This document shows, piece after piece, positions 1 to 64,000 of a stretch of DNA of 64,000 nt. The notes below the pieces were generated by a model. That model had not been told where the DNA came from. It searched no databases and was given only the letters and a program-made list of their open reading frames with translations. The stretch comes from Mobula hypostoma. Its lineage: Eukaryota. The translations under genes and the position numbers were made by a program. Within the stretch, counting starts at the first letter, position 1. The number at the start of each line of letters is the position of its first letter. Where the stretch lies: positions 25,110,001 through 25,174,000 of the forward strand of contig NC_086108.1 in NCBI RefSeq assembly GCF_963921235.1, written 5' to 3'.

Positions 1-907
1 TTCCAAATGTGCTGTTATCACATTTTTGATAACTGACTCCAGCAGTTTCCCCACCACCGACGTTAGGCTAACCGGTCTATAATTCCCCGGTTTCTCTCTC
101 CCTCCTTTTTTAAAAAATGGGGTTACATTAGCCACCCTCCAATCCTCAGGAACTAGTCCAGAATCTAACGAGTTTTGAAAAATTATCACTAATGCATCCA
201 CTATTTCTTGGGCTACTTCCTTAAGCACTCTGGGATGCAGACCATCTGGCCCTGGGGATTTATCTGCCTTCAATCCCTTCAATTTACCTAACACCACTTC
301 CCTACTAACATGTATTTCGCTCAGTTCCTCCAACTCACTGGACCCTCTGTCCCCTACTATTTCTGGAAGATTATTTATGTCCTCCTTAGTGAAGACAGAA
401 CCAAAGTAATTATTCAATTGGTCTGCCATGTCCTTGCTCCCCATAATCAATTCACCTCTTTCTGTCTGTAGGGGACCTACATTCGTCTTTACCAGTCTTT
501 TCCTTTTTTTAACATATCTATAAAAGCTTTTACAGTCAGTTTTTATGTTCCCTGCCAGTTTTCTCTCATAATCTTCTTTCCCCTTCCTAATTAAGCCCTT
601 TGTCCTCCTCTGCTGAACTCTGAATTTCTCCCAGTCCTCAGGTGAGCCACTTTCTCTGGCTAATTTGTATGCTTCTTCTTTGGAATTGATACTATCTCTA
701 ATTTCCCTTGTCAGCCACGGGTGCACTACCTTCCTTGATTTATTCTTTTGCCAAACTGGGATGAACAATTGTTGTAGTTCATCCATGCAATCTTTAAATG
801 CTTGCCATTGCATATCCACCGTCAATCCTTTAAGTGTCATTTGCCAGTCTATCTTAGCTAATTCACGTCTCATACCTTCAAAGTTACCCCTCTTTAAGTT
901 CAGAACC
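1..907 (-). mobile_element. CR1 LINE ORF2 fragment (EN-RT linker to start of RT), runs off the window start
   Basis: Reverse complement matches ~55306-56210 of the full-length CR1; antisense ORF 665-910 mirrors 54772-55548. Confidence 0.9.
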
Positions 908-1399
908 TGACAATACCTGTTACAAATGAGGTCCAAAGCTCTAGTAATGGGAATCCAAATACCAAAATATCCAGAATTTATCTGATTTGATGACTCCACT
1001 CTGAAATCTATTAAAATCTCAAAGAAAAAACTGACATCATTTGCTTTTCCATTTGAGTGACAGTTAATTATTTCTTTATTGAATTAGAAGTTAGCTTTAC
1101 AAGCTTCATGGCAATATCTACCTATCTCGCAGAGTAATGATAAAACACAAAAAGCACTGAGTCAAAAAGGCAGTAACTGACCAATTCCTGCTTTGGCCCC
1201 TTTCCTGTTTAGTGAGATTTCTCCTAATTTGTAATCCAACTCCACATTACAACGTTTTTCATAGAGCTTTCCTTCTTAAATATCTGTCAGCTTCAGGTTC
1301 AAGATTAACCCCTAACTGATATCAACTGAGGCACCTAAAGACATGGAGAAAATGAGGGGGAATCTGGAAAAAAAGTTCAGTGTAAATGTACAGCACCAT

Positions 1400-1660
1400 C
1401 CACTGAACATGTGAATGAGGTAACAATTTTCACTCAGAGGCTTGTAGGTCTTTGAAGCTCTTCCCCAAAGGATGATGGACGAAGTACCTTTGAATATTCT
1501 TAAATCAAAATTAGATAGATTCTCATTAAGCATGGAGAGGTGATAGGTAACCTGTGATTAAAAAAAAAGGATGCAGAGTTGTGTCTACAGTCAGATCAGT
1601 CAAGATCTTATTGATTGAAAGAGTAGGCTTAAAGGGAAGAGTGAGCAACCTGCTTTTCAC
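1400..1660 (+). mobile_element. Old CR1 3' end remnant
   Basis: Degenerate TTCACTCAGAGG...TTAGATAGATT...TCAGTCAAGATCTTATTGA, resembling the CR1 C-terminus and 3'UTR. Confidence 0.55.
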
Positions 1661-1954
1661 TCATATGCACCTGCTATTTGTGTTAAAGAATTTGAAACAC
1701 CCTTAACCCTGTACGTACAAGCATCTCTTAATTTCACTTCTAACTCTGAAATTATGATTCTTACCCTAAGACATCCAAATAGTAGAAATATTGGAAATTA
1801 AATTAGTAAACAAGCATTAGGCTGGAAACCTAAAATAAAAACATGAAAGACTAGAATGAAGTTCTGACAAAGCGTCTTCTACCTGCAACAGGAACACCGT
1901 CATTCCCTTTGATGTTCTCTGACTGCTAAGTATTTCTAGTATTATGGATAAATA

Positions 1955-2260
1955 TATACAAAAGATTCTGCAGGTGCTGGAAATGAAGCCCAACATATAC
2001 AAAATGCTGGAGGAACTCAGCACATCAGGCAGCATCTATGAAAATGAATAATCAGTCTCAACATTTTGGGCTGAGATCCTTCATCAGGACTGGAAAGGAA
2101 GGAGGAGAAAACCAGAATAAGAAGGTGAGAGCTTCCCCACCCCCCCCCCTCCAATTCCTTTCCAGTCCTGGTGAAGGGTCTTGGCCCAAAATGTTGACTG
2201 TTTATTAATTGCCATTGATGTTCCCTGACCTAGTGAGTTCCTTCAGTATTTTCTGTGTAT
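1955..2260. mobile_element. Penelope-type non-autonomous repeat, two inverted arms each with a hammerhead-like motif
   Basis: Left arm GCTGGAGGAACTCAGC...CCTTCATCAGGACTG and right arm CAGTCCTGGTGAAGGG...GAGTTCCTTCAGTATTTT are approximate reverse complements. Confidence 0.7.
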
Positions 2261-2594
2261 TTCTAGTAATTCCTGTTTTTATTACAGCAGAAAATATTTC
2301 TCCCTATATAACCTTCCCTAATATCTTGAAACAATTGCTCAAGTCATCCAATAACTTTCTAACCTCTGGAAAAAAACAATGTAGTTTTTCTTTACAATGT
2401 AAGCCGTGGTCTAGTCATTTTTCTGGAAAATATTAAGGGCACATTTTACAACAGTAATATATCCTTACCATAGCTCAGTCTCAAACTGCTTGCCATTGCA
2501 ACACAAGGTGTGTTGCCATCATACTAACAACTACTACAGCCTGTATTCCTTTCGACTGATTTCTGAATCTGCCTATGATATCTTAACTTACAGT

Positions 2595-3421
2595 TAAGAT
2601 GGTGCTACATAACGTGCGCAACAGCTTCCTGTAGTCAAAAAGCTAAGAAATATGACTAAAAATATTACTAGAAATACCTTTTCTGAGGACAAACAGTGAA
2701 GGGAAGAGCAATGGTGAGGCAAGTTTGGGGGATGAATTGATGCAGATGCTCGTACAACTGGCTTGGGTGCGAGATTGGATCAGTGGGTGCCAAGTTGACT
2801 TGAAAACCTTGAGAGTGGCTTTGGGCTGGGTGACAAAATCTGGGCCTGGAGCGAGTTGCCGGGCAGCATGGGCTAGGCCCAAGGCTTTTCACAACAGTGG
2901 TGCCTGGGTCCTAGTGCGAGGAGCAATGCACTGTTTCGACAGTTTAAATACCAGGCCAGATCAGAGGCAAGTGCTGATTTCATTCGCTCTGCATGATGTT
3001 CACTCCTCTCTCTAGGGTGCTGGTGCCTTTCACTGTTCTGTCTCGGGTCAACTTAAACGCCAGCCCAGATAGACTGAATAGACGGTGTCAGTCGGGACGA
3101 GAACTGATTTCCCTCGTTCTCCGCAACATTCATCTCTGTGGTGCTGAGGCCACGAAGACTGCTCTGGCTGCCATGCACTAAGCCCGCTGATAGGATGAAC
3201 TGATATGTATGGCTTTGGGCCAACTCCAGCTGCTCCAGGGTTTAAACCTGAGGACTCAGTTTTGGTTCAGAATGCTGTTGTTCACTTCAATTGTTTGCAT
3301 GACATTTTTTTTTCTTTCTCTTGCACATGAGTTTTGCTCTTATATTTTTATTTTTATTCTTTCTTTTTTTTAAATTTGGTTTCTTTTGGGGTTCTTGCTT
3401 TGTGGCTACCTGTGAGCAGGG
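2595..3421 (+). mobile_element. Non-autonomous LINE-derived element, interrupted by a Gypsy LTR
   Basis: Starts AAGATGG. T-rich 3' part (TTTGTGGCTACCTGTGAG) resembles 26960-27000. Its terminal part appears inverted at ~7200-7268. Confidence 0.55.
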
Positions 3422-3713
3422 TGTTTGGACACGCACTCATTTGTACCAGCTGCCAAGGTTTAGATACCCTAACTCCCCAGGTTATGGATAGCTGGTGTAG
3501 CACCTTCAAGAATTCAGGACAGTCCCGCTAATTGGCAATAATGTTTTGGAAGCACATGAATTGAGGTTCAGTACTCAATCGTAAGCCTACTCGTGATTTT
3601 GTCTAGTGTTTGTTTTGTGCTCAGATTTTCAATACAGTTTGATCCCGTGTCTCGATCCTAGCCTCGGATAGTCCAGCATTTGTGTCCAAGCCATCCTTGT
3701 CAAGGTCGTCACA
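3422..3713 (+). repeat. 5' LTR of chromovirus (Sushi-like) Gypsy element
   Basis: TGT...ACA termini; similar to reverse complement of 7269-7578; followed by a short leader and gag start ATG GAC CCA GCG (MDPA) at 3730. Confidence 0.8.
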
Positions 3714-3729
3714 GCATGATTCAGCCAGT

Positions 3730-6573
3730 ATGGACCCAGCGGGGAATCAGAGTATCTTGTCCACTGTGACCAGTCACAGCTAAGATATTTCCCAACAGAA
3801 CCTGGAGATATACAGTCTCCAGATAGCCATTGGTCAATATTTGCATGGAGGAGGCCAGAGGTGCTTCGGAGAACCAGTTGGTCCCACTCCGGAGCCAGTA
3901 CATATTCCAACTCCAGAGAGAATCGACAGTGACCCGGGTTCTTGCTGTGGCTTCCTCATCCAGTGCTCAATAGTGTTTGAGCTCCAGCTATCCTGGATCG
4001 TGGAAGATAGCCTTCAATATCCCTCCGGACCAGGAGAGCCCTGACGCGGGTCACCACGCATTGGGAACGCAGATCGGAGATTTGCTCAGACTCGGAGAAA
4101 TTCATGGCTGTCATGAGAGGGGTGTTTCATCACCCCGCCGGAACTGGCTGAGCCTCATTCTGCCTGATGAAGGTTCGACAGAGGGGATGGTTAGCAGCTG
4201 ACTGCGTGTTTGAATTTTGGACCTTGGCCCAGGACAGTGGTTGGAATGGAGAGGCCTTGGCCACACTATACTGCCATGGACTTCAAGATAAACTGAAGGA
4301 TGCCCTCTCTTGGGAGAGCCAGCAGAGAATTTAAAGGTTCTCATCGACCAGTCTATCGGTCTCAATAGTTGTCTGGCAGAGCGTAAGTGGGACTACATCA
4401 TGTGGTTGAGAAGGGATGGCATGAGCCCGGACTCAGTGCATCGTTGTTCCACCCCCAGCACGCCCCCAAACTTGGACCATGACCAGTCCGTTGCCTGCTC
4501 AAGATTCAGTTGAACCTGTGCAGATCGGTAGCACACTAGAATCTCCGCGCATGAGAGGTCCCGGTGCCAGATTCAAGGTTGTTGCTTTCACTGGGCCGAA
4601 TACCTGAAGCTGCAGCCACCTGGGGGACCTGCTAAGACCATCCAGTGTCGGGTGGACTGTGATGGTAGCAGCCACTACGCTCAGCTCCACGGATTCTGGT
4701 TTCATGCTGAAGGCTGAGATTACATGGGATAAGAACCTGAGGCAGGTGATGGTTTTTGTGGATTCTGGGGCAGCGGGTAATTTTCTGGATAGAGGAACTG
4801 CCTGTCAGTTTGACATATCTGCCGCAAGAGTTGAGTCAGTCCTTTATCACAACTGTCTTGGACAGCCGCCCACTGGATTCCGGGCAGATCCAGTAACTGA
4901 CTGTGGTGTTGCAGGTGAGGATAGGGGATCATGTGGAAAGCATTGTTTCTACATTACTGTCTCTCTGCTCATATCCATGATCCTCAGACACCCTTGACTG
5001 TCCCAGCATAACCCATCCATGGACTGGAGGGAGGGGAGAATCATTGCTTGGTCCTGTCATTGTAAGAGGGTTTGTTTCTGGTTTGGTGTTCTGACCCCGA
5101 GACTCTCCTGAGACCAGCAGCCAATGAAGGGACAGACCGGCTCAGGGTGACCTGGAGCCTTCAGGAAACCCTGTCCTACCAAAAGGCCTGTATGAGTCCC
5201 GACCCAGTCCAGTCAGGGGTGCACTGGAATAAGATCTCTAGCTAACCAAGGAGGTCCCCATGCAGTATGGAAATCTAGCAGCTAAGCCAACTTGCCGGGT
5301 CCTGTCTGAGGGGAAGGCTCTAAGATGAAGATCCTTGGAATTTAATCCCAGGAGCAGAAGGACCATTTGTTGCGCCTCATGTCCAGTGTCTGAGGAGATG
5401 GACGAGGATTTGGACTGTGATTTGCCTTCTGTTCTCACTACTCTCACTACTAAAGACCTCTCACTACTAAAGACTCTTGTGGACCTATGGGGGAGTCTCT
5501 GGAGTCTGCTGAAGCACCCCCACTGCTGACAGAGTCTCTGGTCATGCTTGGAGGAAGGTTCAAGGATAATTGCAGCATACGTGTCAGTAGAAATCCCTTC
5601 CATTTACGAAGATTTGGAAAAGGTCTTGGAAGTAAGGGAAATGCCTTGACTCTTCCACTGTTCTGACCCTATGACTGTGCAATAGGTCTACTGCCAGGTA
5701 CGTGTCCTCCATAGGGTTGATTATACACCCTCTCAGGCCCGGAGAGAAGCACTATGGAGGAGTATATTAAGGAGACTCTTGCCTTGGGATTCATATGGCC
5801 CTCCACCTCTAAAGCCAGCGCTGGCTTCTTCTTCGTACAGTAGAAGGATGGGAGAGTGTAGCCTTGCATTCGTTATAGAGGGCTGAATCTCATAATGGTC
5901 AAGAATTGTTACCCTCTTCTACTCATGAACACTGCTTTGAGATTCTCCAAGAGGCAAGAGTACTTTTGAAGCTAGACTTGCAGAGTCAATACAAGTGGAT
6001 TCGCATAACGGAGGGTGACGAGTGGAAGATGGCATTCAACGCACAACAGGGCACTATGATTATCTGATCATACTCTTCGGCCTTGTAAATGTGCCATCAG
6101 TCTTTCAAGCCTTTATGAATAGCATGTTCGGGATGCTCTCCGTAAGTACATCTTCATCCACTTGGATGACATCTTAACTTTCTCAAAGTTCATGGAGAGA
6201 TGTCCTAAAGAGGCTTTTTGATCATGGACTTTACATCAAGCTGGAGAAGTCTGAATTTCACATAACCATTACAGTACTTCTTTTTTGGGCTTCTTTATCT
6301 CTAATGGCAATCTCAAGATGGACCCTAGTAAGACACAGGCTGTCGGAGGTTGGCCATAACCATCCAGTATGAAGCAAGTCCAATAACTCCTGGGATTTGC
6401 CAGATTTTATTGGAAGTTTATCAGAAATTTCAGCTTAGTGGCAATTCTGCTGACAGCAGTAACCAAGAGATTCACAGGCCCTTTTGTTTGGACTACCGAG
6501 GTGGAAGCTGATTTTACATAACAGAGCTCTGATGGCCAGTTCACGACAACCCCCATTTTGGTTGCACCTAACT
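3730..6573 (+). pseudogene. Decayed Gypsy gag-protease-RT (5' half of element)
   Basis: Gag MDPA start; aspartic protease FVDSGAAGNF in ORF 4659-4997; RT motifs (GDEWK, HLDDIL near 6160); many stops and frameshifts. Confidence 0.85.
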
Positions 6574-6839
6574 TGGCACCGGACATAAAACATCATTATA
6601 CAATTCACCTATTCATGCTGACAAGCCATCTGAACTGCTAGTCAATCTTAATCCAACAAGCTTCCCTTTAGACTGAAAGTTGTACACCTTACTTAGCTAT
6701 TTCAGAAAGAGAAGAGGAGAAAAGCAGTTAATTCTGGGCCCACAATCTCAGCATCTTAGTTGGAAAATTACAATAGCTTACAGTTAAGGACAAAGTAACT
6801 GAACAGCATGAAATGGTAGGGTAATGATAGAGGAACTGA

Positions 6840-7150
6840 CATGAATCCAATTTTTGAAGATGTGACCTAAGCAATGGATAATTCATAAGTAGTTTCCCAG
6901 ATGTCATTTGCCTAGATCCCTCAGAAGGGATCATCAAAATACCCATGGAAATTAAGGCAATTTGTTCATCTGGCCATGAAAATTGGTTGAGAGTTGGAAG
7001 ATAAAAAATTGACATAATGACCAGGTACTGAAATTAGAAGAGAGAGGCTGGTGATGTCCTAGCATGATCTGTGTTGGGGTCACAACTATTTAACATATGT
7101 TTAATGGATCACATGAAGGAAGAGAACATCACTTATTCAGTCATAGACAA
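6840..7150 (+). mobile_element. Old CR1 RT fragment
   Basis: Degenerate AATTGGTTGA...GATCTGTGTTGGGGTCACAACTATTT, resembling the QGSVLGPQLF region. Confidence 0.5.
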
Positions 7151-7268
7151 CAGTAAGAGATATGATGCAGGGATCCATTCCCATAATTTGTTGAAATCTT
7201 CAAGATTCAAGTACAAACATATTTCAAGTATATTTATTATCAAAGAATGTATCAATTATACAAATGTG

Positions 7269-7578
7269 TGTGATGAGAATCTTTGAGGAGAATGGCTTGG
7301 ACCCAAATACTGGAGATTCCATGGCTAGGATTGAAACACGGTTTCAAACTGGAGTGAGAATCTGAACATAAATCAAACACTAGACAAAATCACGAGTAGG
7401 TTAATGATTGAGCACTGAACCTCAGTTCAGGTGCTCCTTAAATGCTCAATCCCTGGCACCCAAGACACTTAATGGGACTGACCTGAATATTTAAAGGAGC
7501 CATGCCAGTTATGCATACTCCAGGGAGTTAGAGAGTCTAAACCTCAGCAGCTGGTGCAGAGCGGTGCGTGTCATAACA
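7269..7578 (-). repeat. 3' LTR of chromovirus Gypsy (inverted orientation)
   Basis: Minus strand TGTTAT...TCACA, preceded by purine tract GGAGAGAGGG (7582-7591); homologous to 3422-3713. Confidence 0.8.
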
Positions 7579-9672
7579 GAACCCTCTCTCCTGTGACCGA
7601 CTCCTGATGGCTCTGGCTGCTTGGAGAGACAATGATTGTAGTCAACATGAGAGCCAGATCCAAGATGTCTCTTTCAGGCACTCAGCATCTATTCTCTGAC
7701 TCCAATCCTTCCTGGTCAATGAGGTATTGCTGAACACCTCAAACAGTATGCGAGTCCAAAATTCTTCACACGGTGAAAACCTGTTCCCCATCAACAAATC
7801 TAGGTGGTGGCCAGGTTGATGATGGTGGGGCTAATGGGTTGGTGTTCACAGCCTTTAACTTGGAAATGTGGGAAGTGGGATTGATCTTTAGGATTTTGGG
7901 GAGCTGCACAGTATAAGCCACCAGGTTTACTTTCCTGAGAATCCTGAAGGTCCAAAGAATTTGGGCGCCAATTTCCTGGACTCCCCTTGGAGAGGCAAAT
8001 CATGAGTCAACAGCCAGACCTGTTGCCCAGGCTGCAAAACTGGTCCCTTTCTCCTCTTGCAGTTAGCGTTTTTTTTCAACCTTCTGGATAGAAGTTAACA
8101 AAAACTCCCTTGCCCTAGTCCATTTCTCCTTGCGGCATCAGACAAGATCTTCAGTTGCATGAACTCTGAACTGCTGCTCAGGGAAGAGTGGTGGGGAATG
8201 CCCAAATTGGAATTCGAAAGGAGACACCCCATGTGCTGAATGCCATAAAGTGTTGTGGGTGACTTCTGCCCACATCAAGTAGTTGCTCCAATTGTTCTGT
8301 CTTTCAAAGGCCAGGTATCTTAGGGAACATTCCATATCTTAGTTCACCCGCTCTGTCTGACCACTGGACTGTGGGTGAAACCCAAAGGAAAGGCTCAGTG
8401 TTGCCACAATCAGTTTGCAAAATGCCTTTCAGAAAAGTAATGCAAATTGCAGACCATGATCAGACACAATGTCTACCAGAAAACCATGGATCCTGAAGAC
8501 CTGCTGCAGGACAATCTCAACCATGTCTGCCACAGATGGAACTCTGTCCAAAGCAAGGAATTTGCAGGTCTTCGAAAAACGATTCACAATTATCATGATA
8601 ACAGTCTTCTCCTTGGAAGGAGGAAGACCCGTGACAAAGTCCATGGAGATGTGCACCCATGGTCTGCCTGGAACAGGGAGGGGGTGAAGGAGTCCTTGAG
8701 GTTGTGTGCAGGGCTCTTTGTTCGGGGCGCACATCTCAAATGCCTGCAGATATTGATGGATTGCCATTCCAGACCACCAATATCATCTCTTAATGATCTC
8801 AAGGGTCTTGGCAATCCCTAAGTGAGATGTCAATCTTGGTGCAAGTCCCCTGAAGAACCTGAGACTGGATGAACAGCCAACCCAGAGGACTGTTCCAAGG
8901 AATCTCACTTTGCAAACAAGTGTGTCATTTCCCCAAATAAATTGGCATAATTACCTCGGGGCAAAATAGTGGTAGTCTGCTTTTCCTGCTTGGATTCGTC
9001 GAACTGACGGGACAAGGCACCTGGTTTCTGATCCTCAGGTCCTAGTCAAGAGGTCAGGATGAAATTAATGGCAGCTGTCGTGAACTGGTCTTTGACAGCT
9101 CAGCTCTGCAAAAGCAGCTTCTGCCTCAGTGGTCCAAACAAAGGGACTGTGGTTGCTGCCGTCAGTAGAGCTGCCACTAAGCTGAAGTTGCTGATAAACT
9201 TTCAATAAAAGTTGGCAAATCCCAGGAATCATTGGACTTGTTTCACACTGGATGGTTATGGCCAATCTCTGACAGCCTGTGTCTTACTAAGGTCCATCTC
9301 GAGATTGACATTAGAGATAAAGAAGCCCAAAAAACAAATAATGGTTATGTGAAATTCAGACTTCTCCAGCTTGATGTAAAGTCCATGATCAAGAAGCCTC
9401 TTTAGGACATCTCTAGTGAGCAACATGTTTCTCCATGAACTTAGAGAAAATTAAGATGTCATCCAAGTAGATGAAGGTGTACTTATAGAGAACATCCCGG
9501 AGCATGTCATTTATGAAAGCCTGGAAAACTGAGGGCACATTCTCAAGGCTGAATGGCATGACCAGATAATCATAGTGCCCTGTTGGTGTGTTGAATGCCG
9601 TCTTCCACTCATCAACCTCCTTCTTGCAAATCCATTGTATTGAGTCTGCAAGTCCAGCTTTGAAAATACTCT

Positions 9673-9842
9673 CAAGCAACACACATCAAAGTTGCTGGTG
9701 AACGCAGCAGGCCAGTTAGCATCTCTAGGAAGAGGTACAGTCGACGTTTCAGGCCGAGACCCTTCGTCAGGGCTAATCCTTCTTTCAGTTTGATGTGTGT
9801 TGCTTGAATTTCCAGCATCTGCAGACTTCCTCGTGTTTGCAT
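9673..9842. mobile_element. Young Penelope-type insertion with hammerhead motif and 14-bp TSD
   Basis: TSD TTTGAAAATACTCT at 9659-9672 and 9843-9856; internal inverted repeat TCAAGCAACACACATCAAA / TTTGATGTGTGTTGCTTGA. Confidence 0.8.
9738..9775 (-). ncRNA. Minimal type I hammerhead ribozyme motif
   Basis: Minus strand reads UAGCC-CUGACGA-A-GGGU CUCG GCCU-GAA-ACGU-C-GACUG: complete core, helix II, palindromic ACGU helix III, helix I with one mismatch. Confidence 0.7.
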
Positions 9843-9879
9843 TTTGAAAATACTCTTGCCCCTTGGAGAATCTCAAAAG

Positions 9880-10067
9880 CAATATTTTGTATTTATAATT
9901 AATTTAGATCACTCTGTAGAGATCTGTTTTCACTTTGACACTATAGAGTCTTTTTACATTGATCAGTGTCATAAAAGCCAAATTAAATCCATTGTGATCC
10001 AATGTTGTAAAACAATAAAATATGAAAACTTCGAAGGGGGAGGGTGAACACATTTTATAGTCACTGT
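9880..10067 (+). mobile_element. Tc1/mariner terminal fragment
   Basis: Ends GGGTGAACACATTTTATAGTCACTG followed by TA, typical of fish Tc1-like ends. Confidence 0.65.
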
Positions 10068-10803
10068 ATATAATATACATATATAACAACAAATTTCACA
10101 ACATATGTCAGTGATATTTAAACCAATTCTGATTCTGAAATGCTACAAAATTTCTATGGCCCATTTTCTGAGCATCTATGTAAAAACACTGCTATATATA
10201 CAAAGTTAGTAATATTTTCCCCTTTAATTATAAATCATCAATTCCTCACAAAGAACAAAAACATTTATCTCTCTTCATATAAAATGCAGGCATTACATAT
10301 CATGTAGCTATATCGTTCCCTCACAATCCATCTTCTTCTGTTACCCAATCTTCATTTTTTCCTCACAAGATATCACCCATTCCCTTTGTCAGTTTTTGAC
10401 TGCAAAACATAAGCATTCTTGTATTCTCAGAGCTACAAACTTATGCAATACATGTGCAGAAGGCACAAGACTATGAATGCATTAGAGATATTGAAAGTGG
10501 ATGGAGGGATATTCGGACAACAACCAAAATGAGTCCAGTTCCAGAACCAATGCAAAATCCTTACACCCTCACCACTGACACCACACCTTCCCACAAAGTT
10601 GGGCAATCTATTTGCCAATCTATCTTCCACCTTTTTTTACCTTCTTTAATGATCAGTTCACTGACCAAGCTAATGATCATCCCCCTGAAATGTGCTTCTT
10701 TGATTCAAAAATTGTTTGTTACACTTTTCTAACTAAAGGTATTTTAGTAGTGCTGTGCATCTCAACAGAGAAGACAATACTGAAATAAGAAGATAACAGC
10801 TAA

Positions 10804-11549
10804 GAAGGCAGATAAATCCCCAGGGCCAGATGGTCTGCATCCTAGAGTGCTTAAGGAAGTAGCCCAAGAAATAGTGGATGCATTAGTGATAATTTTTCAA
10901 AACTCGTTAGATTCTGGACTAGTTCCTGAGGATTGGAGGGTGGCTAATGTAACCCCACTTTTTAAAAAAGGAGGGAGAGAGAAACCGGGGAATTATAGAC
11001 CGGTTAGCCTAACGTTGGTGGTGGGGAAACTGCTGGAGTCAGTTATCAAGGATGTGATAACAGCACATTTGGAAAGCGGTGAAATGATCGAACAAAGTCA
11101 GCATGGATTTGTGAAAGGAAAATCATGTCTGAGGAATCTCATAGAATTTTTTGAGGATGTAACTAGTAGAGTGGATAGGGGAGAACCAGTGGATGTGGTA
11201 GTGGATGTTCAAAAGGCTTTTGACAAGGTCCCACACAGGAGATTAGTGTGCAAACTTAAAGCACACGGTATTGGGGGTAAGGTATTGGTGTGGGTGGAGA
11301 ATTGGTTAGCAGACAGGAAGCAAAGAGTGGGAATAAATGGGACCTTTTCAGAATGGCAGGCGGTGACTAGTGGGGTACCGCAAGGCTCAGTGCTGGGACC
11401 CCAGTTGTTTACAATATATATTAATGACTTGGATGAGGGAATTAAATGCAGCATCTCCAAGTTTACGGATGACACGAAGCTGAGTGGCAGTGTTAGCAGT
11501 GAGGAGGATGCTAAGAGGATGCAGGGTGACTTGTTTCTATGTTTCTATG
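10804..11549 (+). mobile_element. Young CR1 internal RT fragment fused directly to the (TTTCTATG)n tail
   Basis: Near-identical to ~55940-56670; at 11533 jumps to GTTTCTATGTTTCTATG, the tail seen at 57514-57536. Confidence 0.9.
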
Positions 11550-13429
11550 ATCCATATGGCCCTTTGAGCCTGCTTGTCTGTTCAGTGAGATCATGTCTGA
11601 CCTGATCTATAGGCTCAACATTATTTTTCTGCTCACTTATCCCTAAAAATCTCTCCTACTACCCAGACATCTGGCTGCCATTGCTGTAGCAGATTAACAT
11701 ACAGATACTATCAAATAGCTAGTATCCTGGGCCACATGGCATTGGACTTGACCTGCTGCTTGGACTTGTTAAAATTGTCATTTCCATTTTTTCCTTTGCT
11801 CCCTATGTAAAAAACGTTAAAAAAAAAGTAATATCTCCTCTTGTTCATTCCTGGTCACCTTAGATTTCTTGTTTAGCTGAGGAATTATTTTTAATTGAGC
11901 CAAGTTCACTTTCATGAGAATGTTTGGAGGAAGATAATTTCATTTGGGAATGACAAATGTCTTGACACGTGGCATTTATATTGCATACATTTTTCATTTC
12001 TATAATATTTAAACCTAAAGGCACAGAATTCTTCAACCCTATGTGTTATTCATCAATAAAAGCTCCACAGCATTTCACAATTGAGCTGTTCAAGCATTCT
12101 TCCAGTCAAATTAGAACATAGAAAGATGTAAATATATTTCCAAGTCAGTGGCAGATATAACCACAAATCCTGTAACTATATTATCCCTGTTACAAAATTT
12201 ATCAACATTTCTCTTTTATTGTTCTAACTTTGAATAGAATTTTAGCTGGTGCAGAATGGATCACGTTTCTCAATAATACATATGTGCCAAACATTCAATG
12301 TCAAACACAAAATTAATGTGGGGACAATATTCAAGAAAACATAGTGCATCAACAGGGGTATTTTTTTTAATTCATTCAAGTTAAACCAAGATTATATTCC
12401 AATGTCACTTTTATGTATTTACGTATCAGTCAGGGCTAGCAGTTTGAAAAGACTGGAAATTTAATTTGCAGTAGAATGTAAAAATAAACTAAAGCATAAT
12501 TCTAAGCTCGCCTCTAAAAGCCACCCAGTGTAGGTGATGGGCATCTAGAATAAAACACAAGCTGTAGGAAGTATCGGGGAAGTGAGGAAAAACAGTAAAC
12601 TTTGGATGGTTCTGATATGGAATTCACAGTATGTGAGGGTAACATAAGCAGAATCAATCAGTGCTTTCTAGGGAATCAGCTGGGCATAAGTAAAAATAAC
12701 TCACAGGGCAACAAGGAAAGAGGGGTCAGAGGATTTGATGGGGTGTCCTGGAGGAAGTCAGCTGTGATTCAACGGGCTGAATGTCCTCTTACCTTGTCAT
12801 AAAGGTTTTAACGTTTTATGAAAACAACTTCTCCAAATGAATTGCATTTGCTAATTTGGTCTTCATTTTGAACCCTAATTAAAAATAATGGCACAAAATG
12901 AAAACTAATTTGTGGTAAACATTTGTTACTGCAGGAGTGGGGTGGGAATAGGTTGGGTTGGCAAGTGTAAAGATTCATACTAATTGCCATGTGTAAAGGA
13001 TAGCCATTCTCTTTTCTATTATTTTGGATCTTCTAGCTAAGAACTAAGGCTTAACAGGTCAAGAAGATATTTTCCAGATTTTTTTTTCCGCAGTTTGCTT
13101 GGGTGTTAACTTTTTCTTCCACATGTCTGTGAAAATCTCATAGCTACACAAGGATAGGAACTGCCTATGTTTCAATGCACTGGGCATCGTAATTATACAG
13201 GGCGGGTTTAATAAAACAGCCGTTCTTTTCCTATTCATCATTTCTGTTTGTAATGTGCTGACTAAACTTCAACAAACAGAAAATCCTAATTAAATTTTCA
13301 CACTGATTTTAATATGCTCCATTAACTGCACTAGTGGCTCTACTGCTTCTGTAACTTACAATTGCAAGGTCTGGACCTATGCAATGCTTGACAACCAATC
13401 TCACAATATCACTGATGAGCTCTTCCTTT

Positions 13430-13720
13430 ATTAGAGAGGCTGTGATACTGTTTCACAGCTACTATGATGCCTAGTCGCTTTCCCTGGATTGGAAGGGTTG
13501 AGAGCGATAGACAGAGTGGATGGTAAGAATCTTTTCCCCATGATAGGTTTGACTATAACTTGAGGATATATGTGAGAGTTAGAAGCTTTATGGGATATCC
13601 AAGCATGACTTTTTTTCAGAGTTGTTGGAATCTGGAACCCTTCCATTGAGGAGGTGGTGGAGGCAGGGACTCCCACTAAATTTAAATATCTAGGGAAGGA
13701 CTTCAGTTGCCAAGACACAG
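13430..13720 (+). mobile_element. Old CR1 3' fragment
   Basis: GATAGACAGAGTGGATGG...AGAGTTGTTGGAATCTGGAAC...GAGGTGGTGGAGGCAGG. Confidence 0.55.
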
Positions 13721-13734
13721 AATTAAAATATTAA

Positions 13735-13955
13735 CACGAAAGGTCTGCTAACACCTTGAGCAGCACACACAAAATACTGGAGAAACTCAGCAAATCATGC
13801 ACACATGGAGGGGAATAAACAGTCGATATTCTGGGTCCAGACCCTTCATGGGGACCCTTGAAGGCTTTCAGTCTGAACATTGACTATTATTCCTTCCCTC
13901 CTCCACCCCCCCGCCCCCACATAGATGCTGCCTGACTTGTTGAGTTCTTTCGGCA
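13735..13955. mobile_element. Degenerate Penelope-type inverted repeat with hammerhead remnants
   Basis: CACACAAAATACTGGAGAAACTCAGC...AACAGTCGA, then inverted ATAGATGCTGCCTGACTTGTTGAGTTC. Confidence 0.55.
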
Positions 13956-14403
13956 TAGAAGGCAACTATGCATAGTTAGCAACACAGCATGGAAATCTGT
14001 TGTTTGAAGTCTGCTTAGATGCACACAGTAAAGACAACATCCATGTTCCTACAAAAACTTTAAGATTGTTATTAACATTTCTGATCATTAGTTTCCCTGA
14101 GTATAACCAATGCTGATAATTAATTCACCTGAAAAACATTAATGTTTTTTTTTCCCAAAGTAAAGAACAAAATATGAGAAGCAGCAAACCACTTAGCACT
14201 TCAAGCCTGAACTGCCACTCAATATGGTCATGGCAAATCTGTCTCAGGCTTCATCTCCACAGGGCCTTTTCATTGTAGCACTCATATATTCTATTTGTTA
14301 AAAAATTATTTCTCACTTCTTTAAAAAACTGATCTGGCTTCCACAACATAAAGTCAAATTCTGCCTCTACAAGTGCAGCGCTGTCTTATTGTTCAAGTTT
14401 GAA

Positions 14404-14462
14404 ATAGGTATTTGGGCACTTCAGAGGGCTGCCAATACCCTCTGAAGTGCCCAAATATCTAT
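14404..14462. repeat. 25-bp-stem inverted repeat with 9-nt loop
   Basis: ATAGGTATTTGGGCACTTCAGAGGG-ctgccaata-CCCTCTGAAGTGCCCAAATATCTAT, one G-T pair. Confidence 0.9.
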
Positions 14463-14464
14463 CC

Positions 14465-14870
14465 CTGGACCCCTAGCGCCCAGGCCATGCTCTCTTCTCA
14501 CTGCTGCCATCAGGAAGGTGGTACAGGAGCATCAAGACTCACACCACCAGGTTCAAGAACAGTTACTACCCCTCAACCATCGGGCTCTTGAACCAAAAGA
14601 GATAAATTTACTCAAATTCACTTCCCCATTATTGAAATGTTCCCACAACCAATGGGTTCAATTTCAAAAACCCTTTAACCTCATGTTCTCGATATTTGTT
14701 GTGTTTTTATTTATTATTGTTCTTTCTTTCTGTTTGTATTTGCATAGTTTGTTGTCTTCTGAACTCTGGTTGAATGCCTAAGATGGGCAGTCATTCATTG
14801 ATTCTGTAATGGTTATTATTCTATGGATTTATTGAGTATGCCCACAAGAAGCAGCATCTGAGGTTTCTAA
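14465..14870 (+). mobile_element. Rex1/Babar LINE 3' fragment
   Basis: Encodes HALFSLLPSGR-like C-terminus; similar to 48140-48260. Confidence 0.7.
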
Positions 14871-14875
14871 ATAAT

Positions 14876-16880
14876 AAGACCATATGATGTAGGAGCAGAA
14901 TTAGGCCATGTGGCCCATTGAGTCTGCTCCAGCTTTTCATCATGGCTGATCCAATTTTCCTCTCAGCCTCAAACCTGCTTTCCCCCTATATCCCTTCATA
15001 GTCATAGTCATAGTTGTACTTTATTAATCCCGGGGGAAATTGGTTTTCGTTACAGTTGCTCCATAAATAATAAATAGTAATAGAACCATAAATAGTTAAA
15101 TAGTGATATGTAAATTATGCCTGTAAATTATGAAATAAGTCCAGGACCAGCCTATTGGCTCAGGATGTCTGACCCTCCAAGGGAGGAGTTGTAAAGTTTG
15201 ATGGCCACAGGCAGGAATGACTTCCTATGATGCTCTGTTTTGCATCTCGGTGGAATGAGTCTCTGGCTGAATGTACTCCTGTGCCCACCCAGTACATTAT
15301 GTAGTGGATGGGAGACATTGACCAAGATGGCATGCAACTTAGACAGCATCCTCTTTTCAGACACCACCGTCAGAGAGTCCAGTTCCATCCCCACAACATC
15401 ACTGGCCTTACGAATGAGTTTGTTGATTCTGTTGGTGTCTGCCACCTTCAGCCTGCTGCCCCAGCACACAACAGCAAACATGATAGCACTGACCACCACA
15501 GACTCGTAGAACATCCTCAGCGTCGTCCGGCAGATGTTAAAGGACCTCAGTCTCCTCAGGAAATGCCCTGACTTATCAACAATCTATCAACCTCTGCCTT
15601 AAATATATATATAAAGACTTGTCCTCCACACTGCCTGTGATAAAGAATTTAACAGATTCACCATTCTCTGGCTAACAAAACTCCTCCTCATCTTTGTTCT
15701 AAAAGGATGCCCCTCTATTCTGAGGCTGTGTCCTCTGGTCTTAGACTCGTCCACCACAGGAAACGTCTTCTTTACTTCCACTCTATAAAGGCTTTTCACC
15801 ATTCAATGGGTTTCAATTCGGTCACCCCTCATTCTTGTGAAGTCAAGTGAACACAGGCCCAGAGTCATCAAACACTTCAGATGACAAGCCATTCAATCCT
15901 GGAATCATTTTTGTGAACCCTCTTTGAACCCTCTCCAGTTTCAGCACACTCTTTCTAAGATAAGGTGCCCAAAACTGCTCACAATACTCCAGGTGAGGCC
16001 TCACCAGTGCTTTATAAAGTCTGCAAATTACATCTTCACTTTTATATTATTGAAATGAATGCTAACATTGCCTTTGTCTTCCTCACCTCAGACACAACCT
16101 GCAAATGAACATTTAGAGAATCCTGCACAGGGGCTCTCAAGTCCTCATGCACCTTCGTTTCTGATATTTTCTCTCAATTTACTCTCCCTCACTTCTTCTA
16201 CCAAAGTGCATGACCATGCACTTCCTGACATGCTTTTCCTTTAGCCATTTCTCTGCCCATTCTCCTAATCTGTCTAAGTCCTTCTGTGGCGTTTCCACTT
16301 CCTCAAAACCACCTGCCCTTCCACCTATATTCATATTGTCTGCAAACTTTGCAACAAAGCTAGCAATTCACCATCTAAGTAACTGACATATAATGTAAAA
16401 AGAATCGTTCCCCACATAGATCCCTGCGGTACATCACTAATCTCCAGCAGCCAACCAGAAAAAGCTCTCTTTATTCCTATTCCTTGCCTCCTGCCAATCA
16501 GCTACTGCTTTATCCATGCTAGAATTTTTGCTGTAATACCATGGGCTCATAGCTTGGTAAGCAGCCTGATGCATGGTACTTCAGAAAATCCAAGCACACA
16601 GCATCAATTGATTATCCTTTGTCTATGCTGCTTGTTATTTCTTCAAAAAATTCCAACAGATTTGTCAGGCAAGACTATGCCTATGGCCTAATTTATGATG
16701 TACCCAGACTATGGCCTCCAGGTAACTTCAGACCTCATCCTTAATAATCGACTCCAACATCTTTGGAACCACTGATGCCAGAATAACTGGCCTATATCTT
16801 CCTTTCTTCTTCCTCTCTCCCTTCTTGGAGAGTTGAGTAACATCTCCATTTTTCCTGTTTTCCGGGACCATTCCAGTATA
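14876..16880 (-). mobile_element. CR1 LINE (RT to 3' end), interrupted by Rex1
   Basis: 3'UTR GGAGCAGAATTAGGCC...; RGHSLRIEGHPFRT in ORF 15599-15802; decayed RT upstream. Confidence 0.85.
15000..15562 (-). mobile_element. 5'-truncated Rex1/Babar LINE nested in CR1
   Basis: (ATGACT)n tail; ORF 15152-15514 nearly identical to 50342-50863. Confidence 0.85.
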
Positions 16881-16959
16881 TGGTGATAATAAATTTACTA
16901 TGAACTTTGAAAAGTGAACTTGAGCTAATAATAAACCAAATCAAAGATCAGTCTCGACA

Positions 16960-17840
16960 TTAGATAAATTGGGTTTCGTTACAGCTGCATCAACCAAGAA
17001 CAGAGTACAAACATAGCAATACAAAATCACAAACAATCAAATAATAATATGTAAACCATGACGCTCAGGGCTGCATCCAGGTGGAATAAGTCTCTGGCTG
17101 AATGTACTCCTGTGCCCAGTGGTGTAAATGATGTTACACGCCGTCGTCGGGTTGGCAGAGGGAGGGATGTACACAGCAACCACAATTGCACGTGAGATTT
17201 CCCTTGGCAAATAATATGGACGGAGTCCAACAGCAAAAAGTTCAATATCCAGGCTACAAACACATTCCTTGACTGTAATATGGCCAGGATTGCACCATCT
17301 GTTGTTAACTTGCACAGCAAGCCCCCCTCCTTTACGCTTACCACTCTCAGTACACTTCCGGTCAGCCCGAATGGTCTGGAAGCCCTTTATGGAAACGTTT
17401 GGTCGGGTATGTCCTCGTGCAGTCCCGTTTCGGTAAAACACATAACACTGCTCTCCCGAAATGTTCTCTGACTCCTAGCTAGCGCCATCAACTCGTCCAT
17501 TTTATTACCCAGCGATCTCAGATTGCCCATAGAGAGAGAGGGGCGACATGGCTTATAACTCCTCTTCTCCAAAAGTCTCTGTTGTCTCGACCCGGTCCTC
17601 TTCCCTCGCCTTTTTGATCCCCCTCTGCATCCTCTGTGTGTTTTCCTCCAGATTTCAGCAGGGGTGTCTGCCGCAATGTCCGCTAAGCCGGCGGGCATAA
17701 GCACAATCAGCTGGTCCCTGGAATAAACAATGCGACCTACTGCTGCCCCGCTAATGAGACTTGTCCGAATGTAACTATTTCCAGCGCTAAAAACGCAAAT
17801 AAAACACTCTCCACCAGCATGTTAGAGAGGATGCAGCTTC
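16960..17840 (-). mobile_element. Internally deleted Rex1/Babar element (5' end and endonuclease start joined to 3' end)
   Basis: APE motifs GNLRSLGNKMDEL, CFTETG and VYIPP; ORF 17037-17441 jumps into the C-terminal GHRSTFSQRLIPP. Confidence 0.8.
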
Positions 17841-19549
17841 ACTATTGAAAATGGTGCTGCAGGCAGAATTAGCTGTATTCCTTCCATTTTCTCCTGTTTG
17901 TGATGACGGTGAGGAGGATTTTGCAAGGTTGATTTGGTAGGAACGGTTCTGCTCATCTAAGCTTAGTCTGCCTAGTTTCAGACTTAGAAACTAAAGAAGC
18001 CATTCAAGTTTCAGCATATAACAATGGAACGAGAGTCACACAGAGACCAGACCAAGTACACGCCATTGATTTCTTTCATTGTTAAGAAGAAGATTTTACT
18101 GCAATTCAGGAATTTCATCATCAACTGCACTGATACCAGAATATTGTTCTCTTGAATTTTACATGATTAAGTTCGTTGAATTTAAATTTTCCAGCTGCTA
18201 CATTCTGTTTTGAACTCTTGTCCATCCTCATTAATGTAGACCATTAGATTACAAACCTTTATGTATTCCACTCGGGATTTCCTGAGCCAGAGAACATTAC
18301 ACAATCAAAACCTTATCCTTAGAAAATTATTTACATACACCCAGGACCTCTGGATGTTTAGTCCTACCTCTACCATTGCTAACGGCACTGCAGCTGAGTT
18401 AAAATGAGTTAGTATACGTATATAAGAGGATTAAAGTCCCCACCTAATTCCTTTGATCCTCCTGAATTTTGTGCCGGATTAAAAGGAGACCTGATTCAAA
18501 AACATTGCTTCAAAACAACAAGAAATATATATTGCTAAAAAAACAACATTTTCTCATGACCTGAACTGCATTCAATATCATATACAGTGATCTGAACTTG
18601 GTTGTGTAAGGTGGTTTAATTTTTTTTAATATTATGATTCTCTATTTATGGTTTAATGATGGTAAAAATATAATTCATATTTGTATTCAGTGTAGAATAC
18701 TGTTATTCTATTAATGCAGATACATTTTAGCTAATATTTTCAAATGAATTCTGTTGTTATGCTCGCTTACCTTTTTATGTGTCAATCAGTTTTACTGTGA
18801 TTACTAATTGTTATCCCAGATTTCGATTCATTAATATATATGCTCATAAAATTCAGTTACATTGCTGTAGCTCAACCAAATGATTAAACCTCAGTGTGAT
18901 TCAGTTCAATAGCATTATGACCATGATTGAGACAAAGCTATGGAGAAACATCAGAAGCTCCAGCAATGGTGTCCATGTGTTTTCTGCTCTTGCTTGACCT
19001 TTACCATAAGTACCTGTTATAGTTAAACAAAGAACAGTGACCTTAAATCACTTCTATGCAAGCCTTTCTAGTATGAATTGCGCAAGGGAGCATTGAAACA
19101 ACAAATGCTCCTGCGGCTTCAATAAATAATTTATTAAGTAAAATATTACCAAAAGGAGATTTTAAAGAGCTTCAAGAAGCAAGTCAAAGGGATAATAGGA
19201 GACTGACTTATAAAAAGAAATAAAACTAACCAAGTTTAGGGTAACATCTGTAATAATATTCTGACAACCTTCTTGCTTGGTTTCTACAGAGACTAAATTA
19301 TAGTAAAATAGGTCTGATCCCTCGTGATATTATCTCTGATATTATCTGATGAATGTTAATAATTGTACTTTAAGTATATCAAAATTAGTTGAACCTTAGG
19401 TCCACTCAACATTTAATTATTTTGTCCACTGGTTGATTGTGTCACAAAGACCTCAGTTTCAATGCTCAGTGTAACCTGAATTAATTACTGCCTGGGGTGT
19501 AGGTGGAAAAATGCAGCAGCAAATCAGTTACAACATTATGCAAAAAAAA

Positions 19550-19915
19550 TTAACATACTTTGCATTTATTCAGCTTCTTATCCTGCTCTCAGAATGCCCT
19601 AAAGCATTTAAAAAATGAATTACTTTTAAAGTTGTTATTGTTAAGTGGTAAAATACCATAACCAATTTTATGCACAAGAAGCAGTAAATGAAATCAATCA
19701 ACAGTTAACCTTTCTTATCGTGGAACTGGTTGACTGAAGGTTATTAACCAGGATGCACAAAGAAATTCCCTTTACATTTGTTTAGACCTCTTATCTGAAA
19801 ACTGGCACAGCTGACAATGTAGTAATACATTCAACATTAGGTGAGAGTTTAGGTACAAATCTTAAACCATAAAGTACTCCACAGTCCTCTGCCCGAGAAT
19901 ACAACTAACTGAACT
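19550..19915 (-). mobile_element. DeuSINE-like (SacSINE1/AmnSINE1-type) SINE remnant
   Basis: TTGCATTTA...AATGAATTACTTTTAAAGT...CCAATTTTATGCACA...CTTATCTGAAAACTGGCAC follows the DeuSINE consensus as I recall it. Confidence 0.6.
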
Positions 19916-20089
19916 GATGATTCATAACAAGGGTGTTTTTTTTTGTTTGTTGAAGGGAAATTATTGTTCTCTAAGGATATTGTTGCCCAGGACAATATCA
20001 TTGATGCAAGCATCTTCACCTGCTTCATCAGTAATCTTTTCTCTGTTGTTGATGTGGGGCAGGATGATGACAGGTTATGATCTTCTGTT

Positions 20090-20345
20090 CTATTCACAAA
20101 TTGTGAGTATGGAGCAGTCCAATTCAATCCACCGCAGAACCTATCATTATTGCAATGCACAAAGGCAGATAATACCATTGGAAATTGTCCTCCAGACCAC
20201 ACACCATCCTGACTTGGAAATGTGCTGCTATTCTTTCATAATCTCAGTCAAAGTTCTTCAGTTCCCTCCCTACCAGCGCTGGGGGTGTACCCACACTTTC
20301 AGAACTGCAGTGATTGAAGAAGACAGCTCAAAGGCAGGTAGGGAT
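20090..20345 (+). mobile_element. L2-like LINE 3' remnant
   Basis: CCACACACCATCCTGACTTGGAAAT...GGGTGTACCCACAC; similar block at ~63300-63510. Confidence 0.5.
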
Positions 20346-20355
20346 GGGAAGTTAA

Positions 20356-20501
20356 AAGCAACACACATAAAATACTGGAGGAACTCAGCAGGTCAGCCAG
20401 CATCTATGGAAATGAGTAAACAGTGGACATTTCAGGCCAGGACCCTTCTTCAGGGCTAAATAAATTAAATTCCAGTATCTGCAGATTTCCTCGTGTTTGC
20501 G
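20356..20501. mobile_element. Penelope-type repeat with minus-strand hammerhead motif (20421-20457)
   Basis: Same layout as 9673-9842; minus strand reads CUGAAGA-AGGGUCCUGGCCU-GAAAUGUC. Confidence 0.7.
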
Positions 20502-20934
20502 AAATTAAACATAGTCTCAGTCCGGAGAATTCCATATCCAATTCATCAAAAAATACCTGTAATAACTACAAGACACCAAGCATCAATAAGGTAGTGCAGT
20601 AGTCCCTTCTACTGATGTTGGCATCAATATCATGTGTTACCAATGATGAGACATCATTGGGTCAGACTTAGATCAGAAGCTATTTCCTCTACAATGGATA
20701 TACCATTACTGACCACTCAAGTGTTTCTCTGTCATTTAGAAGGCTCAAGTCAAAAGTACTTTCACTTTGCCTGATAACTACAGCTGTTCCAGCACTTAAT
20801 TCAACACAATACAGGGTGAATACCTTCTTCTTCAGTCCTTTACCTTTTCCACCTGTTACCTCCCAGCTTTTCACTATCTCCCCTCCCTTCCACCCACCAA
20901 CATTTCCCCTCACCTGGCTTCACCTGTCACCTGC

Positions 20935-21310
20935 CACCACAGACTCGTAAAACATCCTCAGCATCGTCCGGCAGATGTTAAAGGACCTCAGTCTCCTCAG
21001 GAAATAGAGACGGCTCTGACCCTTCTTGTAGACAGCCTCAGTGTTCTTTGACCAGTCCAGTTTATTGTCAATTCATATCCCCAGGTATTTGTAATCCTCC
21101 ACCATGTCCACACTGACCCCCTGGATGGAAACGGGGGTCACCGGTACCTTAGCTCTCCTCAGGTCTACCACCAGCTCCTTAGACTTTTTCACATTAAGCT
21201 GCAGATAATTCTGCTCACACCATGTGACAAAGTTTCCTACCGTAGCCCTGTACTCAGCCTCATCTCCCTTGCTGATGCATCCAACTATGGCAGAGTCATC
21301 CGAAAACTTT
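20935..21310 (-). mobile_element. Rex1/Babar RT fragment
   Basis: Reverse complement of ~50147-50522. Confidence 0.85.
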
Positions 21311-22967
21311 CACCATTCCCTTAGAGTTAAGGATGTCTTGCATCTGCCCCAGTTTTGTAGGTCCTTGGGTGACTGATGAGATCAATATGGAAAATACAGA
21401 CACTTCAATCTATGGGAAAGATTGTGCCTGATGATGCAGCCAAATGGGCACCTTGTGAAGTGGAGTGATCCTCCTGCCATTGGTACTCCCAAAGCTCAGA
21501 CTTCAGGCTGAATGCTCCTCCATTTCATGGCCCCTCATCACAGGCAAAAATACAAAATTTATTCAGACTCTCACTATAGCCAACTTAATCAACTCCTCTC
21601 TGTTCATAATATAAATAAAATCCCAATTCTTCCAAAATTCTTCAGCACGGACTGGAAGGGCCTGTTGCCATGCTGTAATTGTTGTATGGTGTTATATGTT
21701 ATATAATAAAAATTTCACCATGACAATCATAATCTACCTTTTACTGCTGCTGATTTCACTATAATAAAGATGGTTAACACTTCACTGATGTCAATCCACC
21801 GATTCCTTTCAATCCCACCACTGCCAGGGTGGTCATGGTCCATCTTTGGCACAAACAACATCTCATTTATACATTCATAGACATCCTTTAAACTCTGAAA
21901 ATAAAGAATGCTTTCAGATTATTTGATTCCCTAAGCTTCAGGAAAAGAGAGTTTCTATTCTCTAATCTCTCTGTGGAAACAGACTGCTCCATTCCAGAGA
22001 AGTTTCTTTTGTTTGCCAAATTACAAGAGATCTCTGGTATTCCATGTTGATTTCTATAATTGGAGTGAGGGCATGAAAATTGATGTACAAAGTGACATTT
22101 TATTGACACCATTATAGTCAGCATCTCAGTGCTGCCAAGATAATCAATACCTCACTTTGACCAGTAGAATCTACTTTCTTATTATTAGACATAGCGTCAT
22201 AGATTACAGACTCAGGCCCTTCATTTCTCCATGCCCATGCTGAGCATCAAGTCTAATCTATACTAAGACCACATACAGCATTTGGTCCATAGCCTTATAC
22301 ACATTGGTAATATAAACACTCTTCTAGGTACTGTTTAAATACTGTGAAAGTATCCACCTTAACATCTACTAGGGCAGCACTTCCCAGGTTTTAGATGAAA
22401 AAGTTATTACTGAGATTCCTTCTGAACAGGTTGACCCTAAACCTAAATCCTCTAGTTTTGGATACCACTACTGTGGGGAGAAGTTTCCTCCTATCTATGC
22501 CCTTCATAACTCTGTATACAATTGTCGGGTCCATATTTCAAACATTTCAGCCAGCCAATGTATTTTGTTATTGCTATATTCTAAGTCTTTAAGGTTTCCA
22601 AACTTGGGTTCTCAATACCTAGCCTTAAAACATTCTTATTAGTGAATGTTCTCTCCTAATACCTATTGGCTTGAGATCAACATTCAGTTTTATTCATGAG
22701 CTATGAATACTGATCCAATATAATTGGTGATAATTAGCTACAGCCTACTCCCAACTGCCGGGAAAGAAATGGAAGAAGTTTTAAAAAAGTTATCAGGTGC
22801 CACTCTCTAATAACCTACTCACTGATTCTAAGCTGGGTTTCACCAGGCCCATCTCTTCAGAAATCAGGACAATTTCTACCTGAATGTAGACAAAATAACT
22901 TTGGTGAGTGTCTAGTATATATCTCATGACAACTTTGCACTGATTGTGAATTGAGGTTGATCTAGCA

Positions 22968-24811
22968 CAGTGCTCCCCAACCACCGGGCTGCGGAAACGA
23001 TATGATTTGGTGATATGAAACGATAAGAATCAGCTGCACCTTTCCTCATTCCCTGTCATGCCCACTGTTGAACTTGAACACACGCGAGGTCATTACTCAC
23101 GCGAGGTCAACTACTCGATGAGTAAAAAACAAACGTCGCTTGAGAGTTTCTTTGGAAGAGATGGTAGGGACATAAAAGGCCTAACAAAGATGATAACGCA
23201 GAGACAGCTGAGGCCGAGACGGCAAAAGAAAAAGAAAGCTTCCTTCAACAGAAAATACGACAAGTCATACATAAAATATGACTTTATTGCGACCGGTGAT
23301 TCGCACGCTCCAAGCCCTCTGTGTGTGATATGTGGAGACAAGCTGTCTAATGAGGCAATGAAGCCCTCAAAACTGCATTGGAACCTTGAGTCCAAGCACC
23401 CTGCACTTAAAGACAAACCCGTTAAGATTTTTGAGCGGAAAAAACGTGAGCAAGTGGAACAGAAGCAAGTGCTGAGAGTCACCTGATCCTAACAGCATAT
23501 TGAGAGACGTTGCTGAAGTTATCAATCATTTCAAAGCAAAAGATCTGAACTCACGTCTGTTTAAGCAGCTTTGCGAGGAAATGGATGCAGAGCACAAACG
23601 CCTTCTCTTACACACTGAGGTCAGGTGGCTATCAAGGGGAAGAGCCCTGGCTTTTTGAGATAAGAGAGCAGCTACAAAGATTTCTTTCAAGAAAGAAGTC
23701 ACCACTGGCAGCACACTTCAGTGACGAGGAGTGGATAGCAAAACTCGCTTATCTGTGTGACATCTTCAAATTGCTCAATGAACTCAATTTGTCACTTCAG
23801 GGGAGAATGACAACTGTCTTCAAGTTGGCAGATAAAGTGTCTGCTTTCACAGCCAAACTGGAATTGTGGGGACTGCAAGTGGACAGGGGCATATTTCACA
23901 TGTTCCCAACATTAGCTGGGATTTTAGGAGAGACTGAGGCTGCACCGTCCTTCTCACAGCTGGTGCGCGATCACCTATCTTCACTGTTGACAGAATTCAA
24001 GTGTTACTTCCCAACCGCAAATGACCCAAGACATGCAAAGGAATGGGTCCGTGACCCATTTGTGAATGTCCCCGGTGACTCATTCATATCAGCGTGAGAA
24101 GAAGATCAACTCCTCCAGCTTGCAAATGACATTGGGCTGAAAAATATGTTTGACATAACATCTCTGTCGGCATTCTGGATCAAAGTCAAGGCTGAAATAT
24201 CCTGAGATAGCCACGAAAGCACTGAAAATGTTGCTTCCATTTCCAACATCATATCTCTGCAAAGTGGAGTTTTCTGCAATGAATGCAATGAAAACTAAAT
24301 TGCACAATAGACTGGACGTAAGGAACCCCCTTATAATTGACTTATCACTATATTCATGTGAGGAAAATATGCGCTGTGTGTTTAATATTAAATTTGTTAG
24401 ATAAACCCTTTTAGAAACGAAACTGAGTGCATTAGCCATTGATACGTGACTTATAGTTGACTTATAGTCATAGTCGTAGTCATACTTTATTGATCCTGAG
24501 GGAAATTGGTTTTCATTACAGTTGCACCATAAATAATAAAATAGTAATAAAACCATAAATAATTAAATAGTAATATGTAAATTATGCCAGGAAGTAAGTC
24601 CAGGACCAGCCTATCGGCTCAGGGTGTCTGACCCTCCAAGGGAGGAGTTGTAAAGTTTGATGGCCACAGGCAGGAATGACTTCCTATGACGCTCAGTCAT
24701 AGTTATCACCTATAATCCGGTCGTGATTAACACCCCTCCTCGTTGGCCGGTCTACAAGAATATTGTCAATATTAAACCGGTCCGCGGTGCAAAGGAAGTT
24801 GGGAACCCCAG
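22968..24811 (+). mobile_element. hAT (Buster/Charlie-type) DNA transposon, internally deleted
   Basis: TIRs CAGTGCTCCCCAAC / GTTGGGAACCCCAG; 8-bp TSD ATCTAGCA (22960-67) / ATCTAGTA (24812-19); zinc-finger PLCVICG..LSNEAMKPSKL; HTEVRWLS, LAYLCDIF and dimerisation-domain remnants. Confidence 0.9.
24466..24694 (-). mobile_element. Short Rex1/Babar 3' end nested in hAT
   Basis: (ATGACT)n tail and 3'UTR as at 15000-15240; TTAT duplicated on both sides. Confidence 0.85.
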
Positions 24812-25332
24812 ATCTAGTAAGAGCAGTGAAGATGTTTTGAGTCATTCCAAACACTGAAGAAGCTGGCTCAGTGGCTGGATATTAATTCACAGTTTGGCTT
24901 CAAGATGTCCTCAGGGCAACATCTGTGTTTTATGATCTCCAGCTGCTTCAGAAAAGACTTTCTCCCACTGTCAGAAGGGGAAATGTTCTCTGATCTTTGT
25001 ATTTTCTTCCATTCACGAGTCTTTAGCTGAGGAAACAGAACATGACCATATGCAACAAGATTTAGACAATATGCAAAGATGGATTGATTTAATGTTTGCA
25101 CTTTGTAGGTGACAATTTAAGTATCAGAGGCAGTATTAACCTCTGAATGGTATTCCTAATTATCAATAGCATACCAATAACTTGCTATTAATCAGCTTTG
25201 TCTAGACATTCATTGGACTGGCGACATAAATTCCTTGGATACAAGAGCACATCAGAATCTGAGTATTGTTTTTGATTAACCACCTTTGTGAACTCCTAAT
25301 CCTATCCATTATCTGGAAGGCCAAGGAATGAA

Positions 25333-26637
25333 GAAGATGGTGTCAGCAAACAATGTAACCAAAAGTGACATTCTTCAGGCTGTTCACAAAATTACTTATT
25401 TTACTTCCTTTACCTCTTTTTCTTTCAAATATGATTCATCTACAGTTGGAGCCTGTTACTTACAGTTTGATGCTGTGTTTTTGGGCTGATTGAGCGATCT
25501 AGCACTTTGCTGTGTCCAATGGAGTTTGGTGAAGTTTTGAGCGAAGTATGCGGCCAAGAAGCCTGGAGATGGGGCATGAGTTCATGATTGACTCCATTTC
25601 TCATTGATCTCACCAATTAAAGCGTCAAGAAGGATTGACATCAGCAAGGATGAGACAGAAGGCACGCTGATGTTCAGTGCCATCTGCCTGCGAGTTACCA
25701 GTCTCTCTCTTGCTCGCTGCTCCTCGAGGAAGGTGTTTGTATTCGATCAGCCTTCCTCTCTTTCCCTCTCGCTCGTTGCTGTCAGAGGATGGTGCTGTAA
25801 TCTTGGGTCTTGGACAAGGTTTTATCGATTTGTGGACTAGACTCTGTAGTTCATGTTATGATGTCTTTCTAGTTTCTGGTTGCTCCTTTTGTTGTTGCTA
25901 TTTTGTGTGATTTTGATTAGGATGAACTGACTCTGTAACCTACAGTCAACAAACAATGCAGCTCTAGATTAAACTGAACTGAACTGAAGCTGAGCATTCT
26001 CAGGCTGTTTCACTGACTTTGTGGTTTGATGGATTATATTCTGTGTTTCTCACTCTTTTTTTTGCACTCGCACAATGTGTTGGAGTGGGAGGAGCTAAAG
26101 TTGGTGCCAGAGATTTTTGAAGACCTAGGCGGCTTCTTCTAGCTTTCCCGCAAAACAGTTTAATTTCTTCTCTTCTCATGTCCCTTTCTTCTGTTTCAAG
26201 GTGGCTGGGGTCCTGTCAGAGCCTGTGAGCTACAGCTGCACTCAAACCATGGTTCTTCATGGGCAGTGGGTTCTTGCTCTCAGAACCCGCCAAGCGGCCT
26301 GGTGTTTTGGGATCTCTTGGTGTAGCCTGGAAGACATGGGCCTTCGGGGTGCAGCCCTGTGATTGACCCGATTCCTCACTGATGTCACCAACTGAAGCTT
26401 CATGGGTGACTGAAACACTGAGACATCAGTGTACTCTACTATCAAAAGAATGCCTCTGAACTCCAGAGAGATCTCTTTCTCCCTCTCTCTCTCTCTCTCC
26501 CTCTCTCTCTCTATTGCTCTTGATGGAGAGTAAGAGTGCCGGGGTCCTCAAATCGGTGGAACGTGAACAAGCAACACTGCAGCTTGTAACACCGGGTCAG
26601 TGAACTGTTGGTCTCCCCTCTCGCCTGTTACAGAAGT

Positions 26638-26697
<60 letters not shown>

Positions 26698-27052
26698 CCT
26701 CCCTCTCCCTCCCTCCCTCCCCCTGTCCCTCCCTTTCACTAGTGAGAGAGAGAGAGCCTCTCTGAGGTATCAAAGTATTGGAATGGACTGTAGTTTTTGA
26801 TGGACCCTAGATCCAGGTCTCTGGGGGCTTTGCTATTGTTTGCATTGTGGCTGGTGGGGGGGGGGCGGTTGGTGTTGATGCTTTTGCTGCAGCTTGTGTG
26901 TGGGAGGGAAAGGGGTGTTTTGGAGTCCTAAAGTTTTCCGTCCTTCACTCTTTGGGGTTTTTCTCCTGTTTTGTGGATGTCTGCGAGGAGTAAGGGTTTC
27001 AGGTTGTATATTGCATACATATTTTGATAATAAATTTACTTTGAATCTTTGA
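25333..27052 (+). mobile_element. Stacked non-autonomous LINE-derived elements
   Basis: AAGATGG start at ~25335; 3' end TTGTATATTGCATACAT..TGATAATAAATTTACTTTGAA; no coding motifs. Confidence 0.5.
26641..26735. repeat. (CT)n microsatellite and C-rich tract
   Basis: Direct CT dinucleotide run. Confidence 0.95.
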
Positions 27053-29967
27053 AGTACCCTCCACTTGTTTGGACATATCAAACCAAAGCATTGTTCAAAA
27101 CAAAATACTTTGTTGCTATCCCTGACTCAGCTTAGAAACACATTTTCTCCATCAGTCACATACTATGTAAAGGTAAAACTGCAGCCTGTGCCTAAGTCTC
27201 TAGAAAGGCAAGAGCTATAAGTATATGGCAACACAATTACATCAAAACTTTACACAATATCCCAAACTAGACATATTTTACTATCTGGGTCAAAATCCCT
27301 GGATACCATCTATCAGCAGTGAAGTGTATTTTCGCTACAACTGCAGAAATACTGAAATAATTAAAAAAAAACTATCACCCAATATTCAAGACCATCAAGT
27401 AATGGAGCATAACTGTTAACCTTCCCAGCATTTTCATGTTCAAGAACAAATAGAGTATAACTTCAATACCGTGATGCTCTGGGGGAGGGGTGCACGGTCG
27501 ACCGTCCCCCCCTGCATGTTTAATGACTAGCACGGTTTATTGTTCTGGTGTTAAAATTCTTTTGTAGGATTATGGTGGGAAGATCCAATTCATTTATTGT
27601 TACATTTTAGCTTGTGTTATACTGTTATTCGTTTGTGTATTTGTGGGTCATCCTAACCGTGATTGGGGGGGTGTGTGATAATCACCTCCCACTTCTGGTT
27701 GAGACTGTGGGATTCACTCTCCCGGTCATGGTGCCTGGTCTGTTTTGTGTTTATCACAATAGAACGGTTGTTTAGTTAACGAGCTCTCTTGTCTATCATT
27801 ATGGACCAAATGGTATCAGGAGTGGGATGCGAGATTGACGACGAGATTGAAGAGCTACTACGTCAGATAGTGCCTCAGGATCCAGGGAATAAGATGAGGG
27901 ACCGAGCAATATGCCTCCCCCACCCCCATGGGCAGGTCTCGTGAAGACGAGACCTGGAGGGAGGACCTGGCAACCGAGCATCCTGACTTCCCAGGGATCC
28001 CCGGGAGGCACATCACTCTCCTGAATCGCGACCCGCACCAGGAAATCCAAAACACTCTAGCCATGGGAAGATTGGCACCATGGCAGACTCGGCTAGAGTA
28101 AGAGGAAGACCAAAGGGCCTCGGCGATTTGTGCCTGTACGTCTCAGATACAACGGTACCAGCCACCTGGAGCTTATCTAGCGCAAGTCAAACTTGCCACA
28201 TGGCACAAAAGGTGGAGCCCCACCAAGATGACGGTGCACCTTGCCCTGGCACTGGAGGGAGATGCCCTGCGGGCCCTCCCCGACCTAACGGTGGAGGAGC
28301 AGTGTGAATACAGGGCTCTCGTAGTGGCGTTGCAGTGGCGTTTCAAGCAGAGGCTGTTGGCGGAAGCAATGAGGGAAGAACTGTGCAGCAGACGGCCCGT
28401 ATGGGAGAAAACATGGGGGCGCTTACAGCAGATCTCCGCCACTGTGCTCAGTGAGGCTACCCCTAGTTCCTTCCCGCAGCCCAGGAAGAGTTTGCCCTCC
28501 ACGCCTTTGTAAAGGCATTGACGCCGGAGCGCCTTCGGCATCATGTTTGCCTGACATCACCATCGTCGCTGGACAAGGCGCTGGCTGAGGCGGAGAGGGC
28601 GGAAGCGATTTTAGCCCCCCCCGCCCATGGTGTTCCAGCATCGCCCCGCACGCAGCGAACCCAGGCTTGTGTCACTGAGGCAGAGGAGGAAATGGACAAG
28701 CAGGAGCCCATGAGATGAGTCCAACCACTGCTGGCCTGACCTCGCCTGCGGCCACGAAACAATCTCCACTGATGAGGCAGGTCATTTGGCCCAGGAATGC
28801 CCTGCACCGGCACCACGCCACAGCTCAGAGCAGCCATTGGGAAACGCCAAGCGGGCAGCGCCTCCCGAATCCTCTAGCAGGACCCCTCCATTGTCGCCCC
28901 TCCAGGTGGGCCACTTGGGTAAAGAGCAAGGTTATTACGTGGACTGTGTGGTGGAGGGCATCAGAAGCCGTGCGTTGGTGGACACGGGGTCAACCATCAC
29001 CATCATCCGTCCCGGTGTTCTCCCCAACACGGACTAGCCATCCCCGCCTGGGTGGATAACGATGACGGTCCAATTGGCTACGGTCACCGGTGACTGTGCG
29101 GCAATGTGAGGGAAGAGGAGGCTGCGCATCACAGTGGGGGAAAACACGGTGGAGCACGAGGTATGGCTCGCCAACATCCGAGAGCCCTGCTGTCCCGCTG
29201 GGGGGGGGGGTTGCTGTGTGGAGGTGTCCCGGGCAACACTGTACCTCAGAGCTGAAGCTCCAGGAAGCGGTCCCAGTGGGAGCAGCCACCACCACCGGTT
29301 TCACGACGGCCCCCGGCAGCGGCCCAACGCAACACCGCTGAACCATGGGCAAGCGACGGTGACAGCCAGCGACCACCTCCCCACTGCGGACCACGAGCAG
29401 CTGCGCAGCTGAGCGATTCTGTGCTGGCCCACGTAAGGGAATGGCTGAGTGTGGGATGACAGCTGAGGTGGGCAGAGGTTTCCTCCCTGGACCCAGAGAC
29501 CAAAGCCCTGTACTCACAGTGGGGAACACTGGAGGTGCGCAACGGGTTGCTGTTCAGGCGATCGCAGTTGTCCAATGGTGACAGACACCTCTTGCCTGGT
29601 GCTGCGGTCAGTGCATGGGCTGGTGGGGGCTGGCCATTTCGGGGTTGCAAAAACACTGGGCAGGCTGCGTGAACGCTTCTACTGGCCTGAGTACAGGCAG
29701 GACATGGAGCTGTTCGTGCATAGCGGGAACATTTGCAAGTCCCAGAAGAGGCCGGGCCACCAGTCTAGGGTGCCAGTGCAGCAGTACATGGCGGAGGCCC
29801 CAGTATAGCTCTACTGGCCTTCCCGGAAGAAGGGACTATCTCTCAGGCTGGGAAGACACTGGAAGGGGTCTGGAGGGGTGTTCGACCTCATCTCTGATGT
29901 GGTATATCAGGTGCGGTTGCCTGAGCGGCGGAAGGCAGCCATGTTGCACCGGGACTGGCTGACACCG

Positions 29968-30828
29968 TGTGGTGATATCACGTGCAATGATATGCCAGTA
30001 CATGATTGGACAGAACACTGAGCATGTGTGGGATAGCCAGAAATGTTCCAGCGTGTGGCTGGGTTACGATGTGTTTGTTTATTACTGTAAATAAAAGTTC
30101 TCTAATTCTTCCAGAATATGATACTTTACTGTTAACCCACGGTACATTTAAATAGAAGTAACATAACATGGTGTCAGAAGTGGTTCTGGAAGAATAATAC
30201 GGGAGAATCGAGTATTGACAATAGAAGATAATCGGAAAAAAAAGAGAAGAAAAAATTTCGAACTGTAAATGGTAAAATGGAAGGTTTACAACCCCCACCA
30301 AAACTTCAACTGACTGGCAATGATGAAGTCTCAGCATAAAAAAGAGATTACACAGTTAATGAATGAATTAGATGAAGAAAAGAGGATTCGTATTTCATTA
30401 CAAATGGAAGTGGAAGGAATTAAGAAAGCTACAGTATTGAAGAAGTACAACCCAGATCATACATGGTCCAAACAGAGGAAGGAGCAGTGTTGAAAAGAAA
30501 TTGCAAAGAAAAGCAGAAGAAGCCAACTTCAGAGTTTCAGTTCTCCGACATAGATTTGTTTTGTGGTTAAATAATGTATTTGCTTCGATTAACGTTGTTA
30601 ATTGTCTTTCTTTTTAAGGAAAGGAAGATGTGGTGATATCATGTGCAATGATGTGCCAGTACATGATTGGACAGAGCACTGAGCATGCGTGGGATTGTCA
30701 GAATGTTCCAGCACGTGGCTGGGTTTAGACGTGTTTGTTTATTACTGTAAATAAAAGTTCCCTATTTCTTCCAGAATATGATTCTTTACTGCTAACCCAC
30801 GGTACGTTTAAACAGATGTAACATAACA
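29968..30828 (+). mobile_element. Miniature LTR element (TRIM-like) nested in Gypsy, carrying a host gene fragment
   Basis: LTRs 29968-30168 and 30629-30828 (TGTGG...TAACA); PBS TGGTGTCAGAAGTGG; PPT AAGGAAAGGAAGA; 460-bp interior. Confidence 0.92.
30320..30430 (+). pseudogene. SH3KBP1: Captured fragment resembling the SH3KBP1 (CIN85)/CD2AP-family C-terminal coiled coil
   Basis: Translates [37 protein letters not shown], versus the human CIN85 C-terminus as recalled: [36 protein letters not shown]. Paralog assignment unverified. Confidence 0.78.
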
Positions 30829-33800
30829 AGGCCTTGGCCTCCACAAACCCAGCAAGGCTGAAGGAAGGAAGTGACACTCCAGGTGCGTTGCCCCTTGCCT
30901 CACACAAACAGGCGGCAGTGTGGAAGCCCACCTGGACCTTTGGACTTTGTTATGGACTCTGGGGTTGCTGAGGATGGCTGACAGCTCAGGTGGGAGCAGT
31001 GTGACGCTCTGGGGGGGGGGGGGCGCGCATGGTCCACAGACTGGCCCGCATTTCTAATGACTAGCACTGTTTATTGTTCTTGTGTTAAACTGCATTTGTG
31101 GGATTATGATGGGAAGTTCCAGTTCATTTACTGTTACATTTTAGCTTGGGTTTGGTTATACAGTTATTTGCTTGTGTATTTGTGGGTCACCCTCACTGTA
31201 ACCAGGGTTTCTGATGGTCACTTCCCCCGTCTGTGTGAGACTGTGGGTTTACTCTCTGGGTCATGGTGCCCGGTCTGTTTTGTGTTTATCACAATAAAAT
31301 GGTTAGCAAGCTTCCTTGTCTGTGCTTATGGACCAAATGCTCACCACAATACTTTGTTCTCTGACTTTGGAATACCGATAGTTCAGCATCAGGCTCACCA
31401 GGTAATGTTTTCTGCAATTCCTTTCAGATCACTGGCACCCCAGCACACTCCCTTCCAACTTGCCAGGACCACAGTTCTCATGCCCTCTTTAAACTGACCA
31501 GTATTCCTTTCCCCATAGTTCCATGGAGCTTACTAAAAATTATTATAACACTAGGTAACATCTAAATAGTAGGAAAATTAAACATTGTATTGAGGTATTA
31601 ATCGCAATTATATCCAGAAATCCAAAAAATCAGCCAGTCTGGCAACATCAAAATCCCTAGGGTATGAGATTATCAGAGATTTTCCTTAATCTTAAAAGAA
31701 AATTGCACTGTACCTGAACCACTGGTCCTTGTGGTATTTCTGTGCACTAAATTAGTTCCTTCTCTGATACAAAATTAAAGTCTACTTATCCCAAAAATCT
31801 GAGTTTATATTCCATTTGGATCTATAGCGATTAACTATTCCACTGGTAGTACCTTCAAGTGCATAGATGATCCATAAAATGTGACATTTCAATATACCTA
31901 TGACTGTATCATTTTGTATACACTTATTCAAGAATCAATAAATATTCAGCACCAGACAACAGCAAAAGATTTTCTTTCACAATCATATTAGAGTTAAATA
32001 TTTTAATTGTTAAAGTTACAGAACACAAGATGAATGTCTAACCAAGTAATGCCAGAGGATGATCTTTTAATCAATTAATCTTTTGGTAATTAATTCAGTT
32101 AGGTAACATTTTCAATGGAAGCAAGATTAATTGTAATGGCTTACATTTCCAATAGCAAAATGGATACAAATACCTTCCAGTTCATTATCACTATTCAGGT
32201 ATACATTTTCTGGAAAATGATTAATTGTAAAATAATGAAACACTATTGCTACAAATTACACAGGCACAGGTGATGAACTACATTTCACACCATAAGAAAG
32301 AAAAGCTACTATTTATCTTATGCATTGTATATTAGTTAAACCCTCCAAGGCCTTCTCCTATATAATCAGCAGGCATTTGGAGATTTAACAGCTGTGCTTC
32401 TCTTTTAAATAGGCTTTAAGATGATTATTTTTAGCTGAGTATGTTTAAATTTTGCTAAAGTATGAAAGATTAAATCATTAGCTTCATTGACTGTTCTATA
32501 TTTCAGAGTTAAGGCTTTCTTTTCTGAATTCAACACTATTTGCAATCGTATCAAAAGTCGCTCACTGTGTTTTGCAATTGGTTATAATTTTATTTTATGA
32601 TTTAGCAATAAACATGTGCTCAGCATAATGGTTTAATGGATAAGATCACCGCACAACTGAAATTGAGCCATGCACACACATATCGTTTTATTCCATGAGC
32701 GAAGCAGTGCACGAGCTCTCGCTAGCCTGGTGAATCAATAGGAAAGCCACAGTTTGCCACCAACTAGCCAACAACTCACATCATTGCTATCAACTCAATT
32801 GCTTGCATACGTACAGTGGCTGCCTACGTGTGATGGTCGCAAAATTAGACTTGTTATAATATCCACCTCTACTTGCCCCTTCAGATGATATATAAGATGC
32901 TGTGATATTCCAGGAAAACTCTCCCCATGTTCCTCTGAACCCTGCCCAATAGTTGAAGCTCAGCTAAATTTTCCTGGATCGGAAAGCACCCTTTCTGTGT
33001 TATTATTGTCAGACTTTCTAAGCTACAACTATACAGTTTGCAAACTCCTTATGCCTGCAAAGTGTTTTTCAATGCCTTGATGTTGTGAAAGATTCCAAAG
33101 AACTGAAGTTTTCCTTTCTTACATGTAGTAAAATGTTGAATCTGCTTCGATATACAAGTTCATTCCTCCTTTTCAGATTCATTCAAACCACGTTATAACA
33201 TCATGACTGAATGTCTCGAAGTGCATGTCTTATGCCAGAATCTATAGCAAATGACTGGACAGGATTTGAGAGTCAACATCCATGAAGGAAAGACCAATTG
33301 TGAGATATCAGAACTAACTGCATTTTTTATCAACATGTCCCAGAGAATTTGAAAGATTAGTTTATGCTTTCAGCTGAATTGGCTGAACTTCATTGTGGAA
33401 ACATTTACGTTTTCCATAACTGAAAGATGTATAGGTACTGGGTGGGGAAATGAAGCGGTGACTTTTCCAAAAAGATGCACCTAAGCAACTTTTCATTAAG
33501 GATTAGATGATCTTGACTGTGGTGAGTCTCTATAAAATAATTTATTAACCCTCATGCAGTATATAGATGTGTTAAAAACAGTGGATGTGACAGAGAATCT
33601 ACGGTAGATTGAGAATGTACCCGGCCACTATTCAGCAAATCTTAGCTTGGGACTAACATTTGTGGAAATAGATTTGAAATTTAGACAATTGAGACACAAA
33701 GTAATACACATGCTTTGCAAAATGCAACCCTGAAGTGACTTTAAATTTGGTTTAGGTTTAAAAATGCAAGGAATGGGTAACTCCAAAAGGATGCAGTTCT

Positions 33801-33829
33801 TTGCAACTCTCTGTATCAATCCCCCTCAA

Positions 33830-35850
33830 CAACAGGTACAGTACATCCCAAAGAGGAAGAAGCATTCGAAAGGAAAGATGACATAACTGTGGCTAACAAG
33901 AGAAGTTAAAGCCAACATAAAAGCCAAAGAGAGGGCATATAATAGAGCGAAAATTAGTGGGAAGTTAGAGGATTGGGAATCTTTTAAAAACCAACAGAAG
34001 ACAAATTAAACAGTCATTAAGAAGGTAAAGATGGAATACAAAAGTAAGCTAACCAATAATATTAAAGAGGATACAAAAAGTTTCTACAGATACCTAAAGT
34101 GTAAAAGAGAGGCGAGAGTGGATATCAGTCTGCTGGAAAACAATGCTGGAGATGTAGTAATGGATGACGATGAAATAGTAGATGAACTGATTAAGTATTT
34201 TGCAATAGTTTTTACTATGGAAGACACTAATGGTATGTGGAAGTTCCAGGTGTCGGAGGCATGAAATGTGTGAAGCTGCCTTAAATAGAGAGAAGGTTCT
34301 TGGGAAACTGAAAGGTCTCAAGAAGGATAAGTCACCTGGACCAGATGGTGTATACCCTGGAGATCTAAGAGAGGTGGCTAAAGAGATTGTGGAGGGATTA
34401 GTAATGATCTTTCAAGAATCACTGGATTCTGGCATGGTTCCAGAAGAACTGGAAAATTGCAAATGTCACTCCATGCTTCAACAAGGGAGAGAGGAAGAAG
34501 AAAGGAAACTATAGGCCAGTCATGGCTGAGAAGATGGCGGAGTTGATTATTAAGGATGATATCTCAGGATACTTGGAGGCACATGATAAAACCTGTTGGA
34601 ACACGTTGAAGAAATAACAAACAGGATAGACAAAGGGGAATCAATTGATATTGTGTACTAGGATTTTCAGAAGGCCTTTTCAAGGGCCACACATGAGGCT
34701 TCCTATCAAGCTATGAACCCATTGTATAACAGGAAAGATTCTACCATAGATAAAGCTGTGGTTGATTGACAGGAAGCAAAGAGTGGGAACAAAGGGAGCC
34801 TTTTCTGACTGGCTGTCAGTGACTAGTAGTGTTCCACAGGTGCTTGTGCTGGGACCAATTCTTTTTATGTTATTTGTCAGTGCTTTCGATGATGGAATTG
34901 ACAGCTTTATTGCAAAGTTTGCAGATGATATGAAGATAAGTGGAGCGGCAGGCAGTTTTGAGGAAGTAGAGAGGCTACAGAAAGACTTTGACAGATTAGG
35001 AGAATGGGCAAAGAAATGGCAGATGGGAAAGCATGTTGGGAAGTGTATGGTCATACACTTTGGTAGAAGAAATGAAAGGGTCGACTATTTTCTAAACGGA
35101 GAGAAAATACAAAAAACTGAGATGCAAAGGGACTTGGGAATCCTTGTAGAGGATTCCCTAAAGGTTAATTTGTCGGTTGAGTCTGAGGTGAGAGGAAGTT
35201 AAATGTAAAGTTAGCATTAATTTCATGAGGACTAGAATACAAAAGCAAGGATGTAATGTGGAAACTTTATAAAGCACTGGTGAGGCCTCACCTGGTGTAT
35301 TGTGAACAGTTTTGGGCCCCTTATCTTTGGAAGGAGGTGCTGAAACTGGAAAAGGTTTAAAGGAGGCTCACAAAAATGATTTCAGAATTGAATGGTTTTC
35401 CATAAAAAGAGTATTCAGTGGCTTTGGGCCTGTAATCAATAGAATTCAGAAGAATGAGGGGTGACCTTATTGAAACCTATTGAATGGTGAAACACCTTGA
35501 TAGAGAGGATGTGGAGAGGATGCTTCTTATGGTGGGAGAATCTGAGACCAGAGAACACTGCCTCAGAACATACAGGGGGGACCTTTTAGAATAGATATTT
35601 GGAGGAATTTCTTTAACCAGAGAGTGGTGAATCAGGAATTATTTGCCACAGACAGCTGTGGAGGCCAAGTCTTTATGTATATTTAAGGCCGAGGTTGATA
35701 GATTCTTGATTAGTCAAGGCATGAAAGGATTGGGGAGAAAGCAGGAGATTTGGGGTTGTGGGAAAATTGGATCAGCCATGAGGAAATGTGGAGCAGAATC
35801 AATAGGCATCTAATTCTAATTCTGCTCTTCTATTTTATGGATTTATAGTC
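33830..35850 (+). mobile_element. CR1 LINE, decayed ORF2 and 3'UTR
   Basis: KSPGPDG, VLGPILF and KFADD motifs; 3'UTR GGATCAGCCATGA. Confidence 0.9.
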
Positions 35851-35963
35851 TTAATAGCTTGGTGGGAGAAGATACTGAGTTGCCAATTTTAAATAACTAT
35901 GCATGCAAAATGTAATCACGTCAGCACAAAATTCTCTGTTATCTCCAAACAATGAAATTAGTT

Positions 35964-36150
35964 CAACACACACAAAGCTGGAGGAACTCAATGGGTCAGG
36001 CAGCATCTATAGAGGGAAATGGACAATTGATGGAGGGAAATGGTTGAGATCCTTCAAACGAGTTGAAGGAGACAGAGAAAATAGTCTCATTCTTTCTGTC
36101 CTGATGAAGGACGTCGACCTGAAATATTGACCTTCATTTTCCCTCCATAA
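35964..36150. mobile_element. Penelope-type repeat with plus-strand hammerhead motif (36098-36131)
   Basis: GUC-CUGAUGA-AGG..CCU-GAA-AUAU-U-GAC. Confidence 0.65.
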
Positions 36151-36414
36151 GCTAGCAGTGCATATTATCTCCTAAAGAGCCTTTTTAGTAAATTGTACTT
36201 CAGACCCAATCCAGACAAGTAGAAATGCCATTTTGCAGCCTCAGAGGAATGATGATCAAACATCAGCAAATAATATTTATGAGTCCAAATCAACAGAAAC
36301 TTAAGACTGACAATGGTAAGAATATGTTTAATTATAATTAATGATACACATTTGTTTAGAGTTTTGATGGGCAATTGTTGTCTTGAAATGAAACATCCAT
36401 TTTTTACACACTCA

Positions 36415-36848
36415 TCTTGGAGACCATTTATTCAGCATTTACATATGATGTAATTTGACCATTTCCAAACTTATTTTACTTCTCTGTAGTGTTGGTTGAG
36501 AGGAACGGAATCGTCGACACTAAGGTTTTCTTTTCTTCCATTTTCACGTTGTTAAAATTGCCCAGGTCTTTTTTGAATTTAGTTGATTAATTCTGTTTAG
36601 ATTAGTTTTTTTTAGGGTTTTTTTTCTTTTTTTTTCTTTTTTCATGATTTTTGTCTAGATATCTTCTTTTTGTCCTGTATTATTCATTGGTATCCTACAT
36701 GATTGGGAGTTTCGGCAATTAAATACTATTTGGTTTTATAATTACTCATGTTAAGTATAACAATGTATTCCCAACAACTTTGTATTATTGCTATGTTATG
36801 TTTATATTCTATGAAACTAATAAAAAGATTGAAAAAGAAAGAAAGAAA
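36415..36848 (+). mobile_element. L1-clade LINE 3' end
   Basis: WRPFIQH-like ORF2 terminus, T-rich 3'UTR, AATAAA and (GAAA)n tail. Confidence 0.65.
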
Positions 36849-37804
36849 TGCTATTATTATTTTCCTGAAAATCATGTATTGTTCCATTTTAATTGCACTG
36901 TCAGGGATAGAGGATGAAGCTTCATTGGGAACATATTCTGAGCACTGGATTTCTACTTTAGGACTAGTTTCATCTAGAAGATTTCCAGCAAGGCCATCAG
37001 TAGAATTGGCTTTTGTCTATGGAGGCAGAGAGGTTGGTATCTAGATCACAGAAGGGTAGACAGGAGAAGTTTAAGAGAATCTCATTGTTTTGGGGGCATC
37101 TAAACAGCAGTGTAAGTGTGTATTTTTACAAAGTGCAGACCACCTCCGCCATACTGTATGCATTCTTTCTTCTCCTGAAGCTCCCATACACTGTGACCAC
37201 TGTAGGTTCAGCAGAGGTGCAGGCCCACGGCTTGGTCTTGTACTCTACGTGCTGTGATTCTTTGAGATGATGTCCTCCAGGATTTGAAGCCCATTGCCTT
37301 CACCTGCACAAGGAGGGATGTGGCAATAGGAAATGTGGTTGCATGCGCCAAGAAAGATATCTGTAAGTGAGATCAATCTGTAAAACTTGGAAGAAGAAGA
37401 GGCAGGAGATGGTGGAAGCTGGAGCAGCAAACACACTGCCGGAGGAAATCTGAGCCGAGCAGCATGTGTAGGAAGAAAGAAAGCTTTAATACTCCAGGTC
37501 AAAACCCTGCACTAGGATGAAAACTGGATAGGGGAAATACACAGCATAAGTAGAAGAGGAGGAGTGATGAGACAGTGTCCAGTGGGAAATTGCTGCACCA
37601 AGCGAAGGTGGAGAATGATGGGAGATCAAGCCGGCGAGGGAAGGGGTGGAGTTGGAGCTGAGGCAAGTGGATGATAGATGGAGTCAGAGGAAAATAGAGG
37701 CAGGTGATACCAGGTGAAGGGAAACATAAAGTGAAGGTTGAGACAACCAGGAGGATATGTGGAACTCCTTTCATCAGTGCTCCCCTCTTCTACATCATTC
37801 CTAC

Positions 37805-38040
37805 AGACCATAAGACCATAAGACAAAGGAGCAGAAGTAGGCCATTTGGCCCATCAAGTCTGCTCCACCATTTTATCATGAGCTGATCCATTTTCCTATT
37901 TAGTCCCAGTCCCCCGCCTTCTCGCCATAACCTTTGATGCCCTGGCTACTCAGATACCTATCAATCTCTGCCTTAAATACACCCAATGACTTGGCCTCCA
38001 CTGCTGCCCGTGGCAACAAATTCCATAGATTCACCACCTC
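37805..38040 (-). mobile_element. CR1 3' end
   Basis: (AGACCATA)n tail; VVNLWNLLP..VEAKSLGVFKAEIDRYL. Confidence 0.85.
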
Positions 38041-38399
38041 CATGCTCAGAGAACAATAGAGCCAACTGCATTCCTGCTCCATGTATGTAATTCCAACTCC
38101 CAATCTCTCCTTTCTCCATCAGACCAACAACATTGCCACTATTGCCCTCCTGCCACAAGACTCTCAACATCATTGCAATGTTAAAAATTTACTCATAACA
38201 TCTGCAGGTAGTCTATACATTTACACTACAGATTCTTAATTTATTGTCCTTTATTTATTTATTTGAAAGTTAACACCAGTACGTAGAAGGGAATAAGGCA
38301 CACTGAGCCTGAGAATTTAACATTTACTGTAAGAAACTATTTTGACCATGCACCCTCTCTATTTCTCTGAGAAGAAGCACCACGAGGTTTAATCCTTGG

Positions 38400-38790
38400 A
38401 ACATTCACTTAATAAAACATGCCCGTCAATCTTTTAAATGGTGAAATTAAAGTGGAAAATAAATGATCTTTAGGAAATAAAGACAGCTTTACTTTTTCAG
38501 TGGTGAGCCTTTGTATTAGAGTGATGCCACAGAGGCGGATTTTAGAACAGCAACAATTGCCCATCAAAGCTTTGAACAGAAAATGTGTCATTAATTTGTA
38601 AAGAGCGGAAACAGTTAAGCAACCAAGCTAATGAGAGCCAACCCAATTGCAGGGTCCATGGGGCTTCGAAGCAGAGCAGCTGTTCCTTTAGAGCAAGTAG
38701 AAGAAAGACACTTATCCCACATGGAAAATGAAATAATTACATTAATGCTGTTTACACTCTAAATGTTCATTAGAATTAAATCCTTTTTCC
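38400..38790. promoter_or_regulatory. Candidate conserved non-coding enhancer
   Basis: Unique non-repeat block with clustered AACAAT (SOX), ATCAAAG/CTTTGAA (TCF/LEF), TGTTTAC (FOX) and TAAT motifs. Conservation not tested. Confidence 0.4.
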
Positions 38791-39239
38791 CTTTTAAATT
38801 TAAAAAAAAGCTTTTCTGGGTTCAGTTCAAAATTGGTTCTGTAAATTGACAGCACATTTCCATTTTAAAGGAAGTGACAAATACTGGTATTAATGCAGAA
38901 ACAGAATGGATTTAGTTCAGAACACTAAAAGCACAGATTAAATTCTTCTGTAGCTAAGCAAATTTGAGGTTAAATTCTTGCATTGCTGAGAATTGTAATA
39001 AAAGACATCCACAGAATTATTACCAGTTGTAATGTATCCCTATGGTACTATCACATACCTTACATCAAATCCCTACCTAAAATATAGTCTCCTACCTTTT
39101 TATTTCAGGACACAGAGTACAAAGTACATTTAAAGTACTGCTGACCTATAAATATACCAAAATAAACAAATTATGAATTTTGTGAATCACAAACCCTAAC
39201 TTTAGGGCCATCATTAATTGACTCAGACATAAACATTTA

Positions 39240-39600
39240 GTCAAGTCAATTCAAGTCCAGTTTATTGTCATACGCAAGAAGTGGTCTGTTGTATTCCTCT
39301 GAGGTAGAGTTAGGATTGTGCAGGTAAGTTCAAAAACCTGATGGTTTTAGTAAAGTAGTTGTCCCTGTCCCTATCAGGTTCCTGTAGTCCTGCCTTCTGG
39401 TTGCAACCAGATGACCTGGACCAGACAGTGGGATCTCTGATGATGGATGGCAGTTTCTTGAGGCAGTACCTCCTGTAGCTGCTGTCTGTGGTAGGGAGGG
39501 CTGTGACCAAGATAGAATGGACAGTACTTACCACTCTCTGCAGTCTCGTATTGTTGTTTGTTAGAATTGCTGTACCAGATGTGAAGCAGAAAGTTAGGAT
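39240..39600 (-). mobile_element. Old Rex1-like LINE 3' fragment
   Basis: (TCAAG)n tail; CLKKLPSIIRDP. Confidence 0.6.
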
Positions 39601-40294
39601 ATCACTTTAAATTAACCAAAATACCTACTATCCCCAAATCTGAGATGGCATCTGTATTTTTTTCCCAGTTACCATGAAGTGCAAGTATTTTGGCCATGAC
39701 TGACATCTTTGATTATGAATTTTCTCTGAACAGGCTGTCTCTGGTAATGAACAGGTTCCATTTTTCACAGATGCCCATAAGTTAGTTTTTGTCCATAAGT
39801 CAGATAATGCACGAAAAGTATACCTCCACAGTAAAGGCACACAAAATTGATAATATGATTAATTGTACCACGGTTTGAGATGGCAATCTGAATACATAGG
39901 AATATAAGAAAAAATAGATAGTAGTGAACTCAGCCCAGTACATCCTGGCACATGTCTCCCTACCCTCAGTAGTATCTACAAGGGATGCTGACTATCATCA
40001 AAAATAGCTCCTTTTGTCCATGCCAACTTTTCACACCATTAACTCGATACATTATCTTTCGATGTGTCAATGCCACTGATGTTTCTGCCTTAACCAATAT
40101 ATCCATGAAGTTTTTCAGAGGCAGGACCCAGGATCCAGCCCTCAGCAAAAGCCAAAACAGTAGTCCTTCCCCACAAAACCTGCACTGAGGTTCATAGTAT
40201 CCATCAGTAGATGTTTCTGTATCTTGGGATGTGCCAGTCAGCAATCTTCACTTGTAGATATTTCCCTACAGTGGAAGACTATCAAATTTCAGAC

Positions 40295-43200
40295 AGACCA
40301 AAATCCGAGGATAACTACTGAGAGGGTGGGACCACTCAAGGATAAAGTGCTGAACATTTGTTTGGATTCGGAGAATGTGAGTGAAGTACTTAATGAGTAC
40401 TTTGCTTCAGTATTTACCAAAGAAAAAGGTATGGAGGACCTGGAGATCAGTGCTGAGTGTACAAATACATTAGAGTGTTCAGAGGTCAAGGAGGAGGAAG
40501 TGTTGGGCCTTCTAATGAGATTTAAGGTGGTTATGTCTCCATGGCCTGATGGAATTTACCCAAGGTTATGGAAGGAGGCAAGAGATGAGATTGCAGTGGC
40601 CTTGACCACTACCTTCGTGTCCCCTCTAGCCAGACGTGAGGTCCTGGAAGACTGGTGAATAACTGATGTTGTATCTCTATTTAAGAAGGGAACAAGGGAA
40701 AATCCTGGGAACTATAGATCAGTGAGTCTCATGTCAGCCATAGGGAAATTCTTAAGGATAGGATAAGTGAGCGTTTGGTAACCCATGGCCTAATTAGGAA
40801 GAGCCAGCATGGTTTTGTGCTGGGCAGGTCATGTCTTGCCAACTTGATTGAGATTTTGACAAGGTGTCGAGAGAGATTGATGAGGGTGGGACAGTGGATG
40901 TTGTCTACATGGATTTTAGTAAGGCATTTGACAAAGTCCCTCATGGGAGGCTAATCCAGAAGATTAAGGTGCATGGGTTCCATGGTGAACTGGTTGTTTG
41001 GATTCAGAACTGGCTTGCACATAGAAGACAGAGGGTAGTGGTTTGAGCTGGAAGTCTGTAATTAGTGGTGTTCCGCAAGGATCTGTGCTGGAAGCTCTGC
41101 TGTTCACAATGTATATAAATGATGTGATGAAAATGTATTAAATTGAATTGAACTGAATTGATTTTATTACTTAGATCCTTCATATACATGAGTAAAAATC
41201 TTTACATTACATCTCTGTTTAAATATACAATGTGCAATTTACAGTAATTTATAATAAATATTATGTAGAACAGGATAGGCAATATAACATAGAAATACAG
41301 TTGTGTCAGCATGAATTAAGCAGTCTGATGGCCTGGTGGAAGAAGCTGTCCTGGAGCCTGTTGGTCCTGGCTTTTATTCTGCAGTACCATTTCCCAGATG
41401 GTACCAGCTGGAACAGTTTGTGGTTTGGGTGACATGGGTCCCGAATGATCCTTTGGGCCCTTTTTACACACCTGTCTTTGTAAATGTCCTGAATAGTGGA
41501 AAGTTCACACCTACAGATGCGCTGAGCTGTCTGCACCACTCTCTGCAAAGTCCTATGATTGAGGGAAGCCCAGTTCCCATACTAGGCAGTGATGCAGCCA
41601 ATCAGGATGCTCTCAATCGTGCCCCTATAGAAACTTCTTAGGATTTGGGGGCCCATACCAAACATCTTCAACTGCCTGAGGTGAAAGAGGCATTGTTGTG
41701 CTTTTCTCACCACATAGCCGATACGTACGGACCACATGAGATCCTCAGTGATGTTTATGCCGAGGAACTTTAAGCTGTTCACCCTCTCAACCCCAGATCC
41801 ATTGATGTCAATAGGGGTTAGCCTGTCTCCGTTCCTCCTGTAGTCCACAACCTGCCCCTTTGTTTTTGCAACATTGAGGGAGATGTTGCTTTCTTGACAC
41901 CACTGTGTCAGGGTGATGACTTCTTCTCTGTAGGCTGCGTCATTATTACTTGAGATTAGGCCAGTCAGTGTAGTGTCATCAGCAAATTTAATTAGCAGAT
42001 TGGAACAGTGGATGGCAACACAGTCATGGGTATACAGAGAGTAAAGCAGGGGGCTTAGTACACAGCCCTGAGGGGCACCTGTGTTGTCAGAGGGGCAGAG
42101 GTGAGGGAGCCCACTCTTACCACCTGCCGGCAATCTGACAGGAAGTGCAGGACCCAACTAAACAAGGCAAGGTGAAGGCTGAAGTCTCGAAGCTTCTTGT
42201 CGAGCCTGGAGGGAATTATGGTGTTGAATGCTGAACTGTAGTCCAAGTACAGCATTCTCACATAAGCATCCCACTCTCCAGATGTGTAAGGATGGTATCT
42301 AGAGCTGTGGCTATTGTGTCATCTGTTGATCGTTTGTGTCAGTAGGTGAATTTTAGGGGGTCCAGTGTGGTTGGTAGCAAGCTGCAGATGTAGTCGTGAC
42401 CAGCCTCTCAAAGCATTTGCTTATTATTGAGGTGAGTGCGACAGGACGCCAGTCGTTCAGAAATGTTACCTTGGTTTTTTTAGGTACTGGAACAATGGTA
42501 GGTGTTTTGAAGCAGGAGGGCACTCTATACTGGGAGACAGAGAGATTAAAAATGTCTATAAACACACCTACCAGTTGTGCTATGCACATCCTGAGTACTT
42601 GCCCTGGGATGCTGTCCGGTCTGGCATTTGTTTCCACTTGTTGGAAGCACCTGCGTACTTCGGACTCAGAGGTGACCAAGCTGCAGGTTGCATCATCTGT
42701 AGGTCTCCTCATGGGTTCAGTGTTGGCGACATCGAATTGAGCGTAAAAAAGATTTAGCTCGTCTTGGAGAGAGGCAGTGATGTCACTGCGTTTAGCTATA
42801 AAGTCTGTGATGGTGTGCAGAACTTGCCATAAGCTACATGTGTTGTTGCTGGAAGGCTGAGCCTGAAACTTGTCTCTGTATTGTTGTTTCATTGCCTTGA
42901 TGACTTTGTGTGGATCGTAGCTGCGTTTCTCGAGTTCCTGTTGGTTACCGGCAATCTAAGCTCTGTGTCGCATAGTAAGTGCTGCTCGCATAGAACTGCT
43001 GATCCAGGCTTTCTGGTTTGGATAGACCCTGACCAATTTCTGGGAGCAACATCCTCTATGCACTTCCGGATGAAACTTGTGACCCCATCCGTGAACTCGG
43101 AGACATCCTCATCATGGAAGACGTTCCAGTCGATGTCATCAAAGCAGTCCTGTAGCATGGAGGCCGATTGGTCGGACCAAGAGTGGACGGTTTTAACTAT

Positions 43201-44255
43201 GGCCGCTTTGTGTTTCAGCTTCTGCCTGTACTTTGGCAGCAACAAGATGAAGGAGTGATCCGATTTTCTGAATGGAGGGTGAAGGAGTGCTTTGTAAGTG
43301 TTGCGGAAGGGAGAGTAGCGGTGGTCGAGCAGATGGAGAGGTTAGTAAGTTTGTGAACGATATCAAGATTGGCATAGTTGTGAATAGTGTAGAAGACTGG
43401 CAAAAAATACAGCATGTTATAGATCAGTTGCAGGCATGGGCAGAGAAATGGCAGATGGAGTTTTACCCAGATAAATGTGAGGTGTTGCGCCTTGGTAGGG
43501 CAAATGCCAGAAGACAGTATACTGTTAAGAGCAAGATCCTTAACAGTGTTGCTGAGCAGAGAGATTTCGGGATCGAGGTTAATAGCTCCTTAAAAGTGGA
43601 TACACAGTTTGATAGGGTGGTTAAAAAGGCTCTTATTAGTCAAGCCACTGAGTTCAAAAGTCAAGAAGTTATGTTGCAACTTTATATAACTCTGGTTAGG
43701 CCATATCTGGAGTATTGCATACAGTTCTGGTCGCCTCACTATAGGAAAGATGTTGAGGCTTTGGAAAGGGTGCAGGAGAGGTTTATCAGGATGCTGCCCA
43801 GTTTAGAAGGTATGTGTAGTCATGAGAGGCTGGACATCTTGGGTTTTCTTTGGAGCAACAGAGGCTGAGAGGAGATCTGATAGAGTTTTATAAGATTATA
43901 AGAGGCACACTTAGAACAGACAGGGGGTATCTGTTTCACAGAGTAGAAATGTCTAATACTAGAGGGCATGCATTGAAGATGAAAAGGGGTAGGTTCAAGG
44001 AGATGTGAGGGGTAAGATCTTTACTCAGAGAGTTGTGGATGCCTGGAATATACTGCCTGGTATGGTGGTAGAGGCAAATACATGAGAGACTTTTAAGAGA
44101 CATTTAGATACGCACACAAATGTGAGGAAGATGGAGGGATATGGACATTTTATACTTTGGAGGGATTCGTTTTTGGGTGTTTTTGATTTGTTTTTTAGTT
44201 GGTTCGGCACAACATTGTGGGCCGAAGGGCCTATTCTTGTGCTGTACTGTTCTAT
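40295..44255 (+). mobile_element. CR1 LINE split by a Rex1 insertion (40295-41127 and ~43325-44255)
   Basis: RT breaks after 'IYIND' and resumes at 'SKFVNDIKIG'; 3'UTR GGGCCGAAGGGCCT...CTGTACTGTTCTA. Confidence 0.85.
41142..43322 (-). mobile_element. Rex1/Babar LINE, 5'-truncated
   Basis: LNDWRPVALT, YLDYSSAFNTI, GAPQGCVLSP, KFADD; (TTCAA)n tail. Confidence 0.9.
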
Positions 44256-45019
44256 ACATCTTTCATTGAGTTGATAATCTCTAATTACAGAGTAATTTGT
44301 TATGTATGTGCTCATGGACCAGTGCATCTTTGTCAAGAACTTCCTGGCAAATTCAGCAGCCATGAGGAATTGGACAATCATCCCCTGCACACCAAAGCCA
44401 TTTTAAGAGATCCATGCATCAGGACTGAGGCTCTGAGTGTACATGAAGAGTCTGATGGGAAGGGCTCATCTCACTAACAGCTAAACAATGTGGCAGTTCT
44501 TGTTTACGACTTCTGGCAATGAGATTGCCTTGATACCAATGACCCATTTCATTGGGCATCTTGGTGATCTCTCTGCTGATTATCTAAAGGCTAGAAACTT
44601 GCTCCCTAACCTACATTATCATGACAAAACAGCAGTCTATTTCAGCCTGGGGACGCAGACACTGGCAGCAGGTTTGACTGGAAGTTTAAATCCATTCTTA
44701 AATAAGTCAAAATTTTATTTGGTTTGCAGTGTCTTAGCTAATTTTCTGAGGGTTCTTAGCTTATCTTTTCTACATTCCCTCCCTGCCCTCTCCTTCTATT
44801 CCCTTCTTTGACCCCCCTTTATGTTTCTCTTCCCCTTACCTGCCAATCACCTCTCCTGGTGCCCCTCCTCCTTCTCTTTCTGGTATGATCCACTCTCCTC
44901 TCCTGTCAGATTCCTTCTTCTCCAATACTTTGCCTTTTTGACATATCACCACCGAGCTCCTTATTTCACCCCTGCAACCCACTCACCTGACTCACCTATC
45001 ACCTAACTCCTTCTAGCTT

Positions 45020-47139
45020 AAGACCATAAGATCATAAGATATAGGAGCAGAAGTAAGCCATTCAGCCCATCAAGTCTGCTCCGCCATTCAATATGGACTG
45101 ATCCAATTCTTCCAGTCATACCCACTCCCCTACCTTCTCCCCATACCTTTTGATGCCCTGACTAATCAAGAATCTATCTATCTCTGCCTTAAATAACCCC
45201 AATGACTTGGCCTCCAAAGCTGCTCATGGCAACAAATTCCACAGATTTACCACCCTCTGACTATAATTTCTCCGCATCTCAGTTCTAAAACGATGTCCTT
45301 CAACCCTGAAGTTGTGCCCTCTTGCTGTAAAATCACCTAAGATGGGAAATAACTTTGCCATATCTAATCTGTTCAGGCCTTTTAACATTCGGAATGTTTC
45401 TATGAGATCCCCTCTCAGTCTCCTGAACTCCAGGGAATACATCCCAAGAGCTGCCATACGTTCCTCATGCGGTAACCCTTTCATTCCTGGAATCATTCTT
45501 GTGAATCTTCTCTGAGCCCTCTCAAATATCAGTATATCCTTTCTAAAATAAAATAAAATATGAGTGCCTTATAGAGCCTCAACATCACATCCCTGCTCTT
45601 ATACCTCTAGAAATGAATGCCAACTTTGCATTCGCCTTCTTCACCACCGACTCAACCTGGAGGTAATCTTTAGGGTATCTTGCACAAGGACTCCCAGTCC
45701 CTTTGCATCTTTCCATTTTGAATTCTCTCCCTATCTAAATAATAGTCTGCCCGTTTATTTCTTCCACCAAAGTGCATGACCATACACTTTCCAAAATTGT
45801 ATTTCATTTGCCACTTCTGTGCCCATTCCCCTAAACTATCTAAGTCTCTCTGTTTCCTCAACACTACCTGCTCCTCCACCTATCTTTGTATCATCCCATT
45901 GTTGAAGTCATTGACATATATTATAAAAGCAGCAGTCCCAACACCGATCCCTGTGGACCTCCACTGGCAATCGGCAACCAGCCAGAATAGGATCCATTTA
46001 TTCCCACTCCCTGTTTTCTACCAATCAGCCAATGCTCCACCCATGCTTGTAACTCCCCTGTAATTCCGTGGGCTCTTACCTTGCTAAGCAGCCTCATGTG
46101 CGGCATCTTGTTAAGGGCCATCTGAAAATCCAAGTACACCACATCTAGAGTGCATCTGCTTTGTCTACCCTGCTTGTAATTTCCTCAAAAAATTGCAGTA
46201 GATTAGTCAGGCAGGATTATTCTTTCAGGAAACCACGCTGGCTTTGGCCTATCTTCTCACATGTCTCCAGTTACTCCATAATCTCATCCTAACAATTGAT
46301 TTCAACAACAACTGATGTTAGGCTAACAGGTCTATAATTTTCTTTCTGCTGCCTCCCACCCTTCTTAAATAGCGGAGTAACATTTGCAATTTTCCAGTCA
46401 TCCGGTACAATGCCAGAATCTATCAATTCTTGAAAGATCATTGCTAATGCCTCCGCAATCTCTCCAGCTACTTCCTTCAGAATCCGATGGTGTATTCCAT
46501 CAGGTCCATGAGATTTATCCAACCGCAAACCATTAAGCTTCCTGAGCACCTTCTCAGTCGTAATTTTCACTGCAAATACTTCACTTCCCTGACACTCTTG
46601 AATGTCCGGTGTACTGCAGATGCCGTCCACTGCGAAGACTGATACAAAATATGCATTCAGTTCCTCTGCATCTCATTATAATATCTCCAGCGTTATTTTC
46701 TATTGGCCCTATATCTACCCTCAACACTCCTTTACCCTTTATATACTTAAAAAAGCTTTCAGTGTTTTCTTTGATATCAGTCACCAGCTTCCTTCTGTAA
46801 TTCATCTTTTCCTTCCTAATGACCTTCTAGTTACCTTCTGCAAGTTTGTAAAAGCTCCCCAATCCTCTGTCTTTGCACTAGCTCTGACTACCTTGTATGC
46901 CCTCTCTTTTACTTTTACTTTGGCTCTGATTTCATTTGTCAGCCACTGTAGTGTTACTCTTCCATTCGAAAATTTCTTCTTATTTGGAATATTTCTGTCT
47001 TGCACTTCCCTCATTTTTGCAGAAACTCCAGCCATTGCTGCTCTGCTGTCCTTCCTGCTAGTGTCCCTTTCTAGTCAACCTTGGCCAGTTCCCCTCTCAT
47101 GCCATTGTAATTTCCTTTATTCCACTGAAATACCAACAC
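45020..47139 (-). mobile_element. CR1 LINE inserted into a Penelope-type repeat
   Basis: ORF2 motifs and (AGACCATA)n tail. The pyrimidine-rich host repeat lies at ~44810-45019 and resumes at 47140-47292 with a hammerhead remnant at 47195-47232. Confidence 0.88.
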
Positions 47140-47500
47140 ATGTGCACCTTCCCCTCTTTCACCTTTTTATTCTGGTTTCTTCCTCCTTCCTTTTCAGTCC
47201 TAAAGATGGGTTTCAGCCTGAAATGTCGACTATTTATTCATTTCATATGGATGCTGTTTAACGTTCTGAGTTACTCCAGCATTTTGTGTGTGATGTTCAG
47301 GAAGAAATACAGTGCTTCTTTTCCCCTAGGTAAGTCTACTCATTATTACAGTTTGACAAGTAGATATCAGGTTAAAATTGAAAATACAGCTTATTCACAA
47401 CTATACAGAACCATTGTATGAAGTTTACTGAATCAGTTCAATGGATAACATTATCAAAAGGATAAACAGCACTCATTAAATTACAGATAAACAGTCTACA

Positions 47501-47619
47501 GTCTCGGCCTGAAACGTCGACTGCACCTTTTCCTAGAGATGCTGCTTGGCCTGCTGCGTTCACCAGCAACTTTGATGTGTGTTGCTTGAATTTTCAGCAT
47601 CTTCAGAATTCCTGTTGTT
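47501..47619 (+). mobile_element. 5'-truncated Penelope-type repeat starting inside hammerhead helix II
   Basis: GTCTCGGCCTGAAACGTCGACTG...TTTGATGTGTGTTGCTTGAA; TACAG on both sides. Confidence 0.75.
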
Positions 47620-47667
47620 TACAGCAAAAAGGTTTCAATTTTGTCTGGCAAGATATTGCTTTTATTT

Positions 47668-48485
47668 AACCTGGCACTCAACGTCAGTAAGACGAAAGAG
47701 CTGATTGTGGACTTCTGGAAGGGCAAGACGAAGGAACACATACCAGTCCTCATAGAGTGTTCAGAAGTGGAGAGAGTGAGCAATTTCAAGTTCCTGGGTG
47801 TCAAGATCTCTGAGGATCTAACCTGGTCCCAACATATCGATGCAGTTATAAAGAAAGCAAGACAGCGGCTATACTTTATTAGGAGTTTGAAGAGATTTGA
47901 TTTGAAAACAAATATACTCAAAAACTCCTATAGATGTACCGTGGAGAGTGTTCTGACAGGCCACATCACTGTCTGTTATGGGGGGGATAGGGGCTACTGC
48001 ACAGGACCAAAAGAAGCTGCAGAGGGTTGTAAATTTAGTCAGCTTCACCTTGGGTACTAGCCTACAAAATACCCAGGATATCTTCAAGGAGTGGTGTCTC
48101 AGAAAGGCGGCATCCATTATTAAGAACCTCCAGAACACAGGGCATACCATTTTCTCACTGTTACCATCAAGTAGGAGGTACAGAAGCATAAAGGCACACA
48201 ATCAGTGATTCAGGAACAGCTTCTTCTCCTCTGTCATCCGATTCCTAAATGGACATTGAACCCTTTGACACTACTTCACTTTTTCTAATATATAGTATTT
48301 CTGCTCTTTCCACTATTTTAATCTATTCAATATACATACACTGTAATTGATTTTCTTGCTTATTTATTATTATTAAGTTATTTTGTGGGTTTTTTCTTCT
48401 ATATTATGTATTGCATTGAACTGTTGCTGCTAAATTAAGAAATTTCACGTCACAGGCCTGTGATAATAAATCTGATTCTGATTCT
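47668..48485 (+). mobile_element. Rex1/Babar LINE 3' part
   Basis: LNVSKTKELIVDF, FKFLGV; (GATTCT)n tail. Confidence 0.85.
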
Positions 48486-48666
48486 TAATTCCATGATTGC
48501 TTCCAACAGTAGATTATTTTGCTGTCTCAGATTATCTACATTACAACTAATGTTTACAAGAACTAAGGTAAAACAGAGTATGAATGTAAACCAAAAATTA
48601 CTATAGCTCAGAAATAGAGGATAGATGTAGAAGAGGGAGGAAATGGAATGATCAATGATGTAATCT

Positions 48667-49073
48667 TGTCATGGGCCCTGTGGGCCTCTGCAGCTTGCTG
48701 TAGAACATTGATCTTCTTGGTTTCTCGAACACATATATTTACTAACTCTGTTATCTTAACTTGAGCCTTAGGCCCTTGTGCTTTCAGTTTAATCTTGTCA
48801 AGTTGATTGTGACTGGCATGTGTTTCCTGCCTTCTATGATTATTTAAAGGGGTATCCAGTTAACTCTTCAGCGGAGTCCTGCTGTGTTATAGAGAATGAT
48901 CAGTGTCGCAGTGTTGTTTAGTTGGCCGTCCGATGCTCTGTTGGTATTCCTATGCCAAAACTTTTGTTTCTGTCTCCTCGTGAGGATTCTGCTATTTCTT
49001 CGCTCGTGGTTCGAGTTGTGGGTGGGCTGACCGCTGCTTCTGGGCTGAGCCGGTGTTAGCGACCACCATGACA
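48667..49073 (+). repeat. Isolated LTR (Gypsy-like)
   Basis: Terminal inverted TGTCATGG...CCATGACA; TATTTAAA box; no TSD seen. Confidence 0.6.
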
Positions 49074-49428
49074 GAGAGTCTGCCATTCCTCCACACTTGG
49101 TTCCAGTCTTGCGAGTGCCCACCATCTCAAAACTGGCTGGTGAAAATGCTTCAGACAAGGGCCTTGTCTATTTCAAGTGTGTTCGCACATGCTACAGTTT
49201 CTTCCTTACATGGAATTGTGCAAAACCAGACATTAATAATACCAATGACCAAATGTTAATTAGTGGAAAATTTTCAGCAATAGAATACAAAAAGGAAAAA
49301 CATTGGTCTTTTAGGTTTTTATTCCGTGACTATATTTCTGACAAATGAAACTCTATTTCACTCCAGTTGTTTTTTTTTTCTAAATACTTCAGCAGAAATG
49401 CTTCTTATTATGCTTTTCCAGATAATGC

Positions 49429-52400
49429 AACCATAAAACCATATAACAATTACAGCATGGAAACAGGCCATCTCGACCCTTCTAGTCGGTGCCGAACTCT
49501 TACTCTCACCTAGTCCCACCGACCTGCACTCAGCCCATAACCCTCCATTCCTTTCCTGTCCATATAGCTGTCCAATTTAACTTTAAACAACAACATTGAA
49601 CCTGCCCCAACCACTTCTGCTGGAAGTTCGTTCCACACAGCTACCACTCTCTGAGTAAAGAAGCTCCCCCTCATGTTACCCCTAAACTTTTGCCCTTTAA
49701 CTCTCAACTCATGTCCTCTTGTTTGAATCTCCCCCACTCTCAATAGAAAAAGCCTATCCATGTCAACTCTATCTATCCCCCTCATAATTTTAAATACCTC
49801 AATCAAGTCCCCTCTCAACCTTCTACGTTCCGAAGAATAAAGACCCAACTTGTTCAACCTTTCTCTGTAACTTAGGTGATGAAACCTAGGTAACATTTTA
49901 GTAAGCCTTCTCTGTACTCTCTCTATTTTGTTGACATCTTTCCTATAATTTGGTGGCCAGAACTGTACACAATACTCCAAATTTGGCCTTACCAATGCCT
50001 TATGAAGTAGGTTTTTACCAATGCACTGTGTGTCTGACAGAGTGATCAGCAGCACTGGGACTCCACAGGGACTGTCTTGTCTCCCTTTCTCTTCACCATT
50101 TACACCTCGGACTTCAACTACTGCACAGAGTCTTGTCATTTTCAGAAGTTTTCGGATGACTCTGCCATAATTGGATGCATCAGCAAGGGAGACGAGGTTG
50201 ACTACAGGGCTACGGTAGGAAACTTTGTCACATGGTGTGAGCAGAATTATCTGCAGCTTAATGTGAACAAGACTAAGGAGCTGGTGGTAGACCTGAGGCG
50301 AGCTAAGGTACTGGTGACCCCTGTTTCCATCCAGGGGGTCAGTGTGGACATGGTGGAGGATTACAAATACCTGGGGATACGAATTGACAATAAACTGGAC
50401 TGGTCTAAGAACACTGACCAGTGTCAGTGTGAAGGGTCAGAGCCGTCTCTATTTCCTGAGGAGACTGAAGTCCTTTAACATCTGCCGGACGATGCTGAGG
50501 ATGTTCTACGAGTCTGTGGTGGCCAGTGCTATCATGTTTGCTGCTGTGTGCTGGGGCAGCAGGCTGAGGGTAGCAGACACCAACAGAATCAACAAACTCA
50601 TTCATAAGGCCAGTGATGTTGTAGGGATGGAACTGGACTCTCTCACGGTGGTGTCTGAAAACAGGATGCTGTCTAAGTTGCATGCCATCTTGGTCAATGT
50701 CTCCCATCCACTATATAATGTACTGGCTGGGCACAGGAGTACATTCAGCCAGAGACTCATTCCTCCGAGATGCAGCACAGAGCATCGTAAGAAATCATTC
50801 CTGTCTGTGGCCATCAAACTTTACAACTCCCCTCTTGGAGGGTCAGACATCCTGAGCCGATAGGCTGGTCCTGGACTTATTGCATAATTTACTGGCATAA
50901 TTTACATAGTACTATTTAACTATTTATGGTTCTATTGTTATCTATTATTTATGGTGCAACTGTAACAAAAACCAATTTCCCCCAGGATCAATAAAGTATG
51001 ACTATGATTATGACTATGACTATTATACAATTTCAACATTACATCCCAACTCCTATACTCAATGCTCTGATTTATAAAGGCCAGCATACCAGAAGCTTTC
51101 TTCACCACCCTATCCACATGAGATTCCACCTTCAGGGAACTATGCACCATTATTCCTAGATCCCTCAGTTCTACTGCATTCTTCAATGCCCTACCATTTA
51201 CCACGTATGTCCTATTTTGATTAGTCCGACCAAAATGTAGCACCTCACATTTATCAGCATTAAACTCCATCTGCCATCTTTCAGCCCACTCTTCTAACTG
51301 GCCTAAATTTCTCTGCAAGCTTTGAAAACCTACTTCATTATCCAAAACTCCACCTATCTTAGTATCATCTGCATACTTACTAATCCAATTTACCACCCCA
51401 TCATCCAGATCATTAATGTATATGACAAATAACATTGGTCCCAGTACAGATCCCTGAGGCACACCACTAGTCACCGACCTCCAATCTGACAAACAGTTAT
51501 CCATCACCACTCTCTGGCATCTCCCATCCAGCCACTGCTGAATCCATTTTACTATTTCAATATTAATACCTAACGATTGAACCTTCCTAACCAACCTTAC
51601 GTGTGGGACCTTGTCAAAAGCCTTACTGAAGTCCATATAGACAACATCCACTGCTTTACTCTTGTCAACTTTCCTAGTAACCTCTTCAGAAAATTCAATA
51701 AGATTTGTCAAACAGGAGCTTCCACGCACAAATCCATGTTGACTGTTTCTAATCAGACCCTGTCTATCCAGATAATTTTATATACCATCCCTAAGAATAC
51801 TTTCCATCAATTTATCCACCACTGACGTCAAACTCACAGGCCAATAATTGCTAGGTTTACTCTTAGAACCCTTTTTAAATAATGGAACAACATGAGCAAT
51901 ATGCCAATCCTTCAGCAGCATGCCCGTATATAATGACATTTGAAGTATTTCTGTCGGAGCCCCATGCTATTTCCACATTAACTTCCCTCAAGGTCCTAGG
52001 GAATATCCTGTCAGGACCCGGAGACTTATCCACTTTTATATCCCTTAAAAGCTCCAGTAATTCCTCTTCTTTAATCATCATAGTTTCCATAACTTCCCTA
52101 CCTGTTTCCCTTATCTTACCCAATTCAATATCCTTCTCCTTAGTGAATACCGAAGAAAAGAAGTTGTTCAGAATCTCCCCTATCTCTTTTGGCTCCACAC
52201 ATAGCTGTCCACTCTGATTCTCTAAGGGACCAATTTTATCCCTCTCTATCCTTTTGTTATTAATATAACGGTTATAACCTTGGGATTTATTTTCACCTTA
52301 CTTGCCAAAGCAAACTCATATCTTCTTTTAGCTTTTCTAATTTGTTTCTTAAGATTCTTTTTACATTCTTTATATTCCTCGAGCGCCTCATATTCTCCAT

Positions 52401-52905
52401 GCTGCTTATATTTTATTGTAGATATCTCTCTTTTTCCGAACAAAGTTTCCAACATCCCTTGAAAACCATGGCTCTCTCAAACTTTTAACCTTTCCTTTCA
52501 ACCTAACAGGAACATAAAGATTCTGTACTCTCAGAATTTCACCTTTAAATGACCTCCATTTCTCTATTACATTCTTCCCATAAAACAAATTGTCCCAATC
52601 CACTCCTTCTAAATCCTTTCGCATCTCCTCAATGTTAGCCTTTCTCCAATCAAAAATCTCAACCCTGGGTCCATAATTATATTGAAGCTAATAGCATTGT
52701 GATCACTGGACCCGAAGTGCTCCCCAACAGAAACCTCCGTCACCTGACCTATCTCATTCCCTAACAGGAGATCCAACACTGCCCCTTCTCTCGTTGGTAC
52801 CTCTATGTATTGCTGCAAAAAACTATCCTGCACACATTTTACAAACTCCAAACCATCCAGCCCTTTTACAGTATGGGTTTCCCAGTCTATGTGTGGAAAA
52901 TTAAA
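49429..52905 (-). mobile_element. CR1 LINE (EN C-terminus, RT, 3'UTR), interrupted by Rex1
   Basis: FNFPHIDW, SDHN, GVPQGSVLGP, YADD; frameshifts present. Confidence 0.9.
50024..51022 (+). mobile_element. Rex1/Babar LINE, 5'-truncated, nested in CR1
   Basis: GTPQG, KFSDD, (ATGACT)n tail; TTAT duplicated at 50000-03 and 51023-26. Confidence 0.9.
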
Positions 52906-53467
52906 ATAAATTATAATGTGAACTGTTGTTCCCAATTCAGTTATAAGTATTTGTTTATTGGGTTGCATTGGTTTATTCTGCTTCTTGAACAATGCCTTCA
53001 CACAGCTGTGGCTTTCAAAGGCTTTACCAGATAATCTACCCAAACAGAAACATATCTTAAATGCTGTGCATTACAAGAATATAAGAGAGGGGAACTTATC
53101 AGCCATACCGAAAACTAAAGCGAGAGATGACAAATAAATCCTGCTTCGGGTTTGATTCGAAGAAGGAGTCTGAGAGTCTGAGTGGGAGTGCCGAGAAAGA
53201 CATTTTTGAAATTTCCGTTATTTTTTCTTCTCCAATGGCGTTCTGAGAGGCGGGACTGCGCAGGCGTGTGACGTTGGGCTGTGCAGTGCGGCAGATTTAA
53301 AAGGAACAAAGCCTCATAGAGCGGGCAGCGTAGTTTGTGGGCTGCGGAGTGAGCCGGGAGCAGAGTGAAGACTTAAGGGCTTCGGCTCACCGGGCTTAGG
53401 CGGAAGCAGGCGAGGCGAGGAAGGTTTGGCATTCATTTTCTGTTGCTATTTGAGGAGAGGGGCATTA

Positions 53468-54401
53468 TGAGTGTGAGGGCAGTTTGCTGTTCTCGGTGTC
53501 GGATGTGGGAGGACCTGGAGTCTCCAAGCCGCCCATACGTCTACATCTGCACCAAGTGCATCGAGATGCAGCTCCTAAGGGACCGCGTTACGGAACTGGA
53601 GCTGCAGCTCGATGACCTTCGTCTGGTCAGGGAGAGCGAGGAGGTGATAGAGAGGAATTTCAGGCAGGTGGTCACGCCGGGGCCACGGGAGGCAGACAAG
53701 TGGGTCACGGTTAGGAGGGGGAAGGGGAAAAGTCAGGTAATAGGGAGTATCCCGGTGGCTGTTCCCCTTAACAATAGGTACTCCTGTTTGAGTACTGTTG
53801 GGGGGGACAGCTTACCCGGGGGAAGCGACAGTGGCCGTGCCTCCGGCACAGAGTCTGGCCCTGTAGCTCAGAAGGGTAGGGCAAGGAAGAGGAGGGCAGT
53901 TGTGATAGGGGACTCGATAGTAAGGGGGTTAGATAGGCGATTCTGTGGACGCAGTCCAGAGACCCGGATGGTAGTTTGCCTCCCTGCCGCCAGGGTCCGG
54001 GATATTTCTGATCGTGTCCAAGATATCCTGAAGTGGGAGGGTGAGGAGCCAGAGGTCGTGGTACATATAGGTACCAATGACATAGGTAGGAAAGGGATGA
54101 GGTCCTGAAAGGGGAATATAGGGAGCTAGGAAGGGAGTTGAGAAAAAGGACCGCAAAGGTAGTAATCTCGGGATTACTGCCTGTGCCACGCGACAGTGAA
54201 AGTAGGAATGCGATGAGGTGGAGGATAAATGCGTGGCTGAGGGATTGGAACAGGGGGCAGGGATTCAAGTTTTTGGATCATTGGGACCTCTTTTGGCGCA
54301 GGCGTGACCTGTACAAAAAGGACGGGTTACACTTGAATCCTAGGGGGACCAATATCCTGGCAGGGAGATTAGCGGGGGCTACTGAGGTGACTTTAAACTA
54401 G
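53468..54401 (+). pseudogene. CR1 ORF1 (zinc finger, leucine zipper, SGNH esterase), one frameshift near 54095
   Basis: CSRC..CTKC, heptad repeat, GDS, VVHIGTND, DGLH; split across ORFs 53443-54108 and 54138-54401. Confidence 0.9.
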
Positions 54402-57400
54402 AATGGTTGGGGGGTAGGAATCAAATTAAAGAGGCTAGGCGTGAGGAGGTTAGTTCACAACAGAGGGATGGGAACCAGTGCAGAGAGACGGAGGGGTGTA
54501 AAGTGAGGGTAGAAGCAAAAAGTACTAAGGAGAAAAGTAAAAGTGGCAGGCCGACAAATCCAGGGCAAGCATTAAAAAGGGCCACTTTTCAACATAATTG
54601 TATAAGGGCTAAGAGAGTTGTAAAAGAGCACCTGAAGGCTTTATGTGTCAATGCAAGGAGCATTCGTAATAAGGTGGATGAATTGAAAGTGCAGATTGTT
54701 ATTAATGATTATGATATAGTTGGGATCACAGAGACATGGCTCCAGGGTGACCAGGGATGGGAGCTCAACGTTCAGGGATAGTCAATATTCAGGAGGGATA
54801 GACATGAAGGAAGGGGAGGTGGGGTGGCGTTGCTGGTTAAAGAAGAGATTAACGCAATAGAAAGGAAGGACATAAGCCGGGAAGATGTGGAATCGATATG
54901 GGTAGAGCTGCGTAACACTAAGGGGCAGAAGACGCTGGTGGGAGTTGTGTACAGGCCACCTAACAGTAGTAGTGAGGTCGGAGATGGTATTAAACAGGAA
55001 ATTAGAAATGTGTGCAATAAAGGAACAGCAGTTATAATGGGTGACTTCAATCTACATGTAGACTGGTTGAACCAAATTGGTAAAGGTGCTGAGGAAGAGG
55101 ATTTCTTGGAATGTATGCGGGATGGTTTTTTGAACCAACATGTCGAGGAACCAACTAGAGAGCAGGCTATTCTGGACTGGGTTTTGAGCAATGAGGAAGG
55201 GTTAATTAGCGATCTTGTCGTGAGAGGCCCCTTGGGTAAGAGTGACCATAATATGGTGGAATTCTTCATTAAGATGGAGAGTGACATAGTTAATTCAGAA
55301 ACAAAGGTTCTGAACTTAAAGAGGGATAACTTTGAAGGTATGAGACGTGAATTAGCTAAGATAGACTGGCAAATGACACTTAAAGGATTGACGGTGGATA
55401 TGCAATGGCAAACATTTAAAGGTTGCATGGATGAACTACAACAATTGTTCATCCCATTTTGGCAAAAGAATAAATCAAGGAAGGTAGTGCACCCGTGGCT
55501 GACAAGAGAAATTAGGGATAGTATCAATTCCAAAGAAGAAGCATACAAATTAGCCAGAGAAAGTGGCTCACCTGAGGACTGGGAGAAATTCAGAGTTCAG
55601 CAGAGGAGGACAAAGGGCTTAATTAGGAAGGGGAAAAAAGATTATGAGAGAAAACTGGCGGGGAACATAAAAACGGACTGTAAAAGCTTTTATAGATATG
55701 TAAAAAGGAAAAGACTGGTAAAGACAAATGTAGGTCCCCTGCAGACAGAAACAGGTGAATTGATTATGGCGAGCAAGGACATGGCAGATCAATTGAATAA
55801 TTACTTTGGTTCTGTCTTCACTAAGGAGGACATAAATAATCTTCCAGAAATAGTAAGGGACAGAGAGTCCAGTGAGATGGAGGAACTGAGCGAAATACAT
55901 GTTAGTAGGGAAGTGGTGATAGGTAAATTGAAGGGATTGAAGGCAGATAAATCCCCAGGGCCAGATGGTCTGCATCCTAGAGTGCTTAAGGAAGTAGCCC
56001 AAGAAATAGTGGATGCATTAGTGATAATTTTTCAAAACTCGTTAGATTCTGGACTAGTTCCTGAGGATTGGAGGGTGGCTAATGTAACCCCACTTTTTAA
56101 AAAAGGAGGGAGAGAGAAACCGGGGAATTATAGACCGGTTAGCCTAACGTCGGTGGTGGGGAAACTGCTGGAGTCAGTTATCAAGGATGTGATAACAGCA
56201 CATTTGGAAAGCGGTGAAATGATCGGACAAAGTCAGCATGGATTTGTGAAAGGAAAATCATGTCTGACGAATCTCATAGAATTTTTTGAGGATGTAACTA
56301 GTAGAGTGGATAGGGGAGAACCAGTCGATGTGGTATATTTGGATTTTCAAAAGGCTTTTGACAAGGTCCCACACAGGAGATTAGTGTGCAAACTTAAAGC
56401 ACACGGTATTGGGGGTAAGGTATTGGTGTGGGTGGAGAATTGGTTAGTAGACAGGAAGCAAAGAGTGGGAATAAACGGGACCTTTTCAGAATGGCAGGCG
56501 GTGACTAGTGGGGTACCGCAAGGCTCAGTGCTGGGACCCCAGTTGTTTACAATATATATTAATGACTTGGATGAGGGAATTAAATGCAGCATCTCCAAGT
56601 TTGCGGATGACACGAAGCTGGGTGGCAGTGTTAGCAGTGAGGAGGATGCTAAGAGGATGCAGGGTGACTTGGATAGGTTGGGTGAGTGGGCAAACTCATG
56701 GCAGATGCAATTTAATGTGGATAAATGTGAAGTTATCCACTTTGGTGGCAAAAATAGGAAAACAGATTATTATCTGAATGGTGGCCAATTAGGAAAAGGG
56801 GAGGTGCAACGAGACCTGGGTGTCATTATACACCAGTCATTGAAAGTGGGCATGCAGGTACAACAGGCGGTGAAAAAGGCGAATGGTATGCTGGCATTTA
56901 TAGCGAGAGGATTCGAGTACAGGAGCAGGGAGGTACTACTGCAGTTGTACAAGGCCTTGATGAGACCACACCTGGAGTATTGTGTGCAGTTTTGGTCCCC
57001 TAATCTGAGGAAAGACATCTTTGCCATAGAGGGAGTACAAAGAAGGTTCACCAGATTGATTCCTGGGATGGCAGGACTTTCATATGAAGAAAGACTGGAT
57101 GAACTGGGCTTGTACTCGTTGGAATTTAGAAGATTGAGGGGGGATCTGATTGAAACGTATAAGATCCTAAAGGGATTGGACAGGCTAGATGCAGGAAGAT
57201 TGTTCCCGATGTTGGGGAAGTCCAGAACGAGGGGTCACAGTTTGAGGATAGAGGGGAAGCCTTTTAGGACCGAGATTAGGAAAAACTTCTTCACACAGAG
57301 AGTGGTGAATCTGTGGAATTCTCTGCCACAGGAAACTGTTGAGGCCAGTTCATTGGCTATGTTTAAGAGGGAGTTAGATATGGCCCTTGTGGCTATGGGG

Positions 57401-57439
57401 GTCAGGGGGTATGGAGGGAAGGCTGGGACGGGTTTCTGA
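54392..57439 (+). pseudogene. CR1 ORF2 (APE endonuclease and reverse transcriptase), single in-frame TAG at 54779-54781
   Basis: NARS, ETW, GDFN, SDH, QGSVLGP, FADD; ORFs 54407-54781 and 54824-57439 share one frame. Confidence 0.92.
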
Positions 57440-58214
57440 GTTGGATGATCAGCCATGATCATAATAAATGGCGGTGTAGGCTCAAAGGGCCGAATGGCCT
57501 ACTCCTGCACCTATTTTCTATGTTTCTATGTTTCTAAACGATCATCCATTCAGTGCAAAAAAAAACCAAAATTCTTGATTTCCCTGCTTCCTCATAAAAT
57601 CTTTCCCTCTTGAGCAAGCTACTCTTTGTACAGTTAACTTTACTGCTATAAAATGAACTTCAATGAATAGACAAAGGGGTCATATCATACCACAAAATCT
57701 TATCTAAAGTTCATCCTGGAAGTAAATCTCCTCCTGCAAGAATCTTCCAAAAGTTTCCAGCTTGTGAAAAGGGCAACACCGATTCTTAGGAGTGTTTACT
57801 CTGATGATAATAAAGAATAATTGGGCTCTCCAATAGGTCTTCATTATTGATTTCATTTCATTTGTTTTTCAATTTACTTTAAATACTTCAATTATTCATC
57901 CTTTGCTTGGAATCAGTTTCCATTCAGGACACGTATGTGACTGTATTTCTCTGCCTTGCTATATTCCTTGTATTACATTTTTCAGAATGACTATTTAATC
58001 TCCCAATTGTGATCAAGGCTCAACATAAAATATTAATAAGGATTGCCTTCCCAGATGCAGTCTTTTGTTTTACTGCAAATCTTTGCAACAGGCAATGCTT
58101 GAATTTAGATTTCTCATTTTACAATTCGATTTGCTTCATTCAGTATTTACTTTGGTAAATGAAGGCAAATGTCACAGTTATTTTGCAACGTCAATGTCCT
58201 GGAAAAACAGCCAA

Positions 58215-58470
58215 TTTATTCATCAGATCAGGGATCAATATTGATATTGACAATGGTGCACAATCTCCTTTGAATAGTAACATAGCACCTTCATTCTCTA
58301 CCTGAACCAAAAAAGCAACATTGTAAACCTCAGCTTGAGGTTTCATGTGAAACTTCCCTCAGCTGGCCATTTGCTCACTCCTGCAACGAGCAAGTGCACA
58401 CTTACGTCTAATGTGTGTTACTGAAGCACACAACCTGCTGAAGTTGTGAAAGTTACTAAGTCAGTGAGAC
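58215..58470 (-). mobile_element. DeuSINE-like remnant
   Basis: AGGGATCAATATTG..TTGAATAGT..CTACCTGA..CCTCAG; degenerate match to the family at 19550. Confidence 0.45.
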
Positions 58471-58882
58471 TGGCAGCCTGTTTATGCTATTTTTTTCCTG
58501 TGTTGACCCATTATTCCTGATTGACTGCTGTGGCTGTGGTGAAAAGGAATGCTGGAAAACTGAATTAAAAGCAAAAATAGCTGAAATACTCAGAAGGGCA
58601 AGTAGCATCTATGAAGAGAGAATCAGAGGCAATTGTCTTTCATCCAAACTTTTGTAGCTGTGGTAAACACTGTATTGAAATTAACATAGCTATGTTACTT
58701 TGGTTTTGTCACCCACAAAACTGCCACTCACTGAATGTTTTCTGGTTTTCACACCTTTCTCTGTAAATCCTAGACTGCTGTGCATGAAAATCCACTTATT
58801 GCTTATCTCTATGTTGATGTATTTATGCTTTGAAGAAATTTGTAAGAATGGCGTACTGTGTCTTGATACATCTGACAATAGT

Positions 58883-59525
58883 TATGATTATGATTCTGAG
58901 GACATGCAGTCCCCTTTTATTGTCATTTAGTAATGAATGCATTAAGAAATGATAAAAATGTTTTTCCAGAATGATGTCATGAAAACACATGACAAACCGA
59001 CTTAAAAACTAACAAAAACCACATAATTATAACATATAGTTGCAACAGTGCAAAGCAATACCGTAATTTGATAAGAACAGACCATGGGGCAGTAAAAGAC
59101 TCAGAGTCTCTCGAAAGTCCCATCATCTCACGCGGACGGTAAACCTCAAGCGCCGCCAACTTGCCGATGCAGCATCCCGGAAGCATCCGACCACAGTCCG
59201 ACTCCAAGTCCGTCCGAAAAACTCTGAGCCTCCGACCACCTATTCGACATCGAGCACCATCTCTGCCAAGTATTTCGACCCCGGCCCCGGCAACAGGCGA
59301 TACGCAAAGCCAAGGATTTGGGGCCTTCGTCTCCAGAGATTCTCGATTGCACAGTAGCAGCGGCAGCAAAGCAGTCATTTCAGAAGTTTCTCCAGATCTT
59401 CCACTGCGCTTCACAGCTGTCCCCATCAAATCCGGATTGTACATGGCACCCGTAGTTACATATAACGATATTCATTTGGAACGGCCGCGTGCGTTGCGTC
59501 ACGCCGCCATCTTCTCCTCCCTCCC
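58883..59525 (-). mobile_element. Complete non-autonomous retroelement with YY1-type 5' motif and (ATCATA)n tail
   Basis: Minus strand begins GGGAGGGAGGAGAAGATGGCGGCG; CpG-rich; AATAAAA then AATCATAATCATA; TAGT on both sides. Confidence 0.7.
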
Positions 59526-59664
59526 TAGTAATTAATTGTAAATTAATTGTCACCCCAATAGTCTGCTCTTATTCATCAGCAAAGTGAGGGAATGGATAAC
59601 TGAGAGTGCTGTCAAGTGGCACTTGCATAGCAACAACCAGTTCTTAGATCAGCTTATCTTCCAT

Positions 59665-62600
59665 CATAGAACATAGAACAGTACAGCACAGTACAGGCCC
59701 TTCGGCCCACAATGTTGTGCCGACCCTCAAAACCTGCCTTCCATATAAGCCTCCACCTTAAATTCCTCCATATACCTGTCTGGCAGTCTCTTAAACTTCA
59801 CTAGTGTATCTGCCTCCACCACTGACTCAGGCAGTGCATTCCACGCATCAACCACTCTCTGAGTAAAAAACCTTCCTCTAATATCCCCCTTGAACTTCCT
59901 ACCCCTTACCTTAAAGCCATGTCCTCTTGTATTGAGCAGTGGTGCCCCGGGGAAGAGACGCTGGCTATCCACTCTATCTATTCCTCTTATGATCTTGTAC
60001 ACGTCTATCATGTCTCCTCTCATCCTCCTTCTCTCCAAAGAGTAAAGCCCTAGCTCCCTTAATCTCTGATCATCATGCATACTATCTAAACCAGGCAGCA
60101 TCCTGGTAAATCTCCTCTGTACCCTTTCCAATGCTTCCACATCCTTCCTATAGTGAGGCGACCAGAACTGGACACAGTACTCCCAGTGTGGCCTAACCAG
60201 AGTTTTATAGAGCTGCATCATTACATTGCGACTCTTAAACTCTATCTATCGACTTATGAAAGCTAACACCCCATAAGCTTTCTTAACAACCCTATCCAAC
60301 TGTGAGTCAACTTTCAGGGACCTGTGGACATGTACCCCCAGATCCCTCTGCTCCTCCACACTACCATTTATCCTGCCATTTACTTTGCACTCTGCCTTGG
60401 AGTTTGTCCTTCCAAAGTGTACCACCTCATACTTCTCTAGGTTGAACTCCATCTGCCACTTCTCAGCCCACTTCTGCATCCTATCAATGTCTCCCTGCAA
60501 TCTTTGACAATCCTCTACCCTATCTACAACACCACCAGCCTTTGTGTCATCTGCAAATTTGCCAACCCACCCTTCTACCCCCACATCCAGGTCGTTAATA
60601 AAAATCACGAAAAGTAGAGGTCCCAGAACAGATCCTTGTGGGACACCACTAATCACAATCCTCCAGTCTGAATGTACTCCCTCCACCACGACCCTCTGCC
60701 TTTTGCAGGCAAGCCAATTCTGAATCCACCTGGCCAAACTTCCCTGGATCCCATGCCTTCTGACTTTCTGAATGAGCCTACCATGTGGAACCTTGTCAAA
60801 TGCCTTACTAAAATCCATATAGATCACATCCACTGCACTACCGTCGTCTATATGCCTGGTCACCTCCTCAAAGAACTTAATCAGGCTTGCTAGACACGAT
60901 CTGCCCTTCACAAAGCCATGCTGACTGTCCCTGATCAGACCATGATTCTCTAAATGCCCAGAGATCCTATCTCTAAGAATCTTTTCCAACAGCTTTCCCA
61001 CCACAGACGTAAGGCTCACTGGTCTATAATTAACCAAACTATCCCTACTATCTTTTTTGAACAAGGGGACAACATTCACCTCCCTCCAACCCTCCAGTAC
61101 CATTCCCACGGACAACGAGGACATAAAGATCTGAGCCAGAGGCTCAGCAATCTCTTCCCTCACCTCGTGGAGCAGCCTGGGGAATATTCCGTCAGGCCCC
61201 GGGGACTTATCCATCCTAATGTAGTTTAACAACTCCAACATCTCCTCTCCCTTAATATCTACATGCTCCAGAACATCAACCTCACTCATATTGTCCTCAC
61301 CATCATCAAGTTCCCTCTCATTGGTGAACACCAAACAGAAGTATTCATTGAGGTCCTCGCTCACTTCCACAGCCTCCAGGCACATCTTCCCACCTTTATC
61401 TCTAATCGGTCCTACCTTCACTCCTGTCATTCTTCTTTTCTTCACATAATTGAAGAATGCCTTGGGGTTTTCCTTTACCCTACTCGCCAAGGCCTTCTCA
61501 TGCCCCTTCCATGCTTTCTCAGCCCCTTCTTAAGCTCCTTCCCTATATTCCTCAATAGACCCATCTGATCCCTGCTTCCTAAACCTCATGTATGCTGCCT
61601 TCTTCCACCTGACTAGATTTTCCACCTCACTTGTCACCTATGGTTCCTTCACCCTATCATTCTTTATCTTCCTCACCGGGACAAATTTATCCCTAACATC
61701 CTGCCAGAGATCTCTAAACATCGACCACATGTCCATAGTACATTTCCCCGCAAAAACATCATCCCAGTTCACACCCGCAAGTTCTAGCCTTATAGCCTCA
61801 TAATTTGCCCTTCTCCAATTAAAAATTTTCCTGTCCTTTCTGATTCTATCCTTTTAATGCTAAAGGCCAGGGAGCGGTGGACACTGTCCCCCAGATGCTC
61901 ATCCACTGAGAGATCTGTGACCTGACCCGGTTCATCACCTAGTACTAGATCTAGTATGGCATTCCCCCTAGTCGGCCTGTCCACATATTGTGACAGGAAT
62001 CTGTCCTGGACACACTTAACAAACTCTGCCCCGTCTAAACCCTTGGAACTAATCAGATGCCAATCAATATTAGGGAAGTTAAAGTCACCCATGATAGCAA
62101 CCCTGTTATTTTTGCATCTTTCCAAAATCTGCCTCCCAGTCTGCTCCTCTGTATCTCTGCTGCTACCAGGGGCCCTATAGAATACCCCCAGTAGAGTAAC
62201 TGCTCCCTTCCTGTTCCTGACTGCCACCCATACTGACTCAAAAGAGGATCCTGCTACATTACCCACCCTTTCTGTAGCTGTAATAGTATCCCTGATCAGT
62301 AATGCCACCCCTCTTCCCCTTTTTCCGCCCTTTCTATCCCTTTTAAAGCACTGAAATCCAGGAATATTGAGAATCCATTCCTGCCCTGATGCCAGCTAAG
62401 TCTCTGTAATGGCCACTACATCATAATTCCATGTATGTATCCAAGCTCTCAGTTCATCACCTTTGTTCCTGATGCTTCTTGCATTGAGGTACACACATTT
62501 CAGCCCTTCTACATTACTGTCTTTACTACTTTATTCTGCTTCTCTTTCCTCAAAGCCTCTCTGTATGTTAGATCTGGCTTTACTCCATGCACTTCTTTCA

Positions 62601-62690
62601 CTGCTCTATCGCTCTGGGTCCCACCCCCTTGCAAATTAGTTTAAAACCTCGGAACCATGCCAACGAACCTACCTGCAAGGATATTTCTAT
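59665..62690 (-). mobile_element. CR1 LINE, second subfamily, from ORF1 end to 3' tail
   Basis: EN (GDFNFP), RT 414-aa ORF, (CTATGTT)n-type tail; inserted into an older LINE RT at 59585-59664 and 62690-62975. Confidence 0.92.
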
Positions 62691-62975
62691 CCTTACAGGT
62701 AGAATATCATGGTAACTCATTTCCTGATCTCATTACAGTCTTTATCCAAACATGGGAAAAAGAGCTGAACTCCAGAGGTGAGGTGAGAGTAACCACCCAA
62801 AATAGCATTTGATTGAGTTTAGCATAAAGGAACCCTGGCTAAAGTGGAGCCAAATGGAATTAAAAGAAAAGTCTCCAATGGTTGGAATCACACCTAGTAT
62901 AAAGGAGGATGGTTGTAGTGATTAGAGGTCAATCATCTTAGCCTCTGGACACCTCTGCAGGCGTCCCTCAGGTCT
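62690..62975 (+). mobile_element. Old L2/CR1-group LINE RT fragment
   Basis: PDLITVFIQTWEKELNSRGEV...WLESHL...GVPQ. Confidence 0.65.
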
Positions 62976-63514
62976 GATGAGTTCCTACAGACTCTTCCAT
63001 AGAAGGGGAACAAGGCATCTGATGAGGTGGTTGTAAGATGGTGTGAGGTCCTTCCATTGTGTATTCAGAGTTTCTGCAGGATACCAGTGAAGGCTCTTAA
63101 GGTTGTCAACATCATTCTGAAAGCTGCTTTTCCACTTTACGGAGTCAGAGGCCAGGGAATCTCAGAAGTAATTGAGAATGTTTAATTTCTTTAAGAAGTC
63201 CTTCAGCACACCCTTAATCTTCTCCTCTTCCCTCCTAAATATCTTTGACAGAGCCCAGAACTTTGCTTGCATCAGAAGATATGTTCCTGCATACAAGCAA
63301 AGTCCTCTGCCCAATATAGCCACCTACTGACTTCTACCACCTTGAAGAACAGGAGCACCATGGTCATAGTCACATTACCATTACAAGGTCCACTCTAAGT
63401 TATTTACTATTCAAATTTGGAAATATTTCACTGGCCCTAAAATCTTGAAACTCCTCGCCAAAGAGCATTGAAGGAGTTTCATTATTAGTGGCTTATCATT
63501 ATTTTCTCAAGTGT

Positions 63515-64000
63515 AATTGGTAACAAGAGCCAGAGAAGTGATACAGTATAGGGACTCAAGTTATCCGAAGGTGGCTAGAACAGGGACCCAAGTAAGTACT
63601 GGCAGGAAGTGGAGGGCAGAGGAAGCTGTTCAGGAAGCAGAGGCGAGGCTGCATCACAGGAGGCTGGTGGGAGTGGTCACACGAGGCCGAGCTGGGCTAG
63701 GATCCTTTTCAACTCCCCAAATGGACACCAGAGGGAAGGAAAAGCGTCGTCTAGTTCAGGAGGAGATGAAAGCAGTAGTGGAGGAGATGAGAACTTGCAA
63801 GGCGGTGGGAATGAAGCAACAGGGAGCTTGGACAAGATGGGAGAATGCGGTTGAGAGGAAAGTGGCCTAGGCTGATCTTTGGAAAGCCGAACCACACCGC
63901 ATCCAATTTCTCATCCAGGAAGTGTATGATGTGCTTCCAAGCCCATGAAACCTGCACACACAGGGCAAAGCGGAGTCATCTTCGTGCCCACTGTGCTCTA
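63515..64000 (+). mobile_element. HERO-type (RLE non-LTR retrotransposon) fragment, runs off the window end
   Basis: TGRKWRAEEAV..GRAGLG..QQGAWTRWE..VYDVLPSP..CPLC. Confidence 0.8.

What the first reader, a model, noticed from the sequence alone, without database searches (positions are those of the whole stretch)
29968..30828. Miniature LTR element whose gag-pol is replaced by a captured SH3KBP1/CIN85-like fragment
Seen: two ~200-bp LTRs, PBS and PPT. The interior has three parts: a gag start (ATG 30277, [15 protein letters not shown]); 30319-30430 encoding [37 protein letters not shown]; and an integrase tail ([25 protein letters not shown]). Knowledge (recalled): the middle peptide resembles the C-terminal oligomerising coiled coil of SH3KBP1/CIN85, and LTR elements can capture co-packaged mRNA by RT template switching. 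Inference: two switches at short microhomologies (AATG at 5', AAAGCT at 3') replaced several kb of gag-pol with host mRNA. All cis signals remain, so this may be one member of a mobile gene-fragment family.
Basis: partly seen in the sequence, partly recalled or inferred. Interest (0 to 1): 0.88.

Follow-up and report, generated by a model that had tools for sequence, protein, structure and literature searches.

The report
Dead mini-retrotransposon carrying captured host fragment
This 861-base element is a dead, one-off shrunken copy of a ray jumping-gene family that long ago swapped its copying enzymes for spliced pieces of two host genes (SH3KBP1 and RABEP1) and then multiplied with that cargo, a known kind of accident seen here on an unusually large scale.

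Summary
Window 29968-30828 has two LTRs (201 and 200 bp, 91% alike), a PBS complementary to tRNA-Leu, a PPT and a three-part interior. The middle part (30319-30429) matches the spliced last three coding exons of this genome's own SH3KBP1 gene at 110 of 111 bases and crosses two exon junctions, so it came from mRNA.

The 3' junction (SH3KBP1 to integrase tail, microhomology AGAAAGC) is a true capture junction, found in at least 114 dispersed copies. The 5' "junction" (AATG) is not a capture site. It is a private internal deletion in an already chimeric, larger non-autonomous Ty3/Gypsy element, gag-(PR)-RABEP1 fragment-SH3KBP1 fragment-integrase tail. That deletion junction occurs once in the 3.48-Gb genome, so the mini form is a singleton, not a family.

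The autonomous parent (gag-PR-RT-RH-IN) lacks both host pieces. Two host mRNAs were captured separately, and the resulting elements later recombined. All junctions show 4-8 nt microhomology and keep the reading frame.

The mechanism is known (LTR-mediated retroposition, Tan et al. 2016). The family appears undescribed. I found no sign that the cargo is selected.

The parts
29968..30168 (+). 5' LTR (201 bp, TGTGG...ATAACA)
   Evidence: Direct repeat with 30629-30828. The same termini are seen in 21 other copies.
30169..30183 (+). Primer-binding site TGGTGTCAGAAGTGG
   Evidence: Complement of ...CCACTTCTGACA plus CCA, the 3' end of a tRNA-Leu(CAG) gene of this genome (L077).
30277..30321 (+). 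First 15 codons of gag ([15 protein letters not shown])
   Evidence: In relatives the same start continues as ...TGNVAENWRIFKQQFE....
30319..30322 (+). Private deletion junction, microhomology AATG (gag codon 15/16 joined to the middle of the SH3KBP1 piece)
   Evidence: Alignment of gag and coiled-coil DNA of L028, L004, L022 and L002 with the window. The junction 40-mer and 25-mer occur only here in the genome.
30319..30339 (+). Last 21 nt of host SH3KBP1 third-from-last coding exon
   Evidence: 21/21 identical to C18:80906621-80906641. The host exon is followed by GTAAGT.
30340..30403 (+). Whole host SH3KBP1 penultimate coding exon (64 nt)
   Evidence: 63/64 identical to C18:80907729-80907792, which has AG/GT borders in the host. 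The one difference (30384 G, making K into R) is private to this copy (table 3).
30404..30429 (+). First 26 nt of host SH3KBP1 last coding exon
   Evidence: 26/26 identical to C18:80909830-80909855. The host continues ACTTCAATCAAAATGA (ALQSK stop).
30423..30429 (+). Capture junction SH3KBP1 to integrase tail, microhomology AGAAAGC
   Evidence: Host ...TTAAGAAAGC|ACTT versus element IN ...ACACAGAAA(C/G)C|TACAGTA (table 7, 79). The junction 31-mer occurs 114 times in the genome at up to 3 mismatches; control 0.
30430..30570 (+). Integrase C-terminal tail remnant ([24 protein letters not shown]...), thrown out of frame by a private 1-nt deletion after 30436
   Evidence: The autonomous-type copy reads ...[35 protein letters not shown]. 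Other copies have GTACTTG where the window has GTATTG (table 4).
30616..30628 (+). Polypurine tract AAGGAAAGGAAGA
   Evidence: Abuts the 3' LTR.
30629..30828 (+). 3' LTR (200 bp)
29582..29967 (+). 5' flank: integrase-tail region of an older, GC-rich LTR element into which the mini element is nested
   Evidence: ORFs with an H2C2-like motif and an IN-tail motif. 463 first-look candidates for relatives, with the 40 scored matches at 80-85% identity. Uninterrupted relatives read straight through the site.
30829..31060 (+). 3' flank: continuation of the same older element
   Evidence: Alignment with L074 and L075.

Best explanation
The element is an inert, one-off internal-deletion derivative of a non-autonomous Ty3/Gypsy LTR-retrotransposon family of a ray genome.

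In that lineage, reverse transcriptase switched templates at short microhomologies between element RNA and co-packaged spliced host mRNAs. Most of pol was replaced in two separate events:
- By SH3KBP1 codons about 462-606 (disordered linker plus the C-terminal coiled coil).
- By RABEP1 codons about 61-172 (N-terminal coiled coil).

The two kinds of chimera then recombined with each other and with the parent. One result was gag-PR-RABEP1(61-152)-SH3KBP1(556-606)-integrase tail. These chimeras kept LTRs, PBS, PPT and gag, and were copied in trans to at least 100-plus places.

The window copy descends from that last type. A further jump or deletion at AATG joined gag codon 15 to the middle of the SH3KBP1 piece. 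This removed the rest of gag, the RABEP1 piece and the start of the coiled coil. Since then the copy has gained a 1-nt deletion, one substitution in the cargo and about 9% LTR divergence.

Shown: host origin, splicing, all junction sequences, that the parent lacks the cargo, multiple copies of the capture junctions, and uniqueness of the mini form.

Inferred: RT template switching as the mechanism, the order of events, and whether the last deletion arose during reverse transcription or later in the chromosome.
For: 1. Host origin and splicing.
- The host SH3KBP1 gene lies on C18:80649802-80909871, with exons for aa 1-451 at 81-98% identity to ray SH3KBP1. Its last four coding exons have GT-AG borders.
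- The window fragment equals three of these exons joined, 110/111 nt.
- Copies L031-L033 align from nt 59 and L034-L042 from about nt 105 of the spliced CDS, to nt 484-488. They cross all three junctions, and 10 of the 12 align without gaps (1 gap each in L033 and L042).
- Host RABEP1 exons 3 and 4 lie 9 kb apart on C71. They are contiguous in 13 copies that span nt 2-290.

2. The parent lacks the cargo.
- 11 of 22 loci sharing the window's 5' part run from PR into RT (...VLDSDTESEYSDLMKEYEDLF...). 4 of 22 run into RABEP1 (...VLDGDTELKRQN...). 7 are interrupted or uninformative.
- A 5276-bp autonomous-type copy has RVT_1, RT_RNaseH_2 and Integrase_H2C2 in Gypsy order.

3. Junction microhomologies.
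- RT to RABEP1: AGAG.
- RABEP1 to IN: GGAGA.
- RT to SH3KBP1: GCAAGAG (type 1) or GTCATAAA (type 2).
- SH3KBP1 to IN: AGAAAGC.
- RABEP1 to SH3KBP1: GAAG.
- Window deletion: AATG.

4. Amplification.
- The SH3KBP1-IN junction occurs 114 times and the RABEP1-SH3KBP1 junction 119 times at up to 3 mismatches, with reversed-pattern controls 0.
- 73 of 74 scored SH3KBP1 matches are intronless copies; the other is the host exon.
- A 5-bp TSD is seen in L004 (ACCTG) and, at 4 of 5 positions, in L002.

5. Singleton status. The deletion-junction 40-mer gives 1 hit, itself. The 25-mer gives 2 hits, and the second is a chance 22-nt match.

6. Other species. The same chimeras are annotated as proteins in two stingray species (P0002, P0003, P0040).

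7. Age. Contigs from a run labelled as a second organism bridge both ends of this very insertion (records 18 and 23).
Against: - The window copy has no target-site duplication. Uninterrupted relatives of the flanking element read CACCG-TGTC-AGNCC, and the window reads CACCG[element]AGGCC, so 4 nt are missing rather than 5 duplicated. I have no good explanation for this.
- The cargo is 99% identical to the host gene while the LTRs differ by 9%. After setting aside CpG sites, about 3 changes are expected and 1 is seen (Poisson P about 0.19), so this is not significant, but it is not what a naive clock predicts.
- Only the best-scoring candidates of each genome search were scored. Copy numbers are therefore lower bounds, and the large first-look counts (9669, 1059, 1704) are unverified.
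- The order of the recombination events is inferred from shared junctions, not from a tree.
- Whether the final deletion happened before or after integration is open.
Confidence: 0.88

Rival explanations
1. One reverse-transcription event with two switches (AATG and AAAGCT) replaced gag-pol by SH3KBP1 mRNA and directly created a miniature element, which is itself a mobile family.
For: Both junctions do show microhomology. All cis signals (LTRs, PBS, PPT) are present.
Against: - The 3' junction is identical by descent with at least 114 copies whose SH3KBP1 piece extends further upstream.
- The window's closest relatives over its 3' half (L002 and L003, 94%) carry RABEP1 and gag upstream of the point where the window jumps.
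- The AATG junction is unique in 3.48 Gb.
Confidence: 0.04
2. A processed pseudogene (LINE-mediated retrocopy) of SH3KBP1 or RABEP1 inserted into an LTR element at DNA level, and the carrier was then amplified.
For: LINEs are abundant in this genome. L020, L027 and L030 are interrupted by LINE-like ORFs.
Against: - The host pieces are internal mRNA fragments with no poly(A), no 3' UTR and no flanking duplication.
- They replace pol sequence rather than interrupt it.
- Every junction lies at a microhomology and keeps the reading frame.
Confidence: 0.03
3. Reverse direction. The coiled coil is native to the retrotransposon, and the host genes acquired it by domestication.
For: None beyond the shared sequence.
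Against: - The SH3KBP1 C-terminal coiled coil is present in sharks, chimaera, coelacanth, lungfish, reptiles and mammals, and in human PDB chains.
- In the host it is split by introns.
- Autonomous elements lack it.
- Element copies are closest to ray orthologues and fall off with phylogenetic distance: 96% Mobula, 92% Hemitrygon, 80% sharks.
Confidence: 0.01
4. The coiled-coil cargo is not a passenger. It is kept because a multimerising module fused in frame to Gag-PR helps the non-autonomous RNA or protein to compete for, or interfere with, the parent's particles.
For: - All six capture or recombination junctions examined keep both partners' native frames.
- ORFs of up to 563 aa run gag-PR-cargo-IN tail (L034).
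- 42 of 74 scored matches have no stop in the cargo.
- Both captured genes contribute coiled coils, and the RABEP1 piece was patched with the SH3KBP1 coil.
- Earlier notes of this scan report SUDS3, RBM25 and a myosin rod captured by Gypsy elements in this genome. These notes are unchecked.
Against: - pN/pS among copies is 0.84-0.85 for the SH3KBP1 piece and 0.54-0.71 for RABEP1. Against the host it is 0.62 and 0.49.
- The copies were picked by protein score, which by itself pushes these ratios below 1.
- Purine-rich coiled-coil codons may simply offer more microhomology.
- Many copies have lost parts of the coil (the AGTGAAGG variant; the window itself).
Confidence: 0.12

Closest known systems
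LTR-mediated retrocopies / chimeric retrogenes of animals (Tan et al. 2016, Genome Res 26:1663, PMC5131818; abstract and found passages read)
   Same: - An intronless host mRNA piece replaces part of the internal ORFs of an LTR element.
- Microsimilarity lies at the fusion points (their median is 6 bp; here 4-8).
- Chimeras of two parental genes occur.
- In-frame products occur.
- The chimera acts as a non-autonomous element and is retroposed again.
   Different: - Their cases are mostly single or few-copy young retrocopies in fly, mosquito, zebrafish, chicken and mammals.
- Here each capture junction is present in more than 100 dispersed copies of a cartilaginous fish.
- The two cargo types have recombined with each other, and the family occurs in several ray species.
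Maize Bs1 (LTR element carrying fragments of three host genes; known to me only as cited in PMC5131818)
   Same: A non-autonomous LTR element whose interior is a patchwork of several unlinked host gene fragments, still flanked by LTRs and able to be copied.
   Different: Bs1 is a low-copy plant element. Its details are recalled or cited, and I did not read the primary papers.
Acutely transforming retroviruses (for example v-src capture; recalled, and cited in PMC5131818)
   Same: A host mRNA is captured by RT template switching at microhomology. Viral genes are lost and the element depends on a helper.
   Different: Here the events are in the germ line and endogenous, nothing suggests an oncogenic or other selected function, and the element is Gypsy-type rather than retroviral.
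TRIM / small non-autonomous LTR elements (recalled)
   Same: Total size under 1 kb, LTRs of about 200 bp, PBS and PPT, no coding capacity.
   Different: TRIMs are multi-copy mobile families. This mini form is a single copy made by deletion.
SH3KBP1/CIN85 C-terminal coiled coil (PDB 5abs, 2n64)
   Same: 25 of 36 residues are identical to the human chain. At DNA level, 110 of 111 bases match this genome's own gene.
   Different: The window holds only the last 36-37 of the roughly 51 coiled-coil codons carried by its relatives, with no in-frame start. It is a relic, not a gene.

Membership tests
Ty3/Gypsy LTR retrotransposon (non-autonomous derivative) | Two direct LTRs ending TG...CA | tested here: met
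   29968-30168 and 30629-30828, TGTGG...ATAACA, 91% identical.
Ty3/Gypsy LTR retrotransposon (non-autonomous derivative) | PBS complementary to a tRNA 3' end directly after the 5' LTR, and a PPT directly before the 3' LTR | tested here: met
   15-nt complement to tRNA-Leu(CAG) plus CCA. PPT at 30616-30628.
Ty3/Gypsy LTR retrotransposon (non-autonomous derivative) | Autonomous relatives with the same LTRs encode gag-PR-RT-RNaseH-IN in that order | tested here: met
   L010+L072: a CCHC gag, a DTGA protease motif, then Pfam RVT_1, RT_RNaseH_2 and Integrase_H2C2 in order. That copy is itself decayed and interrupted.
Ty3/Gypsy LTR retrotransposon (non-autonomous derivative) | Target-site duplication (5 bp in this family) | tested here: not met
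   L004 has ACCTG/ACCTG and L002 has GTTGT/GTAGT. The window copy has CACCG versus AGGCC, and 4 nt of the target are missing.
LTR-mediated retrocopy (Tan et al. 2016) | The internal host-derived sequence lacks the parental introns | tested here: met
   Two exon junctions are crossed in the window and three in larger copies. The RABEP1 exon 3/4 junction is also crossed.
LTR-mediated retrocopy (Tan et al. 2016) | The host piece replaces part of the element's ORFs, with microsimilarity at both fusion points | tested here: met
   This holds for the family's capture junctions. The window's own 5' junction is a later deletion.
LTR-mediated retrocopy (Tan et al. 2016) | Secondary retroposition of the chimera | tested here: met
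   114 and 119 dispersed copies of two junctions, controls 0, and a TSD in L004. Not met for the mini form, which has 1 copy.
TRIM-like miniature LTR family | Many dispersed copies of the miniature structure itself | tested here: not met
   The junction 40-mer and 25-mer are unique apart from one chance hit.
SH3KBP1/CIN85 coiled coil | Sequence homology to the C-terminal coiled coil | tested here: met
   E = 1.1e-9 to 5abs_A, and 110/111 nt to the host exons.
SH3KBP1/CIN85 coiled coil | Forms the oligomer described for CIN85 | not tested
   No fold or complex job was run. The window fragment is truncated and has no usable frame.

The most novel reading that the evidence does not exclude
This ray Gypsy lineage behaves as a vertebrate 'Pack-LTR'. 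It repeatedly swaps pol for in-frame host coiled-coil or charged-helix segments: SH3KBP1 and RABEP1 shown here, and SUDS3, RBM25 and a myosin rod according to unchecked earlier notes on the same genome. The resulting Gag-PR-coil fusions spread because the oligomerising tail helps them exploit, or poison, the parent's particles. On this reading cargo choice is selected, not random.
Probability: 0.12. Interest if true: 0.75.

Novelty: new member of a known kind. Interest (0 to 1): 0.45.

Why it matters
The window element itself is a dead relic and matters little. The family behind it matters for four reasons.

- It is a clear vertebrate case of LTR-mediated capture of spliced host mRNA followed by amplification to hundreds of copies. 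Two unrelated host genes are fused in frame, which amounts to exon shuffling.
- All junctions can be read at base level, so it gives a clean record of RT template switching and of recombination among co-packaged non-autonomous RNAs.
- It already contaminates gene annotation. Element ORFs are on record as "rab GTPase-binding effector protein 1-like" or "uncharacterized protein" in stingray genomes (P0002, P0003, P0040).
- Earlier notes of this scan report other captured genes in the same genome. Together these suggest that gene-fragment capture by Gypsy elements is unusually common in rays, which a genome-wide census could test.

Tried and rejected
- **RNA evidence:** no RNA holder was listed for the stretch. 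One run guessed to be RNA (X16) gave 45 short contigs on LTR, gag start, cargo and IN tail. At least one of them runs on into intact gag, and the cargo contig could equally be host SH3KBP1 mRNA. Nothing can be said about transcription of this copy.
- **Deletion junction in the second organism:** no contig that bridges 30322 was shown, so the deletion cannot be dated.
- **TSD from L044:** this copy of the flanking element is too diverged (69%) and has its own gap at the site. Closer copies were fetched instead.
- **Second 25-mer hit at C1:189711047:** only 22 nt are alike and nothing else is, so it is a chance match.
- **Selection on the cargo:** pN/pS is 0.49-0.85, but the sample was chosen by protein score, so this is not evidence either way.
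- **Rfam on 28000-33000:** no family found. ARAGORN on the window: no tRNA.
- **Pfam on gag and on the IN tail:** nothing above threshold; only protease hits below cut-off for L034.
- **Earlier-findings look-ups near the window and by sequence:** nothing.
- **Literature searches:** four word searches covering SH3KBP1 or rabaptin with retrotransposon, elasmobranch, and host-gene-fragment LTR families. No paper on this family appeared in the listings. Only Tan et al. 2016 is relevant.
- **Whole-genome census:** not possible.
Full report
**What is in the window.** Positions 29968-30828 hold a complete miniature LTR structure.
- The LTRs are 29968-30168 and 30629-30828 (201 and 200 bp). They begin TGTGG and end ATAACA, as do the LTRs of 21 other copies of the family that I inspected. 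They differ at 18 positions plus one indel (K2P 0.097), and 7 of the 18 differences are in CpG context.
- Directly after the 5' LTR lies TGGTGTCAGAAGTGG. A tRNA-Leu(CAG) gene of this genome ends ...CCACTTCTGACA, so with the added CCA the PBS is a 15-nt perfect complement.
- AAGGAAAGGAAGA abuts the 3' LTR.

**The SH3KBP1 claim.**
- phmmer of the 38-residue peptide against all PDB chains finds the SH3KBP1 coiled coil (5abs_A at E = 1.1e-9, 2n64_A at 1.2e-9; 25 of 36 residues identical). The next hit is at E = 0.077.
- The window lies in a 3.48-Gb genome of 200 contigs.
- Its SH3KBP1 gene is on contig C18. Exons for residues 1-451 are spread over 250 kb and are 81-98% identical to a stingray SH3KBP1. 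The last four coding exons, with AG/GT borders, lie at C18:80902064-80902210, 80906391-80906641, 80907729-80907792 and 80909830-80909871.
- Window 30319-30339 equals the last 21 nt of the second of these exons (21/21). Window 30340-30403 equals the whole third (63/64). Window 30404-30429 equals the first 26 nt of the last (26/26).
- Two exon junctions are therefore crossed without a base of intron. The source was spliced SH3KBP1 mRNA, not a paralogue. A CD2AP-like locus on C2 is only 60% identical in the first SH3 exon.

**The window copy is a shrunken member of a larger chimeric family.**
- Searching the genome with the element gave 1704 first-look candidates, of which 40 were scored.
- Most scored matches cover only the 5' part up to window 30322. 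A few cover only the part from 30319 onward.
- In loci L002, L004, L022, L028 and L029 the two parts lie 0.6-1.4 kb apart.
- The intervening DNA encodes the rest of gag with a CCHC knuckle, in some copies the protease (DTGA), and then a long helical region ...ADMENIKAVAAVSETTKQEAIDDVKKQW...[28 protein letters not shown]....
- A protein search showed that this region is a chimera of two host genes. Its first two thirds are RABEP1 (rabaptin-5) residues about 61-152, 79-81% identical to ray RABEP1, with Pfam Rabaptin at E = 6.7e-31. The rest is SH3KBP1 residues 556-606.
- Host RABEP1 is on C71. Its exons 3 and 4 lie 9 kb apart but are contiguous in the element copies.

**The parent lacks the cargo.**
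- Of the 22 loci L009-L030 that share the window's 5' part, 11 run from the protease into reverse transcriptase (...LNLVKRILVLDSDTESEYSDLMKEYEDLFKGLGCLPGEH...). Four run from the same point into RABEP1 (...VLDGDTELKRQNVALQ...). Seven are interrupted or end too early to tell.
- One autonomous-type copy (L010 plus L072, 5276 bp, itself decayed and interrupted by another element) has RVT_1, RT_RNaseH_2 and Integrase_H2C2 in Gypsy order.
- Its integrase ends ...[35 protein letters not shown]..., which is the tail seen in the window.

**A second, SH3KBP1-only sister group.**
- Searching the genome with a stingray SH3KBP1 gave 9669 first-look candidates. Of the 74 scored matches, 73 are intronless stretches covering residues about 461-608 at 69-91% identity, and one is the host exon. 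42 of the 74 have no stop inside.
- These belong to a sister subfamily of the same Gypsy lineage with the structure gag-PR-(start of RT)-SH3KBP1 linker and coil-integrase tail. Open frames reach 563 aa (L034).
- Three of the twelve fetched loci (L031-L033) start the cargo at CDS nt 59. Nine start at nt 104-110.
- There are also RABEP1-only elements (L044, L045: RABEP1 nt 2-340 joined to the integrase at GQG|D(K/E)VRIQDKMNT).
- A further type has an SH3KBP1 patch sitting inside the RABEP1 piece (L046, L048, L049, L050, L053). This is the same structure as the annotated stingray protein P0002.

**Junctions at base level.** The last column gives the bases that both partners share at the join.

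| Junction | Upstream partner | Downstream partner | Shared |
|---|---|---|---|
| RT to RABEP1 | parent GACACAGAG\|TCAG | host exon 3 AAGAG\|CTGAAG | AGAG |
| RABEP1 to IN | host CAAGGAGA\|AAAC | parent CAGGGAGA\|TGAA | GGAGA |
| RT to SH3KBP1, type 1 | parent ...GCAAGAG | host ...GCAAGAG | GCAAGAG |
| RT to SH3KBP1, type 2 | parent ...GTCATAAA | host ...GTCATAAA | GTCATAAA |
| SH3KBP1 to IN | host TTAAGAAAGC\|ACTT | element ACAGAAA(C/G)C\|TACAG | AGAAAGC where the integrase reads TQKA |
| RABEP1 to SH3KBP1 | host RABEP1 AAGGAAG\|CAGTGG | host SH3KBP1 TTGAAG\|AAGTGAAAG | GAAG |

- All of these keep both partners' native reading frames.
- The SH3KBP1-IN 31-mer occurs 114 times and the RABEP1-SH3KBP1 34-mer 119 times at up to 3 mismatches, on many contigs. 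The reversed-pattern controls give 0.
- The family makes 5-bp target duplications: L004 has ACCTG on both sides, and L002 has GTTGT/GTAGT.

**What happened to the window copy.**
- Its gag reads ...CTGACTGGCAATG and then continues ATGAAGTCT..., which in relatives follows ...ATTGAAATG. Four shared bases (AATG) mark a deletion that joined gag codon 15 to the middle of the coil.
- This junction is unique. The 40-mer at up to 3 mismatches finds only the window. The 25-mer finds one more place, which shares 22 bases and nothing else.
- The copy also has a private 1-nt deletion just after the capture junction (GTACTTG to GTATTG), which is why the integrase tail is in another frame. It has one private substitution in the cargo (30384).
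- It sits inside the integrase-tail region of an older GC-rich LTR element.
- Two uninterrupted relatives of that older element read CACCG-TGTC-AGNCC across the site. The window reads CACCG[element]AGGCC. There is thus no target duplication, and four bases are missing. This is unexplained.
- Contigs of a run labelled as a second organism bridge both ends of the insertion (29909-30014 with 3 differences; 30776-30875 with 1). The insertion is therefore shared beyond the assembled individual.

**Mechanism.** The anatomy fits LTR-mediated retroposition as described by Tan et al. 2016 (PMC5131818; abstract and found passages read).
- RT copying element RNA switches at a short similarity onto a co-packaged cellular mRNA and back. 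The chimera then behaves as a non-autonomous element.
- Shown here: origin, splicing, junctions, absence from the parent, and amplification.
- Inferred: that the switches happened during reverse transcription; the order of events (two separate captures, then recombination, then deletions); and whether the window's last deletion arose in cDNA or later in the chromosome.
- Nucleotide identity to the host CDS is 87-99% for SH3KBP1 pieces and 87-97% for RABEP1 pieces. Pooled synonymous difference is 0.051 and 0.086, which hints that the RABEP1 capture is the older.

**Is the cargo functional?**
- Frame-keeping at every junction and the long ORFs are suggestive.
- However, pN/pS is 0.62 and 0.49 against the host and 0.54-0.85 among copies. 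The copies were chosen by protein score, which biases these values downward.
- I therefore see no evidence of selection.
- Earlier notes of this scan report Gypsy elements in the same genome carrying SUDS3, RBM25 and a myosin rod. I did not check them, and they are leads only.

**Comparison and novelty.**
- The kind is known: LTR-mediated retrocopies; Bs1 in maize, as cited in PMC5131818; retroviral oncogene capture, recalled.
- Four literature searches listed no paper on SH3KBP1 or rabaptin capture by retrotransposons, or on such families in elasmobranchs.
- Element ORFs are annotated as host-like proteins in two stingray species.
- I class this as a new member of a known kind. The window element is ordinary debris, and the family is a good, large example.

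Noticed in passing
window 28000-29967 and 30829-31500: The mini element is nested in an older, GC-rich (about 60%) internally deleted LTR element with gag-like, protease (DTGS), integrase zinc-finger (HFGVAKT...) and IN-tail ORFs. Searching with its 268 nt next to the insertion (29700-29967) gave 463 first-look candidates; the scored matches are 80-85% identical.
   Followed up: partly
L028:2996-3185: One RABEP1+SH3KBP1 copy carries a different 190-nt stretch after the coil (...DRKDTVQTEAGKQIAEEDSMNCLPEIPDSIQEACESIPK...) that keeps the frame open to the end of the interior. Its origin is unknown; it may be a third captured fragment.
   Followed up: no
P0002, P0003, P0040: Public annotation of two stingray species lists ORFs of this element family as 'rab GTPase-binding effector protein 1-like' or 'uncharacterized protein'. 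This is annotation contamination by a transposon.
   Followed up: partly
G000:C1:168384911-168430215: Three copies of the SH3KBP1-carrying element lie within 45 kb. Two have identical scores and stops, which suggests a local segmental duplication that includes the element.
   Followed up: no
one search list (e.g. C1:225324784, C9:56486053, C12:74693623): At least nine listed copies share the variant AGTGAAGGAATTAAGAAAGC. It looks like a recurrent or inherited deletion of the whole coil core between two GAAGGAATT repeats (VKELRS... to ...VEGIKKA).
   Followed up: no
G000 contigs C116, C186, C192: Clusters of near-identical hits to a tRNA-Leu 3'-end pattern lie 1-5 kb apart, probably tandem tRNA gene arrays.
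   Followed up: no
window 29191-29210 and 31002-31021: Runs of 11 G are preceded by similar bases on both sides of the insertion, inside the older element.
   Followed up: no
table 5/5c (joint 30369 to 30521): Contigs of three runs, one of them guessed to be RNA, join the coil at 30369 to 30521 through about 29 other bases (GCGATTTCTTCTCAAAGACCT...). This is another abundant structural variant of the family.
   Followed up: no
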